From positions 1 to 64,000 of the forward strand of contig BROI01000031.1 in the NCBI GenBank assembly GCA_027923505.1: DNA of 64,000 nucleotides. The letters run 5' to 3'. The translations under genes were made by a program, and so were the position numbers. This document shows positions 1 to 64,000 of the stretch, in pieces; the stretch's first letter is position 1, and every line of letters begins with the position of its first letter. Origin of the DNA: Mayamaea pseudoterrestris (taxonomy: Eukaryota). The notes below the pieces were generated by a model. It did not search any database, was not told where the DNA came from, and saw only the letters and a program-made list of their open reading frames with translations.

Positions 1-2091
1 ATTGATGGCTGGCAGCTGACTGGCATTGTATCTTGATGTAGAAAGTGCATTGCATTCATCTATAGCCCATGTAGTCTCCAAGTTATGTGAGTGGGACTGC
101 CTGGAATTTGTGGCCGCAGGCTTTGTCCATAGTAGCAGGCTCCCGTGACCCACTCCAACAGCCACTAATGTGCCCATTGATGGCTGGCAGCTGACAGGCA
201 TTGTTTCATGATGTAGAAAGTGCAATGCATTCATCTATAGCCCATGTAGTCTCCAAGTTCTGCGAGTGGGACTGCCCAAATTTTGTGGCCCAGGCTTGTC
301 CATAGTAGCAGGCTCCCGTGACCCACTCCAACAGCCACTAATGTGCCCATTGTTGGCTGGCAGCTGACAGGCATTGTTTCATGATGTAGAAAGTGCAATG
401 CATTCATCTATAGCCCATGTAGTCTCGAAGTTCTGTGAGTGGGACTGCCCAAATTTTGTGGCCCCAGGCTTGTCCATAGTAGCAGGCTCCCGTGACCCAC
501 TCCAACAGGCAAAAATGTGCCCATTGATGGCTGGCAGCTGACAGGCATTGCTTCATGATGTAGAAAGTGCAATGCATTCATCTACAGCCCATGTAGTCTC
601 GAAGTTCTGCGAGTGGGAGTGCCCGAATTTTGTGGCCCCAGGCTTGTCCATAGTAGCAGGCTCCCGTGACCCACTCCAACAGCCACTAATGTGCCCATTG
701 ATGGCTGGCAGCTGCAGCTGACAGGCATTGCTTCATGATGTAGAAAGTGCAATGCACTCATCTACAGCCCATGTAGTCTCGAAGTTCGGAGGTTCTGTCA
801 AATTGGGACTGCCCAAATTTTGTAGCCCCCAGGCTTCCATTGGCTCCCGTGCCCCTAAGCCTCCTAATGTGCCCATTGATGGCTGGCAGCTGCAGCATGA
901 CAGGCATTTGAGCCTGTCATGTAGAAAGTGCAATGCACTCATCTACAGCCCATGTAGTCTCGTTCTACAGTGGGAGTGGCCGAATATTTTGGCCCCAGGC
1001 TTGTCCATAGTAGCAGGTCTACCCGCGACTAATGCGCCCATATGGCTGGCATATGCTCGCTGACAGGCATTGTATCTTGATGTAGAAAGTGCATTGCATT
1101 CATCTATAGCCCATGTAGTCTCCAAGTTCTGTGAGTGGGACTGCCTAAATTTCGAGGCCCAGGGCTTTGTCCGTAGCAGCAGGCTCCCGTGACCCACTCC
1201 AACAGGCAAATATGTGTACATTGATGGCTGGCAGCTGACAGGTATTGTTTTATGATGTAGAAAGTGCAATGCATTCATCTATAGCCCATGTAGTCTCCAA
1301 GTTCTGTGAGTGGGACTGCCTGAATTTTGTGGCCCCAGGCTTGTCCAAAGTAGCAGGCTCCTGTGACCCACTCCAACAACCACTAATGTGCCCATTGATG
1401 GCTGGCAGCTAAAGCAGCTGACAGGATTGTATCTGGATGTAGAAAGTGCAATGCATTCAATAATAGCCCATGTAGTCTCCAAGTTCTGCGAGTGGGACTG
1501 CCTGAATTTTGTGGCCCCAGGCTTGTCCATAGTAGCAGGCTCCCGTGACCCACTCCAACAGGCAAAAATGTGCCCATTGTTGGCTGGCAGCTGACAGGCA
1601 TTGTTTCATGATGTAGAAAGTGCAATGCATTCAATTATAGCCCATGTAGTCTCCAAGTTCTGCGAGTGGGACTGCCTGAATTTTGTGGCCCCAGGCTTGT
1701 CCATAGTAGCAGGCTCCCGTGACCCACTCCAACAGCCACTAATGTGCCCATTGTTGGCTGGCAGCTGACAGGCATTGTATCTTGATGTAGAAAGTGCAAT
1801 GCATTCATCTATAGCCCATGTAGTCTCCAAGTTCTGCGAGTGGGACTGCCTGAATTTTGTGGCCCCAGGCTTGTCCATAGTAGCAGGCTCCCGTGACCCA
1901 CTCCAACAGCCACTAATGTGCCCATTGATGGCTGGCAGCTGACAGGCATTGTTTCATGATGTAGAAAGTGCAATGCATTCATCTATAGCCCATGTAGTCT
2001 CCAAGTTCTGTGAGTGGGACTGCCTGAATTTTGTGGCCCCAGGCTTGTCCATAGTAGCAGGCTCCCATGACCCACTCCAACAGCCACTAAT
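1..2091. repeat. Tandem satellite family A, monomer ~174 bp (runs off the left edge)
   Basis: Anchor CCCATGTAGTCTC recurs at 66, 241, 414, 588, 768 and onward; about 12 monomers, with a degenerate stretch at ~780-1060. Confidence 0.97.
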
Positions 2092-2312
2092 TGACACAAT
2101 ATTATTGAGTTGAGTTGACCTGCGTCTCATGACAAGACGGTTAGCTACCTGTGTTTTGTATGCATTTAATCCTGTGCAGGGTTGAGTCACACTTGTGACC
2201 GAATCCTCACATACATGAGTGAAATCGCTGAGGATCGAGGCGTGAACCTCGACCGTGAACCCAGTGAGAACGAGAAAGAAGCGCACGAGTAGAGTAGCGA
2301 GTAACATGCACT
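2092..2312 (+). repeat. Truncated LTR (first ~221 bp of the 329-bp copia LTR)
   Basis: Starts TGACACAATATTATTG directly after satellite A ...CACTAAT. Matches 8509-8729 apart from two substitutions seen, then diverges after ...GTAACATGCACT. Confidence 0.93.
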
Positions 2313-2609
2313 GTTGTTGTGTAAGAAAGGACTTGCGGAAAGCGAGGTATTCACTATCATGGTTGCGATTACTGCGGAAGCTTTGCAGCTTCTCTGCACG
2401 AACGTTTTCGGATGAGACATCCAAGAAGCATTCTTGTTTTGGAATGTAACCACCACTACCCAGATGTTGAGATTGACCAGCTGGAGCAATTTGAAAAATT
2501 CATCTAAGCCCCTGGGTGGACTGCCCCCCCAGAGCCGCCATCCCAGCTGGCGTTGAGCACCTGAAGGAACGCAACCCACAGGACAGCCCCCACAAGCAGC
2601 CGCCGCCCC

Positions 2610-3230
2610 AGCTACAGGCATTGCTTCATGATGTAGAAGTGCAATGCACTCATCTACAGCCCATGTAGTCTCGGGAAGTTCTCCGAGTGGGAGTGCTAAA
2701 TTTTGTGGCCCCAGGTTGTCCATAGTAGCAGGCTTTACTCCAACAGCACTAATGTGCCCATTGATGGTGAGTGACAGGATTGTATCTTGATGCAGAAATA
2801 GTGATTCATCTATAGCCCATGTAGTCTCCAAGTTCTGTGAGTGGGACTGCCTAAATTTTGAGGCCCAGGGCTTTGTCCATAGCAGCAGGCTCCCGTGACC
2901 CACTCCAACAGGCAAATATGTGTACATTGATGGCTGGCAGCTGACAGGTATTGGTTCATGATGTAGAAAGTGCAATGCATTCATCTATAGCCCATGTAGT
3001 CTCCAAGTTCTGTGAGTGGGACTGCCTGAATTTTGTGGCCTCGGCTTGTCCATGTAGCAGGCTCCCATGACCCACTCCAACAGCCACTAATGTGCCCATT
3101 GTTGGCTGGGCAGTGACAGGATTGTTCATGATGTAGAAAGTGCAATGTATTCAATTATAGCCCATGTAGTCTCCAGTTCTGCGAGTGGGACTGTTTAAAT
3201 TTTGTGGGTCTTCAGGTTTATCCATAGCAG
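2610..3230. repeat. Satellite A monomers (about 3.5, partly degenerate) interrupting the retroelement 5' region
   Basis: Same CCCATGTAGTCTCCAAGTTCTG and GATGTAGAAAGTGCAATGC motifs as 1-2091. Confidence 0.9.
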
Positions 3231-3776
3231 CACGTTCCCACCAGAAGGCACATCACGCCATTGGTTGGTTGGCAGCGGGAGCGTCTGACCAAGGCAATCG
3301 CCAAGCTCCATGGCTGTTCTAACGTCGCTCGCAGCAAGTACGTACCAGTCACGGAAGAAGAGAAGGAAGAATTCGAGAATCAGCAAATCTTCATGTACAC
3401 TGCGTTTCGCAATTGTCTCGAAGTCCCTGGACACCAGTCGCTCCTAATGAAGTACGGTGACAAGTCCGGACGCTCAGAGCTGTTCTATCGCGAACTTCGC
3501 GACCAAGTTTGGTTCCGGCGAGTTAGCTACCATCCAAGCGAACGAACTGCAAGCCAAGCTTGCGCGATCGCTTAGGTTCGCCGACCGACACACAAGTTCC
3601 TAAACTACATGAACAGCTCATGAAGAATTAGTTCCGTCCTGGCGGATGACAAGAAGAAGTACTACTGGCTCCGAGCTGCAGTGGAAGGCGACGAAGAATT
3701 CGGTTCCCACGTGCCCACCAGACTCATTTGAACGACGACGCATCATCAGCGCAAACGGTGACCCAGACGCCGTCAC

Positions 3777-5015
3777 GTGAAGATTATGACTGTCTTTTCG
3801 ATCGCGCGCGCTCTTGCGCGTCGAGAGCAAGCAAGGGCAAGAAGAACGCCGACAGCCAAGCGAACAACGCCGAACACTTCCAGGCAAGGACGTGGTAATG
3901 GACGCGGTTCCGGTCGTGGTGGAGGACGCGGGCGCCAAGGCGGACGCGGCGGTGGACGAGGTGGACGTGGTTCCTGGGCGAGCCGTGGTTCCGGAGGACG
4001 AGGCTCTTCCGCGCCACTACCAGCAGCCGGTACGCAAGCGCATCGGGAACGATTCCCTGGTGATTATCTGAACTTTGAACAGTTGTTGCAGACCCCTGGT
4101 CTACATTCGTCAGGTGAACGACTCGGCCGACTTAACGAGGACGAATACGCTCAGCTCATGGCTCGACGCGAAGCCGTCCCAAGACCCGCCACGACAAGAC
4201 GCGCGAACAATGGCAACCGTGCGAATAACCAGCAGTCACAAGCGGCTGCCTCGGTGCCTGGTACAATCTTGTATCAGAATGACGCTGTCTCGATTGCCCC
4301 GACGACAGCCACTCAAGGTGCACCGGATGACATGATTAGATCTTTCCTTGCGAACGCCGCGTCGTCTCGCACTCAAGCTGCGAATAACACCCAGCAAGAG
4401 TTTATGGGAAGCGACGGCCGCCGGTACCGCGCAATGGTATCGGTGCGCTACACTGTGAATCGAGCTCGCAGCAACGAGACCCGCCAAGGATCGCTGATTG
4501 ACGGCGGTGCGAACGGTGGACTCGCTGGAAGCGATATGAGAATCTTGAGTACTACCAACCACACGTGTAACGTGACAGGTTTGAGCGACCACACGGTTCG
4601 CGACCTCCAAGTCGGAACTGGCGTCGCATTGATTGAGACTCGGACTGGACCCATTATCGGTCAGTTCAACCAGTATGCTTTGTACGACGGTGCTGAATCC
4701 ATTCATGCACCATCGCAGCTTCGTTCGTTCGGCCATCTGATCGACGACGTCGCTCGCTCCCAGAATGGAGCACAAGCCATTGTCACCAGTTGTGGCAAGA
4801 CCATCCCCTTGGCGATCCGTGACGGCTTGCCTCGTATGGATATGCGTCCACCGACGGACGCAGAGTTGGAAATGTATCCGACGGTCATTTTCTCTGCGGA
4901 CACCCTTTGGGATCCGGCGGAGTTGGATAATGAATGGAACGAAGAAGAACTTGAGTTTAATCGTCAACGGCCAATTGGAAGAAGCCCACGGTTTCGTCGA
5001 CGCCCGCATGGATGA
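3777..5015 (+). pseudogene. gag: Copia gag C-terminus (RGG-rich) plus aspartic protease, copy 1; frameshifted near 4960
   Basis: RGG-rich tract GRGNGRGSGRGGGRG and protease motif LIDGGANGGLAG. Upstream gag-like fragments at ~3240-3776 are disrupted. Confidence 0.8.
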
Positions 5016-6465
5016 CTTCGGCGACGCCACCTACCGGAACAACATGAACTCAGTGGAACGTGTGGTGCAGTATGTCGATCGCAATCAGGCTGATACGACG
5101 CGCCAAGCCAATGCACGACGCATAATGCCACAAGAACCTGACTACCAAGCGCTTCGACCCTACCTTGGCTACACGCCACTTGAACGAGTCAAGCGCACCA
5201 TTAAGAATACGACACAGCTTTTCCGTGCATCGGCACACACCCCATTTCGCCAACACTTTAAGTCGCGATTCCCTGCCGCCAATGTGGTTCGTTTCCATGA
5301 CGATACGGCGACAGATACCTGGTTTTCCAAGGAAGCCGCCTTTAACGACGGAATCCGCGGCCATGGCGGATGCAAGATGATGCAACTGTTCGTCGGCAAG
5401 AAGAGTCTGCTGACGAGGGGATACCCACTGAGAACCGAGAGTGACATGCCCATGGCGCTCGAAGACTTCATTCGAGACATTGGCGCTCCCGACTTGCTCA
5501 TTAGCGATAACTCGCGAGTGCAGCTCGGGAAGCAAGTTGAAACCTTGTTGCGATTCTACGCGATTCGTGACCAACAGAGCGAGCCCGGATACCAGAACCA
5601 GAACCCTGCCGAGCGTCGCATCCAAGAAGTCAAGTCATCAGTCCAGAACATCATGAACCGTACGGGCGCACCCGCTGGAGCCTGGCTCCTATGCGCACTG
5701 TACGTAATCGCCTTATTCAACAATCTGGCGACCGAGTCCCTCAACTGGAAGACCCCTACTGAAGCCGCCTTCAACCGAGTACCCGACATTTCGCCGTTCC
5801 TGCAGTTCAAGTTCTGGGAACGAGTCCTGTACGAAGCTGGAGCCGACGAGCCGCCGACATTTCCTCACACCAAGGAAGCAGCAGGACGCTGGGTCGGCAT
5901 TGCAGAGAACAAGGGTGACATCCTCACGTACCAAGTTCGATCCGATCGGACTGGAATGGTTGTCGTCCGATCCAACGTTCGTCCCTTCTCCGAAGGGCGT
6001 AACCTACGCGCTGAAGCTGAAAGCGCTCCTGAACCCGAGTCCGAACGACCACTGTTCGCGGAACCTGTCTTCGACGCGCGCCCCGCGCGTGAACGAGTCC
6101 AAGTCGAAACTGTCGACGAGTTTGACGATGAGTATGACCTAGTCGGTCCGGTGTTTGAACACGACCTTACACCGACCCCAGCGCCTGATTCTGGGGGAAC
6201 CGTGGATGAAGACGCATTCACGTTGGAAAGCGCTGCCGAGTTAGCCGGTTTGGATCCTGACGGACCCATGCCGTCCTTTACTCCGGCTGAACTGATGGGA
6301 CGCACTGTCCTTCTTGACGAGGAAGACGGCTCCACGCGACGTTACAAGGTTATCGAGCAACTGAACGATCGCGATGAAGCCAACCACAAGATCATCAAGT
6401 TCCGATTGAGTCTCGGAGACGGCGACGTCGACGAGCTTATTACCAATGAACTAGCCGATCCGTGA
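4960..6465 (+). pseudogene. pol: Copia integrase region, copy 1 (within ORF 4765-6465)
   Basis: DDE-type motifs ATDTWF, LISDNS and QNPAERRIQEVK; separated from both flanking ORFs by frame changes. Confidence 0.88.
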
Positions 6466-8497
6466 GCGGCAAGATTCTTTACGACTGGGGGACGATGACA
6501 ACGACGACCAGTACTACAAGTTTGATTTCATTGACGGACATGAAGGTCCACTGACACAAGCCGACGCTACGTATCGCGGCTCATCCTACAACTTGCTCAT
6601 CCAATGGGCAAATGGCGAGAAGACCTGGGAGCCACTCGCATTGATTATCAAGTCCGACCCTGTGACCGTTGCCGAGTACGGCAAGCGCAAGGGTATGCTG
6701 GACAAGGATGGATGGAAGCGCTTGAAGCGCATGGCAGGACGCACTAAAATGTTTAACCGCATGTGCAAGGCTGCAAAGAAGAACCGTGTCCAAGAAGCGC
6801 GTTTCAAGTTTGGCGTTCAAGTTCCTAATACCTGGAAGGAAGCGAACCGCCTCGACGCTGCTAATGGAAACACCCTGTGGGCTGACGCCGTCAAGACTGA
6901 GATGGAGCAGCTACACGAGTACGACACTTTCATCGACAAGGGCATTGGTGCCTTCATGGAAAGTGACTGGAAGCGCATCAACGCGCATCTTGTTTTCGAC
7001 TGCAAGAACGATCTACGACGTAAGGCCCGACTCGTCGCCGGGGGACATTTGACCGCTCCGCCCAAGGACTCCGCCTACTCCGGCGTTGTATCTATGCGAA
7101 GCATTCGAACCATAGCACTGTTAGCTGAACTGAACGACCTCAAGTTTTGGGCTGCCGATGTCGGTAACGCCTACCTCGAGGCCAAGACCAAGGAAAAGGT
7201 CTACATTGTTGCCGGTCCCGAGTTTGGACCATTGGAAGGCCATACCTTGGTCATCTACAAGGCACTTTACGGATTGCGCACTTCTGGCGCGCGTTGGCAT
7301 GAGCACTTTGCCGACACACTCCGCGACATTGGATTCTACCCAAGCTACGCGGACCCTGACGTCTGGATGAAAGACTGTGGCACTCACTACGAGTACGTCG
7401 GCGTGTTCGTCGACGATCTGGCTATGGCCATGAAAGATCCACAAGCCTTCACGGACCTCCTCAAGGAGAAGTACAAGTACAAGTTGAAGGGCGTCGGCGA
7501 CATCAAGTACCACCTTGGAGCCGACTTCTATCGGGTGCCGGATGGAACCCTCTGCATGAGCGCGAAGACCTACGTCGGTCGCATGCTCAAGAACTACGAA
7601 ACCATGTTTGGCGAGAAGCCACGCAAGCGCAAGTCACCGCTTGACGACGGGGACCACCCCGAACTTGACCTAACCGAAGAGCTGGATGCCCGTGGCATTC
7701 AACAGTACCAGTCTCTTATCGGTGCCCTCCAGTGGGCAGTGACCCTATGTCGACTTGACATTCATTGTGCCGTAATGACACTTGGCCGATTCCGCTGCGC
7801 CCCGCGCCGTGGACACCTGGACCGAGCCAAGCGAGTCTGCGGTTACCTAGCTGAGTACCCTGATGCGGCGATTCGTTTCCGGACGAAGATCGTCGATCAC
7901 GGGGAACCTACCAAGTATGATTGGTTGCAATCGGTCTACGGCAACTCAAGCGAAGAGCTTCCGTGGAACATGCCGATCCCGAAGGGCAAGCCTGTGCAAC
8001 TAACTACCTTTATGGACGCGAACCTGTACCATGATTACACTACTGGACGTTCCGCAATGGGAGTCCTGCATTTCCTGAACCAGACGCCCGTCGAATGGTT
8101 CTGCAAGCGTCAGAATACTGTTGAGACTGCAACGTACGGATCCGAGTTCGTCGTCGCCAAGACCGCGACGGAACAGATTATGGATTTCCGATACTCCCTA
8201 CGCATGTTGGGAGTTCCTTTGAGTGGACCAGCCTGGATGTTCGGCGACAACGAAAGTGTCAAGAAGTCGTCAACGATCCCGCACTCCACACTTTCTAAGC
8301 GACACAATGCGCTCGCCTACCACCGAGTTCGCGAGGCCATTGCAAGCAATGTTCTGTACTTTGAGCACATCTTCGGCAAGCAGAACGTCGCCGACGTTCT
8401 TACCAAGTTCTTGCCGCATGCCACGTTCCGACCCCTGATCATTCCGATTCTTTTCTGGAAGGGTGATACGGCAAACCGATCGTTGTCACAAGCCTAG
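6464..8497 (+). CDS. pol: Copia chromodomain-like segment, reverse transcriptase and RNase H, copy 1 (ORF 6593-8497; frame open from ~6464)
   Basis: RT motifs KARLVAGG, ADVGNAYL, KALYGLRTSG, FVDD; RNase H motifs DANL, TYGSEF, GDNES, NVADVLTK. Confidence 0.93.
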   Translation, partial: ERQDSLRLGDDDNDDQYYKFDFIDGHEGPLTQADATYRGSSYNLLIQWANGEKTWEPLALIIKSDPVTVAEYGKRKGMLDKDGWKRLKRMAGRTKMFNRMCKAAKKNRVQEARFKFGVQVPNTWKEANRLDAANGNTLWADAVKTEMEQLHEYDTFIDKGIGAFMESDWKRINAHLVFDCKNDLRRKARLVAGGHLTAPPKDSAYSGVVSMRSIRTIALLAELNDLKFWAADVGNAYLEAKTKEKVYIVAGPEFGPLEGHTLVIYKALYGLRTSGARWHEHFADTLRDIGFYPSYADPDVWMKDCGTHYEYVGVFVDDLAMAMKDPQAFTDLLKEKYKYKLKGVGDIKYHLGADFYRVPDGTLCMSAKTYVGRMLKNYETMFGEKPRKRKSPLDDGDHPELDLTEELDARGIQQYQSLIGALQWAVTLCRLDIHCAVMTLGRFRCAPRRGHLDRAKRVCGYLAEYPDAAIRFRTKIVDHGEPTKYDWLQSVYGNSSEELPWNMPIPKGKPVQLTTFMDANLYHDYTTGRSAMGVLHFLNQTPVEWFCKRQNTVETATYGSEFVVAKTATEQIMDFRYSLRMLGVPLSGPAWMFGDNESVKKSSTIPHSTLSKRHNALAYHRVREAIASNVLYFEHIFGKQNVADVLTKFLPHATFRPLIIPILFWKGDTANRSLSQA

Positions 8498-8500
8498 ATC

Positions 8501-8508
8501 AAGGGGGA
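8501..8508 (+). other. Polypurine tract of copy 1 (copy 2 at 13506-13513)
   Basis: AAGGGGGA immediately before the TG of the LTR. Confidence 0.85.
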
Positions 8509-8837
8509 TGACACAATATTATTGAGTTGAGTTGACCTGCGTCTTATGACAAGACGGTTAGCTACCTGTGTTTTGTATGCATTTAATCCTGTGCAGGGTT
8601 GAGTCACACTTGTGACCGAATCCTCACATACATGAGTGAAATCGCTGACGATCGAGGCGTGAACCTCGACCGTGAACCCAGTGAGAACGAGAAAGAAGCG
8701 CACGAGTAGAGTAGCGAGTAACATGCACTATTCTAGCAATTGAGTTTGTTTGTTTGCTTTACGCTGGACGAAGAGGTTGATCGCTCCGAGTCCATTGTAG
8801 TCGCTGGAATAAAGGTTCGTCTGATATTATCGTGTCA
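8509..8837 (+). repeat. Complete 329-bp LTR
   Basis: TGACAC...GTGTCA terminal inverted repeats and AATAAA near the 3' end; appears identical to 13514-13842. Confidence 0.96.
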
Positions 8838-10020
8838 AAGGGCAAGAAGAACGCCGACAGCCAAGCGAACAACGCCGAACACTTCCAGGCAAGGACGTGG
8901 TAATGGACGCGGTTCCGGTCGTGGTGGAGGACGCGGGCGCCAAGGCGGACGCGGCGGTGGACGAGGTGGACGTGGTTCCTGGGCGAGCCGTGGTTCCGGA
9001 GGACGAGGCTCTTCCGCGCCACTACCAGCAGCCGGTACGCAAGCGCATCGGGAACGATTCCCTGGTGATTATCTGAACTTTGAACAGTTGTTGCAGACCC
9101 CTGGTCTACATTCGTCAGGTGAACGACTCGGCCGACTTAACGAGGACGAATACGCTCAGCTCATGGCTCGACGCGAAGCCGTCCCAAGACCCGCCACGAC
9201 AAGACGCGCGAACAATGGCAACCGTGCGAATAACCAGCAGTCACAAGCGGCTGCCTCGGTGCCTGGTACAATCTTGTATCAGAATGACGCTGTCTCGATT
9301 GCCCCGACGACAGCCACTCAAGGTGCACCGGATGACATGATTAGATCTTTCCTTGCGAACGCCGCGTCGTCTCGCACTCAAGCTGCGAATAACACCCAGC
9401 AAGAGTTTATGGGAAGCGACGGCCGCCGGTACCGCGCAATGGTATCGGTGCGCTACACTGTGAATCGAGCTCGCAGCAACGAGACCCGCCAAGGATCGCT
9501 GATTGACGGCGGTGCGAACGGTGGACTCGCTGGAAGCGATATGAGAATCTTGAGTACTACCAACCACACGTGTAACGTGACAGGTTTGAGCGACCACACG
9601 GTTCGCGACCTCCAAGTCGGAACTGGCGTCGCATTGATTGAGACTCGGACTGGACCCATTATCGGTCAGTTCAACCAGTATGCTTTGTACGACGGTGCTG
9701 AATCCATTCATGCACCATCGCAGCTTCGTTCGTTCGGCCATCTGATCGACGACGTCGCTCGCTCCCAGAATGGAGCACAAGCCATTGTCACCAGTTGTGG
9801 CAAGACCATCCCCTTGGCGATCCGTGACGGCTTGCCTCGTATGGATATGCGTCCACCGACGGACGCAGAGTTGGAAATGTATCCGACGGTCATTTTCTCT
9901 GCGGACACCCTTTGGGATCCGGCGGAGTTGGATAATGAATGGAACGAAGAAGAACTTGAGTTTAATCGTCAACGGCCAATTGGAAGAAGCCCACGGTTTC
10001 GTCGACGCCCGCATGGATGA
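8838..10020 (+). pseudogene. gag: Copia gag C-terminus plus protease, copy 2 (5'-truncated, fused directly to the LTR end)
   Basis: Matches 3833-5015 at an offset of 5005 bp. Confidence 0.8.
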
Positions 10021-11470
10021 CTTCGGCGACGCCACCTACCGGAACAACATGAACTCAGTGGAACGTGTGGTGCAGTATGTCGATCGCAATCAGGCTGATA
10101 CGACGCGCCAAGCCAATGCACGACGCATAATGCCACAAGAACCTGACTACCAAGCGCTTCGACCCTACCTTGGCTACACGCCACTTGAACGAGTCAAGCG
10201 CACCATTAAGAATACGACACAGCTTTTCCGTGCATCGGCACACACCCCATTTCGCCAACACTTTAAGTCGCGATTCCCTGCCGCCAATGTGGTTCGTTTC
10301 CATGACGATACGGCGACAGATACCTGGTTTTCCAAGGAAGCCGCCTTTAACGACGGAATCCGCGGCCATGGCGGATGCAAGATGATGCAACTGTTCGTCG
10401 GCAAGAAGAGTCTGCTGACGAGGGGATACCCACTGAGAACCGAGAGTGACATGCCCATGGCGCTCGAAGACTTCATTCGAGACATTGGCGCTCCCGACTT
10501 GCTCATTAGCGATAACTCGCGAGTGCAGCTCGGGAAGCAAGTTGAAACCTTGTTGCGATTCTACGCGATTCGTGACCAACAGAGCGAGCCCGGATACCAG
10601 AACCAGAACCCTGCCGAGCGTCGCATCCAAGAAGTCAAGTCATCAGTCCAGAACATCATGAACCGTACGGGCGCACCCGCTGGAGCCTGGCTCCTATGCG
10701 CACTGTACGTAATCGCCTTATTCAACAATCTGGCGACCGAGTCCCTCAACTGGAAGACCCCTACTGAAGCCGCCTTCAACCGAGTACCCGACATTTCGCC
10801 GTTCCTGCAGTTCAAGTTCTGGGAACGAGTCCTGTACGAAGCTGGAGCCGACGAGCCGCCGACATTTCCTCACACCAAGGAAGCAGCAGGACGCTGGGTC
10901 GGCATTGCAGAGAACAAGGGTGACATCCTCACGTACCAAGTTCGATCCGATCGGACTGGAATGGTTGTCGTCCGATCCAACGTTCGTCCCTTCTCCGAAG
11001 GGCGTAACCTACGCGCTGAAGCTGAAAGCGCTCCTGAACCCGAGTCCGAACGACCACTGTTCGCGGAACCTGTCTTCGACGCGCGCCCCGCGCGTGAACG
11101 AGTCCAAGTCGAAACTGTCGACGAGTTTGACGATGAGTATGACCTAGTCGGTCCGGTGTTTGAACACGACCTTACACCGACCCCAGCGCCTGATTCTGGG
11201 GGAACCGTGGATGAAGACGCATTCACGTTGGAAAGCGCTGCCGAGTTAGCCGGTTTGGATCCTGACGGACCCATGCCGTCCTTTACTCCGGCTGAACTGA
11301 TGGGACGCACTGTCCTTCTTGACGAGGAAGACGGCTCCACGCGACGTTACAAGGTTATCGAGCAACTGAACGATCGCGATGAAGCCAACCACAAGATCAT
11401 CAAGTTCCGATTGAGTCTCGGAGACGGCGACGTCGACGAGCTTATCACCAATGAACTAGCCGATCCGTGA
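9965..11470 (+). pseudogene. pol: Copia integrase region, copy 2 (within ORF 9770-11470)
   Basis: Same translation as copy 1. Confidence 0.88.
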
Positions 11471-13502
11471 GCGGCAAGATTCTTTACGACTGGGGGACGA
11501 TGACAACGACGACCAGTACTACAAGTTTGATTTCATTGACGGACATGAAGGTCCACTGACACAAGCCGACGCTACGTATCGCGGCTCATCCTACAACTTG
11601 CTCATCCAATGGGCAAATGGCGAGAAGACCTGGGAGCCACTCGCATTGATTATCAAGTCCGACCCTGTGACCGTTGCCGAGTACGGCAAGCGCAAGGGTA
11701 TGCTGGACAAGGATGGATGGAAGCGCTTGAAGCGCATGGCAGGACGCACTAAAATGTTTAACCGCATGTGCAAGGCTGCAAAGAAGAACCGTGTCCAAGA
11801 AGCGCGTTTCAAGTTTGGCGTTCAAGTTCCTAATACCTGGAAGGAAGCGAACCGCCTCGACGCTGCTAATGGAAACACCCTGTGGGCTGACGCCGTCAAG
11901 ACTGAGATGGAGCAGCTACACGAGTACGACACTTTCATCGACAAGGGCATTGGTGCCTTCATGGAAAGTGACTGGAAGCGCATCAACGCGCATCTTGTTT
12001 TCGACTGCAAGAACGATCTACGACGTAAGGCCCGACTCGTCGCCGGGGGACATTTGACCGCTCCGCCCAAGGACTCCGCCTACTCCGGCGTTGTATCTAT
12101 GCGAAGCATTCGAACCATAGCACTGTTAGCTGAACTGAACGACCTCAAGTTTTGGGCTGCCGATGTCGGTAACGCCTACCTCGAGGCCAAGACCAAGGAA
12201 AAGGTCTACATTGTTGCCGGTCCCGAGTTTGGACCATTGGAAGGCCATACCTTGGTCATCTACAAGGCACTTTACGGATTGCGCACTTCTGGCGCGCGTT
12301 GGCATGAGCACTTTGCCGACACACTCCGCGACATTGGATTCTACCCAAGCTACGCGGACCCTGACGTCTGGATGAAAGACTGTGGCACTCACTACGAGTA
12401 CGTCGGCGTGTTCGTCGACGATCTGGCTATGGCCATGAAAGATCCACAAGCCTTCACGGACCTCCTCAAGGAGAAGTACAAGTACAAGTTGAAGGGCGTC
12501 GGCGACATCAAGTACCACCTTGGAGCCGACTTCTATCGGGTGCCCGATGGAACCCTCTGCATGAGCGCGAAGACCTACGTCGGTCGCATGCTCAAGAACT
12601 ACGAAACCATGTTTGGCGAGAAGCCACGCAAGCGCAAGTCACCGCTTGACGACGGGGACCACCCCGAACTTGACCTAACCGAAGAGCTGGATGCCCGTGG
12701 CATTCAACAGTACCAGTCTCTTATCGGTGCCCTCCAGTGGGCAGTGACCCTATGTCGACTTGACATTCATTGTGCCGTAATGACACTTGGCCGATTCCGC
12801 TGCGCCCCGCGCCGTGGACACCTGGACCGAGCCAAGCGAGTCTGCGGTTACCTAGCTGAGTACCCTGATGCGGCGATTCGTTTCCGGACGAAGATCGTCG
12901 ATCACGGGGAACCTACCAAGTATGATTGGTTGCAATCGGTCTACGGCAACTCAAGCGAAGAGCTTCCGTGGAACATGCCGATCCCGAAGGGCAAGCCTGT
13001 GCAACTAACTACCTTTATGGACGCGAACCTGTACCATGATTACACTACTGGACGTTCCGCAATGGGAGTCCTGCATTTCCTGAACCAGACGCCCGTCGAA
13101 TGGTTCTGCAAGCGTCAGAATACTGTTGAGACTGCAACGTACGGATCCGAGTTCGTCGTCGCCAAGACCGCGACGGAACAGATTATGGATTTCCGATACT
13201 CCCTACGCATGTTGGGAGTTCCTTTGAGTGGACCAGCCTGGATGTTCGGCGACAACGAAAGTGTCAAGAAGTCGTCAACGATCCCGCACTCCACACTTTC
13301 TAAGCGACACAATGCGCTCGCCTACCACCGAGTTCGCGAGGCCATTGCAAGCAATGTTCTGTACTTTGAGCACATCTTCGGCAAGCAGAACGTCGCCGAC
13401 GTTCTTACCAAGTTCTTGCCGCATGCCACGTTCCGACCCCTGATCATTCCGATTCTTTTCTGGAAGGGTGATACGGCAAACCGATCGTTGTCACAAGCCT
13501 AG
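11469..13502 (+). CDS. pol: Copia chromodomain-like segment, RT and RNase H, copy 2 (ORF 11598-13502)
   Basis: Same translation as copy 1. Confidence 0.93.
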   Translation, partial: ERQDSLRLGDDDNDDQYYKFDFIDGHEGPLTQADATYRGSSYNLLIQWANGEKTWEPLALIIKSDPVTVAEYGKRKGMLDKDGWKRLKRMAGRTKMFNRMCKAAKKNRVQEARFKFGVQVPNTWKEANRLDAANGNTLWADAVKTEMEQLHEYDTFIDKGIGAFMESDWKRINAHLVFDCKNDLRRKARLVAGGHLTAPPKDSAYSGVVSMRSIRTIALLAELNDLKFWAADVGNAYLEAKTKEKVYIVAGPEFGPLEGHTLVIYKALYGLRTSGARWHEHFADTLRDIGFYPSYADPDVWMKDCGTHYEYVGVFVDDLAMAMKDPQAFTDLLKEKYKYKLKGVGDIKYHLGADFYRVPDGTLCMSAKTYVGRMLKNYETMFGEKPRKRKSPLDDGDHPELDLTEELDARGIQQYQSLIGALQWAVTLCRLDIHCAVMTLGRFRCAPRRGHLDRAKRVCGYLAEYPDAAIRFRTKIVDHGEPTKYDWLQSVYGNSSEELPWNMPIPKGKPVQLTTFMDANLYHDYTTGRSAMGVLHFLNQTPVEWFCKRQNTVETATYGSEFVVAKTATEQIMDFRYSLRMLGVPLSGPAWMFGDNESVKKSSTIPHSTLSKRHNALAYHRVREAIASNVLYFEHIFGKQNVADVLTKFLPHATFRPLIIPILFWKGDTANRSLSQA

Positions 13503-13513
13503 ATCAAGGGGGA

Positions 13514-13842
13514 TGACACAATATTATTGAGTTGAGTTGACCTGCGTCTTATGACAAGACGGTTAGCTACCTGTGTTTTGTATGCATTTAATCCTGTGCA
13601 GGGTTGAGTCACACTTGTGACCGAATCCTCACATACATGAGTGAAATCGCTGACGATCGAGGCGTGAACCTCGACCGTGAACCCAGTGAGAACGAGAAAG
13701 AAGCGCACGAGTAGAGTAGCGAGTAACATGCACTATTCTAGCAATTGAGTTTGTTTGTTTGCTTTACGCTGGACGAAGAGGTTGATCGCTCCGAGTCCAT
13801 TGTAGTCGCTGGAATAAAGGTTCGTCTGATATTATCGTGTCA
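13514..13842 (+). repeat. Complete 329-bp 3' LTR
   Basis: TGACAC...GTGTCA, preceded by the PPT and followed directly by satellite B (GTAGGC...). Confidence 0.96.
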
Positions 13843-14630
13843 GTAGGCTAGGCTGGTGTCTCAGGGCATGGCAATGTATTTGGTGACAACTTGTCACCAG
13901 TCTCAGCCCGCAGATGCCGTGACATTCAAACGCCCCTACAGCAAGCCCTGTTGGTGCCCAAAATACACCAGAATGGTGCCACCATCATTATTCAGGCTGC
14001 GCTACAAGATGGTAGGCCTGGCTGGTGTCTCAGGGGCTGGCAATGTATTTGGTGACAACTTGTCACCAGTCTCAGCCCCGCGGATGCCAGTGACATTCAA
14101 ACGCCCTACAGCACCCTGTAGGTGCCCAAATAAGGATGTTGCCAACATCATTATTCGGCTGCGCTACAGGATGGTCAGGCTTGACTGGATCCAGGGATGG
14201 CATGTATCTGGTGACAAGTTGTCACCAATCTCAGCCCGCGTCCCTGACATTCAAACGCCCCTGCAGCAAGCCCTGTAGGTGCCTCCACCAGAATGGTGCC
14301 AACATCATTATTCAGAGCTGCACTACAAGATGGTTGGCTTGGATGGTGTCTCAGGGGATGGCAATGTATTTGGTGACAACTTGTCGCCAGTCTCGGCCAC
14401 CCGCGACGTTCAGACCCTACGGCAAGCCCTGTAGGTGCCCCAAATTACCAGTAGGGCGCCAACATCGTTATTTAGGCTGCGCTACAAGATGGTAGGCTTG
14501 GCTGGTGTCTCGAGGGGTTGGCAATGTATTTGGTGACAACTTGTCCAGTCTCAGCCCCAGATGCCTGTCACATTCCAAGCGCCCCTACAGCAGCCTGTGG
14601 GTGCCCAAAATTACACCAGAATGGTGCATC
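13843..14630. repeat. Satellite family B (169-bp monomer), proximal degenerate block
   Basis: GGCTGGTGTCTCAGGG...TGGTGACAACTTGTCACCA... matches the 21024-24680 array. Confidence 0.92.
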
Positions 14631-14806
14631 ATTCTTTTAATCACATTACATCAGTCGTAATCAGTTGATCCATTCATACAACGCATCCACATATTGGTTG
14701 CGCACTTTCTTCATTCACATGTCACATACGACAGCTGCGGACTTGACACAAGCTAATTAGGGTTCGGGCTCTTGACTTTGCTGCTCCGCGACTTGTCACT
14801 CCCCTC
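14630..14806 (-). mobile_element. Probable remnant (PPT plus LTR start) of a second LTR-retrotransposon family
   Basis: Non-satellite island whose minus strand reads GAGGGGAG|TGACAAGTC..., paralleling AAGGGGGA|TGACAC of the main element. Confidence 0.4.
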
Positions 14807-14817
14807 GGGTACGCTGC

Positions 14818-16181
14818 TTGTCAAGGATTTTCCTTCTCGCCGTCACTGAGCTACTTGGATGCCATGGAGGGGTTTCACTACACCAAATGAACATATGGGA
14901 CAAGGGTTTGGTCATGCAGGTGCTCATAGGATGCTTCATTGGTGCACCAGTGGTGCCTTTTAGAAGAAGACCCTTCAACTGGTGTTTAGAAGGTGTTTCC
15001 TTCTCGCCATCACTGAGCTACTTGGATGCCATGGAGGGGTATCACAACACCAAATGAACATATGGGACAAGGGTTTGGCCATGCAGGTGCTCATAAGTGC
15101 TCCATTGGTGCACCAGTGATGCCTTCTAGGCAGATGGCCCTTCAACTGGCGCTGAGAAGATTTTTCCTTCTCGCCGTCACTGAGCTAATTGGATGCCATG
15201 GAGGGGCTTCACCACACCAAATGAACTTATGGGTCAAGGGTTTGGCCATGCAGGTGCTCATAGGATGCTTCATTGGTGCACCAGTGGTGCCTTCTAGATA
15301 GATGGCCCTTCAGTGGTGCTCAAAATGTTTTTCCTTCTCACCGTCACTGAGCTACTCGGATGCCATGGCGGGGTTTCACCACACCAAATGAACATACGGG
15401 ACAAGGGTTTGGCCATGCAGGTACTAATAGGATGCTCCATTGGTGCACCAGTGGCGCCTTGGTGCACCAGTGGTGCCTTCTAGGCAGATGGCCCATCAAC
15501 TGGTGTTCAGAAGGTGTTTCCTTCTCGCCATCACTGAGCTACTTGGATGCCGTAATGGGGTTTCACCACACCAAATGAACATACGGGACAAGGGTTTGGC
15601 CATGCAGGTGCTCATAGGATGCTCCATTGGTGCACCAGTGGTGCCTTTTAGAAGAAGACCCTTCAACTGGTGTTTAGAAGGTGTTTCCTTGGATGCCGTA
15701 ATGGGGTTTCACCACACCAAATGAACATACGGGACAAGGGTTTGGCCATGCAGGTGCTCATAGGATGCTTCATTGATGCACCAGTGGTGCCTTCTAGGCA
15801 GATGGCCCTTCAACTGGTGCTCAGAAGGTTTTTCCTTCTCGCCGTCACTGAGCTACTTGGATGCCATGGCAGGGCTTCACCACACCAAATGAACATACAG
15901 GACAATAGTTTGGCCATGCAGGTGCTCCTAGGATGCTCCATTGGTGCACCAGTGGCGCCTTATAGGCAGATGGCCCTTCAACTGTTGCTCAGAAGGTTTT
16001 TCCTTCTCGCCATCACTGAGCTACTTGGATGCCATGGCGGGGTTCCACCACACCAAATGAACATAAGGGACAAGGGTTTGGCGGTGCAGGTGCTCATAGG
16101 ATGCTCCATTGGTGCACCACCGGCGCCTTCTAGAAGATGGCTCTTCAACTGGCATTCAAAAGGATTTTCCTTCTCACCGGT
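14818..16181. repeat. Satellite family C (167-168-bp monomer), block 1
   Basis: CACTGAGCTA recurs at 14844, 15011, 15178, 15345 and onward. Confidence 0.95.
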
Positions 16182-16445
16182 CAAGACTGGAATGGGTGCA
16201 GCTGATCACAGCACTGGCCCATCATAACATCAGACATGAATGGAATAGGATGGGAGGGCTCAGAAGGCTGTGCTGATGGTCCCTGTAGCCAGAAAGGGTG
16301 ACTTGCTGGCACATTCAACCAATGGTTGAATGTGCGGAGTCTCACGGCAGGAGGAAGGGTTCCACACCCAAATGACAAGCCTTTGCATTCTAAACAATTA
16401 TAAACACAATGAGCTTTGTATTCCAGGATTGGCAGGCCATTCTGG
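16182..16445. repeat. Single satellite D unit inside satellite C
   Basis: Same sequence as the units at 18781-19980, including the palindrome GCACATTCAACCA-A-TGGTTGAATGTGC. Confidence 0.85.
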
Positions 16446-18745
16446 CAGATGGCCCTTCAACTATGCTCATATTTTCCTTCTCGGCCGCCACTTTGGATGC
16501 CATGGCTTCACCACACCAAATGAATTGTCAAGGGTTTGGATGCAGGTGCTCATAGGGATGTTTGGTGCACCAGTGGTGCCTTCTAGATAGATGGTTGTGG
16601 TGCTCAAAATGTTTTCCTTCTCACCGTCACTGAGCTACTTGGATGCCATGGCGGGCTTCACCACACCAATGAACATACGGGACAAGGGTAATGCAGGTGC
16701 TCATAGGACTTGGTGCACCAGTGGTGCCTTTAGAGAAGTCTTCAAGTGTTTAGGGTTCTGAGAGATGCGTGGGGTTTCACCACACCAAAGAAAATTGACA
16801 AGCCTTGCAGGTTTGTCCATCCGGCACGATGGCTTCATTGTATTACGTTTTGGCGGCCATTCTAGGCAGATGGCCCTTCAACTGGCGCTCAAAAGGATTT
16901 TCTCACCTCACTGAGCCACTTGGATGCCATGTAGGAGTACTTCACCACACCAAATGAACATACAGGACAAGATTTTGGGTATGCAAAGGTGCTCTTAGGA
17001 TGCAATCCATTGGTGCACCAGTGGCGCCTTCTAGGCAGATTGCCCTTTAACTGTTGCTCAGAAGGTTTTTCCTTCTCGCCATCACTGAGCTACTTGGATG
17101 CCATGGTGGGGGTTCACCACACCAAATGATCAAACGGGACAAGCGTTTGGCCATGCAGGTGCTCATAGGATGCTTCATTGGTGCACCAGTGGCGCCTTCT
17201 AGGCAGATTGCCCTTCAACTGGCGCTCAGAAGAATTTTCCTTCTCGCCGTCACTGAGCTACTTGGATGCCATGGAGGGGTTTCACTACACCAAATGAACA
17301 TATGGGACAAGGGTTTGGTCATGCAGGAGCTCATAGGATGCTTCATTGGTGCACCAGTGGTGCCTTCTAGATAGATGGCCCTTCAGTGGTGCTCAACATG
17401 TTTTCCTTCTCACCGTCACTGAGCTACTTGGATGCCATGGAGGGGTATCACAACACCAAATGAACATATGGGACAAGGGTTTGGCCATGCAGGTGCTCAT
17501 AAGTGCTCCATTGGTGCACCAGTGATGCCTTCTAGGCAGATGGCCCTTCAACTGGCGCTGAGAAGATTTCTCCTTCTCGCTGTCACTGAGCTACTTGGAT
17601 GCCGTAATGGGGTTTCACCACACCAAATGAACATACGGGACAAGGGTTTGGCCATGCAGGTGCTCATTGGATGCTCCATTGGTGCACCAGTGGTGCCTTC
17701 TAGGCAGATGCCCCTTCAACTGGTGCTCAGAAGGATTTTCCTTCACACCGTCACTGAGCTACTTGGATGCCATAACGGGGTTTCAACACTCCAACCGAAC
17801 ATATGGGACAAGGGTTTGGCCATGCAGGTACTAATAGGATGCTCCATTGGTGCACCAGTGGTGCCTTCTAGGCAGATGGCCCATTAACTGGTGTTTAGAG
17901 GGTTTTTCCTTCTCTCCATCACTGAGCTACTTGGATGCAATGGCAGGGCTTCACCACACCAAATGAACATATGGGACAAGGGTTTGGCCATGCAGGTGCT
18001 CATAAGTGCTCCATTGGTGCACCAGTGATGCCTTCTAGGCAGATGGCCCTTCAACTGGCGCTGAGAAGATTTTCCGTTCTCGCCATCACTGAGCTAATTG
18101 GATGCCATGGCAGTACATCAATACACCAAATGAACATACAGGACAATAGTTTGGCCATGCAGGTGCTCCTAGGATGCTCCATTGGTGCACCAGTGGCGCC
18201 TTATAGGCAGATGGCACTTCAACTGTTGCTCAGAAGGTTTTTCCTTCTCGCCATCACTGAGCTACTTGGATGCCATGGCGGGGCTTCACCACACCAAATG
18301 AACTTATGGGTCAAGGGTTTGGCCATGCAGGTGCTCATAGGATGCTCCATTGGTGCACCAGTGGTGCCTTCTAGGCAGATGGCCCTTCAACTGGTGCTCA
18401 GAAGGTTTTTCCTTCTCGCCGTCACTGAGCTACTTGGATGCCATGAAAGTATATCAATACACCAAATGAACATACAGGACAATATTTTGGCCATGCAGGT
18501 GCTCCTAGGATGCTCCATTGGTGCACCACCGGCGCCTTCTAGAAGATGGCTCTTCAACTGTTGCTCAGAAGGTTTTTCCTTCTCGCCATCACTGAGCTAC
18601 TTGGATGCCATGGCGGGGTTCCACCACACCAAATGAACATAAGGGACAAGGGTTTGGCGGTGCAGGTGCTCATAGGATGCTCCATTGGTGCACCAGATTG
18701 GCGCCTTCTGGCAGATGGCCCTTCAACTGGCACTCAAAAGATTCC
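16446..18745. repeat. Satellite C, block 2 (first ~550 bp degenerate)
   Basis: Repeating 56-codon phase MALQLVLRRFFLLAITELLGCH..., equal to 168 bp. Confidence 0.93.
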
Positions 18746-18779
18746 TTCATCTGAAGGCCAGCCGCACGGAGCCATGGAG

Positions 18780-19980
18780 GGGTGCAGCTGATTAAAGCAT
18801 TGGCCCATCATAACATCAGACATGAATGGAATGGAATAGGATGGGAGGGCTTAGAAGGCTGTGCTGATGGTCCCTGTAGCCAGAAAGGTGACTTGCTGGC
18901 ACATTCAACCAATGGTTGAATGTGCGGAGTCTCACGGCAGGGGGAAGGGTTCCACAGCAAAATGACAAGCCTTTGCATTCTAATCAATTGTAAACACATT
19001 GAGCATTAAATTCCAGATTGGCAGGCCATTCTGGCAGTGTGAAGTGCCACTTGAGCTGCACTGCCAACAAGTTGTTGGATCTGCTGAGTCTCACCATGGC
19101 ATACTACATGGCGGTCAAGACTGGAATGGGTGCAGCTGATTAAAGCATTGGCCCATCATAACATCAGACATGATCTAAAAGGAAGGGAGGGCTCAGAAGG
19201 CTGTGCTGATGGTCCCTGTAGCCAGAAAGGGTGACTTGCTGGCACATTCAACCAAAGGTTGAATTTGCGGAGTCTCACGGCAGGGGGAAGGGTTCCACAG
19301 CAAAATGACAAGCCTTTGCATTCTAATCAATTATAAACACAATGAGCTTTGTATTCCAGTATTGGCAGGCCATTCTGGCAGGGGTGCAGCTGATTAAAGC
19401 ATTGGCCCATCATAACATCAGACATGAATGGAATGGAATAGGATGGGAGGGCTTAGAAGGCTGTGCTGATGGTCCCTGTAGCCAGAAAGGTGACTTGCTG
19501 GCACATTCAACCAATGGTTGAATGTGCGGAGTCTCACGGCAGGGGGAAGGGTTCCACAGCAAAATGACAAGCCTTTGCATTCTAATCAATTGTAAACACA
19601 TTGAGCATTAAATTCCAGATTGGCAGGCCATTCTGGCAGTGTGAAGTGCCACTTGAGCTGCACTGCCAACAAGTTGTTGGATCTGCTGAGTCTCACCATG
19701 GCATACTACATGGCGGTCAAGACTGGAATGGGTGCAGCTGATTAAAGCATTGGCCCATCATAACATCAGACATGATCTAAAAGGAAGGGAGGGCTCAGAA
19801 GGCTGTGCTGATGGTCCCTGTAGCCAGAAAGGGTGACTTGCTGGCACATTCAACCAAAGGTTGAATTTGCGGAGTCTCACGGCAGGGGGAAGGGTTCCAC
19901 AGCAAAATGACAAGCCTTTGCATTCTAATCAATTATAAACACAATGAGCTTTGTATTCCAGTATTGGCAGGCCATTCTGG
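18780..19980. repeat. Satellite family D: 602-bp higher-order unit x2, each with two ~254-bp cores and a ~94-bp spacer
   Basis: GGTGCAGCTGATTAAAGCATTGG at ~18782, 19129, 19383 and 19731; identical spurious ORFs at 18808 and 19410 (offset 602). Confidence 0.9.
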
Positions 19981-20730
19981 CAGATGGCCCTTCAACTGGC
20001 GCTCAGAAGGATTTTCCTTCTCGCCATCACTGAGCTACTTGGATGCCATGGTGGGGTTTCACCACAACAAATGAACATACGGGACAAGGGTTTGGTCATG
20101 CAGGTGCTCATAGGATGCTCCATTGGTGCACCAGTGGCGCCTTCTAGGCAGATGGCCCTACAACTGGTGCTCAGAAGGTTTTTCCTTCTCGCCATCACTG
20201 AGCTACTTGGATGCCATGGCAGGGTTTTACCACCACAAATGAACATATGGGACAAGGGTTTGGCCATGCAGGTGCTCATAGGATGCTTCATTGGTGCACC
20301 AGTGGCGCCTTCTAGGCAGATGGCCCTACAACTGGTGCTCAGAAAGATTTTCCTTCTCGCCATCACTGAGCTACTTGGATGCCATGGTGGGGGTTCACCA
20401 CACCAAATGAACATATGGGACAAGGGTTTGGCCATGCAGATGCTCATCGGATGCTCCATTAGTGCACCAGTGGCGCCTTATAGAAGATGGCCCTTCAACT
20501 GGCGCTCAGAAGGATTTTCCTTCTCGCCGTCACTGAGCTACTTGGATGCCATGGTGGGGTTTCACCTCACCAAATGATCAAACGGAACAAGCGTTTGGCC
20601 ATGCAGGAGATGGCCCTTCAACTGGCGCTCAGAAGGATTTTCCTTCTCGCCGTCACTGAGCTACTTGGATGCCATGGTGGGGTTTCACCACACCAAATGA
20701 TCAAACGGGACAAGCGTTTGGCCATGCAGG
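19981..20730. repeat. Satellite C, block 3
   Basis: CACTGAG at 20028, 20196, 20364 and 20531. Confidence 0.93.
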
Positions 20731-21022
20731 TTTTTCCTGACTCATTGGGTTGTTGGGTGGCCAGGGCACGGGGCATTGTAGTGGTATGATTCCATAATTT
20801 GGGATGTTGGCCACACCCATCCTGCAGACCATTCCATGGTGTAGGCCTCCAGGCAGTCCGTTTTGCACCATTTCAGACCATCCTTATGTCAATAACACAC
20901 ACTGAACATGTTTTGCCTGACTCAATGGGTGGTTGGGTGGCCAGGGTACGGGGCATTGTAGTGGTATGACTCCATAATTTGGGGTGTTGGCCACACCCAG
21001 CCTGCAGACCATTCCATGGTGT
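20731..21022. repeat. Repeat family E, 180-bp unit, about 1.6 copies
   Basis: CCTGACTCA...GGGCATTGTAGTGGTATGA...CCATTCCATGGTGT at 20731 and 20911. Confidence 0.85.
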
Positions 21023-21023
21023 C

Positions 21024-24000
21024 GCCCCTACAGCAAGCCCTGTAGGTGCCCAAAATACACCAGAAATGGTGGCAACATCATTATTCAGGCTGCGCTACAA
21101 GATGGTAGGCTTGGCTGGTGTCTCAGGGGATGGCAATGTATTTGGTGACAACTTGTCACCAGTCTCAGCCCGCAGATGCCGTGACATTCAAACGCCCCTA
21201 CAGCAAGCCCTGTAGGTGCCCAAAATACACCAGAATGGTGCCAACATCATTATTCAGGCTGCGCTACAAGATGGTAGGCTTGGCTGGTGTCTCAGGGGAT
21301 GGCAATGTATTTGGTGACAACTTGTCACCAGTCTCAGCCCGCAGATGCCGTGACATTCAAACGCCCCTACAGCAAGCCCTGTAGCTGCCCAAAATACACC
21401 AGAATGGTGCCAACATCATTATTCAGGCTGCGCTACAAGATGGTAGGCTTGGCTGGTGTCTCAGGGGATGGCAATGTATTTGGTGACAACTTGTCACCAG
21501 TCTCAGCCCGCAGATGCCAGGACATTCAAACGCCCCTACAGCAAGCCCTGTAGGTGCCCAAAATACACCAGAATGGTGCCAACATCATTATTCCGGCTGC
21601 GCTACAAGATGGTAGGCTTGGCTGGTGTCTCAGGGGATGGCAATGTATTTGGTGACAACTTGTCACCAGTCTCAGCCCGCAGATGCCGTGACATTCAAAC
21701 GCCCCTACAGCATGCCCTATTGGTGCCCAAAATACACCAGAATGGTGGCAACATCATTATTCAGGCTGCGCTACAGGATGGTAGGCTTGGCTGGTGTCTC
21801 AGGGGATGGCAATGTATTTGGTGACAACTTGTCACCAGTCTCAGCCCGCAGATGCCGTGACATTCAAACGCCCCTACAGCAAGCCCTATAGGTGCCCAAA
21901 ATACACCAGAATGGTGCCAACATCATTATTCAGGCTGCGCTACAAGATGGTAGGCTTGGCTGGTGTCTCAGGGGATGGCAATGTATTTGGTGACAACTTA
22001 TCACCAGTCTCAGCCCGCAGATGCCAGGACATTCAAACGCCCCTACAGCAAGCCCTGTAGGTGCCCAAAATACACCAGAATGGTGCCAACATCATTATTC
22101 AGGCTGCTCTACAAGATGGTAGGCTTGGCTGGTGTCTCAGGGGATGGCAATGTATTTGGTGACAACTTGTCACCAGTCTCAGCCCGCAGATGCCGTGACA
22201 TTCAAACGCCCCTACAGCAAGCCCTGTAGGTGCCCAAAATACACCAGAATGGTGCCAACATCATTATTCAGGCTGCGCTACAAGATGGTAGGCTTGGCTG
22301 GTGTCTCAGGGGATGGCAATGTATATGGTGACAACTTGTCACCAGTCTCAGCCCGCAGATGCCGTGACATTCAAACGCCCCTACAGCAAGCCCTGTAGGT
22401 GCCCAAAATACACCAGAATGGTGCCAACATCATTATTCAGGCTGCGCTACAAGATGGTAGGCTTGGCTGGTGTCTCAGGGGATGGCAATGTATTTGGTGA
22501 CAACTTGTCACCAGTCTCAGCCCGCAGATGCCGTGACATTCAAACGCCCCTACAGCAAGCCCTGTAGGTGCCCAAAATACACCAGAATGGTGCCAACATC
22601 ATTATTCAGGCTGCGCTACAAGATGGTAGGCTTGGCTGGTGTCTCAGGGGATGGCAATGTATTTGGTGACAACTTGTCACCAGTCTCAGCCCGTGGATGC
22701 CGTGACATTCAAACGCCCCTACAGCAAGCCCTGTAGGTGCCCAAAATACACCAGAATGGTGCCAACATCATTATTCCGGCTGCGCTACAAGATGGTAGGC
22801 TTGGCTGGTGTCTCAGGGGATGGCAATGTATTTGGTGACAACTTGTCACCAGTCTCAGCCCGTGGATGCCGTGACATTCAAACGCCCCTACAGCAAGCCC
22901 TGTTGGTGCCCAGATACACCATAATGGTGCCAACATCATTATTCAGGCTGCGCTACAGGATGGTAGGCTTGGCTGGTGTCTCAGGGGATGGCAATGTATT
23001 TGGTGACAACTTGTCACCAGTCTCAGCCCGCAGATGCCAGGACATTCAAACTCCCCTACAGCAAGCCCTGTTGGTGCCCAAAATACACCACAAATGGTGC
23101 CAACATCATTATTCCGGCTGCGCTACAAGATGGTAGGCTTGGCTGGTGTCTCAGGGGATGGCAATGTATTTGGTGACAACTTGTCACCAGTCTCAGCCCG
23201 CAGATGCCGTGACATTCAAACGCCCCTACAGCAAGCCCTGTAGGTGCCCAAAATACACCAGAATGGTGCCAACATCATTATTCAGGCTGCGCTACAAGAT
23301 GGTAGGCTTGGCTGGTGTCTCAGGGGATGGCAATGTATTTGGTGACAACTTGTCACCAGTCTCAGCCCGCAGATGCCGTCACATTCAAACGGCCCTACAG
23401 CAAGCCCTGCAGGTGCCCAAAATACACCAGTAATGGTGGCAACATCTTTATTCAGGCTGCGCTACAGGATGGTAGGCTTGGCTGGTGTCTCAGGGGATGG
23501 CAATGTATTTGGTGACAACTTGTCACCAGTCTCAGCCCGCAGATGCCGTGACATTCAAACGCCCCTACAGCAAGCCCTGTAGGTGCCCAAAATACACCAG
23601 AATGGTGCCAACATCATTATTCAGGCTGTGCTACAAGATGGTAGGCTTGGCTGGTGTCTCAGGGGATGGCAATGTATTTGGTGACAACTTGTCACCAGTC
23701 TCAGCCCGTGGATGCCGTGACATTCAAACGCCCCTACAGCAAGCCCTGTAGGTGCCCAGATACACCATAATGGTGCCAACATCATTATTCCTGCTGCGCT
23801 ACAAGATGGTAGGCTTGGCTGGTGTCTCAGGGGATGGCAATGTATTTGATGACAACTTGTGACCAGTCTCAGCCCGCAGATGCCATCACATTCAAACGGC
23901 CCTACAGCAGGCCCTGTAGGTGCCCAAAATACACCAGAATGGTGCCAACATCATTATTCAGGCTGCGCTACAAGATGGTAGGCTTGGCTGGTGTCTCAGG

Positions 24001-25680
24001 GGATGGCAATGTATTTGGTGACAACTTGTCACCAGTCTCAGCCTGTGGATGCCGTGACATTCAAACGCCCCTACAGCAAGCCCTGTAGGTGCCCAAAATA
24101 CACCACAAATGTTGCCAAAATCATTATTCAGGCTGCGCTACAAGATGGTAGGCTTGGCTGGTGTCTCAGGGGATGGCAATGTATTTGGGGACATCTTGTC
24201 ACCAGTCTCAGCCCGCAGATGCCCTGACATTCAAACGCCCCTACAGCAAGCCCTGTAGGTGCCCAAAATACACCAGAATGGTGCCAACATCATTATTCAG
24301 GCTGCGCTACAGGATGGTAGGCTTGGCTGGTGTCTCAGGGGATGGCAATGTATTTGGTGACAACTTGTCACCAGTCTCAGCCCACAGATGCCGTGACATT
24401 CAAACGCCCCTACAGCAAGCCCTGTAGGTGCCCAAAATACACCAGAATGGTGCCAACATCATTGTTCAGGCTGCGCTAGAAGATGCTATGCTTGGCTGGT
24501 GTCTCAGGGGATGGCAATGTATTTGGTGACAACTTGTCACCAGTCTCAGCCCGCAGATGCCGGGACATTCAAATGCCCCTACAGCAAGCCCTGTAGGTAC
24601 CCAAAATACACCAGAATGGTGCCCACATCATTATTCAGGCTGCGCTACAAGATGGTAGGCTTGGCTGGTGTCTCAGCGGACTGCAAAGTGATGACAAGTC
24701 ATCACCAGTCTCGGCCAGCAGGTGCCTTGACATTCAATTGCCCTTAAAGCTTGCCCTTTATACTCCCAATATTGGTGCCAACATCTTTATTCAGGCTGCG
24801 CTGCAAGATGATATGCTTGGCTGGAGTCTCAGCAGACTGCAATGTGATAGGTGACAAGTTGTCACCAGTCTCTGCTTGCAGGTAACTTGAAATATGATTG
24901 CCCATATATCATGCCCTCTATACACCCAAATCACACCAGAATGGTGCCAACATCATTATTCAGGCTGCTCTACAAGATGCTATGCTTGGCTGGAGTCTCA
25001 GCAGACTGCAATGTGATTGGTGAGAACTTCTCACCAGTCTCCGCCTGCAGGTGCCTTGAAATATGATATTCCATATATCATGCCCTTTATACACCCAAAT
25101 CACACCAGAATAATGCCAACATCATTATTCCGGCTGCGCTACAAGATGGCATACCTGGCTGGAGTCTCAGCAGACTGCAATGTGATTGGTGACAAGTTGT
25201 CACCAGTCTTAGCCCACTGGTGCCCATTTAATTGCCCGTAAAGCTTGCCCTTTATACACCCAAAGCACACCATAATGTTGCAAACATCATTATTCAGGCT
25301 GCGCTGCAAGATGATATGCTTGGCTGGAGTCTCAGCAGACTGCAATGTGATTGGTGACAAGTTGTCACCAGTCTCTGCTTGCAGATAACTTGAAATATGA
25401 TTGCCCATATATCATGCCCTCTATACACCCAAATCACACCAGAATGGTGCCAACATCATTATTCAGGCTGCTCTACAAGATGATATGCTTGGCTGGAGTC
25501 TCAGCAGACTGCAATGTGATTGGTGAGAACTTCTCACCAGTCTCCGCCTGCAGGTGCCTTGAAATATGATATCCCATATATCATGCCCTTTATACACCCA
25601 AATCACACCAGAATGGTGCCAACATCACTTTTCAGGCTGCGCTACAAGATGGTATGCCTGGCTGGAGTCTCAGCAGACTG
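21024..25680. repeat. Satellite family B main array (169-bp monomer, about 27 copies; diverged variant monomers from ~24680)
   Basis: Spurious ORFs start at 21118, 21287, 21456, 21625 and so on, an exact 169-bp period. Confidence 0.98.
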
Positions 25681-25889
25681 AAAGTGATTGGTCTTCTCTT
25701 GTCCAATTATGGTGTTTCCTTTACGCAAGAGTGCAAAGCAATAGCAGATGTAAATCTACAGAGCAATCATTGTAATATTTTCTCTAAATGCCTTTTCCTA
25801 CTTGACTGTTGTTAATTAAACACTCCGCTTAAAACAAGATGGCGGCCCTGGCAAAGGTGTTTCGTGCATCATCATCCTACTTCGTTGCT

Positions 25890-27242
25890 CTATTCAGACC
25901 CGCAATGCCCATGGTTCAGCAAGACTAGTCCAATGGGGATGGCTCCAAGCGAAAACATGCCGAGAAAAGCTAGAAACAATCTTCGATTGCCCTTGGTATA
26001 CTCGAGCACCCGTGGTACGCATTCCACCGCTGTAATGTAAAGGTAAACTCCACCACTCACGGCCAAAATGATTCCAGTCGCAGCATTGGACAAGTCAGCC
26101 GCCAAAATGATGACAGCACCAAGTAGAATGCTCAATCCACTGCAAAAGTTCAATATCAATGCCTTGCATATCGACAAGCCGCAGTGATTGGTCAAAACGA
26201 CAAAGTCAGCCAGTTCCTGCGCCATTTCGTGGTAAACGGTCGTGGCCACCATGGTCCAGGCAATGTCGCGCGAGCAAAGCAAAAAGGCATTGGCCAAAAA
26301 GACGCCATCCGTAAAGTTGTGAATGGCGTCGCCAAGCAAAATGCTGAGAGTGAGTGGGAGATTGACTTGCTGCTGCTGGTGTTGTCTTGTAGTAGTACGT
26401 CGGGCACCCTTGGCCGCCAACTGCTCGTCGCAGGCCTCATCCAAATCATCTTCCTTTGCAGCAGTAGCAAGAAGTACTGGAGGACAGTGCTTAACATGCT
26501 GGCATTCGTGCGCATCGCAACCCGACTCCATGGTGCGCAAATCTTCCTTGTCAACCACAGCTGCCTTGATTGCATCGTCGTCGTCATCTTGGACCAGCTG
26601 TCGCGTGGCCGCAGGCGACAAGACCAAGTCGTCGCCTTGTTGCTCTTGACACTCGTCGCACTCCTGCACAATGACTTGCGCCTGTGGCAAGATGGAATGC
26701 AGCAGCAATGGCAGCAAGAATCCTCCCAGCAAGGCTGTTCCAAATTTCCAGGCAAAGGACGCGTCATCCTCGTGAGCCTCCTCGGCGGCATGATCTTCCT
26801 CCAAACGGCGAAAATGACCATGCTCCTCCTCGCCAACATGTGATTCCTCCGAGGCGTGAATCAACAGCTCCAGTGACTCGGGGACGAGCAGAAAGGCAGC
26901 CGTGGCAAGCAAGGCTCCTGCAGCGACAACGAATGAAACAACGTGAGTGAGGCCTTTACATATCCATGGCATCAATATATTGGCTTCTCATCCTCCTCCA
27001 TGACGTTTCATTCATTCTTCACAATTGTCTCACGTACCAGCCGCAAAGCTTGGAACGAGCAGCGTCTCCATGAGTTGCTTGTGACGCCGCATCCAGGGAA
27101 CGCGCGTCACGGCCGTCAAACATACTCCCAGCAGCGTCACCAAATTAATGGCGAGACAGGCCAGGACAATGTCGGTCCAAGGCTTGCTGGATGATGATGA
27201 TCCCATGCTTGTGTCACTGTGAGTCGAGTTGTCAAACGTCAT
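25890..27242 (-). CDS. ZIP (Zrt/Irt-like, LIV-1-type) zinc/metal transporter; exons 27242-27038 and 26917-25890
   Basis: Multiple TM helices, GDAIHNFTDG and HEMAQELAD motifs, His/Glu-rich loop; a GTACGT...TGCAG intron restores SFAAGALL. Confidence 0.9.
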
Positions 27243-27771
27243 GGCGGAAGTAGCAAAATGGAGTTGAACGGATGGAGGCCTGAATCGAGCGTTTACTTTG
27301 CAGATCCAAAAATTATGAACAGATGCAGTCAATCGAATGGAGCAAGTATAGATATCCAAGTGTACAAGAGAGGCCTGGTCAATAAGATTGGAGCATGTAG
27401 GCCAAAGAATATAGGCTGCAAGTCGAGCAGATTGCAAGACGAATGGCGGTCGACCAACGAGGCCGAACTGAATGTCACGCCGACCCGAACCATGCAAGGC
27501 CCTTCGAAATGTTCTGTTATTGCCCAAGGGCCTCAATGACGCAAATTTTCCGTCAAATGACTCATCATATCGTTTCAGCCCGTTTCGTGGGAGGCCTTTC
27601 TCCATAAGCAAGCATGCGTGACATGAAATTGAAACAGACGTCACCACGCAGCATCACAGGATCATGGCCGACGGAACAACGCAGAAAGGAAACAACCCTA
27701 CGTTTCTTCGACAATACTGTAACAATTGCTAATATTACATACAAGAAAAATACTACATTACTTCATCTACA

Positions 27772-30028
27772 ATGCCAGTAAATCCGGATCTCGCCAAGGA
27801 GAGAAGCAGCGCCTCCTTCTCCGTCGATCGTCTGACTCACATGCTCGACGGCGGTCGCGATCGAACAATTCAGCGCCGCAAGCTGGAGCGCATCATTGCA
27901 CTGGATCCCACCGGAGTCTTTGACAATTCCAACAATTCCTACTTGCATCGCACGGACCGACACGTTCGCGCGCTCGCCAAGCACGTGCGCCTCGTGGAGC
28001 TCTGTCGCACGTTGAACATTGCCCAAGACGCTGGTGGCGACGTGACGCAGAGCCAGGATTTTCCCCTCCTGCTGGGAGCCATTGCCGACGACCTTCCAAC
28101 GTCGCTGCACTGGGTCATGTTTGTGCCAAATATAATATCGTTGTGTGACGAGGAGCAGCAGAAAGAGTGGTTGCCGGTGAGTTGGTTGTTGTGAGAGTCG
28201 TGTGACAATGGAATTATGGATTGCAGAAATGAGAGCAAGCCGACAAGTCAGCAACGCATTTACATATCTTCTCAACAGCAAATTCTTCCCGCTTTCCATG
28301 TAGCTCTGTCGCGACTGGAAAATGATTGGCTGCTACGCTCAAACGGAACTTGGGCATGGAAGTAACGTTCGCGCCCTCGAAACGACTGCCACCTTTCAAC
28401 CATCTTCCGCCAAAGGCAGCTTGCCGGAAGGTTCATGGATCATCCATTCGCCGTCACTGACGAGCTACAAGTTTTGGCCCGGCACACTGGGACGCACCGC
28501 CAATCATGCCATGGTCATTGCGCGTCTCATTGACGGCCAAGGAATTGATCGCGGCATGCACAACTTTTTGGTGCCACTGCGCAGCATGACGAATCACTCG
28601 CTGCTACCTGGCGTGAAAACGGGAGACATTGGTCCCAAAATTGGCTACAACACCATGGACAATGGGTTTGCATCCTTTGACAACGTTGTCGTTCCCCGTC
28701 GCAACATGGCCATGCGATTCGCCAGCGTCGACAGACACGGCAACTACCAGAAAAAGACGATGTCGGAGGCGGCGCAACGAATCAGCTACATTACCATGAT
28801 GCAGGTGAGAGCGTACATTTGCAACGAAGCGGGCAAGAATCTTGCCATGGCGTGTACCATCGCCGTTCGATATTCGGCGGTGCGCAAGCAGGGGTTTGTC
28901 GATGAAACAAACAAAGTGGAGCGGCAGATTTTGGATTACACGAAGCAGCAACATCGGCTCTTTCCGCTACTGGCGGCGTCATACTGTTTCTTTTTTACTG
29001 GCAAGCGATTGTTGGCGCGGCTGTTTGACATTGAAAAGCGCCTGGTCACGAACCAAAACGTGCATCGGACGGAGGTGAAAGACATTCACGCGTCCAGCTC
29101 CGGGCTCAAGTCGTTCACAACGACCGTGACGGCCGATGGTATCGAGGATTGTCGCAAGGCTTGTGGAGGTCATGGCTTTTTAATGTGCTCTGGACTTCCG
29201 GAGCTGCTGACAACCTATCTGCAGAATCCAACCGTCGAGGGTGACAATCAAATGCTTCCCCAACAAGTTGTCAAGGTGTTGCTCAAGCTTGTACACGCCG
29301 TCCAAAGGAAAAACGATTTGAGCGAGTTTGAAACATGCGACTCCATGCTGCTCATTCCCTCGCTACAGATCATTCTACAATCGCAACAAGAGACTTGTGG
29401 TATCAAATCAATGGCCGACATGATGGACTTGGAGTCGCACATTATGAGCGCTCTGCGACATCGGGCGGCTCGTTTGCTCGTGCAAGTGGCGCAGCAACTG
29501 GAGCGCGAACAAGCGCGTGGCCAGTCGCCGCAGCAAGCTTGGAACACGAGCCTGGTGCTCATGTCGCGCACTTCGCGGGCCTACTCGCAATTGTTGCTGC
29601 TGCATAACTTTGTGGATGGCATTGACCAAGAGGAGCAAGTGAATGCCATTGGAACTGCCGAAGTTGTCGTTTTGAGAGATTTGGCGCGGTTGTTTGCCCT
29701 GTATTGGATGGAGCGTGAGCTTGGTGATTTTTTGGAGGATAGTTACATGAATAGTCATCAAGCATTGTTGGTGCACCAAGCTGTACTTGAGTTATTGGAG
29801 AGGATACGACCCAATGCAGTTGCTTTGGTGGACGCTCGTGACTTTTCTGATTTTCGTTTAAAGAGTGCGTTGGGTCGTTTTGATGGCAATGTATATCCTG
29901 CAATAATGGAAGCAGCTATGCGCGATCCTTTGAACCAGAATGATATCGGGCCTGGCTACAATGAACATTTGAAGCGATTGATTGCTGGTGGAACAGGCGC
30001 ATATGTTGGCACTGCTTCTCGATTATAG
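27772..30028 (+). CDS. ACOX: Peroxisomal acyl-CoA oxidase; exons 27772-28176 and 28304-30028
   Basis: GCYAQTELGHGSN, KFWPG, GDIGPKIG, DNG, CRKACGGHG and TVEGDN motifs; C-terminal PTS1 SRL; GTGAG...TAG intron. Confidence 0.96.
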
Positions 30029-30146
30029 ATTTCACTTACAGTTAACATCGCATTAAAGCGCCTTATTAGTGCATGTACAGATAATAGTTTCACTTACTGT
30101 TAATGCTCACAACTGTAGAGCGCCGCCATTGCATTTGAGTGACTTC

Positions 30147-30188
30147 TGAGAACTTCTCACCAGTCTTAGCCAGCAGATGCCTTGACAT
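30147..30188 (+). repeat. Orphan fragment of variant satellite B
   Basis: TGAGAACTTCTCACCAGTCTTAGCCAGCAGATGCCTTGACAT resembles the variant monomers at 24700-25560. Confidence 0.75.
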
Positions 30189-30324
30189 GGCACTCAACGA
30201 GTAGAGCTTGTCAAAGGAGGCATTAACAGATGTTCACATATTCTATAGATTGATTAACACTACAGCTTATATAATTTTATTAGCTTTACATCAATAGCCC
30301 CTCACGAAGGAGATATTTAACAAA

Positions 30325-32316
30325 TCATCGCTGGTGTCGTCCCTTGTGAAACGCATGATGAATCACACCTGCAAGTCCGACAGCTTGTATCAGAAAGGAT
30401 AACGTCTGCTTTGCTCCATCACCCGACACTCTCTTTGCTGCCCATGACTTTAAATGCGGCACCAGATCCAGTGGATGCGATGGTGACAAGAGTCGCAAAA
30501 GGTTGCGATTTGGATTAGCCCGGTGCAGCTTGAGTACTCGGTCAAAGGCTTCCACCCGGTGTTGAATGTATTCACTCGACGTCATAACTTCGTCCACCAA
30601 ATTCAACTCCATGGCGTCGCGGCCCAACCAAACGCTTCCATCCGCAACTTGATCCAAGTTGTTTTCCAAAGAGGGTCGTCCTTCCAAAATGAACGCTTTG
30701 AATGCTTCATGCACCTGCTCCAAACTCTTCTTTTCGTGCGCAACATCCCTGCTGTTAACTTCGCCAAACCGCGTAAAGGGATTCTTGGAATCACCCGCCT
30801 TGATCACCAGCGGCTTGACACCGTATCGCTTCACCAAGTCATAAAAATTGAGTCCCTCCATGATAACACCCACACTTCCAATGGAGGCAAACTCGGCCGC
30901 CACTAGCTTGTGCGCCTGCGAGGCAATCATGTAGCCTCCACTGGCGGCGCAAGAGTCGACGCAGGCTGTCAATTGCACGTTCGGTTCACGCGCCAGTCGC
31001 TGCACGTGGGCAGCGGCCAGTCCAAAGCTGGATACGCTGCCACCGGGTGACGTAATCAGCAAGATGATTTCCAAATCGGCTGGTCGAACGATTGTTTCGT
31101 CGTTCCTCTTCTTGTTCTTGTTCTTCTTGCCGTTAGTGTCGTCACTAGCATCGTCACCACCATTAACAATCAACTCGTTGGCGACGCGCGTCGTACCAAA
31201 CGCACCGGATCGATGCTGCTCCAGCAAAAAGGAGACAATATCGGCCATGGACTTTAGGTCGAACGAGTCTGTACCTTTGCCGCCATCCATTGTGTTCAAG
31301 TCCACGACAATGACAGTCTTGCTGTAAACACTTTTGCGCTGCTTCATGCGACGTGCCAATTTGTTGTTTCGCTGACGACGCCGCTGCATTCGCGACCACT
31401 TCCACTGACTCCAACCACGCGGCGCAACTTGTAGCGCCGTCGAAAGTGCCTGCGCGTCGCGCTGGTAGCGGTCGTTGACTTGCTCGAGCGAAAAGTGTTG
31501 GACTGGATGCACCGCATCCTCCTCCTTGCCGTGCAGCAACCAGTTGGATAGCCACGGCAATATAAAGTAGCGCGTCACCACTGTCAGTACTGGCAGCAGC
31601 AAGCCTTCCATGATCAACGCAGTCTTTTCGTTGCCTGGTGGCGACGACGACAAGACGCCTCCCTGCTGTTGCTGCTGCTGCTTGGATCGCTGCAGGGCGG
31701 CGGCGGCCCTACCGGCCGATCGGCCGTAGCGATAGGCGCTTCCTTGGGCAGGTGCAAGTAGCACTAGTCCGCGAGGCACTGATGACATATGGATTGGTAC
31801 CATGGTGGCGTTTTCCAACGACGATTCCCAATCACTATCGTTCGATTCACTTGACGTTGTTGTTGCGTTGAATGTTGCGGCATCTCCTTTCGTTGCAGTA
31901 GAGTTGCAAGCTAATCGATGAGCATTCGCTGCGTTCGATTCATCAGCAGCAGATACTGCCGTCGAGTTCTTCTTGCTATGACGTCGTCGAAAGCGATGGT
32001 AAAAGGACGCTGGTGACGACGTTTGCAGCGACTGCTTGATCGACGAGCGGTCATTTGGTTTCTGTTTCGTCGCTGGCTCGCTTGCTGTTTCAGAATCCAC
32101 TCGAGTAGTGTTTCTCTTTGTAGCCTCTAATTTAGTGTCCTTTTTCTTCTTCCAGAATGGTAGCCATGGTTGCTTTGGATGCGACGCTTGCTTGTTGCTT
32201 TCGACGGCAATGGGTGACTGTTTCGAAGTGCCTGGTGATGCTGACGCGTCAATGTTAATGAGCAGCAGCAACAAAGTAGCAAACACAAGGACGATGGAAG
32301 AGTTCCGTCTCATCAC
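30325..32316 (-). CDS. Peptidase S49 (SohB/SppA-like) with N-terminal signal peptide
   Basis: ITSPGGSV, AASGGYMIA, SIGSVGV and GSVWLG...LVDEV motifs. Confidence 0.9.
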   Translation of the reverse strand: MMRRNSSIVLVFATLLLLLINIDASASPGTSKQSPIAVESNKQASHPKQPWLPFWKKKKDTKLEATKRNTTRVDSETASEPATKQKPNDRSSIKQSLQTSSPASFYHRFRRRHSKKNSTAVSAADESNAANAHRLACNSTATKGDAATFNATTTSSESNDSDWESSLENATMVPIHMSSVPRGLVLLAPAQGSAYRYGRSAGRAAAALQRSKQQQQQQGGVLSSSPPGNEKTALIMEGLLLPVLTVVTRYFILPWLSNWLLHGKEEDAVHPVQHFSLEQVNDRYQRDAQALSTALQVAPRGWSQWKWSRMQRRRQRNNKLARRMKQRKSVYSKTVIVVDLNTMDGGKGTDSFDLKSMADIVSFLLEQHRSGAFGTTRVANELIVNGGDDASDDTNGKKNKNKKRNDETIVRPADLEIILLITSPGGSVSSFGLAAAHVQRLAREPNVQLTACVDSCAASGGYMIASQAHKLVAAEFASIGSVGVIMEGLNFYDLVKRYGVKPLVIKAGDSKNPFTRFGEVNSRDVAHEKKSLEQVHEAFKAFILEGRPSLENNLDQVADGSVWLGRDAMELNLVDEVMTSSEYIQHRVEAFDRVLKLHRANPNRNLLRLLSPSHPLDLVPHLKSWAAKRVSGDGAKQTLSFLIQAVGLAGVIHHAFHKGRHQR

Positions 32317-32424
32317 TGTATTAAGTTGTATTGATCGACAAGGCTAGTACGGATTGAAACGGAGAGTCGATCCCGATCTTTCATCCGTCGTCGTCATGGT
32401 GAAGCTTCGATGGTTGGTGCGTCT

Positions 32425-32550
32425 GTGACGTCATTGACACTGGCACTCGTTTCGAGCTATTGCCTTTTGACACTGGCACTCGTTTCGTACTATTGTCTTG
32501 TGACGTCATTGACACTGGCACTCGTTTCGTATTATTGCCTTTCAACGTCA
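32425..32550 (+). repeat. ~125-bp dispersed element, copy 1: three TGACACTGGCACTCGTTTCGTACTATTGCC-like units with TGACGTCA sites
   Basis: Units start at 32435, 32468 and 32510; homologous element at 49930-50054. Confidence 0.85.
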
Positions 32551-32558
32551 TCAAGAAA

Positions 32559-34058
32559 ATGTCGCAGCATGACCGCAGTTGTAGCCGCGCCGTCGCGGTT
32601 TCGCCGTGGAACAAAAACGACCATCATTATTTTCCTCGACGGCAACGTATATACATGATTCACTCATCTCCTCCTCCAACTAATAACCATGCATCATCAC
32701 TGCTGAGTATCACTGGTAGATTTTTGCAGCATTGCTCCTGCTGGCTGTCGCCCCACACGTGGTCGGGCATTGCAAAGGTTCGGCAAGTCACTTGGGAAAG
32801 CTGCAATCAAACGTCGTCGAGCGCCATTTACCAAACCAAATCATGGCAGTTACTTCGATGTGGAGTAATGGGAGCTGGCATTGTGAAAATCTTGTTTCTG
32901 GACAATGAACAAAGCTTGGTGAAGTTGACTCGTTCATTTGTGACGCTTGCCGTTTTTCTCCTTGTCAGCAGTCGTCACGTCATGCAACGACTCGAGCAAA
33001 CGGCTCGCTACATTTACAAACTATGTGGGGCCATGCGGAGTGTATACAGGCTGCGCAGTTCCGTCGACGCGCAAGCAATGCAACTTGTCGCGAGTGCATT
33101 GCGCAGTGGTCAAGCGGAGCGGAATGCACGTTATACAATTTACTGGCCGAATGAAGAAACAACAAGAGGCGAATGTATGGTAACGGATGCTCTGCACAAG
33201 AATGATGATGCGAACGATGCAGCAGCTGCTACAAATGATGCAAGCGAGAATATCCGAAACTACAACAAGCAGAAGAAGAGGCTCGTCTTTATTTTGTTCA
33301 TTCCAGGACTCGGCGTTTCCGACGTTGCCTACGCGTCCGCCAGTCTCTTGTTGCTGCGGCAGCAGCGCACCATGCAGCGCGCCGTGCAGCAGCAAACAAC
33401 GTCGCCACTGGAGATTGCCGGCGTGGCCGTGGTGGCGACGGATCCCTTGCGCGTGCCAAGTGTTTCGCTCGGTTTCAATGGCAAAAACTTGAGGAAATCA
33501 GTCATGAATCCAGTTGTCAAGCGGTACGTGCGGCGCATGCAAGCACGCGGCAAGATTCATGACAGTGAGATTGAATGGGTACTGCTGGGTCATTCGCTGG
33601 GGAGTTTCACGGCGGCGCATGCTGCCAAGGAACTAGAGTTAAGCAAGGTAGTCATGTGGGGGTCGGCGCCGTTTCTGCAATTCATGCCAGACTTGACGAA
33701 TGCAATTGCTGACAAGGAAACGAATGAAAATGACGAGAAGGATTCTAGTACACGTCAATCTACAACTCAACGTTCCAGAAACGACTTGCTCCAAATTCTC
33801 GTCGTGCAGGCCAGTCGCGACGGAGTTGTCGAACAAGTCGTCAAAGCTGGCGGGCCTTCTGTTATAAGCGACTTTTGGAAACGCTTTCCAGCCGATCGTA
33901 CCAAGCGTGTGGTCATTCACGGAGGAACCCACGCTGGCTTTGCCGACTACGAGCCAAATACTAAGAAACACGCGGACAATGAGGTTGGCGACTTGATTTC
34001 GCCACGGCAGCAGCAGGAGCAAGCCGTGCAAGCGACGCTGGACTTTTTGCAAACGTAG
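32559..34058 (+). CDS. Alpha/beta-hydrolase fold protein (start uncertain: ATG at 32559 or 32655)
   Basis: IPGLGV oxyanion-like loop, GHSLG nucleophile elbow, ASRDGVV acid and GGTHAGF His motifs. Confidence 0.8.
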   Translation: MSQHDRSCSRAVAVSPWNKNDHHYFPRRQRIYMIHSSPPPTNNHASSLLSITGRFLQHCSCWLSPHTWSGIAKVRQVTWESCNQTSSSAIYQTKSWQLLRCGVMGAGIVKILFLDNEQSLVKLTRSFVTLAVFLLVSSRHVMQRLEQTARYIYKLCGAMRSVYRLRSSVDAQAMQLVASALRSGQAERNARYTIYWPNEETTRGECMVTDALHKNDDANDAAAATNDASENIRNYNKQKKRLVFILFIPGLGVSDVAYASASLLLLRQQRTMQRAVQQQTTSPLEIAGVAVVATDPLRVPSVSLGFNGKNLRKSVMNPVVKRYVRRMQARGKIHDSEIEWVLLGHSLGSFTAAHAAKELELSKVVMWGSAPFLQFMPDLTNAIADKETNENDEKDSSTRQSTTQRSRNDLLQILVVQASRDGVVEQVVKAGGPSVISDFWKRFPADRTKRVVIHGGTHAGFADYEPNTKKHADNEVGDLISPRQQQEQAVQATLDFLQT

Positions 34059-34405
34059 CTTATATACGTTGTATAAATCAAAATGTATATAAAAATGATA
34101 AACATGCTCAAGCGACAAGCTACGGCGGCGTCGAGTGTAAATCGAGCTGATCGATGAACGATGTCGCATGTCACGTTTAGGAGTACCGTGTGAGTAACAA
34201 TGACTGCAGGTGACTTTTGATAGTTTGCGTTAACGAATGAAAACTCTTTGAGATTTGAGTCCCGGTCGGATTCCACTACGACATTTTCATCGGAGGCGCT
34301 TCGCACCTTGCCGCAGCAACATGACAATCGGACGCTCACCTCCGGCATCGTCTCGTCTCTCGGTTCAATACGCATCATTTATATAGTCATTTCTACTACT
34401 TGATC

Positions 34406-37400
34406 ATGGCATACAGCACTGCTCATCCTCCCGAGCCGCTGCATTTAACGCCAGAGCAGCAGGTTGCCTACGACGCCGCGCAAACATGCATGACGAACGA
34501 CTCTCTCCATTTCGTCGACGAGGAAATTTTGAAAACACCCTCGATTGTGCCTCTGATTTCGCTGCATGATTTTGTAACGAATAACAATGAAAGTGCGACG
34601 AATACGTTTTCCGTTGTCAGTGTCACGCATGGATTGCAGGCGTTGAGCGACGCCCTAAACAAGCTTCCAGTCGATGACGCACTCTTGGTGCAGCAGGAGG
34701 AGGAGCAGCAATTCTTTCAACATGTTTTATTGGCCAATGAGCTTGTCAAAATTATCACTAATAATGAAGAAGCAAGTAATGATGAAATAAATATGGAGCA
34801 GCAGCAGCAGCAGGAGATTATTGGAGGTTTGCAAGATGAAAGTGAACGCAACAATCAGCATGCTAAAACGACTGCATCTACTGCAAAAGACGCTCGCACA
34901 ACTACTACAACTCCAAGTCTCTTGACAAATTTCTTGACGCAACTGGATCAATCGGTCAGCGTCCCCCGCCGCCAGGTCTGCCAGCATCCCTTTAAACGCA
35001 ACGACATTGTCTGGGTGTGTCGCACCTGCCAGGCGGACGAAACCTGCGTTCTTTGTCACGACTGTTTTAAGCAGAGCCACCACGAGGGACATGATGTGGC
35101 CTTTTACCACGCGCAGGCGGGAGGTTGCTGCGACTGTGGAGATGCTGATGGTATGTTTTATCGATGCTTTGTGTTTGTGTTTTTGTAGAAAAATGCAATT
35201 CCAATAATATCCTTGTCTCATCTTCCACGCAGCTTGGGACCCGGCTGGCTTTTGTCCGCACCACGGACCACCCTCCGGCGACGACAACAATGACCATGAA
35301 AGCAGTACCGTCTTGTCGCCGCAAGTCATGGAGCGAGTTCGTGGCGTCGTTCCAGCCACGGTGGATTGGATGGTGCAAGTAATCGTCAGGCAGGCGCAAG
35401 TGGCGTACGCGAGGACGCATCCACATGATAGGAGAGACGACGAAAACAACAATCTACCTTATAATCAGCAATCTGCAGTGCGGCGATTGAGTGCGGGTGG
35501 AGAAAATGTTTCGGTAGGTTTGGCCGGTGATTATGACGAACAAGCTGGCTTGCAGCGATCATACTCGTTGCCCGATCATGCGTCCATGCACGACAATGAC
35601 GATGCAGATGACAATTACGACGACGACATGGTCATGGAGACAAACGAAGGTACAGACGCAGCGACAAGTGCCTCATCCTTGGAGCATGCTCCGCTGGTAT
35701 TTTCGCCAGCTGCGGCGAGTGCGAATCGATTGGCGCGGCAGCAGCGACGTTTGGCGCGAATGGACGAAAATGACCATGATGAGACAGGCATACGACTGGC
35801 GCAATCATTTGATGTCGGACGCTCCATTAGCAACGAGCGCTTCTTGATGTCGGAATCATCGCCTCCGTTATTGCTTGGACGAGCTGGTGCGAAAAGCGGA
35901 GGACTATATATAATCTTGTTTGCTGATGACATTCACTCGACACATGATTTGTTTGCCGCGCTCAAGGATTTCCTATGGAGTAATGTTGGTGACGATGCCG
36001 GAGCTAGCAGCTTGCGGGCTATGAGTGGCCTATTATCAATTGACGCGCACTTGACCAAACTTGTGCGAGCGCTGCGTCAACATGGGCATTTGGTTGTTTG
36101 GGGCCAGAAGGAGTTTGCAACGGAATGTAACATGACCCAAATGCAGCTTTGGATGGATGGCGATAAGGTGGCATCGACGCGGATGGGAGCCATTGCGTTG
36201 GAGCGAGCGAATCGTTTGACCAAGCACGGACTCTTTTGCAGCATTGTCACACACGCCGAGTTAATGGTGGAACAACGAGCGGTGCACGTGCTGCAGTGGT
36301 TGTCGGCACTGGCAAAGAGTTGTGATCCACTGTGTAGGGCAGTTGCGGAAAGTATTCTCTCCAATCGGCATTTGGTTCCGTTGCTTCAATCGGATTTCAA
36401 AGTCAGTGCGAGGGTCACGAAACGTTGGTACTCTTTGTTGCTGACGCTGCTTGCCGTACCGACGTTCAAGTCTCATTTGGCGGCCGCCTACTGCGATACC
36501 TATCAGTTTGTGACGGCGAAGTATGCTCGAGGAATGGGAGTTTTGGAACGGAGCGGATACACATTGTCGGTTCAATTCTTGAATCGAGTGGCATACGTGG
36601 TGGACTTGGTGCAAAATAGAGACCTTCTTGGGATATTGGGCAAATCAATTTTGGAGACGCTAAAAATCGCAGTTCTTCCAGGATCGAATCCATGTCGACT
36701 TGATCCGCAACATCCAGTCTTGTCGCATCGCCGCTACTCTCCTTGCATTTCAGATCTGAAATGCGTCTTGAACGTCAAGGGCATGCCTCGTATTTTCGCT
36801 TGCCAACAAGCATCATTTTTGAATGATTGGATTGCCGCTTTGAGCGCAGCACAGTTTATGGATTCGCATGTCTGGAGACATTGGTCGCAGGGTCATGTGG
36901 AGAACGAATCTCGAGGTTGGGTCAGTGCATTCAATGCAAGCATATCGCTCGGCAGTCTGTTTGAAAGGTTACTTGGGTGGCAGGATGAGGAAACGTCGCC
37001 AATCAGCAATCCAAACTCACCGTATTCATCAGGGTTGCTCACTTGTGCCGAGGTGACGTTTTACATTCTCGTGAATGGTTTAATGCCATGGCAAGGGTGC
37101 GAAATAAGGTATAACCAGTCGACGCCGTACAATTTACTGTCAGAGCCGCACAAGTATGCTTCCAAATCGCTTCCCTTTTCTACGGTCGCGTCGGCGCATG
37201 GAACGCCGATTGAATTTACGCAAATGCTAGTGTCGCAAGTTACAGCATTCAGCTTCCACATGCCCTTGCACAGGTTTGTGGCAAGCTGTCTACGTGAGCT
37301 TGCTCTTCGCCTTGACGATGAAGTGAGCGGGCTAACCGCTTTGAAACGAATGATAAAAAGTCGGATGTCTCAACGCCTCGTCGATGAATTTTACTTGGGA

Positions 37401-40400
37401 TTGATGGAGTTTCCGATGCTTGTACTTTCTCGAGCAGCTCAAGTGCGCGCTGGTTTGTGGCGCAGGAATGGTCAGAGTTTAAATGACCAGGTTTTGAACT
37501 ATGCAGAGCCTCCTTTTTGCCGAACGATGCGTGACGCGGACCTACTGCTCCTTCAATTTGCCGTGATGGGGATGGACAATGGGTCTACGGACGTGGCGAT
37601 GTCAACGTTTGTGCACTTACTGCTCCATCGCCTTGGCTTGTTTCATTTTGTTGGACTCGCAGAAAGCTCTAACAGAGATATTGCTCGGAGAAATGAGGAA
37701 ATGGATGCGGGCCTTGAACACAGCAAATCCAGTGTCAAAGAAGGAAAAGAGGATAACGCTATGCACTCGCTGCCATGCATATACACACCGTCGCGTCAAA
37801 CAGCGACGTCAGTTGCGTTGCTGGAAGAATTTTTGCACACGGTTATCATGTTTAGCTCAGAGCTAGCGCTCATCCCACCGCTGAACCGTGAGGATCACAC
37901 TCGACAGGCGCAGTGGAAATTGAATCGCGAGATTATCCACCGGTTGGCCTCAGGTTCCAAGACTCATTCTGAAATGTCGGAGGTGACCCATGTATTATCG
38001 TACTGGGACAATACACTGTTGAATGATCAAGGGAAAGAGATAAACCCTGACGATGCGAGTGGTGCTGCGCTCAACATGGTTCTGTCGGATGTGGCGCAGC
38101 GCAAATCCAGTCGCGATCGGTTAGAACCTGACAAATGGGAGCTTCACCGCGATTCTTGGGAATCATACGATCCTGCCTTTTTTCACATAAGCCTTCGAAG
38201 CCACCAGACAGCGGCTGAGAATCGCCCAAAACCTGCGGTAGACGTTCAAAACTCGTTTGGTTGGAAAGCACGACCATACGCTCCAAGTCCGAGGGAAGCG
38301 CACCCATTTTTCCGGAGACTTCGCCGTGACATTAGCGTTGACGCTACTACTCTCGCTGTTGTTTACAGAGTATTGCATTTGCACTGTAGAAAAGCTTCAG
38401 AAAAGGAGTTGGCTGGATTGCATGGTTCCGCCGCATATGAGTTCATGGACCCTAGCGAAACAGCTCTCGCACGAGCTCTCAATTTCTTGACCCTCGGTGC
38501 TTATGCATGGGCTGGCGCCGACTCATACGATCGCGATTGGAGAGCTCAAGGTGGCGGTTCGCTTGGAAGTGTATACTGGGCTCGTGGAGATGGTCTTTCG
38601 TCGCCGACAGCAGATGATTGGATCTGCGACGCACTCCTTGCTAATCCAGCGAAACTGATGGACAGTGATTGGTACGAAGGCGAAGAGAGCGCTTTAATTT
38701 TGCTACGGCGACTAGCTATTAAAGGAGGTAGTCCTGGTGTATTCGTTGCGCAGGACCCTGCCGTGCGAGCTGGTGCTGCATGGCTATGTAACTTTGCTGT
38801 CAGCGTTTCGGAAAGTGCACGAGCGGTGATTGGTCCAAGCCATAAACCTGTATTATCGTCCAAGGGCGGAGACGTTAAACTTGAATCGGAAAGGAATCGA
38901 CGCCGACGAGAGGCAAAAGAAAAGGCATTGGCTCGCATGAAGGCACAAGCAGCGAAGTTTTCAACAATTATGGACTTGGACGAGAGCGAGGACAACGGCG
39001 ACCGATCTGTCGACATCTTTAATGTGCCTGACACACCTTCCCGGCCAGTTCGATCAGAGAGTGCAAATTCGACGTTAAGTTCGTCATCCAATGCCATGTC
39101 GGTCTCGTATTCCGAGTCAGGTGGCCCACTCCTCCCCGTAGAACCAGAAGTTTCGGACACTCAGGTAATTTCACCTCGTCTCTTGAGCGAACGTCCTCGT
39201 TGTATTATCTGCAACGACGAAGACGCACCGGAAGCTCGAATGTTGGGGGATACTGCGATCGAAAGTCACAGAAAACGTAGTCGACGAAGGACGGAGAGTG
39301 CACTCGCTCTCGTCGGATATGCCCAGGCGAGTGTTGTGCTTAAGGGTGGCGGAGGGCCTCTGCCAGACATGTCTTCGCCGCTATCACCAGTCGCTGAGTT
39401 TGTCGGAACGCATGTCACACTTTGTGGGCACGCTGTGCACAGCGACTGTTGCGAGTCGTACTTGTTGAGTGTTTCTAACCGTGATGACCGGAGTGTTGGA
39501 AAGCGTGACGAATTCCGTTGTCCACTCTGCCAAGGACTGAGCAATATTCTTGTCCCTTTCATCGACGTCGGAGCTGATTGGCTTGGGCCGTATTCAAGTG
39601 CAATCAACGAAAGTATTGAAGGAAATGCAATGGAGATAGTAAGCCAGGAAATATTTCAGTCGCTTGGTGTTTATCTTTCCAACACGCCTTGGTGGGTGCG
39701 CTCGGAGAAAATACTCTGGGATGGGCACAGCGCGTTCATAGAGAAGGAAAATAATCAGCTGCGTTTTGATCCTGACCTAAAATTGAATGCAACCAAGAGA
39801 GCAGTGACTTTTCGTTCTTTAAAGAAGCACGATCTGTATGTAGCTTGGAATACTGTTATGCGCACACCAAGATTTTTTCGGTCGAAGCTTCGCCCTCGCC
39901 AATCTACATTGCGGAACGAAACCACCGCTCATACTCTAGAAGTGGAAGCGGAAAGGGAAGAATCAACTGGCGAGACGGTAGTCTGGCGTCGGCTGATGGA
40001 CCAAGTGTCGGATCTGACCTATCGAGCTGACAGTAAACGACTTGGCGATGATCGTCTGCATTCCTTGTTTGGAGAGTTTCGGCACTACATTGTGGAGAAA
40101 TACGCCTATAACATAAGCATGGCTTCTCGTTTGAGTATCAGCTCACCGATCGACGTAAGTACTCTTGTTGTTCACCATTTTCATTTAACATTACAATTTT
40201 CGTCTTCTAAACCATTATATTTTTCAACGAGTGCAGTGGCCTTCGTGTTTGTTCAAAGAAAATACAATCACCGATATCCAGCGTCAAGAAATGTCGCGCG
40301 AGAAACTTTTATCCAAGCTTCTTCTCACAATACAAGCACTTACGTATACTATATGCTGCGAGTCAATTGAAGCGAAGCGAGTCTTCAGCAAGGCGACAAC

Positions 40401-42114
40401 TGATTTGGAACGGGCTTCAGTTATGTCTAAATTCGGCATGGACAATGTCGTGTGCGATAACTTGCTTCTAACTCTGCCAAAAGCTTCTACTGTGCTCGAC
40501 GAGGGACTACAACCTTTTTCTGGACGATTGGGCAGACTCAGATACTTTGCGCTTGCCACCATGGCGGCAGCTGGTGCTGTGGCACTTGATCTTGTGCAAC
40601 TCGTCATTTCATTTCCAACTGAACTAATATTGGACAAGATGCAATCTCCGCTTCGCTGCCCTATTGCTTATCCTTTATTGCTTGGCCATGTTCTGACGCA
40701 CGTTACTGCTGCAATTTGCGCAATTTGTGGAAGGAAAAGAGCATTGTGTGATGGGTTGGAAGTACAGTCACCGCGAATCGGGCGGGATACTACTGCAGGC
40801 ACAGAGTATGAAATAATAACATCTAGTTTGTACGAAGATTGCGTGGAATTCGTGAAGCTGGGGTTACTGGCACGCATACTTCAGACGTTGCTTGGGAAAC
40901 TGCAATTTCCAACCATTGGAGTGAAAAGCCCACTTGCGGTAATTGCTCACTTGCAAAAACTTTCTGAGAGCTTGGGAACTTTCTGCCCGTCGGAAGAATC
41001 AAATTGGATTTGTGTTTGTGTTGGTCTCTTACGTGGTGCCATTGGCGGGCAAATATCGGAAAATTGTCTTGAGATGACGACTGGACAAGCGCTCATTACG
41101 CAAGACGATTTGAGGGATGCCTGCAATTGGGCGCGACTTTCTGCATGCAGTTTTCTTGGGGACTTGGGCTCCATTCTTCAAGTAATGGTTCCTGGACTGT
41201 TGAGCGACTTTGACACTCATCGTAACGCACAAGATTGCTCAACACTGGATAAGCTACTCTACCACTTTCGTATCGAGCCGGTAACTGAAATGATCGATTC
41301 GCCGGTGGTTCAAGCCGTCGTCTCGCATTGGTACATATCAGCGTGCGCTCATGAGCGGCAAGTTTTTAGCGCGATGGGATCATCAAACGCCGGAGATGAA
41401 AAGATACTGAGGCGACGCTTGTTTCGAACCGAGGGCTATCGCTCTGTGGATTGGCCACTGACTGGTGGTGCGTACAACAATGTCCATGATCAAGCAAACG
41501 AAGCGAAGGACAACGCACTCATTTCTCAAGTTGAGACTGGCACACCGATGCAAATTGAGGTTTCAACACCGGAGAAACCAACAATTAACATTTTGCGTAG
41601 ACAACAGGTTCCAGTCAGTGCCATTAACAACATAAAGAAAAGTGCGCCGCTACTTGGCGGCTTTCTCAACTTGCGTGTGCAAAGTCAACAAACTCGCTCA
41701 AGACCTCGAGTATCTCTGATCCCAATCGCATACACGGATCTCTATGCTGAACTTGGTTCTAAGCTGGCAAACTGCGAGCAGATTGCTGTTTGCTTGGTGT
41801 GCGGCGAAGTTTTGAATGCTAGTGGCAAAGGCGAATGCACGCGACACTCGTATTTCTGTGGAGCAGGTGCTGGAATTTTCTTTCTCCTGCAAGAGTGTAG
41901 TGGGCTTATCATGCACAAGTCGAAAGCTGCTTACATACACAGTCCGTATGTTGATACTCACGGCGAAACACCGCAGTTTCGTGGACGGCCGCTCAACCTG
42001 GATCTCAATCGGTACGAACATTTTCGTGAAATGTGGCTAGGCCATGGCGTACGTCAAATGGTTGTTGCCGAGCGCAGCAATAGCCGCCAAGTCATTCTTA
42101 ATGATTTCTATTAA
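34406..42114 (+). CDS. UBR-box/RING E3 ubiquitin ligase (N-recognin, UBR1/PRT6-like); exons 34406-35150, 35233-40154 and 40237-42114
   Basis: UBR box CRTC...CVLCHDCF..H.GH...GGCCDCGD-AWD...FC.HH, split RING (CIIC...CGHAVH..C...CPLC), and C-terminal CLVCG...SPYVD.HGE; canonical introns. Confidence 0.93.
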
Positions 42115-42301
42115 CGGCATGGACTATACGTTGAGTGCGCCTTGGACGCTCCTTCTACATACATTGTAGTGGTAAAGAAGGATAACATTAATTTATGCAG
42201 TGATGCGCTTACAAGTATGCTTATTACACTCCAAGAATCTGCAAATGTATATTTAAACCCCGAACAGACAAGCTCACCCCAGTGACTTTTGTAAACATGT
42301 C

Positions 42302-44400
42302 CTACGCTTGCTCAACGACGGAAAGCTCAACAGGTTGCGACTTGGTTCCGAGCCCCAACCCCAAGGTGTTCATGAGCGGGCACATGCGCCCAAGATCGAG
42401 CTCTTGCTTGGCTGTGATGATGCCAAACTGGGGCAAAGTGAACTTCCAAGTGCTGTCGAGACCGAAGCGTTGGAACAGGGTCGCGCGAGTGGTGGCAAAG
42501 CAGCTATCCTGCGGAATCTCAATCACACCCAGTTCCTCTCGAACGTCCTCGTCCGACATTTTTGTCTTGAAAATGCGAACGACAGCATGCTCATCACCTG
42601 TGGTAGCCGCAGCGGCTTCCTTGTTCAGCTTGGATACCATCTCCTGAACAATACCTCCACCTTTGGACTTGATTTCGCTCTCGGAGACGAGAAGCTCCGA
42701 TTTGACGGACGTTGGTTCTCCAAACCCGCGATTGACATGAATTAAGGTGCACTGCGCAACGTCGAGCATTTGGTCAATGTCTACGCCAGGATGCAACAGG
42801 CCTTGAGCATTCAAAAGCGAAATGCTGTTGGCTGAAACGTTCCACTTCTCGGCCAAATAGCGCGTGTATCGACGCTTCATGCTCGAGTTCCAGCGATTCT
42901 TGATGGTGAGTTCGGATCGGCTTGGAAGAATCGTGAGCTGCATGAGACGCCAACGAGTGCCATGCTTTTTGATGAACATGATGAGCTTGCGGTCCTCTTC
43001 GCGCGTCCATGGCGTGTTGCAATGCTTGGTCAGGGCCGGATCTAAATGGTTGAGCCATCGATCGCGGCACTGCTTCGAGTCACGCTCCGGCATGAGTCTG
43101 TGTAATAAAAAATGAGTAGTTCATTGTGTGAGCGTCATGATTCGAGTAGCATAATAGTGTCTTGCGTTACACAAGTTGTAGTATGTACTCACCGAGCGAC
43201 ATCCGTCCAGTTGCACTTGCGTATGCCGTTAGGATCAAGCGCAGCGACAATGCTCTTGAGGCGTTCATCCTCCTCGTCCGTCCACGTGGTTCGCTTGCGG
43301 CGAACGTTTGGACATGCCGCCATGAGCTCCTTTTGAATGACTTCTGGCGTCAAATCTTCCAGTTTGATGACCTTTGGAGCAGCAGCTTGTTCGACGACAG
43401 GCTGTGGTGCGGGTGCGGCGACTAGTTTCGGCTCGGCTACTGGCGCAACTTCCACTTGCTGTTCCACAACCTGCACGTCATCGTCTTCCTCGTCATCAAA
43501 CGACATTGCTAATGGAATAGCAGCAGGAGCAGCTGGCCTGTTATTCGCCGCAAGCATCCAGGCATGCTTTTTACTCTTGGCCTGCTCGCGCCGATACTCG
43601 GCCTCCAAACGCTTGAGTCGTTCCTCGTCATCCTCCGTCCACTCCTCCGCGTCGTTCTTGACGGGACGTCGTTGGTGACGAGAGGCGGCAGCTGCAGCAG
43701 ATGGTTCGGCGTAGTGAGAATGATGCGGCGGCGGTGGAGGAGGATGCGAGTACATGCCAGGAAAGCAGTTTCCAAACATGTGCGACGGTGGACGCATCGG
43801 AGGAAGCGTCGGCCACATCCATGCGCTTGGTGGTGGTGGAGCAACCATGTGATGATGATGATGCGCATGATGGGGTGGAGGGTGCTGGTAGGCGGAATGA
43901 TGATGATGATGATGATGAGGCGGAGGCATGGGATGACGAGAAGCGGCGGCGGCAGCAGCAGCTGAAGGAGCATGTTTGCGAGTGGGAACAACGGCTGACT
44001 GTGAGCTACTCTTGTTGGACGGACCAGCGGCGAATCTCTTTTGTGTCTTGGCGAGAGCCGGAATGATTGACTTGATGCCTTCCTTGACCGTCTTGATGCT
44101 TTCACCAACAGTAGTCGCTGCAGTCTTTTTCTTTGGCTGCTGCTGCTGCTTTGGCTTTTGCGCGGAAAGTCCCATGGCAAAGATTGGAGGCACTACCGGA
44201 GGAGCTTCATTTTCATCTCGTCGCGCAAGACCAGTGAGTGCGGACGCTGCCTCCTTCATCTTGAGCGCGCTTTCGACCGTTTGCTTCTTCTTGGGCGGCT
44301 GCTCCGGAAGTTCCTGCGGCGCAGCTTGATGCTTGAGATTGGTCATGGCTGACGCCGCCTTCAAGCCAAAGGGAGTGATTGGTGACTGAATGTTGATCAT
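42302..44400 (-). CDS. R2R3-type MYB transcription factor; exons 44400-43193 and 43097-42302 (alternative start 44502)
   Basis: WTDEEDERL...W..VAR-LMPERDSKQCRDRWLNHLDP...WTREEDRKL...IKNRWN; His/Pro-rich N-terminus; GTGAG...CAG intron. Confidence 0.92.
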
Positions 44401-44833
44401 GGTGCAAGCAAGTCTGTCGAGAGAAAATGATTTGTGGAAGGAGGGAGGGAAAAACCGCGGCGACGGTTTGTTCATCTCATCGCTCAAAATGTGAGGATCC
44501 ATTCATCGCCAAAGTGTGTTGAAACATTTAGCCATTCAGTTTGCAGTGTGACACGGTCGGCTTGAAGATACCATTCGCTTCCGACGTTAATTTTAATACC
44601 GCTCTAGGTAATCGAGAAACAGTCCGAAACGGTTCCGAGTACCGGTCGGATTCTCGTGCTGGAAGTGCCACGTCACTGCATCAAGGATTCGATCACGCAG
44701 CTGCATGGCGCGCGGCAAACACACAATTCGAAGGAGGAAGGTGCCGTCCGAACTTGCTTACTCACTTGCCTCTCTACTTGGGAGGTTCTTCTATCTGTGT
44801 TTCCTACATTTGCATACATAGTTACTGTAGTCA

Positions 44834-47200
44834 ATGAAGTCATTGTCGCTAGCGATCTTGGTCGTGGCGTCGACAAACTCGCGCTACGCCAATGCCTTTG
44901 CACCCGCCTCCATGTTCGTCCATCAGCAGCCCTCGACGACTGCACCTGTAGCTGCATCAATCGCAGTCGCTCGACGCCAAGACGTCTCTCTGCAAGCCGG
45001 CGCTGGTTTTCTAGGAATGGACGATTCGTCCAATGAGGAGGAAGACGAGGAAGAGGACGATGAGGAAGATTTTGATTCCGACGATGAGGATGACGATGAC
45101 GACGAATTTGGCTACTCGTCGCGCTACTCTTCCGGGCGGTCTCCCTTTACGGGCGCGCGCCTGGATCCGTACGATCCAAATCCTCTCATCAAGCCGCGGC
45201 CGTCGCGCTACTTTAAAGAGGAGTCGACGAAACCAGTCGTTCCGGACGATCAGCTGGTCCAAAACTTGTCGCAGGATGAGCGAGGAGAAAATCTAAAAGT
45301 CATGCGCAAGATCAAAAAGAACGACTTGCCAGACTTGCGTCTCCGCCGGGACCATGCCGGCTGGGTCGAAGCGAACAACGACTTGAAGCGTCGCACGTCA
45401 AAGGATCCATGGTTCGGCATCAACGAGCGCCTCCGCGAAGCCATTCAAATGGGTGCGCCCGACAACGAAGTCGCGTCACTCCAACGACTCGCCGAGCGCC
45501 TCGGCGGACCTCCACCCGGAATCACCGTTCCACCCCGCGGTTACGTGTTATACACCGACTTGTTTGACATTCCCATTTCATCCGGCCGCGTGGCGTCCGC
45601 CATGGAGCGCCAGCTGCGCGAGCAGCGCGCCGCCATTGGACGCATCATGCGCGACGAGCGCAAGCGCAACATCAAAAAGGAAAAGCGACAGTATGAGGAA
45701 GACATGCGGCTGCCGGGGTTGCGCGACGAGCGGGAGGCGCGGGAGCGGCGGGAAAAGACCATGCGCAAGCTGCTTTCGCAAGTCGAGGAAGACAACAAGA
45801 AAAAGGCGGAGCGAGCAAAGGAGTTGCTTGGAAAGCTTCCGGAAGCACCCGAGAATCGAAATGATGCCATGGAAAAGGCACTGGCGGAAGCGCGAGAGGA
45901 AGTCAAGAAGTTGAGTCGACAGGCTCTGGGCAAGGCGCCGAGTGCGTTGGAGGCAGCGGCGGCTGCATCGTCATCGGCCTCGTCGATTGACACGCCAACC
46001 ACTGGTGCGGCAGCGGCGCGGGCGCAAGCGGCGGCAGACGCTGCGGGAGGAAGACCTCGGCTGCCTGGTGACTTGGACATGGCTGACGGAGTTTTGGATG
46101 ATTCCATTCCCATTGAACCTTCGTCGTCCATGGTCACTGGACCTCTTCAGGTGGATGTCAGTTCGTCCTACAACAATGAGCAATCGGATCCGCCTATGCG
46201 CAAGCACTGCTTCACCTACACGATTCGGATTACCAACAAGTCGGCGTCAGATACCATTCAATTGCTCGGTCGTCGTTTCGAGATCCAAACAGTGGCAAGC
46301 AGCATGAAGGACATTGTGCAGGGTGAAGGTGTCACGGGTCGCACTCCCATTCTAAAGCCGGGTGAAGTATTCGAGTACACTTCGACGGCGCCACTGAGTG
46401 TCCGGCCAATCGCCACCACCATTATCGCGGCGCGCATGCAGGGCGAGTATCGCTACGTGGTGCTCAAGGATGGACAACAAGTGGCGTCGGAGGAGCAAAC
46501 CAAGGCCGGAGGTGATGCACAGGCCAAGCTTGGCATGTTTCATTTCATTTTCCCCGAGGACCAGCGCGTCAAGCCATACATTTCGGCTGACTATGATGAT
46601 GACGAGGAGGATGAAGATGACGAGGACGACGAGGATGACGATGGCAAGCCCTCTTCGAAAAAGGCTGCGACGACGGCGCCATCGGTGAGTCCATCCACAT
46701 TTCCCACTACCACACTCCCCGGCGACAAAGACTTGGTGACGGGCGACATTGCCTGCGCATTGAATGATTCCTCGGAGGAAGTTTCGGATGACGTGAGGGT
46801 CACGGTCAGTTCCACATACCGACCCGAGCGGTCGGACGAAGCTCTTGGCAAGCATGTGTTTGCCTACAACATTCGCATCAAGAACGAATCCAAGGATCCG
46901 ATCCAACTCGTGTCTCGTAGATTTGAAATTCAAACAATTGGAAGTCCTAGCAAGGATGTCATTCAGGGAGCTGGTGTGACTGGTCGCCAACCCATACTTA
47001 AGCCGGGCGAAAGCTTCGAGTACACCAGTACAGCACCGTTGAACGTCAAGCCCATGCTTGAAAAGACGCCCGTTGTTGGTCGCATGCAGGGCGACTACAG
47101 CTTCACGCGATTGGCGGCCGATGGGACGACACCGCTGAGCTCGGATGCGTTGAAGGCCAAGCTTGGTGTCTTTCATTTTATCCTTCCATCGTTGGTATAA
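44834..47200 (+). CDS. Putative plastid-targeted protein with coiled coil and two tandem ApaG domains
   Basis: Signal peptide ending ANA-FAP; two copies of F.Y.IRI.N....IQL..RRFEI...G.GVTGR.PILKPGE.FEYTS. Confidence 0.88.
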   Translation: MKSLSLAILVVASTNSRYANAFAPASMFVHQQPSTTAPVAASIAVARRQDVSLQAGAGFLGMDDSSNEEEDEEEDDEEDFDSDDEDDDDDEFGYSSRYSSGRSPFTGARLDPYDPNPLIKPRPSRYFKEESTKPVVPDDQLVQNLSQDERGENLKVMRKIKKNDLPDLRLRRDHAGWVEANNDLKRRTSKDPWFGINERLREAIQMGAPDNEVASLQRLAERLGGPPPGITVPPRGYVLYTDLFDIPISSGRVASAMERQLREQRAAIGRIMRDERKRNIKKEKRQYEEDMRLPGLRDEREARERREKTMRKLLSQVEEDNKKKAERAKELLGKLPEAPENRNDAMEKALAEAREEVKKLSRQALGKAPSALEAAAAASSSASSIDTPTTGAAAARAQAAADAAGGRPRLPGDLDMADGVLDDSIPIEPSSSMVTGPLQVDVSSSYNNEQSDPPMRKHCFTYTIRITNKSASDTIQLLGRRFEIQTVASSMKDIVQGEGVTGRTPILKPGEVFEYTSTAPLSVRPIATTIIAARMQGEYRYVVLKDGQQVASEEQTKAGGDAQAKLGMFHFIFPEDQRVKPYISADYDDDEEDEDDEDDEDDDGKPSSKKAATTAPSVSPSTFPTTTLPGDKDLVTGDIACALNDSSEEVSDDVRVTVSSTYRPERSDEALGKHVFAYNIRIKNESKDPIQLVSRRFEIQTIGSPSKDVIQGAGVTGRQPILKPGESFEYTSTAPLNVKPMLEKTPVVGRMQGDYSFTRLAADGTTPLSSDALKAKLGVFHFILPSLV

Positions 47201-47260
47201 CTTTAGCTAAGTTAAAATCTTTAATCTATTTTGAAGTAGACAATATACAATAGATACAGT

Positions 47261-49693
47261 TTATCCGCAGGTACAATTGCAAGCGCATTCCACGTCTTGA
47301 CAATCGATTTGAAGCTGCATTCCTTCAACAAATGGCGTCAAGGCTTGACACACAGATAACGGCACCGAGCCTGTTAAATCATTGAACTGCACAAATATTT
47401 CTATTGGAGCATTACCTCCCAAATTGCTGAATTGCGAAGGAATCGTTCCCGAAAGGAGGTTACTGCTAAGATCCATGACTGTAGAATTTCAGGTGTGTGA
47501 GTGACAAGGTTGGCATGCCGCGTTGCTTGCTGCTGCAATGACGTTCACGTACAGTAGCAGTCGCGCAAAGTTCCCATTTCGGTGGGAATTTCGCCCGAGA
47601 GTCCGTTGCCCCCACTGTTAAATGAGAATAGTTTAAAAGGTGTTACAAGTTAGCACAAGGGCAAAGGGCCAGCGAGGCTCGGCTTGACGTACATGTTAAA
47701 CTCGCCAACTACTGTCAACGCCCCTAATTCTGTGGGTATCGTGCCGGTCAACAAGTTTTCATGAAAATAATATGCAATCATGGACTGATTCCACATGGCA
47801 AGCTCTGTCGGAAGCGTTCCCGTGATTTGATTTATAGCCAAGGAAAAGTCTGTTGCCTTTGTCAGCTTTGCAATCTCGGTTGGAATTGTCTTTTCGTGGA
47901 GGGCAAAAGGCGCAAGGAGCAGAGTGAGCCAAACGATTCAGAGCGAACCTGTTTAAATTGCGACGACTTACCCCGTACAATCGCGTCTGCTGCTCAATTT
48001 CCAAGTAAATCATGTTCGTCAACTTTCCAATCTCTGTTGGTACCGTCGAGACCAATTTGTTCACACCCCAGTACACATATTCGAAATTTGTTAGTAAGCC
48101 CAAAGTTGTGGGAATGCTGCCGCTAAATTCATTGTATTTCAAGCCGAACTCCCGCAGCGAAGTTGCGCCACCAATCTGATTCGGAATCGAACCGTGCATC
48201 AGGTTTTCATCGAGCCGAAGGGACCGTAAGTTTGTCATGCGACCCAATATGGTTGGAATTGTGCCAGTCATTTGATTGCCATTGATTTTCCAGTGTGCCA
48301 CCTGCTCCATGGACCACAATTCATCGGCAATGCTTCCCGAAAGTTGATTGTCATAGAGTCGAATGTCATTTAGCCTTGTGAACTTTGTCATTGCTAGAGG
48401 AAACGTACCCCGCAGTTGGTTTCGGGGAAGTCGCAGATTCACCAACTGCTGCATGCTCTTACTCCAGCGCTCCATCATATTGGTGAAATTGGCTTGCAGG
48501 TTGCACTCGTAGCAGTCAAACGTGCGCAACCGCGTGAGTTGATTGAAAGTGGTTGGTATCGGTCCGGTCAACGCATTGTAGTTGAGTGAAAGAGTCGTGA
48601 GTTTCGTCAGCAAGGCGATTTCCAGCGGCAGCGTCCCCTTTAGATTGTTGGCTCCCAGTCGCAACTCCGACAAGTAGCCAGTGTCGCGACAATAGTCAAC
48701 GTAGTCACTGTAGTTCAAAACGCGATCGTTTGGATAGTTGTTGGTGTTCAGATTCGTCGAGCTAAACCAGAGACACAAGTCATCACTCGACAGCCAGCTC
48801 GTCGCGTTGGCCCAGTTGTAACCATCCGTGCTAAAGTACAAGACGCCGAGCGCGAACCGCGTCGTGAGCTCCTCCTCCGAGTACGCTTCCAAAGAAGCAT
48901 CTCGCAGCGATACAGTCGTTTTGGAATCCAAGACGAGTCGCTGCCACGCCTTTCCTTGCGGCGAGGCGGGAACAAAGTTGCTGTTTGACCATCGCGTCGT
49001 TTCGAACCACTTTGTCATTGAAGCAGCTCGACTCGCGGACGCAACGTCCGCTTGCAGAGCCTGCGTCGTGTACGCTGGCAATGAGTTGGCGACTCGGTAC
49101 AAGGTGGTGTCGTTGTTGTTCGTCCACCAGTTTGCATTGTTGATGCTGCTGGCAGTTGGCTCGTTGCGTTTGCCAATCATCACGACACTGGTGGTCACAA
49201 CAATGACAATCACCGCCACTAATATGACGACGATTATTACAAGCCGCCGTCTGTCAACGAGACAGTCGTTCTCGTCTGGAACAGGCTTGGCGCTGTAGAC
49301 GGGTTCCTCGTGCTGCGTCGCGTCTTGTGGCGGTGCCTTGCGGCGCGAGGTAACCGTCGCGGGAATGGTGGCAACGGGGAGAAAATGCTGCGTTGACACG
49401 GCTCGATTGTTAAAAGTGGTTGGAACTACTGGTTGATGGTTGGCTGCTGCTACAGATGACTCGGTAGACTGCTGCTGCATGACAGTGGGAGGAACTTGCC
49501 CATCCTGAAGCACCTTGGATCCCACCAAATCTTGAAACAAGCTGGAGGAGTCGGCTGCCGATGAAGAGACGCCCGTGGAGCTCTCTGGCGCAGTACCGCT
49601 GGTTCCTTCCTCGAGATCCGTTGCAGCAACATAATCTTGGTTGTTTTCGCTGCTGCCATTGCTCGGTTGATTTGTCTCCGATGCGGTCGACAT
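47261..49693 (-). CDS. Membrane-anchored leucine-rich-repeat protein; exons about 49693-47972, 47889-47693, 47614-47553 and 47478-47261
   Basis: TM helix LVIIVVILVAVIVIVV, LYFSTDG..W...WL....C.W cap, many LxLxxNxLxGxIPxE repeats, terminal C..C.C.C; GT-AG introns keep the frame. Confidence 0.88.
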
Positions 49694-49929
49694 GATCTTG
49701 TCGCTGAATGCTTGACTATTGAAGAATACACGATCGAGTATCTGACAACCTTTCCAATGGATCCTGCAACAGCAAGAGGTGTATCATGAGCAGAAGGCAG
49801 TTTCGATCAAGCAGGCGGCGTAATTCGGTCGTGTCAAAGAGCTTTTCATGATGTCGTTCTTCACCGGCACGCCGTCGATGGCTCACTATCGCTCAAACAG
49901 TAGTGCCAAAAACTTTGATTTTCAAACTC

Positions 49930-50054
49930 GTGACGTAATTGACACTGGCACTCGTTTCGTACTATTGCCTTTGACACTGGCACCCGTTTCGTACTACTGC
50001 CTCATGACGTAACTGACACTGGCACTCGTTTCGTACTAGTGCCTTGAGACGTCT
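49930..50054 (+). repeat. ~125-bp dispersed element, copy 2 (three TGACACTGGCAC.CGTTTCGTACTA.TGCC units with TGACGT sites)
   Basis: Same order and similar spacing as 32425-32550; followed by hairpin CACTATAA-CCGC-TTATAGTG at 50063-50082. Confidence 0.85.
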
Positions 50055-50268
50055 TGACACATCACTATAACCGCTTATAGTGGTCGAGATCAACTACAAG
50101 CGTGAAAACTAAATTACTATAGTACATACAGTAGTAACCACCGACGCACAATGGCGTCGCAAAAATCGCGCATGGTTCACACTTCACACTGCTCCGTTGC
50201 TTGTCAAAGCTACAACGACTATTAAATAATACAGAGGCAAGAAATGATTAACAGTTGAATCAGCTAGT

Positions 50269-51673
50269 ATGGAATCCTCATCGCAATTGCAGTCGCAGCA
50301 AGGTCTTCGTTCGCGTCCCCATGACGACGACTGCCATGACTCTTGTCACGACGGCAACGACGAACGGCGCTCTCAACAGCAGCAGCAACATGTCGGCGAC
50401 ACTACTGGACAAGGATCTAGTAACAGAGACTCGTTTCAAAGTGCTCTTGACAGTAGCAGCGGCTACCAAAGTCCTGGAAAGCAAGTTGCGACGACGCACG
50501 ACGACGAAACTGCACTCGCCGTCAATGCTGCTGCGCGCAAGAACCGTTTTAACATGGAGCGAAACGCGATTGTAACCATGATACCTTTAATCTCCGAGCA
50601 TGCGTCTCCGCATCGAGCCGCAAATCTTGCGTCTGTGACAGTCACGCTGCAAGATGACCAAGCTCAAGAACCGCATCATCAACAATCAGCACAGAAGCGA
50701 CGGAAACGACGTGCGCCATCACAAGCAGCCACTACCGTCAAGGGCGATCCCGTCGAGACGCCAGGCGCAAACGACATTTTATGTGGACGCGGCAAGCACA
50801 TTGCGGAACATGTGGGCTGTCTCAGGTTTCGCGCCTTGATTCGAGAACAAAAGAGCGAGTATAACGTCCATCGGTTCAAGTAAGTCAATAGTGACTTGAT
50901 GTATGTATACAGACTTGAAACGATATGACGGAAAAGATCATGCGCACTCAAAATTTGATTTATTACTCATTTTTCACAGATACGAAAAGGGAGCATTGGC
51001 GCGCCAAGTATTGGAACAAGTTGCCTCGATGGATCCGCCTGGTCGATTCCTGTCGCAAGGTTCCGACGGTCTTTGGCGCGACGTTTCCGCAACCAAGGCG
51101 CTGGAAAAGGTTAGCCAAGCGTTGCGAGAAAAAAAGTGGGATCATCCGATTGGTGCGAGTAGCAAATGTGAAACGGAAGCTGTGGATCGCAATGCTGATG
51201 CGGAGCGAAATGTAAACGGCAGCGACAAGTGTAATGCTCATCGCCGCCGCGAACGATTGCAACTCGCTCCCAACCACCCAAACTCCCACATTAGTCCGTC
51301 GGACATGCGACGTCGCGTCCGCGCTGGTGCACGCGTCTCCGTCTACGATCCGTCAACGGATACGTATAGTATGGGCGTGATACGCAAGCGACTGTCGACG
51401 CGGTTGCAGGTGGAAATGTTTCATGCTGCAAGCGGCGCACCGAACGTACGCGACGTGGACTTGAATCGCGACAAGATTCGCATTGATAGCCGCAAGCTAG
51501 TTATGAATAGTCGCAATCGAAAGGAGGATCGTGTCATGAACGACGAACGTATTGCAGATGGAGGAAGCGACGATGACGACCAGCCGCTGCCGTTGGATCA
51601 TGCATCGGAACAAATGATCGGCGGAACAGCTTGTGAATACGCACACAATAGAGCGCAAATCCAAAATACGTAA
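50269..51673 (+). CDS. DUF6824-like domain protein; exons 50269-50879 and 50980-51673
   Basis: NDILCGRG....HVG..RFR.LI...Y / PPGRFL....W......EKVSQALRE motif; GTAAG...CAG intron. Confidence 0.82.
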
Positions 51674-52149
51674 TTGAATCTGGAAGCGTCTGATATTCCC
51701 GACCATGTGAAAGTCTCGAGGGACGCCAAGAGTTGATGAATCATCGCGTAAGTGAGCATGATGGCACAGGGCGGATAATCGTTGCTTTTAAAACGAATTC
51801 AAGCAGCCTAGCATATTATACTCATTAACTGCACTAAGAACTAGTAGTTTGCGGCACTACTTTTTAATTTTAATTAGACGGCAGGCCCGACATATATCAG
51901 CACCAGAACCAAACGGAACAGCTTGTATTGGCAAATGAAGCCACAGGCTCGTCATACTTCACGATAGACAAGATCCAACTTACTGACATAATTATCTAAC
52001 ATCCGTAGTTGACGAGTTTGAAAGAGAAGAGAATCTTTGTAGGAAAGCATTCGAGCAAACTCCAGCTCCACACTGAGCGACGTTTCAACTCAGCGGAAGA
52101 TTCGTCCAAGACGATACGTGCTGTTGGTGGGCGAGCAAAATGTCCGACT

Positions 52150-53373
52150 TTATCTGCCATCGAAAGCAGTGGATACAATGGCGTAGCAGTGCATTCTTGT
52201 GTTTAACAGAGAACACGCCGACACTGTGCAGTCGTCAATAGACGACATGGCTTCCGTCAAGTATCGATCGGCCACCGGTATTCTACCATCTCGCGGAAAC
52301 CATGGCATGTCCTTTGCAACAACCATATTATTGTCTTGGCATGTGATGCAAACCACCGTCGCGACGGCCCGTTCACACTGCACCGGCACGTCCATGCACA
52401 TTGGTTGGCTCACGACTCTTCCGTAGTGCGTCAATACACTGGAACCGCCACCATCCAACGCAATCGCAAACGTCACCTGCTGCGCCAAAAGAATGTCGGC
52501 CAGCTCAGTGAGTCGCAAACCCTTGTTCCAAGGCCTTTGTTTGTCGAGTGATGTGACATGTGTGCGTGTGAGTTCTCCCATTGGAGGCCGTACAAGTGAG
52601 CGACACCATCTTCATCGTGGCATCGAATACAGTATGATAGCACAACTATTCACATTATTGCCACACTCACCAGTCTCGGCGCCATCCGCGACCACCATGA
52701 CAAGTTGGCTGTCCGCATTGACACCAATGGCGGTGCGCGGCGCCCGCAGTGCATCGTCATCACCTGACATAACAACATTCGTCGCGTTGTAGACGAGCCA
52801 TCCAAACCCCGTGACAAAGTCTTGCACGTTGAGTCGTTTCGCCTGCGCGTCATGCTGCAGTGCACCAAAAATCCAAGCATCGTGCGACTGCCCGAATCCC
52901 ACGTCGTTGACGGAAAACGAGTTGTAAAGAACGTTGCGACTCACGGTGGCACCCACCGGGCTGGCGTCAGGGTTGAATGGACCTCCGTTGCTGGCCCAGC
53001 AGCAGTGACGGGCTTGCTGCGACGTGCGCTCGCGTCGGTAGTGAACATGGTTGGTTTGCGGGTCAAGCGTGTCGTGACATGTGACTGTATTGTTGTTGCG
53101 TGAGTTGGAATCGCTACAAGTATCATTGCTGCTGCTGCTGCTGCGTCGCAAATATCTTTTCAACCTTTTGCCTTCTCTTGGCTTTGGTAGTATGATACTT
53201 ATGTTCAGTTCCGATGTTTGAAGAATATAAAAGTTTCGATGCGGAGACTCGTTGGGACGAAAGATTGTCAGATTTGTTGCCGTCTGCATCTTTGACTTTT
53301 GTATGATTTGAAGCGGAAACTCGTTGATGGCTGATGCGAGCGTCCAAGTTGACAAGATAGCAAATTTCACCAT
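52150..53373 (-). CDS. Secreted phosphodiester glycosidase (NAGPA-like); one intron near 52670 with uncertain acceptor
   Basis: Signal peptide, ASNGGPF, APRTAIGV, VVADG, GLRLTELA and ALDGGGSS motifs. Confidence 0.82.
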
Positions 53374-53866
53374 ACTATGACTCCAAAGCTGTAGCATGGT
53401 TTCCACCTTATGTACGTTGTCCTAATCGTTGAATCGTTGAAACAGAGTAGCAATCCTTCTTGCTGGTTGCCGATGTCCGATGTCCGATGTCACGTCGTTA
53501 TGCCAGCGTCAGCTTGTCAGCTTCGTTCGAGCAAATTCGCGAATACTTTCAATCTTGGCTACTATACGTCATGGTAATTATATATTCTGTACATTGCATT
53601 GAAGCTATGATTGCGTAAATCCTGATCATGTTCGCCATGGTGAGATTGGATGATGGTATGATGTCATCACGCGTCGTTTCGTTACTCACCATTGGCATTC
53701 TTACGGCACTGAAAAGACATTCTGAGTGCCGTTTTGAAATGGCGCGCCATGATCCATCATCCGTCGACGACGACTCTCGACTCTCATTCCAAGATTCGAC
53801 AATGGAGTGTACGGAACGAGGCGTTATCTGAATACATGTAGAGTAGCAAGTGAAGCAGTAATTGTC

Positions 53867-53867
<1 letters not shown>

Positions 53868-53915
<48 letters not shown>
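53868..53915. repeat. (AGC)16 microsatellite
   Basis: Pure trinucleotide run of 48 bp. Confidence 0.95.
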
Positions 53916-53916
<1 letters not shown>

Positions 53917-54300
53917 AGTAGAACATGGTGAGACGAGCAGCCATCATCAACTCCCTCGTCTCGTACATTTGCTTGCAAAATGACGTCTCCGTCGCAGCCT
54001 GCAATGTCATTCATCCGCAACAAGAATTGCAGTTGCTGCTGCTTCCCAAGAGACTAGTCAGGACGAACATGTTTCGTAATTGATTGCAAGGGGCGATAGC
54101 TCTGGCGGAAAAGGCGTCACCATGCCAAGCAATTTGACAGCACATGGAAACGGCCAAGGTGGGAGCCGCCATGCCAATTGATCGGCCCTCTTGGTGTCAC
54201 GTTCCGGCACCATCGAGAGGTATGTATGGTATATGAATAACAGCGTTGTTTTCATAATAGAATATGTACTTGAAGCTCATACATATATCGTTCGCCTTTC

Positions 54301-55353
54301 TCAATAAAATTCTATATGATCCTCGCCTAGGTCGTTTCGCACATGTGTTCCAGCATCTCTCCTCAATATCTTGTCCGCATCGTTCAACGAGCCAATCGCT
54401 CCATAGCCGCCACCACCACCGCTTTTAGCGGCAAACTCGCACACTGCGTCTACCTTTGGACCCATTGAGCCGCTTGGAAAATGACTCATGAGTGACAATA
54501 GCTTTTCAGGCGAGACTGACTTGATCCATCGTTCGTCCTTGGTCTTGTAATCGATGGCGACTGCGGAAACATCCGTCAAAATTAGTAAACCAGTGGCGTC
54601 TAAATCCAGCGCCATCATGCACGCTGCGCGATCCTTGTCAATGACAGCTTCCACACCGCGAATGGTACCATCTTTTTCTTGGACAACGGGTATGCCACCA
54701 CCTCCGGCGCAAATCACGACGCAGTCTTGTTTGGTCAAGCACTTGACGGCTTGCAGCTGACTCGGGAGCATTCGAATCGGCGGAGGCGAAGGCACTACCC
54801 GACGATAGCTGTCACCGTCTTGCTTGAATGTTCCATCCAACTTGTCTGCTTCCTCTTTGGAAAAGACGGGGCCGACAAACTTGGATGGATTGTCAAAGGC
54901 TGGATCCGATGGATCCACTATAATCTGCGACAAGACGGTCGCCATGCCGCGCGTTGGAGATATGTACTTTTGCATGGCCTGCTCCAGCAAGTATCCAATC
55001 ATGCCTTCAGTCTCGGCGTCGAGAACATCCAACTTGATAGCTTCTAGACCAGTCTCCTTCTTATAGGAGGTTGTTTCCAGGAATAGTAAACCAACCTGCG
55101 GGCCATTGCCATGAACTATTGTAACGGTGTGTTCATCGAGCAGTCCTTTGAACGATTTCATGCCCTCCTCAATGTTGCGACGCTGATTGTCCATGGTCAT
55201 TTGCTCGTTTCGCTTCAGCAAAGCGTTTCCGCCCAAAGCCACGACAATGTGCGGTTTGCTGCTTGCCGACACGAGACGACTTTGTAGTGCAACGACAACT
55301 GATCGAGCCGTCCTGCGAATTGCATACCTCTTATCAAGCAAATTGGATAGCAT
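54301..55353 (-). CDS. arcC: Carbamate kinase with an Arg/Ser-rich N-terminal extension (possible mitochondrial presequence); intronless
   Basis: [52 protein letters not shown] and GSMGPKV motifs. Confidence 0.96.
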
Positions 55354-55721
55354 TTTGCGTCTGACGTTGAGTGAGGTTATCACGGTTGTCAATGATACTG
55401 AGCGAGGCTGGTATTGATACAGAGCGAGTTTGATAATGATATTAGTCGGAAGCGTCGCCTTCTACAGTTTTCTTACGCAAGGTCGAAAGCGAAGCTAGCA
55501 AACGCGAATTGCGATCGAGAAGTGAAGTGCTTCTAAACGTTCCACACGGCGATAGATACGTGACGAAAAGACTCTTTCGATCGCTCGCGAGCACTCGGAG
55601 CTCCGCCACTTTCGTCGGGTTCGCATCCGTCCCACGAGGAAGCTCTCACCGATTGGCACATAAAAACCAAAGCACCACGGCAATCATTTTTCACAAACGA
55701 AGATTATTGATCGATATCACC
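55354..55721. promoter_or_regulatory. Putative shared bidirectional promoter of arcC and the arcE-like gene
   Basis: 368 bp between the two divergent ATGs; the function is inferred from geometry only. Confidence 0.5.
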
Positions 55722-57366
55722 ATGCTGTCTTCATCTCGATTCCATGTCAAGCAGCTCGCCAAGAAGGGGCAAGACAATGTCCTCATTCTCGGCGCAGCAG
55801 GCCGCGATTTCCACGATGCCATGAGCTATTGGTTCCTTCTTCCAAACACCAAAGTCAAGGCTATAACGGCACAGCAGATTCCTGGAATCAACAAGCGAAT
55901 CTTTCCGCCGGAGCTTTGCCGTAACGACGAGAACGACAACTTGTACCCGCATGGAGTTCAGATACATCCTGAAGAGGAGTTGGAGTCGCTCATTAGCGGC
56001 ATGCAGGTGACTACTTGTGCTTTGGCGTACTCGGATCTAAAGTTTGAAACGGTTCAGGTAAGCAGGACAATTGACGCAAGATAAAAAAATTTGTGGAACA
56101 GTGATGAATCAACCCGCTCATACTATTCGCACTCTCCTTCACGTCAGTCCCTTGCTGCTCGGGTCAACGCGGCAGGAGCCAAGTTTGTCCAGTTGCCTCC
56201 CATTTTGACCATGCTTGAGTCAACCAAGCCAGTGATTGCCGTCTGTGCCAGTCGCACAGGCGTGGGCAAGTCGCAAACGACGCGCTACATTGCCAAGTAC
56301 TTGAAATCAAAGGGATTGAAAGTGGTTGCCGTTCGTCACCCCATGCCGTACGACAAGGATTTGCTTTCGCAGCGATGCCAGCGCTACGAAACATACCAGG
56401 ACATGGACAAGTACAATTGTACCATTGAAGAGCGCGAAGAGTATGATCGTCACATTGCCAGTGGCACGTTGCTCTTTGCTGGCGTCGATTATGAGATGAT
56501 TCTTCGCGAGGCCGAAAAGGAAGCGGACGGTAAGTCCTATTGGAGCGCAAGTATAACATTGCGAGAAAGATTGGGTAACTCACTCCAACATCTCTATATT
56601 ATAATATTATGTCTGCACCATTGTTTCAGTCATTATCTGGGACGGCGGCAACAATGACTCTCCATTCTATAAGCCTGACCTTCTCATTACGCTGGTGGAC
56701 TCGCTGCGCCCATTGGACGAGACTGGATACTATCCAGGCGAAACCAATGTTCGCATGGCCGACTTGATTGTGATTGCCAAGACGAATCAGTTGGATAGCT
56801 TGCAAACGGCGGTGCAGCACGAGCAAAAGCTGCGCGAAATTACGAAACCAGACATTCCCATTCTCTTTGGTGCGTCCATTGTGACACCCGAGGCGCGCGA
56901 CCCTGCCACGAACGAAGCACTTGGCGAAGAAGAAGCGACCGCCATGGTCAAGGGCAAGCGCGTCTTGGTGATTGACGACGGACCGACTCTGACGCATGGC
57001 GGCATGGCGTACGGCGCTGGCTACGTTCTCGCCAAGAATTTGGGCGCCAAGGAAATTGTTGATCCACGTCCCATCGCCAAGGGAACCTTGAAGGCCACCT
57101 TCAACAAGTTTACGCACTTGAAATCGGTCATTCCCGCCATGGGATACGGAGCGGAGCAGGTGCACGACTTACGGGAAACCATTGAGGCAGCCGACTGCGA
57201 TACGATTGTTCTTGGCACGCCCTTTGACATTAATCGCGTCATGAAGCTTGACAAGCCATTGGTGATTGCTCGCTATGAGCTCTCCATTCCTGACCACGAA
57301 GTGGTGTTGCAGGAGGCGATCAACTCGGTGTTGGATGAATTTGGACTCAGCTTTGCGGCGGCGTGA
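55722..57366 (+). CDS. arcE: COG2403-type P-loop NTPase (cPDGS-like family), probable arginine synthetase; exons 55722-56057, 56148-56529 and 56630-57366
   Basis: LILGAAGRDFH, AQQIPGI, LAYSDL, RTGVGKSQTTR (P-loop), VRHPMPY, CTIEEREEY, AGVDY, WDGGNND (restored by splicing), YYPGETNVRMAD, DDGPTLTHGGM and PAMGY motifs. Confidence 0.85.
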
Positions 57367-57701
57367 GGAAATGAAGTGAGTGCTGTGGCATGACAATACC
57401 ATGCATATCATTACAATTATAGCTTTAGAGACTTATAATTAGTACGTTACATTATATCAGTTGGTTGGTCATTTGCGCGTAAGGTAGATACATCGGTACT
57501 GTACGGCTTGCGTAGCTATTCTTGATAGCTTCGACATAACTGACACGTTAGCTAACATCGATCCGGCATTGAAAACCACGTCATCAGGCGAACTGGCATG
57601 CGTTGGAGAGCATGACCGAATGTGACCATGGCAAAGCAACCGCTGCAGGAGCCTCCATTCCCTCGCTTCAGTCTCTCGACATTAATCTTTACGAAATAAC
57701 C

Positions 57702-58316
57702 ATGTCGGAAGGTTTCAGCTCCACCTTTGATCGCTACGACGACGAATTCGTGTCACTGACGCAACAAATCGAAACATCCCTCCGCCAAGAGTCTCCGTCG
57801 CCCTACACGCTCAATTTGCTGGTGCAATGCGACGACTTGATCAAGCAAATGGCGCTGGAGGCGCGATCCAATGAAGGCTCCCTCAAGCGATCGCTGCTGG
57901 AAAAGGTTCGCTTGTGCAAGACCAAGTATCAAAGCCTCCGGGCCGAGTCGGATCGCATCAGTCTCATGGCGGCGAATCACAGTAATAGCAATCATGCATC
58001 GAGTGACACTATCGATCGCTTGCGCCGCAACGAAGACTTGCTGTCGCAGCAGTCCGACACGTTGGAGCGCGCCCGACGGACCATGGAGGAAACCGAGGCG
58101 GTCGCTTTGGAAATCACGGAGGAACTCGGACAGAACCGCGAAACGTTAATGAGCGCGCATGGACGAATTCGTCACGTGAGTGGACTGACGGGACGAGCGA
58201 GACGAGTCTTGACTAGTATGAATCAACGAGCCATGCAGCAGAGAATGATCATGTATGGCGTTGGAGTGGCGCTGGTGGTGGGGTTCTTGGCGCTGCTGTA
58301 CGGACTGTGGTCGTAG
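57702..58316 (+). CDS. VTI1: Qb-SNARE, vesicle transport v-SNARE VTI1-like
   Basis: F..Y..EF N-terminal helical region, QMALEARS, SNARE motif ETEAVALEITEELGQNRETL, C-terminal TM anchor. Confidence 0.9.
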   Translation: MSEGFSSTFDRYDDEFVSLTQQIETSLRQESPSPYTLNLLVQCDDLIKQMALEARSNEGSLKRSLLEKVRLCKTKYQSLRAESDRISLMAANHSNSNHASSDTIDRLRRNEDLLSQQSDTLERARRTMEETEAVALEITEELGQNRETLMSAHGRIRHVSGLTGRARRVLTSMNQRAMQQRMIMYGVGVALVVGFLALLYGLWS

Positions 58317-58498
58317 CTGTTTCATGCGTCTTTTACAAGACGAAATGATTGTCGATGACTTGCGCAATCTATGCGTCAACATGAGTTACAAAGTTTGGTT
58401 ATTATTCATTCTGTCTACTACCGATGTTTAGCTATGGCTGTTCATCTGTAGCTAATGATTCTGGAACAATTCGCATACGTACGCCTGCCGCCAATGAT

Positions 58499-59086
58499 TC
58501 ATATCCCATGCGTCAATGGACCAACGTTCCTTTTTCGCTTGGCTTGCTCCAGCGCCTGCTGGAGATCCGAGGGAGCCAGCGAGCTGGAACCAATCTCATC
58601 GCCAAACAATGATGAAGTCGTGCCATTGGTAGGTTTTGGTAGCGGCGATGGCGTATGGGGCCATTTCGAGCCTCCGCCATCCGAATGGAGCGACTTCATT
58701 GCATCCAAAGTGTACGCGTCGTCGTTCAAGCTGCCATTGCTCTCGTCCCTTGCTGCAAGCGGCGGGTTGCCATCGGCAGTCGAAGCAGCTGCAATCGCTT
58801 GACAAGGAATCATCGTCATCGACGACGCGATAAAAGCAAAACCGAAGAAGGACCGTCGCGAGCATTCACAAATCGATTCACAGTCAGTATATGGCTCGCT
58901 TCGTTCCGCGTTCCAATTGACGGCATTAATCCTTGCGCTGCTTGGTAGGTTTCGTGTCGAAACAAGCTGGAACGATGAAGACGATCGTAGTTGCTGCTGG
59001 TGCAGTTGACACCAGCCGAAAGCCTGCGACGCAGCTCGGAGCAACAGCCAAATGTAAAGAGTAATCTTGTAATGCAGACGGCTCAT
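58499..59086 (-). CDS. Hypothetical protein with predicted signal, plastid transit and twin-arginine lumen peptides
   Basis: Hydrophobic signal ending SQA-F, Ser/Arg-rich transit region, SRRSFF plus hydrophobic stretch and A-x-A site. Confidence 0.65.
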   Translation of the reverse strand: MSRLHYKITLYIWLLLRAASQAFGWCQLHQQQLRSSSSFQLVSTRNLPSSARINAVNWNAERSEPYTDCESICECSRRSFFGFAFIASSMTMIPCQAIAAASTADGNPPLAARDESNGSLNDDAYTLDAMKSLHSDGGGSKWPHTPSPLPKPTNGTTSSLFGDEIGSSSLAPSDLQQALEQAKRKRNVGPLTHGI

Positions 59087-59555
59087 AGGAGAGTTGCTTG
59101 GTAGGAGACCTCTCGTCTTGAACTGTAGCATAGAAACTCTTGCGATCGCAGTGCCTCCGAGATGAAGCGTTTGCTGCGCCGTGCCGACAGGAATCGCACC
59201 GGTTCTTCTACGACAACATCTCTGTGACTACGTTCAAGTTGGAGCTGTATCATAGGTAACCCAACATCACTCGTCAACTACTAGCATGTACCTGTAACTA
59301 GACAAAGCAGTCGCAGCACAATGTGCCAATGGCGACACAACAGCAGTGCTGATTCCAAAGAAGACGTGACGAATTACGCTGGATTCGTCGAGTGCTCGCG
59401 ACGATATACATCGACACTAGGATGGAGACACCATAGACACTAACAATGGTAACATATTTTTTTAACTTTATACTTTCGAAACTATTTCATAGACTGCAAC
59501 GACAGTCAAGACACTTGACACAGGGCGAGAGATACATACATACACAAGTCTCCCA

Positions 59556-62500
59556 CTAAAAGCCAACATCGGAACCCGACCCGAGCGATTGATGCGACTT
59601 TGGGGCCATGGATCGACGCAACATCACGATACCAGCCAACAAGACGGCAGCCACGAGAAACGCCATGGCAAGTGTAGCTCCAAACGACAGATTGCTCTCT
59701 TGCAGGCCTTGGTTGGATTTACGAATACCAGGAGACGAAAGCTTGCCGTCCACGTCGACCGAGTCGTGCAACGATTCCGTTCCCTGCGACTGAATCTCCG
59801 TGCCACCGCAATAGTCGGGAATGCCATGTTCCTTGGATCCGCAGCAGCCGCAAGTGTCGCTCGCGTGCTTGTGCATATGCTTGGCAGCTTTATCATGGTG
59901 AAGGCAGAGGGACTTCCACACTGGACCAGTGTCCTTGTCCGGATCTCCAGCGCGACGATGGCAAACAATCACCTTGTCGTCGCAGCAACGATGCGTCGAG
60001 CATACTTTGGGTGACGATGGACGCTTGGTTAAATGCTTGGCGCTGGGAGCGTGGACAGGTTTTCGCGCCGGTGACTTGCTGGTAGGGTTGTGCGTTCCTT
60101 CCATGCCCGACGTTGACGATGGAGCTGAGGTGGGACTGCTGGCAACTGGAACCAAGCTTGGCTGATCAGGGAACGTCGCTGGCATGTTAACAGGACTAGC
60201 AGTCGTTGTAGCAACTGGAGAGGTTGTCGAGTTTGGCTTTGTTGGAGTTGACGCCGGAGACTTTGCAGGCGCTTTGGTGGAATATTTTGATGTTGTTGGC
60301 GTCACTGCAGGCACGTTGGTGGGCGGTGTACAAAAGCTCGGTGTAGCGTGCTCACAATCTCCGCAGCATCCGCAATAATCCTTGGAGTGCATGTTCAGGT
60401 AATCCGCAGCGGTGGCCTGCGAGAGGCAAAGTGATTGCCAGATAGGACCAATGTCTTTTGCAGGTATGCCTGGTTGATGATGACAAACAATCACCTTGTC
60501 ATCCGAGCATGGATGATCTTTGCAAACATTCGAGGGCAAAGTTGCCAAACTTGTCGGCGCAACTGTTGGTGTCGCAACGGGGGAGGCTGATCCTCCTAAT
60601 CCAGAAGCTGTTGTTGGGTGCGCCGTGACGGGTGCATCGACTGGTGCAGTTGAAGGCAATGCAGCATGCAAGCTTGGCTGCAGGGTTGGAAATGTCGCTT
60701 GCTCGAGTGTCGGACGCGTCGTGGGCATACTCGACGGAGAATGCACGGAAGATACGGAAGGATGGTTATTAAACAGTGTTGGCCGACTTGTAGAATGTGT
60801 CACACTGGGGGCCTTTGTTGAATGACGAATTGGCATTAACGTTGGATTTTCCGTTCCCTTCAAGCCGGACGTTGGGCTACCAGAAGGTTGAGCTGTGGTA
60901 GGCTTTGGCGTGTGTAATGACTTTGATGGCTGGAGTGATTGCGACGCCGTCGGAATAATTGTGTCTAATGTCGGAGACGGCTTGTTTGTTGGTGTTCCTG
61001 CTGGCCAGTCAGTGGACGAATTCATTGGCGAAGGCATCTCCGTCGCTGGCGGGATCGTCAACTGTCGAAACGGCGCAGCGCTCGGGACGACTGGATGATG
61101 ACCTGATGGCGAGGAAGTCGATGGCTGACCTGACTCTTCTAAATTAGATGTTGAGTCACTAGTTGGCTGAGCAGTCGTTGGAGCTTGCGTGTACAATGGC
61201 ATTGAAGGCTGGAATGTAGGCAGCATTGTATCCTGCGGCAAAGACGGCTTAATCGTCGATGACATTGTTGGTCCAACCGTCTGAGCGTTGGCTGGTGCAA
61301 GGCTTGGTGGCATGGTAGACCGAACCGTGGGCTTGGTTGTCATAATGCTCGACGGCTGATTTGGCTTTGCAGTAGGCGCCTTTGTCATATCCTTTGTAGG
61401 TTTCTTGGTCGAGTGTCGAATTGGAGAGGATGAAGGCGAAAGCGTTGGTAGAAGAGTGGCGGAAGTGCAGAAACTCGGATGATTTTGTTCTGCAGCGCCA
61501 CAGCAGCCGCAAGTGTCTTGTGGGTGAGCCTCCATGTGCGCGTAAATCGCAGGAGCGGTGAGACAGAGAGACTGGCAATGGTTGTGGCAAACTATGTAGT
61601 TTCCAGCCGCACAAGGATACGCAGTGCAGAGCTCTGGCATTGTAGGCGAGACCGTTAAAGACGCCAACGTTGGTAGACTTATCGGGTAATCAGTCGGAGT
61701 GCTTGAGGTTGGCCAAGATGTGGGATTGGGAGGCAATGTCAACATTGTCGGTGCTGTCGTCAGTAGTACAGTCGCCAAAACCGTAGGATTGGCGGTGCTA
61801 GGTGAAACGCTTGGTGGAGCAAAGACTGGAGCGGTTGATGTTGGCGCTGCAGACACAGGGGGAACTGTAACTGGGGCTTGCGAAGTCGGCGGGACGTCAG
61901 ATGTTGGAGCCGTAGAGACTGGAGCTGTCGAGACTGGAGCTGTAGACACTGGTGCAGCAGAAAGTGGAGCCGCAGAGACCGGAAATGCCGTAGGATTTTC
62001 CGTAAGCAGCGGCGCTGTTGGGAGCAAGGTAGGCACCAGGGCCAAAATAGTGTTGCTTGGTGCCACACTTGGACTGGTTGTAACGTCCGTGGTTGGATAT
62101 TCTGTAATTGGCGAGCAGTAAGTGGGCTTGTGCATCTCTTCCGGTCCACAGCATCCACATGAGTCGTCCGGATGATTCTCGAGATGATTCTCAGCGCCTT
62201 CAGCAGGAAGGCAAAGCGATTGAGGATTGAAATCTGGTGGTTGCCGGTGACACACAATAACTTTATCGTCGCCACATTGATGGCTTGCACAGGCGATGTT
62301 CAAGGTCGGTAGCGTTGTCGGCGGAAGACTCGGGATCTCGACGACGCTAGAAGGTAATCCTGTTGGTTGCGCGGTCGAATAACCACCAGTTGGGAGATTC
62401 GTTGGGGCTTCAGTCGGCCAACCCGAAGCATTCGTCGGCGAGACGCTTGGATTATCCGTTGGCAAGCTAGTAGGCGGCAGCGAAGTAGGTTGCTGAGTAG

Positions 62501-64000
62501 GCGTCAACGTTGGCACTTTTGTTGGCGTTGCACTCGTTGGAGCATGCGACGGTGAGACTGTCGGGGACACCGACTGGCTTGCACTCGGGCCTGCAGACCC
62601 CTCCACAGTGGGCCAAACAGTCGGATAAAGTGTCGGCGAGCTGCTCAAAGTCTCACTCGGCGAATAGGTGGGCTCTCCGCTCGTCGGAGCAAGCGAGGGT
62701 GGAAATGAGGATGACACAGAGGGACCTGCGCTGGGTTCCAACAAAAGTGCTTCAGTAGGTGTACTTGTCGGGTAAGCACTTGTAGGTGAATTGCTCAAAG
62801 TCTCGGTTGGCAAACTTGTTGGTGCATGCGAAGGCGAAGCAGTCGGCGGCACCGACGGGCCATTGGAAGATGCTTCAGTGGGCCAAGACGATGGATAACT
62901 GCTCGAGGGAGCACCAGTCGGGAATTCCGTAGTCGCAAGCGTCGGGCTTTCACTTTCAACAGTCGGCACATTCGACAAAAGGACGGTTGCTGCAGCAGAC
63001 GGGGCGCTACTTGATGGAGTATACGTATCCAGCGAAGATGGTGCTCCACTTGTCAATGAAGGAGATGCCGAAGAACTTGTTGCAGCAGACGGGGCGCTAC
63101 TTGATGGAGTATACGTGTCCAACGAAGATGGTGCTCCACTTGTCAATGTCGGAGATGCTGTTGGAAAAGCACTCGTCGAGGCTTGGGTTGGCCAAGAACT
63201 TGGATAGCTGCTCGAAGGGCGCTCAGTCGGCGGCGCAAGCGTCGGATTTCCACTTTCAACGGTAGGCAAGTACGATGGCGGAACACTTGAGACACTTTCA
63301 GTTGGCGACTCCGTCGGCAAAAGTGTCGGATTTTCACTCGGCAAATGCGTCGGCCAAACTGTCGGACTATTGCTGCTTGGAGCAACCGTTGAAACCTTGG
63401 TTGGAATCACAGTCACGGCGGACGGCAACAGTGTTGGCATGGGTGTTGGATTGGAAGTCACTGGAGCAGCGCTTGGAGATTTGGTTGGCAGATTCGTCGG
63501 GTTTCCACTCGATACCGTCGGCACATGCGTCAAAGCCGCCGTAGGAGCATTGCTAACGGGACTCCACGTCGGAAGACTTGAAGGAAGATACGTGACGGCA
63601 GTGGGCGAGAGGGTTGGCAATGGAGTTGGATGGGCGGTCGTTGGCGCATCGGTCAAAGCCTCGGTTGGAAGAGCCGTCGGGCTTCCACTTGGATTTTGCG
63701 TGGGCGAAACGGTCGGCAATGAGCTTGCCGGAGCAACGCTTGGAGACAGTGTCGGAATTCCAGTTGGCCATGAGCTTACATCGACGGTAGGATTGCTGCT
63801 GCTGATTGGAGCCTTGGTGGGCAACTTGCTGGGCTTTTTAGTGTACTTGCTGGGACGCTTGGTGGAGTGACGAATGGGAGCAATCGTCGAGGGAGCAAGG
63901 GAAGGACTCACAGTCGGAGCCAGCGTCGTCGGAACCAAAGTTGGAGCAGCCGTCATGAGCATGGTCGCTTCAGTTGTTGGTGAAGCAGTTGGAGCCAAGG
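59556..64000 (-). CDS. Large mucin-like Pro/Ser/Thr-rich membrane-anchored protein with four Cys/His-rich modules (5' end outside the window)
   Basis: Open frame of at least 1480 codons of PT..PT/PS repeats; four (KV)IVCH...SLCL...H..D.CGCCG modules; C-terminal TM LAMAFLVAAVLLAGIVML then RR. Confidence 0.88.
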   Translation of the reverse strand, partial: LAPTASPTTEATMLMTAAPTLVPTTLAPTVSPSLAPSTIAPIRHSTKRPSKYTKKPSKLPTKAPISSSNPTVDVSSWPTGIPTLSPSVAPASSLPTVSPTQNPSGSPTALPTEALTDAPTTAHPTPLPTLSPTAVTYLPSSLPTWSPVSNAPTAALTHVPTVSSGNPTNLPTKSPSAAPVTSNPTPMPTLLPSAVTVIPTKVSTVAPSSNSPTVWPTHLPSENPTLLPTESPTESVSSVPPSYLPTVESGNPTLAPPTERPSSSYPSSWPTQASTSAFPTASPTLTSGAPSSLDTYTPSSSAPSAATSSSASPSLTSGAPSSLDTYTPSSSAPSAAATVLLSNVPTVESESPTLATTEFPTGAPSSSYPSSWPTEASSNGPSVPPTASPSHAPTSLPTETLSNSPTSAYPTSTPTEALLLEPSAGPSVSSSFPPSLAPTSGEPTYSPSETLSSSPTLYPTVWPTVEGSAGPSASQSVSPTVSPSHAPTSATPTKVPTLTPTQQPTSLPPTSLPTDNPSVSPTNASGWPTEAPTNLPTGGYSTAQPTGLPSSVVEIPSLPPTTLPTLNIACASHQCGDDKVIVCHRQPPDFNPQSLCLPAEGAENHLENHPDDSCGCCGPEEMHKPTYCSPITEYPTTDVTTSPSVAPSNTILALVPTLLPTAPLLTENPTAFPVSAAPLSAAPVSTAPVSTAPVSTAPTSDVPPTSQAPVTVPPVSAAPTSTAPVFAPPSVSPSTANPTVLATVLLTTAPTMLTLPPNPTSWPTSSTPTDYPISLPTLASLTVSPTMPELCTAYPCAAGNYIVCHNHCQSLCLTAPAIYAHMEAHPQDTCGCCGAAEQNHPSFCTSATLLPTLSPSSSPIRHSTKKPTKDMTKAPTAKPNQPSSIMTTKPTVRSTMPPSLAPANAQTVGPTMSSTIKPSLPQDTMLPTFQPSMPLYTQAPTTAQPTSDSTSNLEESGQPSTSSPSGHHPVVPSAAPFRQLTIPPATEMPSPMNSSTDWPAGTPTNKPSPTLDTIIPTASQSLQPSKSLHTPKPTTAQPSGSPTSGLKGTENPTLMPIRHSTKAPSVTHSTSRPTLFNNHPSVSSVHSPSSMPTTRPTLEQATFPTLQPSLHAALPSTAPVDAPVTAHPTTASGLGGSASPVATPTVAPTSLATLPSNVCKDHPCSDDKVIVCHHQPGIPAKDIGPIWQSLCLSQATAADYLNMHSKDYCGCCGDCEHATPSFCTPPTNVPAVTPTTSKYSTKAPAKSPASTPTKPNSTTSPVATTTASPVNMPATFPDQPSLVPVASSPTSAPSSTSGMEGTHNPTSKSPARKPVHAPSAKHLTKRPSSPKVCSTHRCCDDKVIVCHRRAGDPDKDTGPVWKSLCLHHDKAAKHMHKHASDTCGCCGSKEHGIPDYCGGTEIQSQGTESLHDSVDVDGKLSSPGIRKSNQGLQESNLSFGATLAMAFLVAAVLLAGIVMLRRSMAPKSHQSLGSGSDVGF

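Follow-up and report, generated by a model that had tools for sequence, protein, structure and literature searches.

Do the two genes of prokaryotic ancestry that lie head to head in the genome of the diatom Mayamaea pseudoterrestris encode enzymes of one arginine pathway, and in which direction would such a pathway run? The question arises from a preliminary description of the window (the whole 64-kb stretch of DNA analysed here), which had placed a carbamate kinase (CK) gene on the minus strand and a three-exon P-loop gene on the plus strand, with starts 368 bp apart, and had read the latter as resembling arginine synthetase (ArcE) rather than cyclic 2,3-diphosphoglycerate (cDPG) synthetase. 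The coordinates confirm this arrangement (Table 1). ArcE of Thermococcus kodakarensis catalyses the reaction arginine + ADP + Pi <-> citrulline + NH3 + ATP (Michimori, Yokooji and Atomi 2024, PMC11032458; this and the other papers are cited here for parts of their text), and both this reaction and the pathway in which ArcE acts with ornithine transcarbamylase (OTC) and CK had been given correctly in the preliminary description, as the cited part of that paper bears out. The same paper already mentions that arcE occurs 'in a few eukaryotes'. Our literature searches found no paper on ArcE in diatoms, although Figures S10 and S11 of PMC11032458, in which the eukaryotes are named, may list some. 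In the main text of the M. pseudoterrestris genome paper, the terms carbamate, arginine, ornithine and urea cycle never occur.

The spliced product of the plus-strand gene is identical to a protein held at NCBI as 'hypothetical protein MPSEU_001036300 [Mayamaea pseudoterrestris]' (P0001 below), which has the same junction between exons 1 and 2 (...ETVQ/SLAARV..., the slash marking the junction). All six motifs previously claimed for the spliced protein are found in it: GAAGRDFH at residues 24-31, RTGxGKSQT at 148-156, RHPMPY at 175-180, TIEEREEY at 204-211, WDGGNND at 243-249 and DGPTLTHG at 356-363. Contigs from public runs of one study (X1 to X4, the kind of run not being on record) bear on the splicing. 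Both introns are skipped exactly (90 and 100 nt) in contigs of X3 and X4, and are retained in contigs of X1 and X2. The X3 and X4 contigs also contain pieces of the CK gene, and both genes are probably expressed, as read from these contigs.

Table 1. Features of the head-to-head gene pair, with positions counted from the first nucleotide of the window
Feature	Positions	Strand	Details
CK (arcC-type) coding sequence	54301..55353	minus	single exon, 350 aa; open reading frame read directly; start ATG 55353-55351, stop codon 54303-54301
Intergenic region between divergent start codons	55354..55721		368 nt, from coordinates
Imperfect 22-nt tandem repeat	55384..55427		repeat search; partial third copy 55430-55441
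ArcE-like P-loop gene	55722..57366	plus	three exons, spliced product 484 aa; ATG at 55722
ArcE-like exon 1	55722..56057	plus	residues 1-112, including GAAGRDFH
ArcE-like intron 1	56058..56147	plus	GT..AG, 90 nt; skipped in one contig each of X3 and X4
ArcE-like exon 2	56148..56529	plus	P-loop RTGVGKSQT, RHPMPY, TIEEREEY; phase 1 end
ArcE-like intron 2	56530..56629	plus	GT..AG, 100 nt; skipped in one contig each of X3 and X4
ArcE-like exon 3	56630..57366	plus	WDGGNND, DDGPTLTHGGM, PAMGYG; stop TGA 57364-57366

Since spliceosomal introns are removed in public contigs and the neighbouring genes are ordinary eukaryotic ones, the ArcE-like gene belongs to a eukaryotic nuclear genome. The neighbours, on both sides of the pair, encode a v-SNARE, a UBR-box ligase, a Myb protein and others, and the GC content of the pair (0.47-0.575) is close to that of its surroundings (0.425-0.54). 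Both CK and the ArcE-like gene are nuclear eukaryotic genes of prokaryotic ancestry.

Profile and PDB matches identify the minus-strand partner as a true carbamate kinase. The NCBIfam carbamate kinase model NF009008 scores 366.8 bits against a cut-off of 361, with a match that begins at residue 35, and TIGR00746 scores 319.9, under its cut-off of 358.25. Six solved carbamate kinases (8crv, 1e19, 2e9y, 3kzf, 1b7b and 4axs) match it over its full length, at residues 34-339, with E-values that range from 5e-72 (8crv_A, the best) to 3e-35. Among prokaryotic homologues, the window CK is 35-42% identical to the CKs that are linked to arcE, as compared with about 51% for its best matches. Allen et al. 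(2011) are reportedly the source for listing CK as one of the nitrogen genes that diatoms acquired horizontally. More recent work, in the parts cited, likewise treats diatom CK as a horizontally acquired gene, and one that is absent from Parmales (10.1101/2020.01.24.918219; PMC10328945).

The assignment of the plus-strand gene to the ArcE family, rather than to the cDPG synthetases, is supported by full-length sequence comparison. P0001 is identical at 236 of 471 positions (50%, E 1e-160) to P0285, a cluster representative from Thermococcus sp. 21S9, and at 233 of 466 (50%, E 7e-158) to P0304 from Pyrococcus furiosus, the comparison with the characterised enzyme being made through the genus-level orthologue cluster of T. 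kodakarensis TK2200 and not with TK2200 by name. The cluster, formed at 90% identity, comprises 201 proteins; among the 40 that were inspected, the 15 listed are from species of Thermococcus and Palaeococcus. Thermococcales throughout carry arcE homologues, with P. furiosus named among them, according to the cited part of PMC11032458. At the 113 near-invariant columns of the family (conservation of 97% or more across 233 prokaryotic rows), the window protein is identical in 99. The family motifs GxGKS, RHPMPY, EExEE, WDGGNND, DGPTxTHG and PAxGY are all intact, and every charged or polar motif residue is kept. The 14 columns that differ comprise conservative swaps (Y/F, E/D, I/V and L/I) and less conservative ones; N34M, M112Q and G129P are altered across most or all of the diatom clade.

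General resources give this family little by way of a name. Among 8000 candidates scored in a homologue search with P0001, 7791 matched at E<=0.001. Neither Pfam nor NCBIfam has a model for the ArcE family, the matches there being weak ones to the P-loop models CbiA/ParA of Pfam. Sequence and fold searches of the PDB found no ArcE structure, and matches in the Protein Atlas are to generic 'putative GTPase' or cDPG synthetase-like clusters. A scan of viral contigs found no relative. A scan of genome contigs with an A. boonei protein recovered no Thermococcus; the Thermococcales orthologues described above came from the protein search.

The best whole-chain structural match of the window protein is cDPG synthetase (Methanothermus fervidus, PDB 8ork and 8oru; also 9sxb), with a Foldseek E-value of 2e-17, and this enzyme is likewise a P-loop enzyme that uses ATP. 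By sequence, 9sxb_A matches the window protein with an E-value of 2.8e-4, and the cDPG synthetase profile matches with an E-value of 2.2e-10 over a partial stretch of about 110 residues. However, identity in the fold match to 8oru is 13%, the TM-score is about 0.4, the sequence match is partial, and the two families have different motifs. ArcE homologues are also linked to arginine genes and, unlike cDPG synthetase, not to compatible-solute genes. We therefore rejected cDPG synthetase as the identity of the window protein, given 13% identity to the M. fervidus enzyme and a partial profile match as against the 50% full-length identity to the Thermococcales orthologues. Many ArcE homologues are labelled 'cyclic 2,3-diphosphoglycerate synthase' at NCBI, and our comparisons do not back this label.

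Orthologues of the window ArcE occur in genomes and transcriptomes of at least 10 named diatom species, including Fistulifera, Amphora, Gedaniella, Thalassiosira profunda, Cyclotella and three species of Skeletonema. They form a single clade (17 rows, support 100), whose inner branching matches diatom taxonomy and whose stem is long and well supported (0.48 plus 0.30 changes per column). The nearest prokaryotic relatives are different for the window CK and the window ArcE. Of the idea that the pair is an operon-like module domesticated in a eukaryote, the domestication stands, in that these are nuclear, spliced eukaryotic genes. Transfer as a unit is less well supported: in addition to the different relatives, the trees disagree on the sister group of the diatom ArcE proteins, and the orientation is divergent. 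A hint of co-transfer was considered and dropped. FastTree had placed the CKs of two prokaryotic loci, L020 and L041, near the diatom CK clade, and had put the ArcE proteins of these CK-linked loci in the sister clade of the diatom ArcE proteins, but the latter placement was lost in IQ-TREE mixture-model trees.

The preliminary description had further proposed a survey of arcC-arcE synteny or fusion across stramenopiles. Linkage is recurrent in prokaryotes. A CK gene occurs at 20 of 160 prokaryotic arcE loci, and in 19 of these it lies just downstream on the same strand; an OTC-like gene likewise occurs at 20 of the 160, and nine loci have both. The CK-linked rows are scattered across the prokaryotic part of the ArcE tree. 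In the arcE-arcC(-arcB) operons (L124, whose gene order is permease-arcE-arcC-OTC, and L130, L155 and L158), arcE lies directly beside arcC, as it does in the window, often in the company of OTC and an amino-acid permease. The genes of these operons run in one direction and are tightly spaced: arcC follows arcE by 6-374 bp or is separated from it by OTC. The window pair, by contrast, is divergent, with 368 bp between the genes, which are monocistronic and spliced. We also found one natural CK::ArcE fusion (P0446, in which residues 3-309 form the CK domain and residues 328-744 the ArcE domain), which has no N-terminal extension. No such fusion belongs to the diatom clade among the 120 best 'longer' matches, the longest of which has 595 aa.

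Among diatoms, the genes are probably linked in species other than M. pseudoterrestris. Of ten diatom-clade ArcE matches on contigs longer than 8 kb, four share the exact size of their contig (8172, 13521, 32385 and 285053) with one of 24 CK matches, where 0.005 would be expected by chance; linkage is judged here by equal contig size only. In T. profunda, the ArcE and CK genes are on separate contigs, of 2.14 Mb and 1.26 Mb, and therefore linkage is not universal. A metagenome scan with P0001 returned 80 loci, nearly all prokaryote-like, and no diatom synteny. For two named genes among several thousand to be adjacent by chance is unlikely, with a probability that we estimate at roughly two divided by the number of genes.

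The 368-bp spacer is presumably a shared bidirectional promoter through which the two genes would be jointly regulated. It is covered by contigs of X1 and X2, and has little or no depth in X3 and X4. The spacer also contains the imperfect 22-nt repeat of Table 1, which is found upstream of the CK start codon, at a distance of 31-88 bp, and has a TGATA core in each copy. As a two-copy family, the repeat may be a chance match.

Mitochondrial co-targeting, which had been suggested for both proteins, is better supported for one of them than for the other. About 34 N-terminal residues of the window CK, with seven K/R and one D/E, precede the part that is conserved with prokaryotic CKs, and its homologues have long basic N-terminal extensions, so that CK is probably mitochondrial. 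For the ArcE-like protein the prediction is ambiguous: there are only about 14 extra basic residues at its N-terminus, and its diatom homologues vary, some having long, presequence-like N-termini and those of the Thalassiosirales type having no extension.

Taken as a whole, the pair probably represents an expressed nuclear diatom CK (ArcC) and an ArcE orthologue that, with an OTC encoded elsewhere, would constitute the arginine synthetase pathway. For the diatom pair, we infer enzyme activity, compartment and net direction of flux, as well as physiology, from sequence. In the catabolic direction, ArcE would convert arginine to citrulline with a gain of one ATP, OTC would convert citrulline and Pi to ornithine and carbamoyl phosphate, and CK would convert carbamoyl phosphate and ADP to carbamate and ATP. 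There is no OTC-like gene within the 64-kb window, and diatoms are reported to have OTC (PMC5052871, PMC10328945). The cited part of one of these papers also reports CK in multiple diatoms and dinoflagellates, and that arginine deiminase (ADI) was not detected in SAR, to which diatoms belong (PMC5052871). If ArcE takes the place of ADI, this would explain diatoms that have CK and OTC but lack ADI.

The distribution logic of the T. kodakarensis ArcE-ArcB-ArcC system may be the same, with CK present and, going by the literature on SAR, ADI absent, and the window protein shares with that system its family (50% full-length identity to the Thermococcus/Pyrococcus orthologues), its motifs and its CK partner. 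There are also differences. Compared with TK2200, the diatom gene is nuclear, has two spliceosomal introns and is head to head with CK, while OTC is unlinked; the diatom CK has a presequence-like N-terminal extension; and the host is a mesophilic phototroph, which also has carbamoyl-phosphate synthetase and a full urea cycle and whose ArcE-like enzyme is known by sequence. A second point of comparison is the ADI pathway of anaerobic protists (Giardia, Trichomonas and other metamonads), which, in the cited part of Novak et al. (2016, PMC5052871), is eukaryotic and laterally acquired, and likewise leads from arginine to ornithine, yields ATP and ends in carbamate kinase. ADI, however, is hydrolytic, so that no energy is conserved in its reaction, and it has no relation to ArcE. 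The cited part of Novak et al. describes no clustering of the genes.

The same enzymes could instead work in the opposite direction, in ATP-saving ammonium assimilation and arginine synthesis. CK would convert carbamate to carbamoyl phosphate at the cost of one ATP, OTC would form citrulline, and ArcE would aminate citrulline with free NH3 at the cost of a second ATP. With ammonium in ample supply, as upon nitrogen resupply or in photorespiration, this route would bypass carbamoyl-phosphate synthetase and argininosuccinate synthetase/lyase. We consider this the less likely direction, yet one to be taken seriously. The reaction that ArcE catalyses lies close to equilibrium (K = 10.1, deltaG0' = -6.8 kJ/mol at 80 C), and in T. 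kodakarensis ArcE supported arginine synthesis from citrulline in vivo (both PMC11032458). Moreover, a 2026 follow-up reports in its cited part that the arginine synthetase pathway supplies carbamoyl phosphate for biosynthesis (PMC13260591), and according to Ban et al. (PMC10328945) the CK of diatoms makes carbamoyl phosphate that the urea cycle uses. On the other hand, diatoms already have carbamoyl-phosphate synthetase and a complete ornithine-urea cycle (PMC10328945), which leaves no gap to fill, and the authors of the ArcE papers see the catabolic direction as the usual one (PMC11032458).

It is improbable, in our estimate, that divergence has given the diatom protein a different substrate or function (another ureido or guanidino compound, for instance, or another phosphoryl transfer), in which case the adjacency of CK would be a relic or a coincidence and diatoms would have no arginine synthetase pathway. 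The long stem of the diatom clade would fit such a change, as would the 14 of 113 near-invariant columns that differ, N34M, M112Q and G129P included. The Thalassiosirales-type ArcE proteins also lack the N-terminal extension that the CKs bear, so the two enzymes may sit in different compartments there, and the genes are unlinked in T. profunda. However, the retention of all charged and polar motif residues, the 50% full-length identity to Thermococcales orthologues, the recurrence of CK linkage and the existence of a CK::ArcE fusion argue against divergence. That the pair lies outside the diatom nuclear genome, through bacterial contamination or an assembly artefact, is hardly credible and in our view refuted: outside the diatom clades the relatives of both proteins are mainly prokaryotic, but the introns removed in public contigs, the eukaryotic genes on both sides, the matching GC content and the orthologues in other diatoms speak against it.

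Returning to the reading of the pair as ArcE and CK of an arginine synthetase pathway, we put forward a fuller model tentatively, as one that is somewhat more likely to be wrong than right: a reversible ArcE-OTC-CK shunt between arginine and ornithine, which would operate beside the diatom urea cycle, yield 2 ATP per arginine and be at least partly mitochondrial, and whose divergent, co-regulated nuclear gene pair would have been kept since before the split of pennate and thalassiosiroid diatoms. If this model is true, the shunt could draw ATP from arginine stores in the dark or at low oxygen and, when run backwards, could store ammonium in the form of arginine for half the ATP normally spent. 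It would also add a rare eukaryotic example of a pathway of prokaryotic origin whose genes have stayed clustered.

The pair would in itself be an example of two prokaryote-derived genes that have been kept as a nuclear pair. Diatom CK has so far been without a partner that feeds it from arginine, and an adjacent ArcE orthologue that is widespread in diatoms is a testable answer. For an enzyme described in 2024, diatoms would offer the first eukaryotic system of study. The ornithine-urea cycle is central to the handling of nitrogen pulses by diatoms, which are major primary producers, and ArcE would add to models of this cycle a reversible connection of arginine with ornithine that conserves energy.

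We identified two genes in divergent orientation among the open reading frames of the window, one encoding an ArcC-type carbamate kinase (CK) and the other a P-loop protein resembling the arginine synthetase ArcE. Their start codons lie 368 nt apart, as the preliminary description had measured, and the P-loop gene has two introns (90 and 100 nt), both with GT..AG ends. The spliced P-loop product of 484 aa is identical at every residue to database protein P0001, named by NCBI ‘hypothetical protein MPSEU_001036300 [Mayamaea pseudoterrestris]’; this gene model has thus already been deposited, without a function. All six motifs listed from the sequence alone are found in P0001. The repeat in the spacer between the genes could be a candidate regulator binding site or a chance match.

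Features of the gene pair and of the surrounding window
Feature	Position	Strand	Remark
Gene pair	54301-57366		divergent orientation
CK gene	ATG 55353, stop 54301	minus	single uninterrupted ORF, 350 aa
P-loop gene, exon 1	55722-56057	plus	start at 55722
P-loop gene, exon 2	56148-56529	plus	
P-loop gene, exon 3	56630-57366	plus	
Spacer repeat	55384-55441		imperfect 22-nt tandem repeat plus third partial copy, TGATA core in each
Vti1-type v-SNARE gene			eukaryotic, directly downstream
Other large ORFs			phosphodiester glycosidase, UBR-box ubiquitin ligase, Myb, ApaG, LRR, acyl-CoA oxidase, ZIP transporter, Copia-type reverse transcriptase
Skip in one X3 contig	54220-54330	plus	54217 joined to 54329, 111 nt, GT..AG ends
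Differing positions, X1 and X2	54403-57633		many
9 nt missing in X1	54410		in glycine run near CK C-terminus; would be in-frame
Loose contig ends	53152, 53759		one shared foreign sequence in X1, X3 and X4
(CAG)n run	~53870-53915		reads seemingly cut there
Tandem copies	3762-13502		two of ~4975 bp, same ORF set (417/427, 574, 680 aa)

No Pfam or NCBIfam model covers the P-loop protein, and its homologues are labelled ‘predicted GTPase’ (JGI) or ‘cyclic 2,3-diphosphoglycerate synthase’ (NCBI). The accessible part of Michimori et al. 2024 (PMC11032458) describes a characterised family member, TK2200 (ArcE) of Thermococcus kodakarensis, which catalyses arginine + ADP + Pi <-> citrulline + NH3 + ATP, and which together with ornithine transcarbamoylase (OTC) and CK forms the ‘arginine synthetase pathway’. 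In place of TK2200 itself, we compared the diatom protein with Thermococcales orthologues retrieved by a search from an Aciduliprofundum homologue. These orthologues comprise a cluster of 201 members at 90% identity (many Thermococcus species and Palaeococcus, judging by 15 listed of 40 members read) and, outside the cluster, Pyrococcus furiosus and P. horikoshii proteins. Over its full length the diatom protein shares 50% identity with both the cluster representative (236/471, E 1e-160) and its P. furiosus counterpart (233/466). An alignment of 233 prokaryotic homologues has 113 columns with conservation of 97% or more; the diatom protein is identical at 99 of them and retains all polar motif residues of the family. 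A cyclic 2,3-diphosphoglycerate synthetase is the best structural match (E 2e-17) to the confident AlphaFold model (pLDDT 91.6, pTM 0.91), yet identity is 13%, the sequence match is remote (E 2.8e-4) and the profile match partial (2.2e-10), and we reject this identity. By every available sequence test the protein belongs to the ArcE family, as the preliminary description had proposed. An intein bearing a LAGLIDADG homing-endonuclease domain interrupts one homologue, P0531 (806 aa).

The CK exceeds the curated cut-off of the NCBIfam carbamate kinase model NF009008 (366.8 bits, cut-off 361) and matches six solved carbamate kinases from about residue 35 to its C-terminal end. The roughly 34 residues ahead of the conserved core include seven K/R and one D/E. 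The 95 best-ranked homologues, approximately the eukaryote-like clade of 97 rows in the CK tree, have a median of 48 residues before the conserved CK motif, against 3 in 25 prokaryote-like matches, and in 76 of the 95 this segment has at least 25 residues and resembles mitochondrial presequences. Because of these long extensions, a mitochondrial location of the diatom CK is a reasonable inference. That half of the proposed mitochondrial co-targeting is well backed, whereas the ArcE half is ambiguous: the N-terminus of the window protein is extended by only about 14 basic residues (residues 1-14 are disordered in the AlphaFold model), and Thalassiosirales-type proteins begin at the conserved core, with no extension. 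Extensions of 28-77 residues in which R, S, A and L are abundant occur in eight homologues from the diatom clade (P0002, P0003, P0004, P0005, P0012, P0015, P0016 and P0019); one of them, P0016, falls into the same cluster as the Amphora protein at 90% identity. It is possible that ArcE is co-located with CK in pennates.

Four public runs (X1-X4), all from one study and with no run type on record, yielded contigs that contain the stretch. In X1 and X2 the contigs retain the two introns and extend across the intergenic spacer. Those of X3 and X4 skip exactly 90 and 100 nt, with GT..AG ends, at both introns, have little or no depth in the spacer and also include pieces of the CK gene, which is the behaviour of transcript assemblies. 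This is good evidence that both genes are transcribed and the introns spliced, though from a single study and so not independent. The large ORFs beside the pair are ordinary eukaryotic genes and the GC content of the pair is not distinct from its flanks; together with the spliced introns, these observations exclude contamination for practical purposes.

The same contigs show further features. The junction in X3 is antisense to the CK 3′ end and stop codon, its far side has 23 letters at depth 2.7, and it may reflect a spliced antisense or neighbouring transcript overlapping the CK 3′ end. The differences in X1 and X2 look like a second allele or haplotype, and the loose ends suggest an alternative sequence (haplotype or insertion/deletion) upstream of the pair. 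Elsewhere in the window, the tandem copies, whose 680-aa ORF has a Copia-type reverse transcriptase domain (RVT_2), look like a tandemly duplicated retroelement.

Every named diatom ArcE sequence falls in one 44-row clade (support 99) of a 280-row FastTree phylogeny, and the sampled diatom rows likewise form a clade (support 99 to 100) in IQ-TREE site-mixture trees. Inside it, the Thalassiosirales (Thalassiosira profunda, Cyclotella meneghiniana, Skeletonema menzelii, S. marinoi and S. dohrnii) branch apart from the raphid pennates; Mayamaea, Fistulifera, Amphora and Gedaniella represent the pennates. This branching fits a single ancient acquisition that was then inherited vertically. In the IQ-TREE analysis, a small sister group of the fetched locus L002 (1-3858) and the proteins P0044 and P0047 joins the diatoms at 99, and a branch with the same support of 99 separates both from the other 53-56 rows. 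This lineage is intron-less, and the upstream neighbour in L002, a 638-aa serine-rich, low-complexity protein with repeated Cys-pair (C..C) motifs, suggests that it is another eukaryotic group. The nearest prokaryotic rows to the diatom clade are Planctomycetota-like, and the trees do not settle the prokaryotic sister group. The diatom CK lies in the eukaryote-like clade of the CK tree, which includes a dinoflagellate sequence, in agreement with the large diatom-dinoflagellate clan in the accessible part of Novak et al. 2016 (PMC5052871). In the literature, as partly available, diatom CK is a known horizontally acquired gene, and Parmales are described as having no CK. Its nearest prokaryotic matches, for example a Xanthomonadales MAG (51% identity), are not arcE-linked CKs, which are 35-42% identical to it. 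Since, in addition, the prokaryotic sister group of the diatom ArcE is unsettled, these comparisons neither support nor exclude a joint transfer of both genes.

We compared the size of the longest contig for each of 10 diatom-clade ArcE and 24 CK matches on contigs above 8 kb, scoring identical sizes. Four ArcE/CK pairs have equal sizes (8172, 13521, 32385 and 285053), whereas jittered sizes gave 0.005 matches on average and at least two in 0 of 20000 runs; when contigs of every size were included, 12 of 5000 runs reached four matches. Judged by identical size, these are almost certainly shared contigs, and as two are short, ArcE and CK would lie within 8 to 13 kb of each other there. In Thalassiosira profunda the genes are on separate contigs. 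Linkage in diatoms thus seems common but not universal, the orientation being known from the window alone.

Among 160 prokaryotic arcE loci (80 from metagenomes, 80 from named genomes), 20 have a CK, 20 an OTC-like gene, nine both and 31 either; these counts are lower bounds, because many loci are short. The CK is downstream on the same strand in 19 of the 20, directly or behind OTC, and most prokaryotic subclades of the ArcE tree include CK-linked rows. One locus, L124, has the order amino-acid permease, arcE, arcC, OTC. After arcE-arcC-OTC, L124 (11184-13226) and similar loci carry an ORF of 680 aa that matches no Pfam model. Furthermore, an exhaustive search, of which the 150 best cluster representatives were considered, yielded one natural fusion, P0446 (766 aa), with complete CK (3-309; NF009007, 313.8 bits, cut-off 266) and ArcE (328-744) domains.

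Acting together, ArcE, OTC and CK would most likely break arginine down to ornithine, CO2 and two NH3, gaining two ATP, with ArcE in place of arginine deiminase (ArcA). The accessible part of Novak et al. (PMC5052871) reports CK in many diatoms and dinoflagellates and no arginine deiminase detected in SAR. The same combination, ArcC in the absence of ArcA, prompted the discovery of archaeal ArcE, according to the available text of PMC11032458. However, that text also places the ArcE reaction near equilibrium, and the pathway is described, in sources available in part, as able to produce carbamoyl phosphate or arginine, so the reverse, ATP-saving assimilatory direction is a serious rival to arginine breakdown. 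The 2024 paper on ArcE (PMC11032458) already mentions arcE homologues ‘in a few eukaryotes’. Our literature search found no paper connecting ArcE to diatom nitrogen metabolism or describing this gene pair, and the main text of the M. pseudoterrestris genome paper mentions none of these functions. The arginine synthetase pathway is itself known; what the predicted genes would add is its setting in a eukaryotic phototroph and its encoding by a divergent nuclear gene pair.
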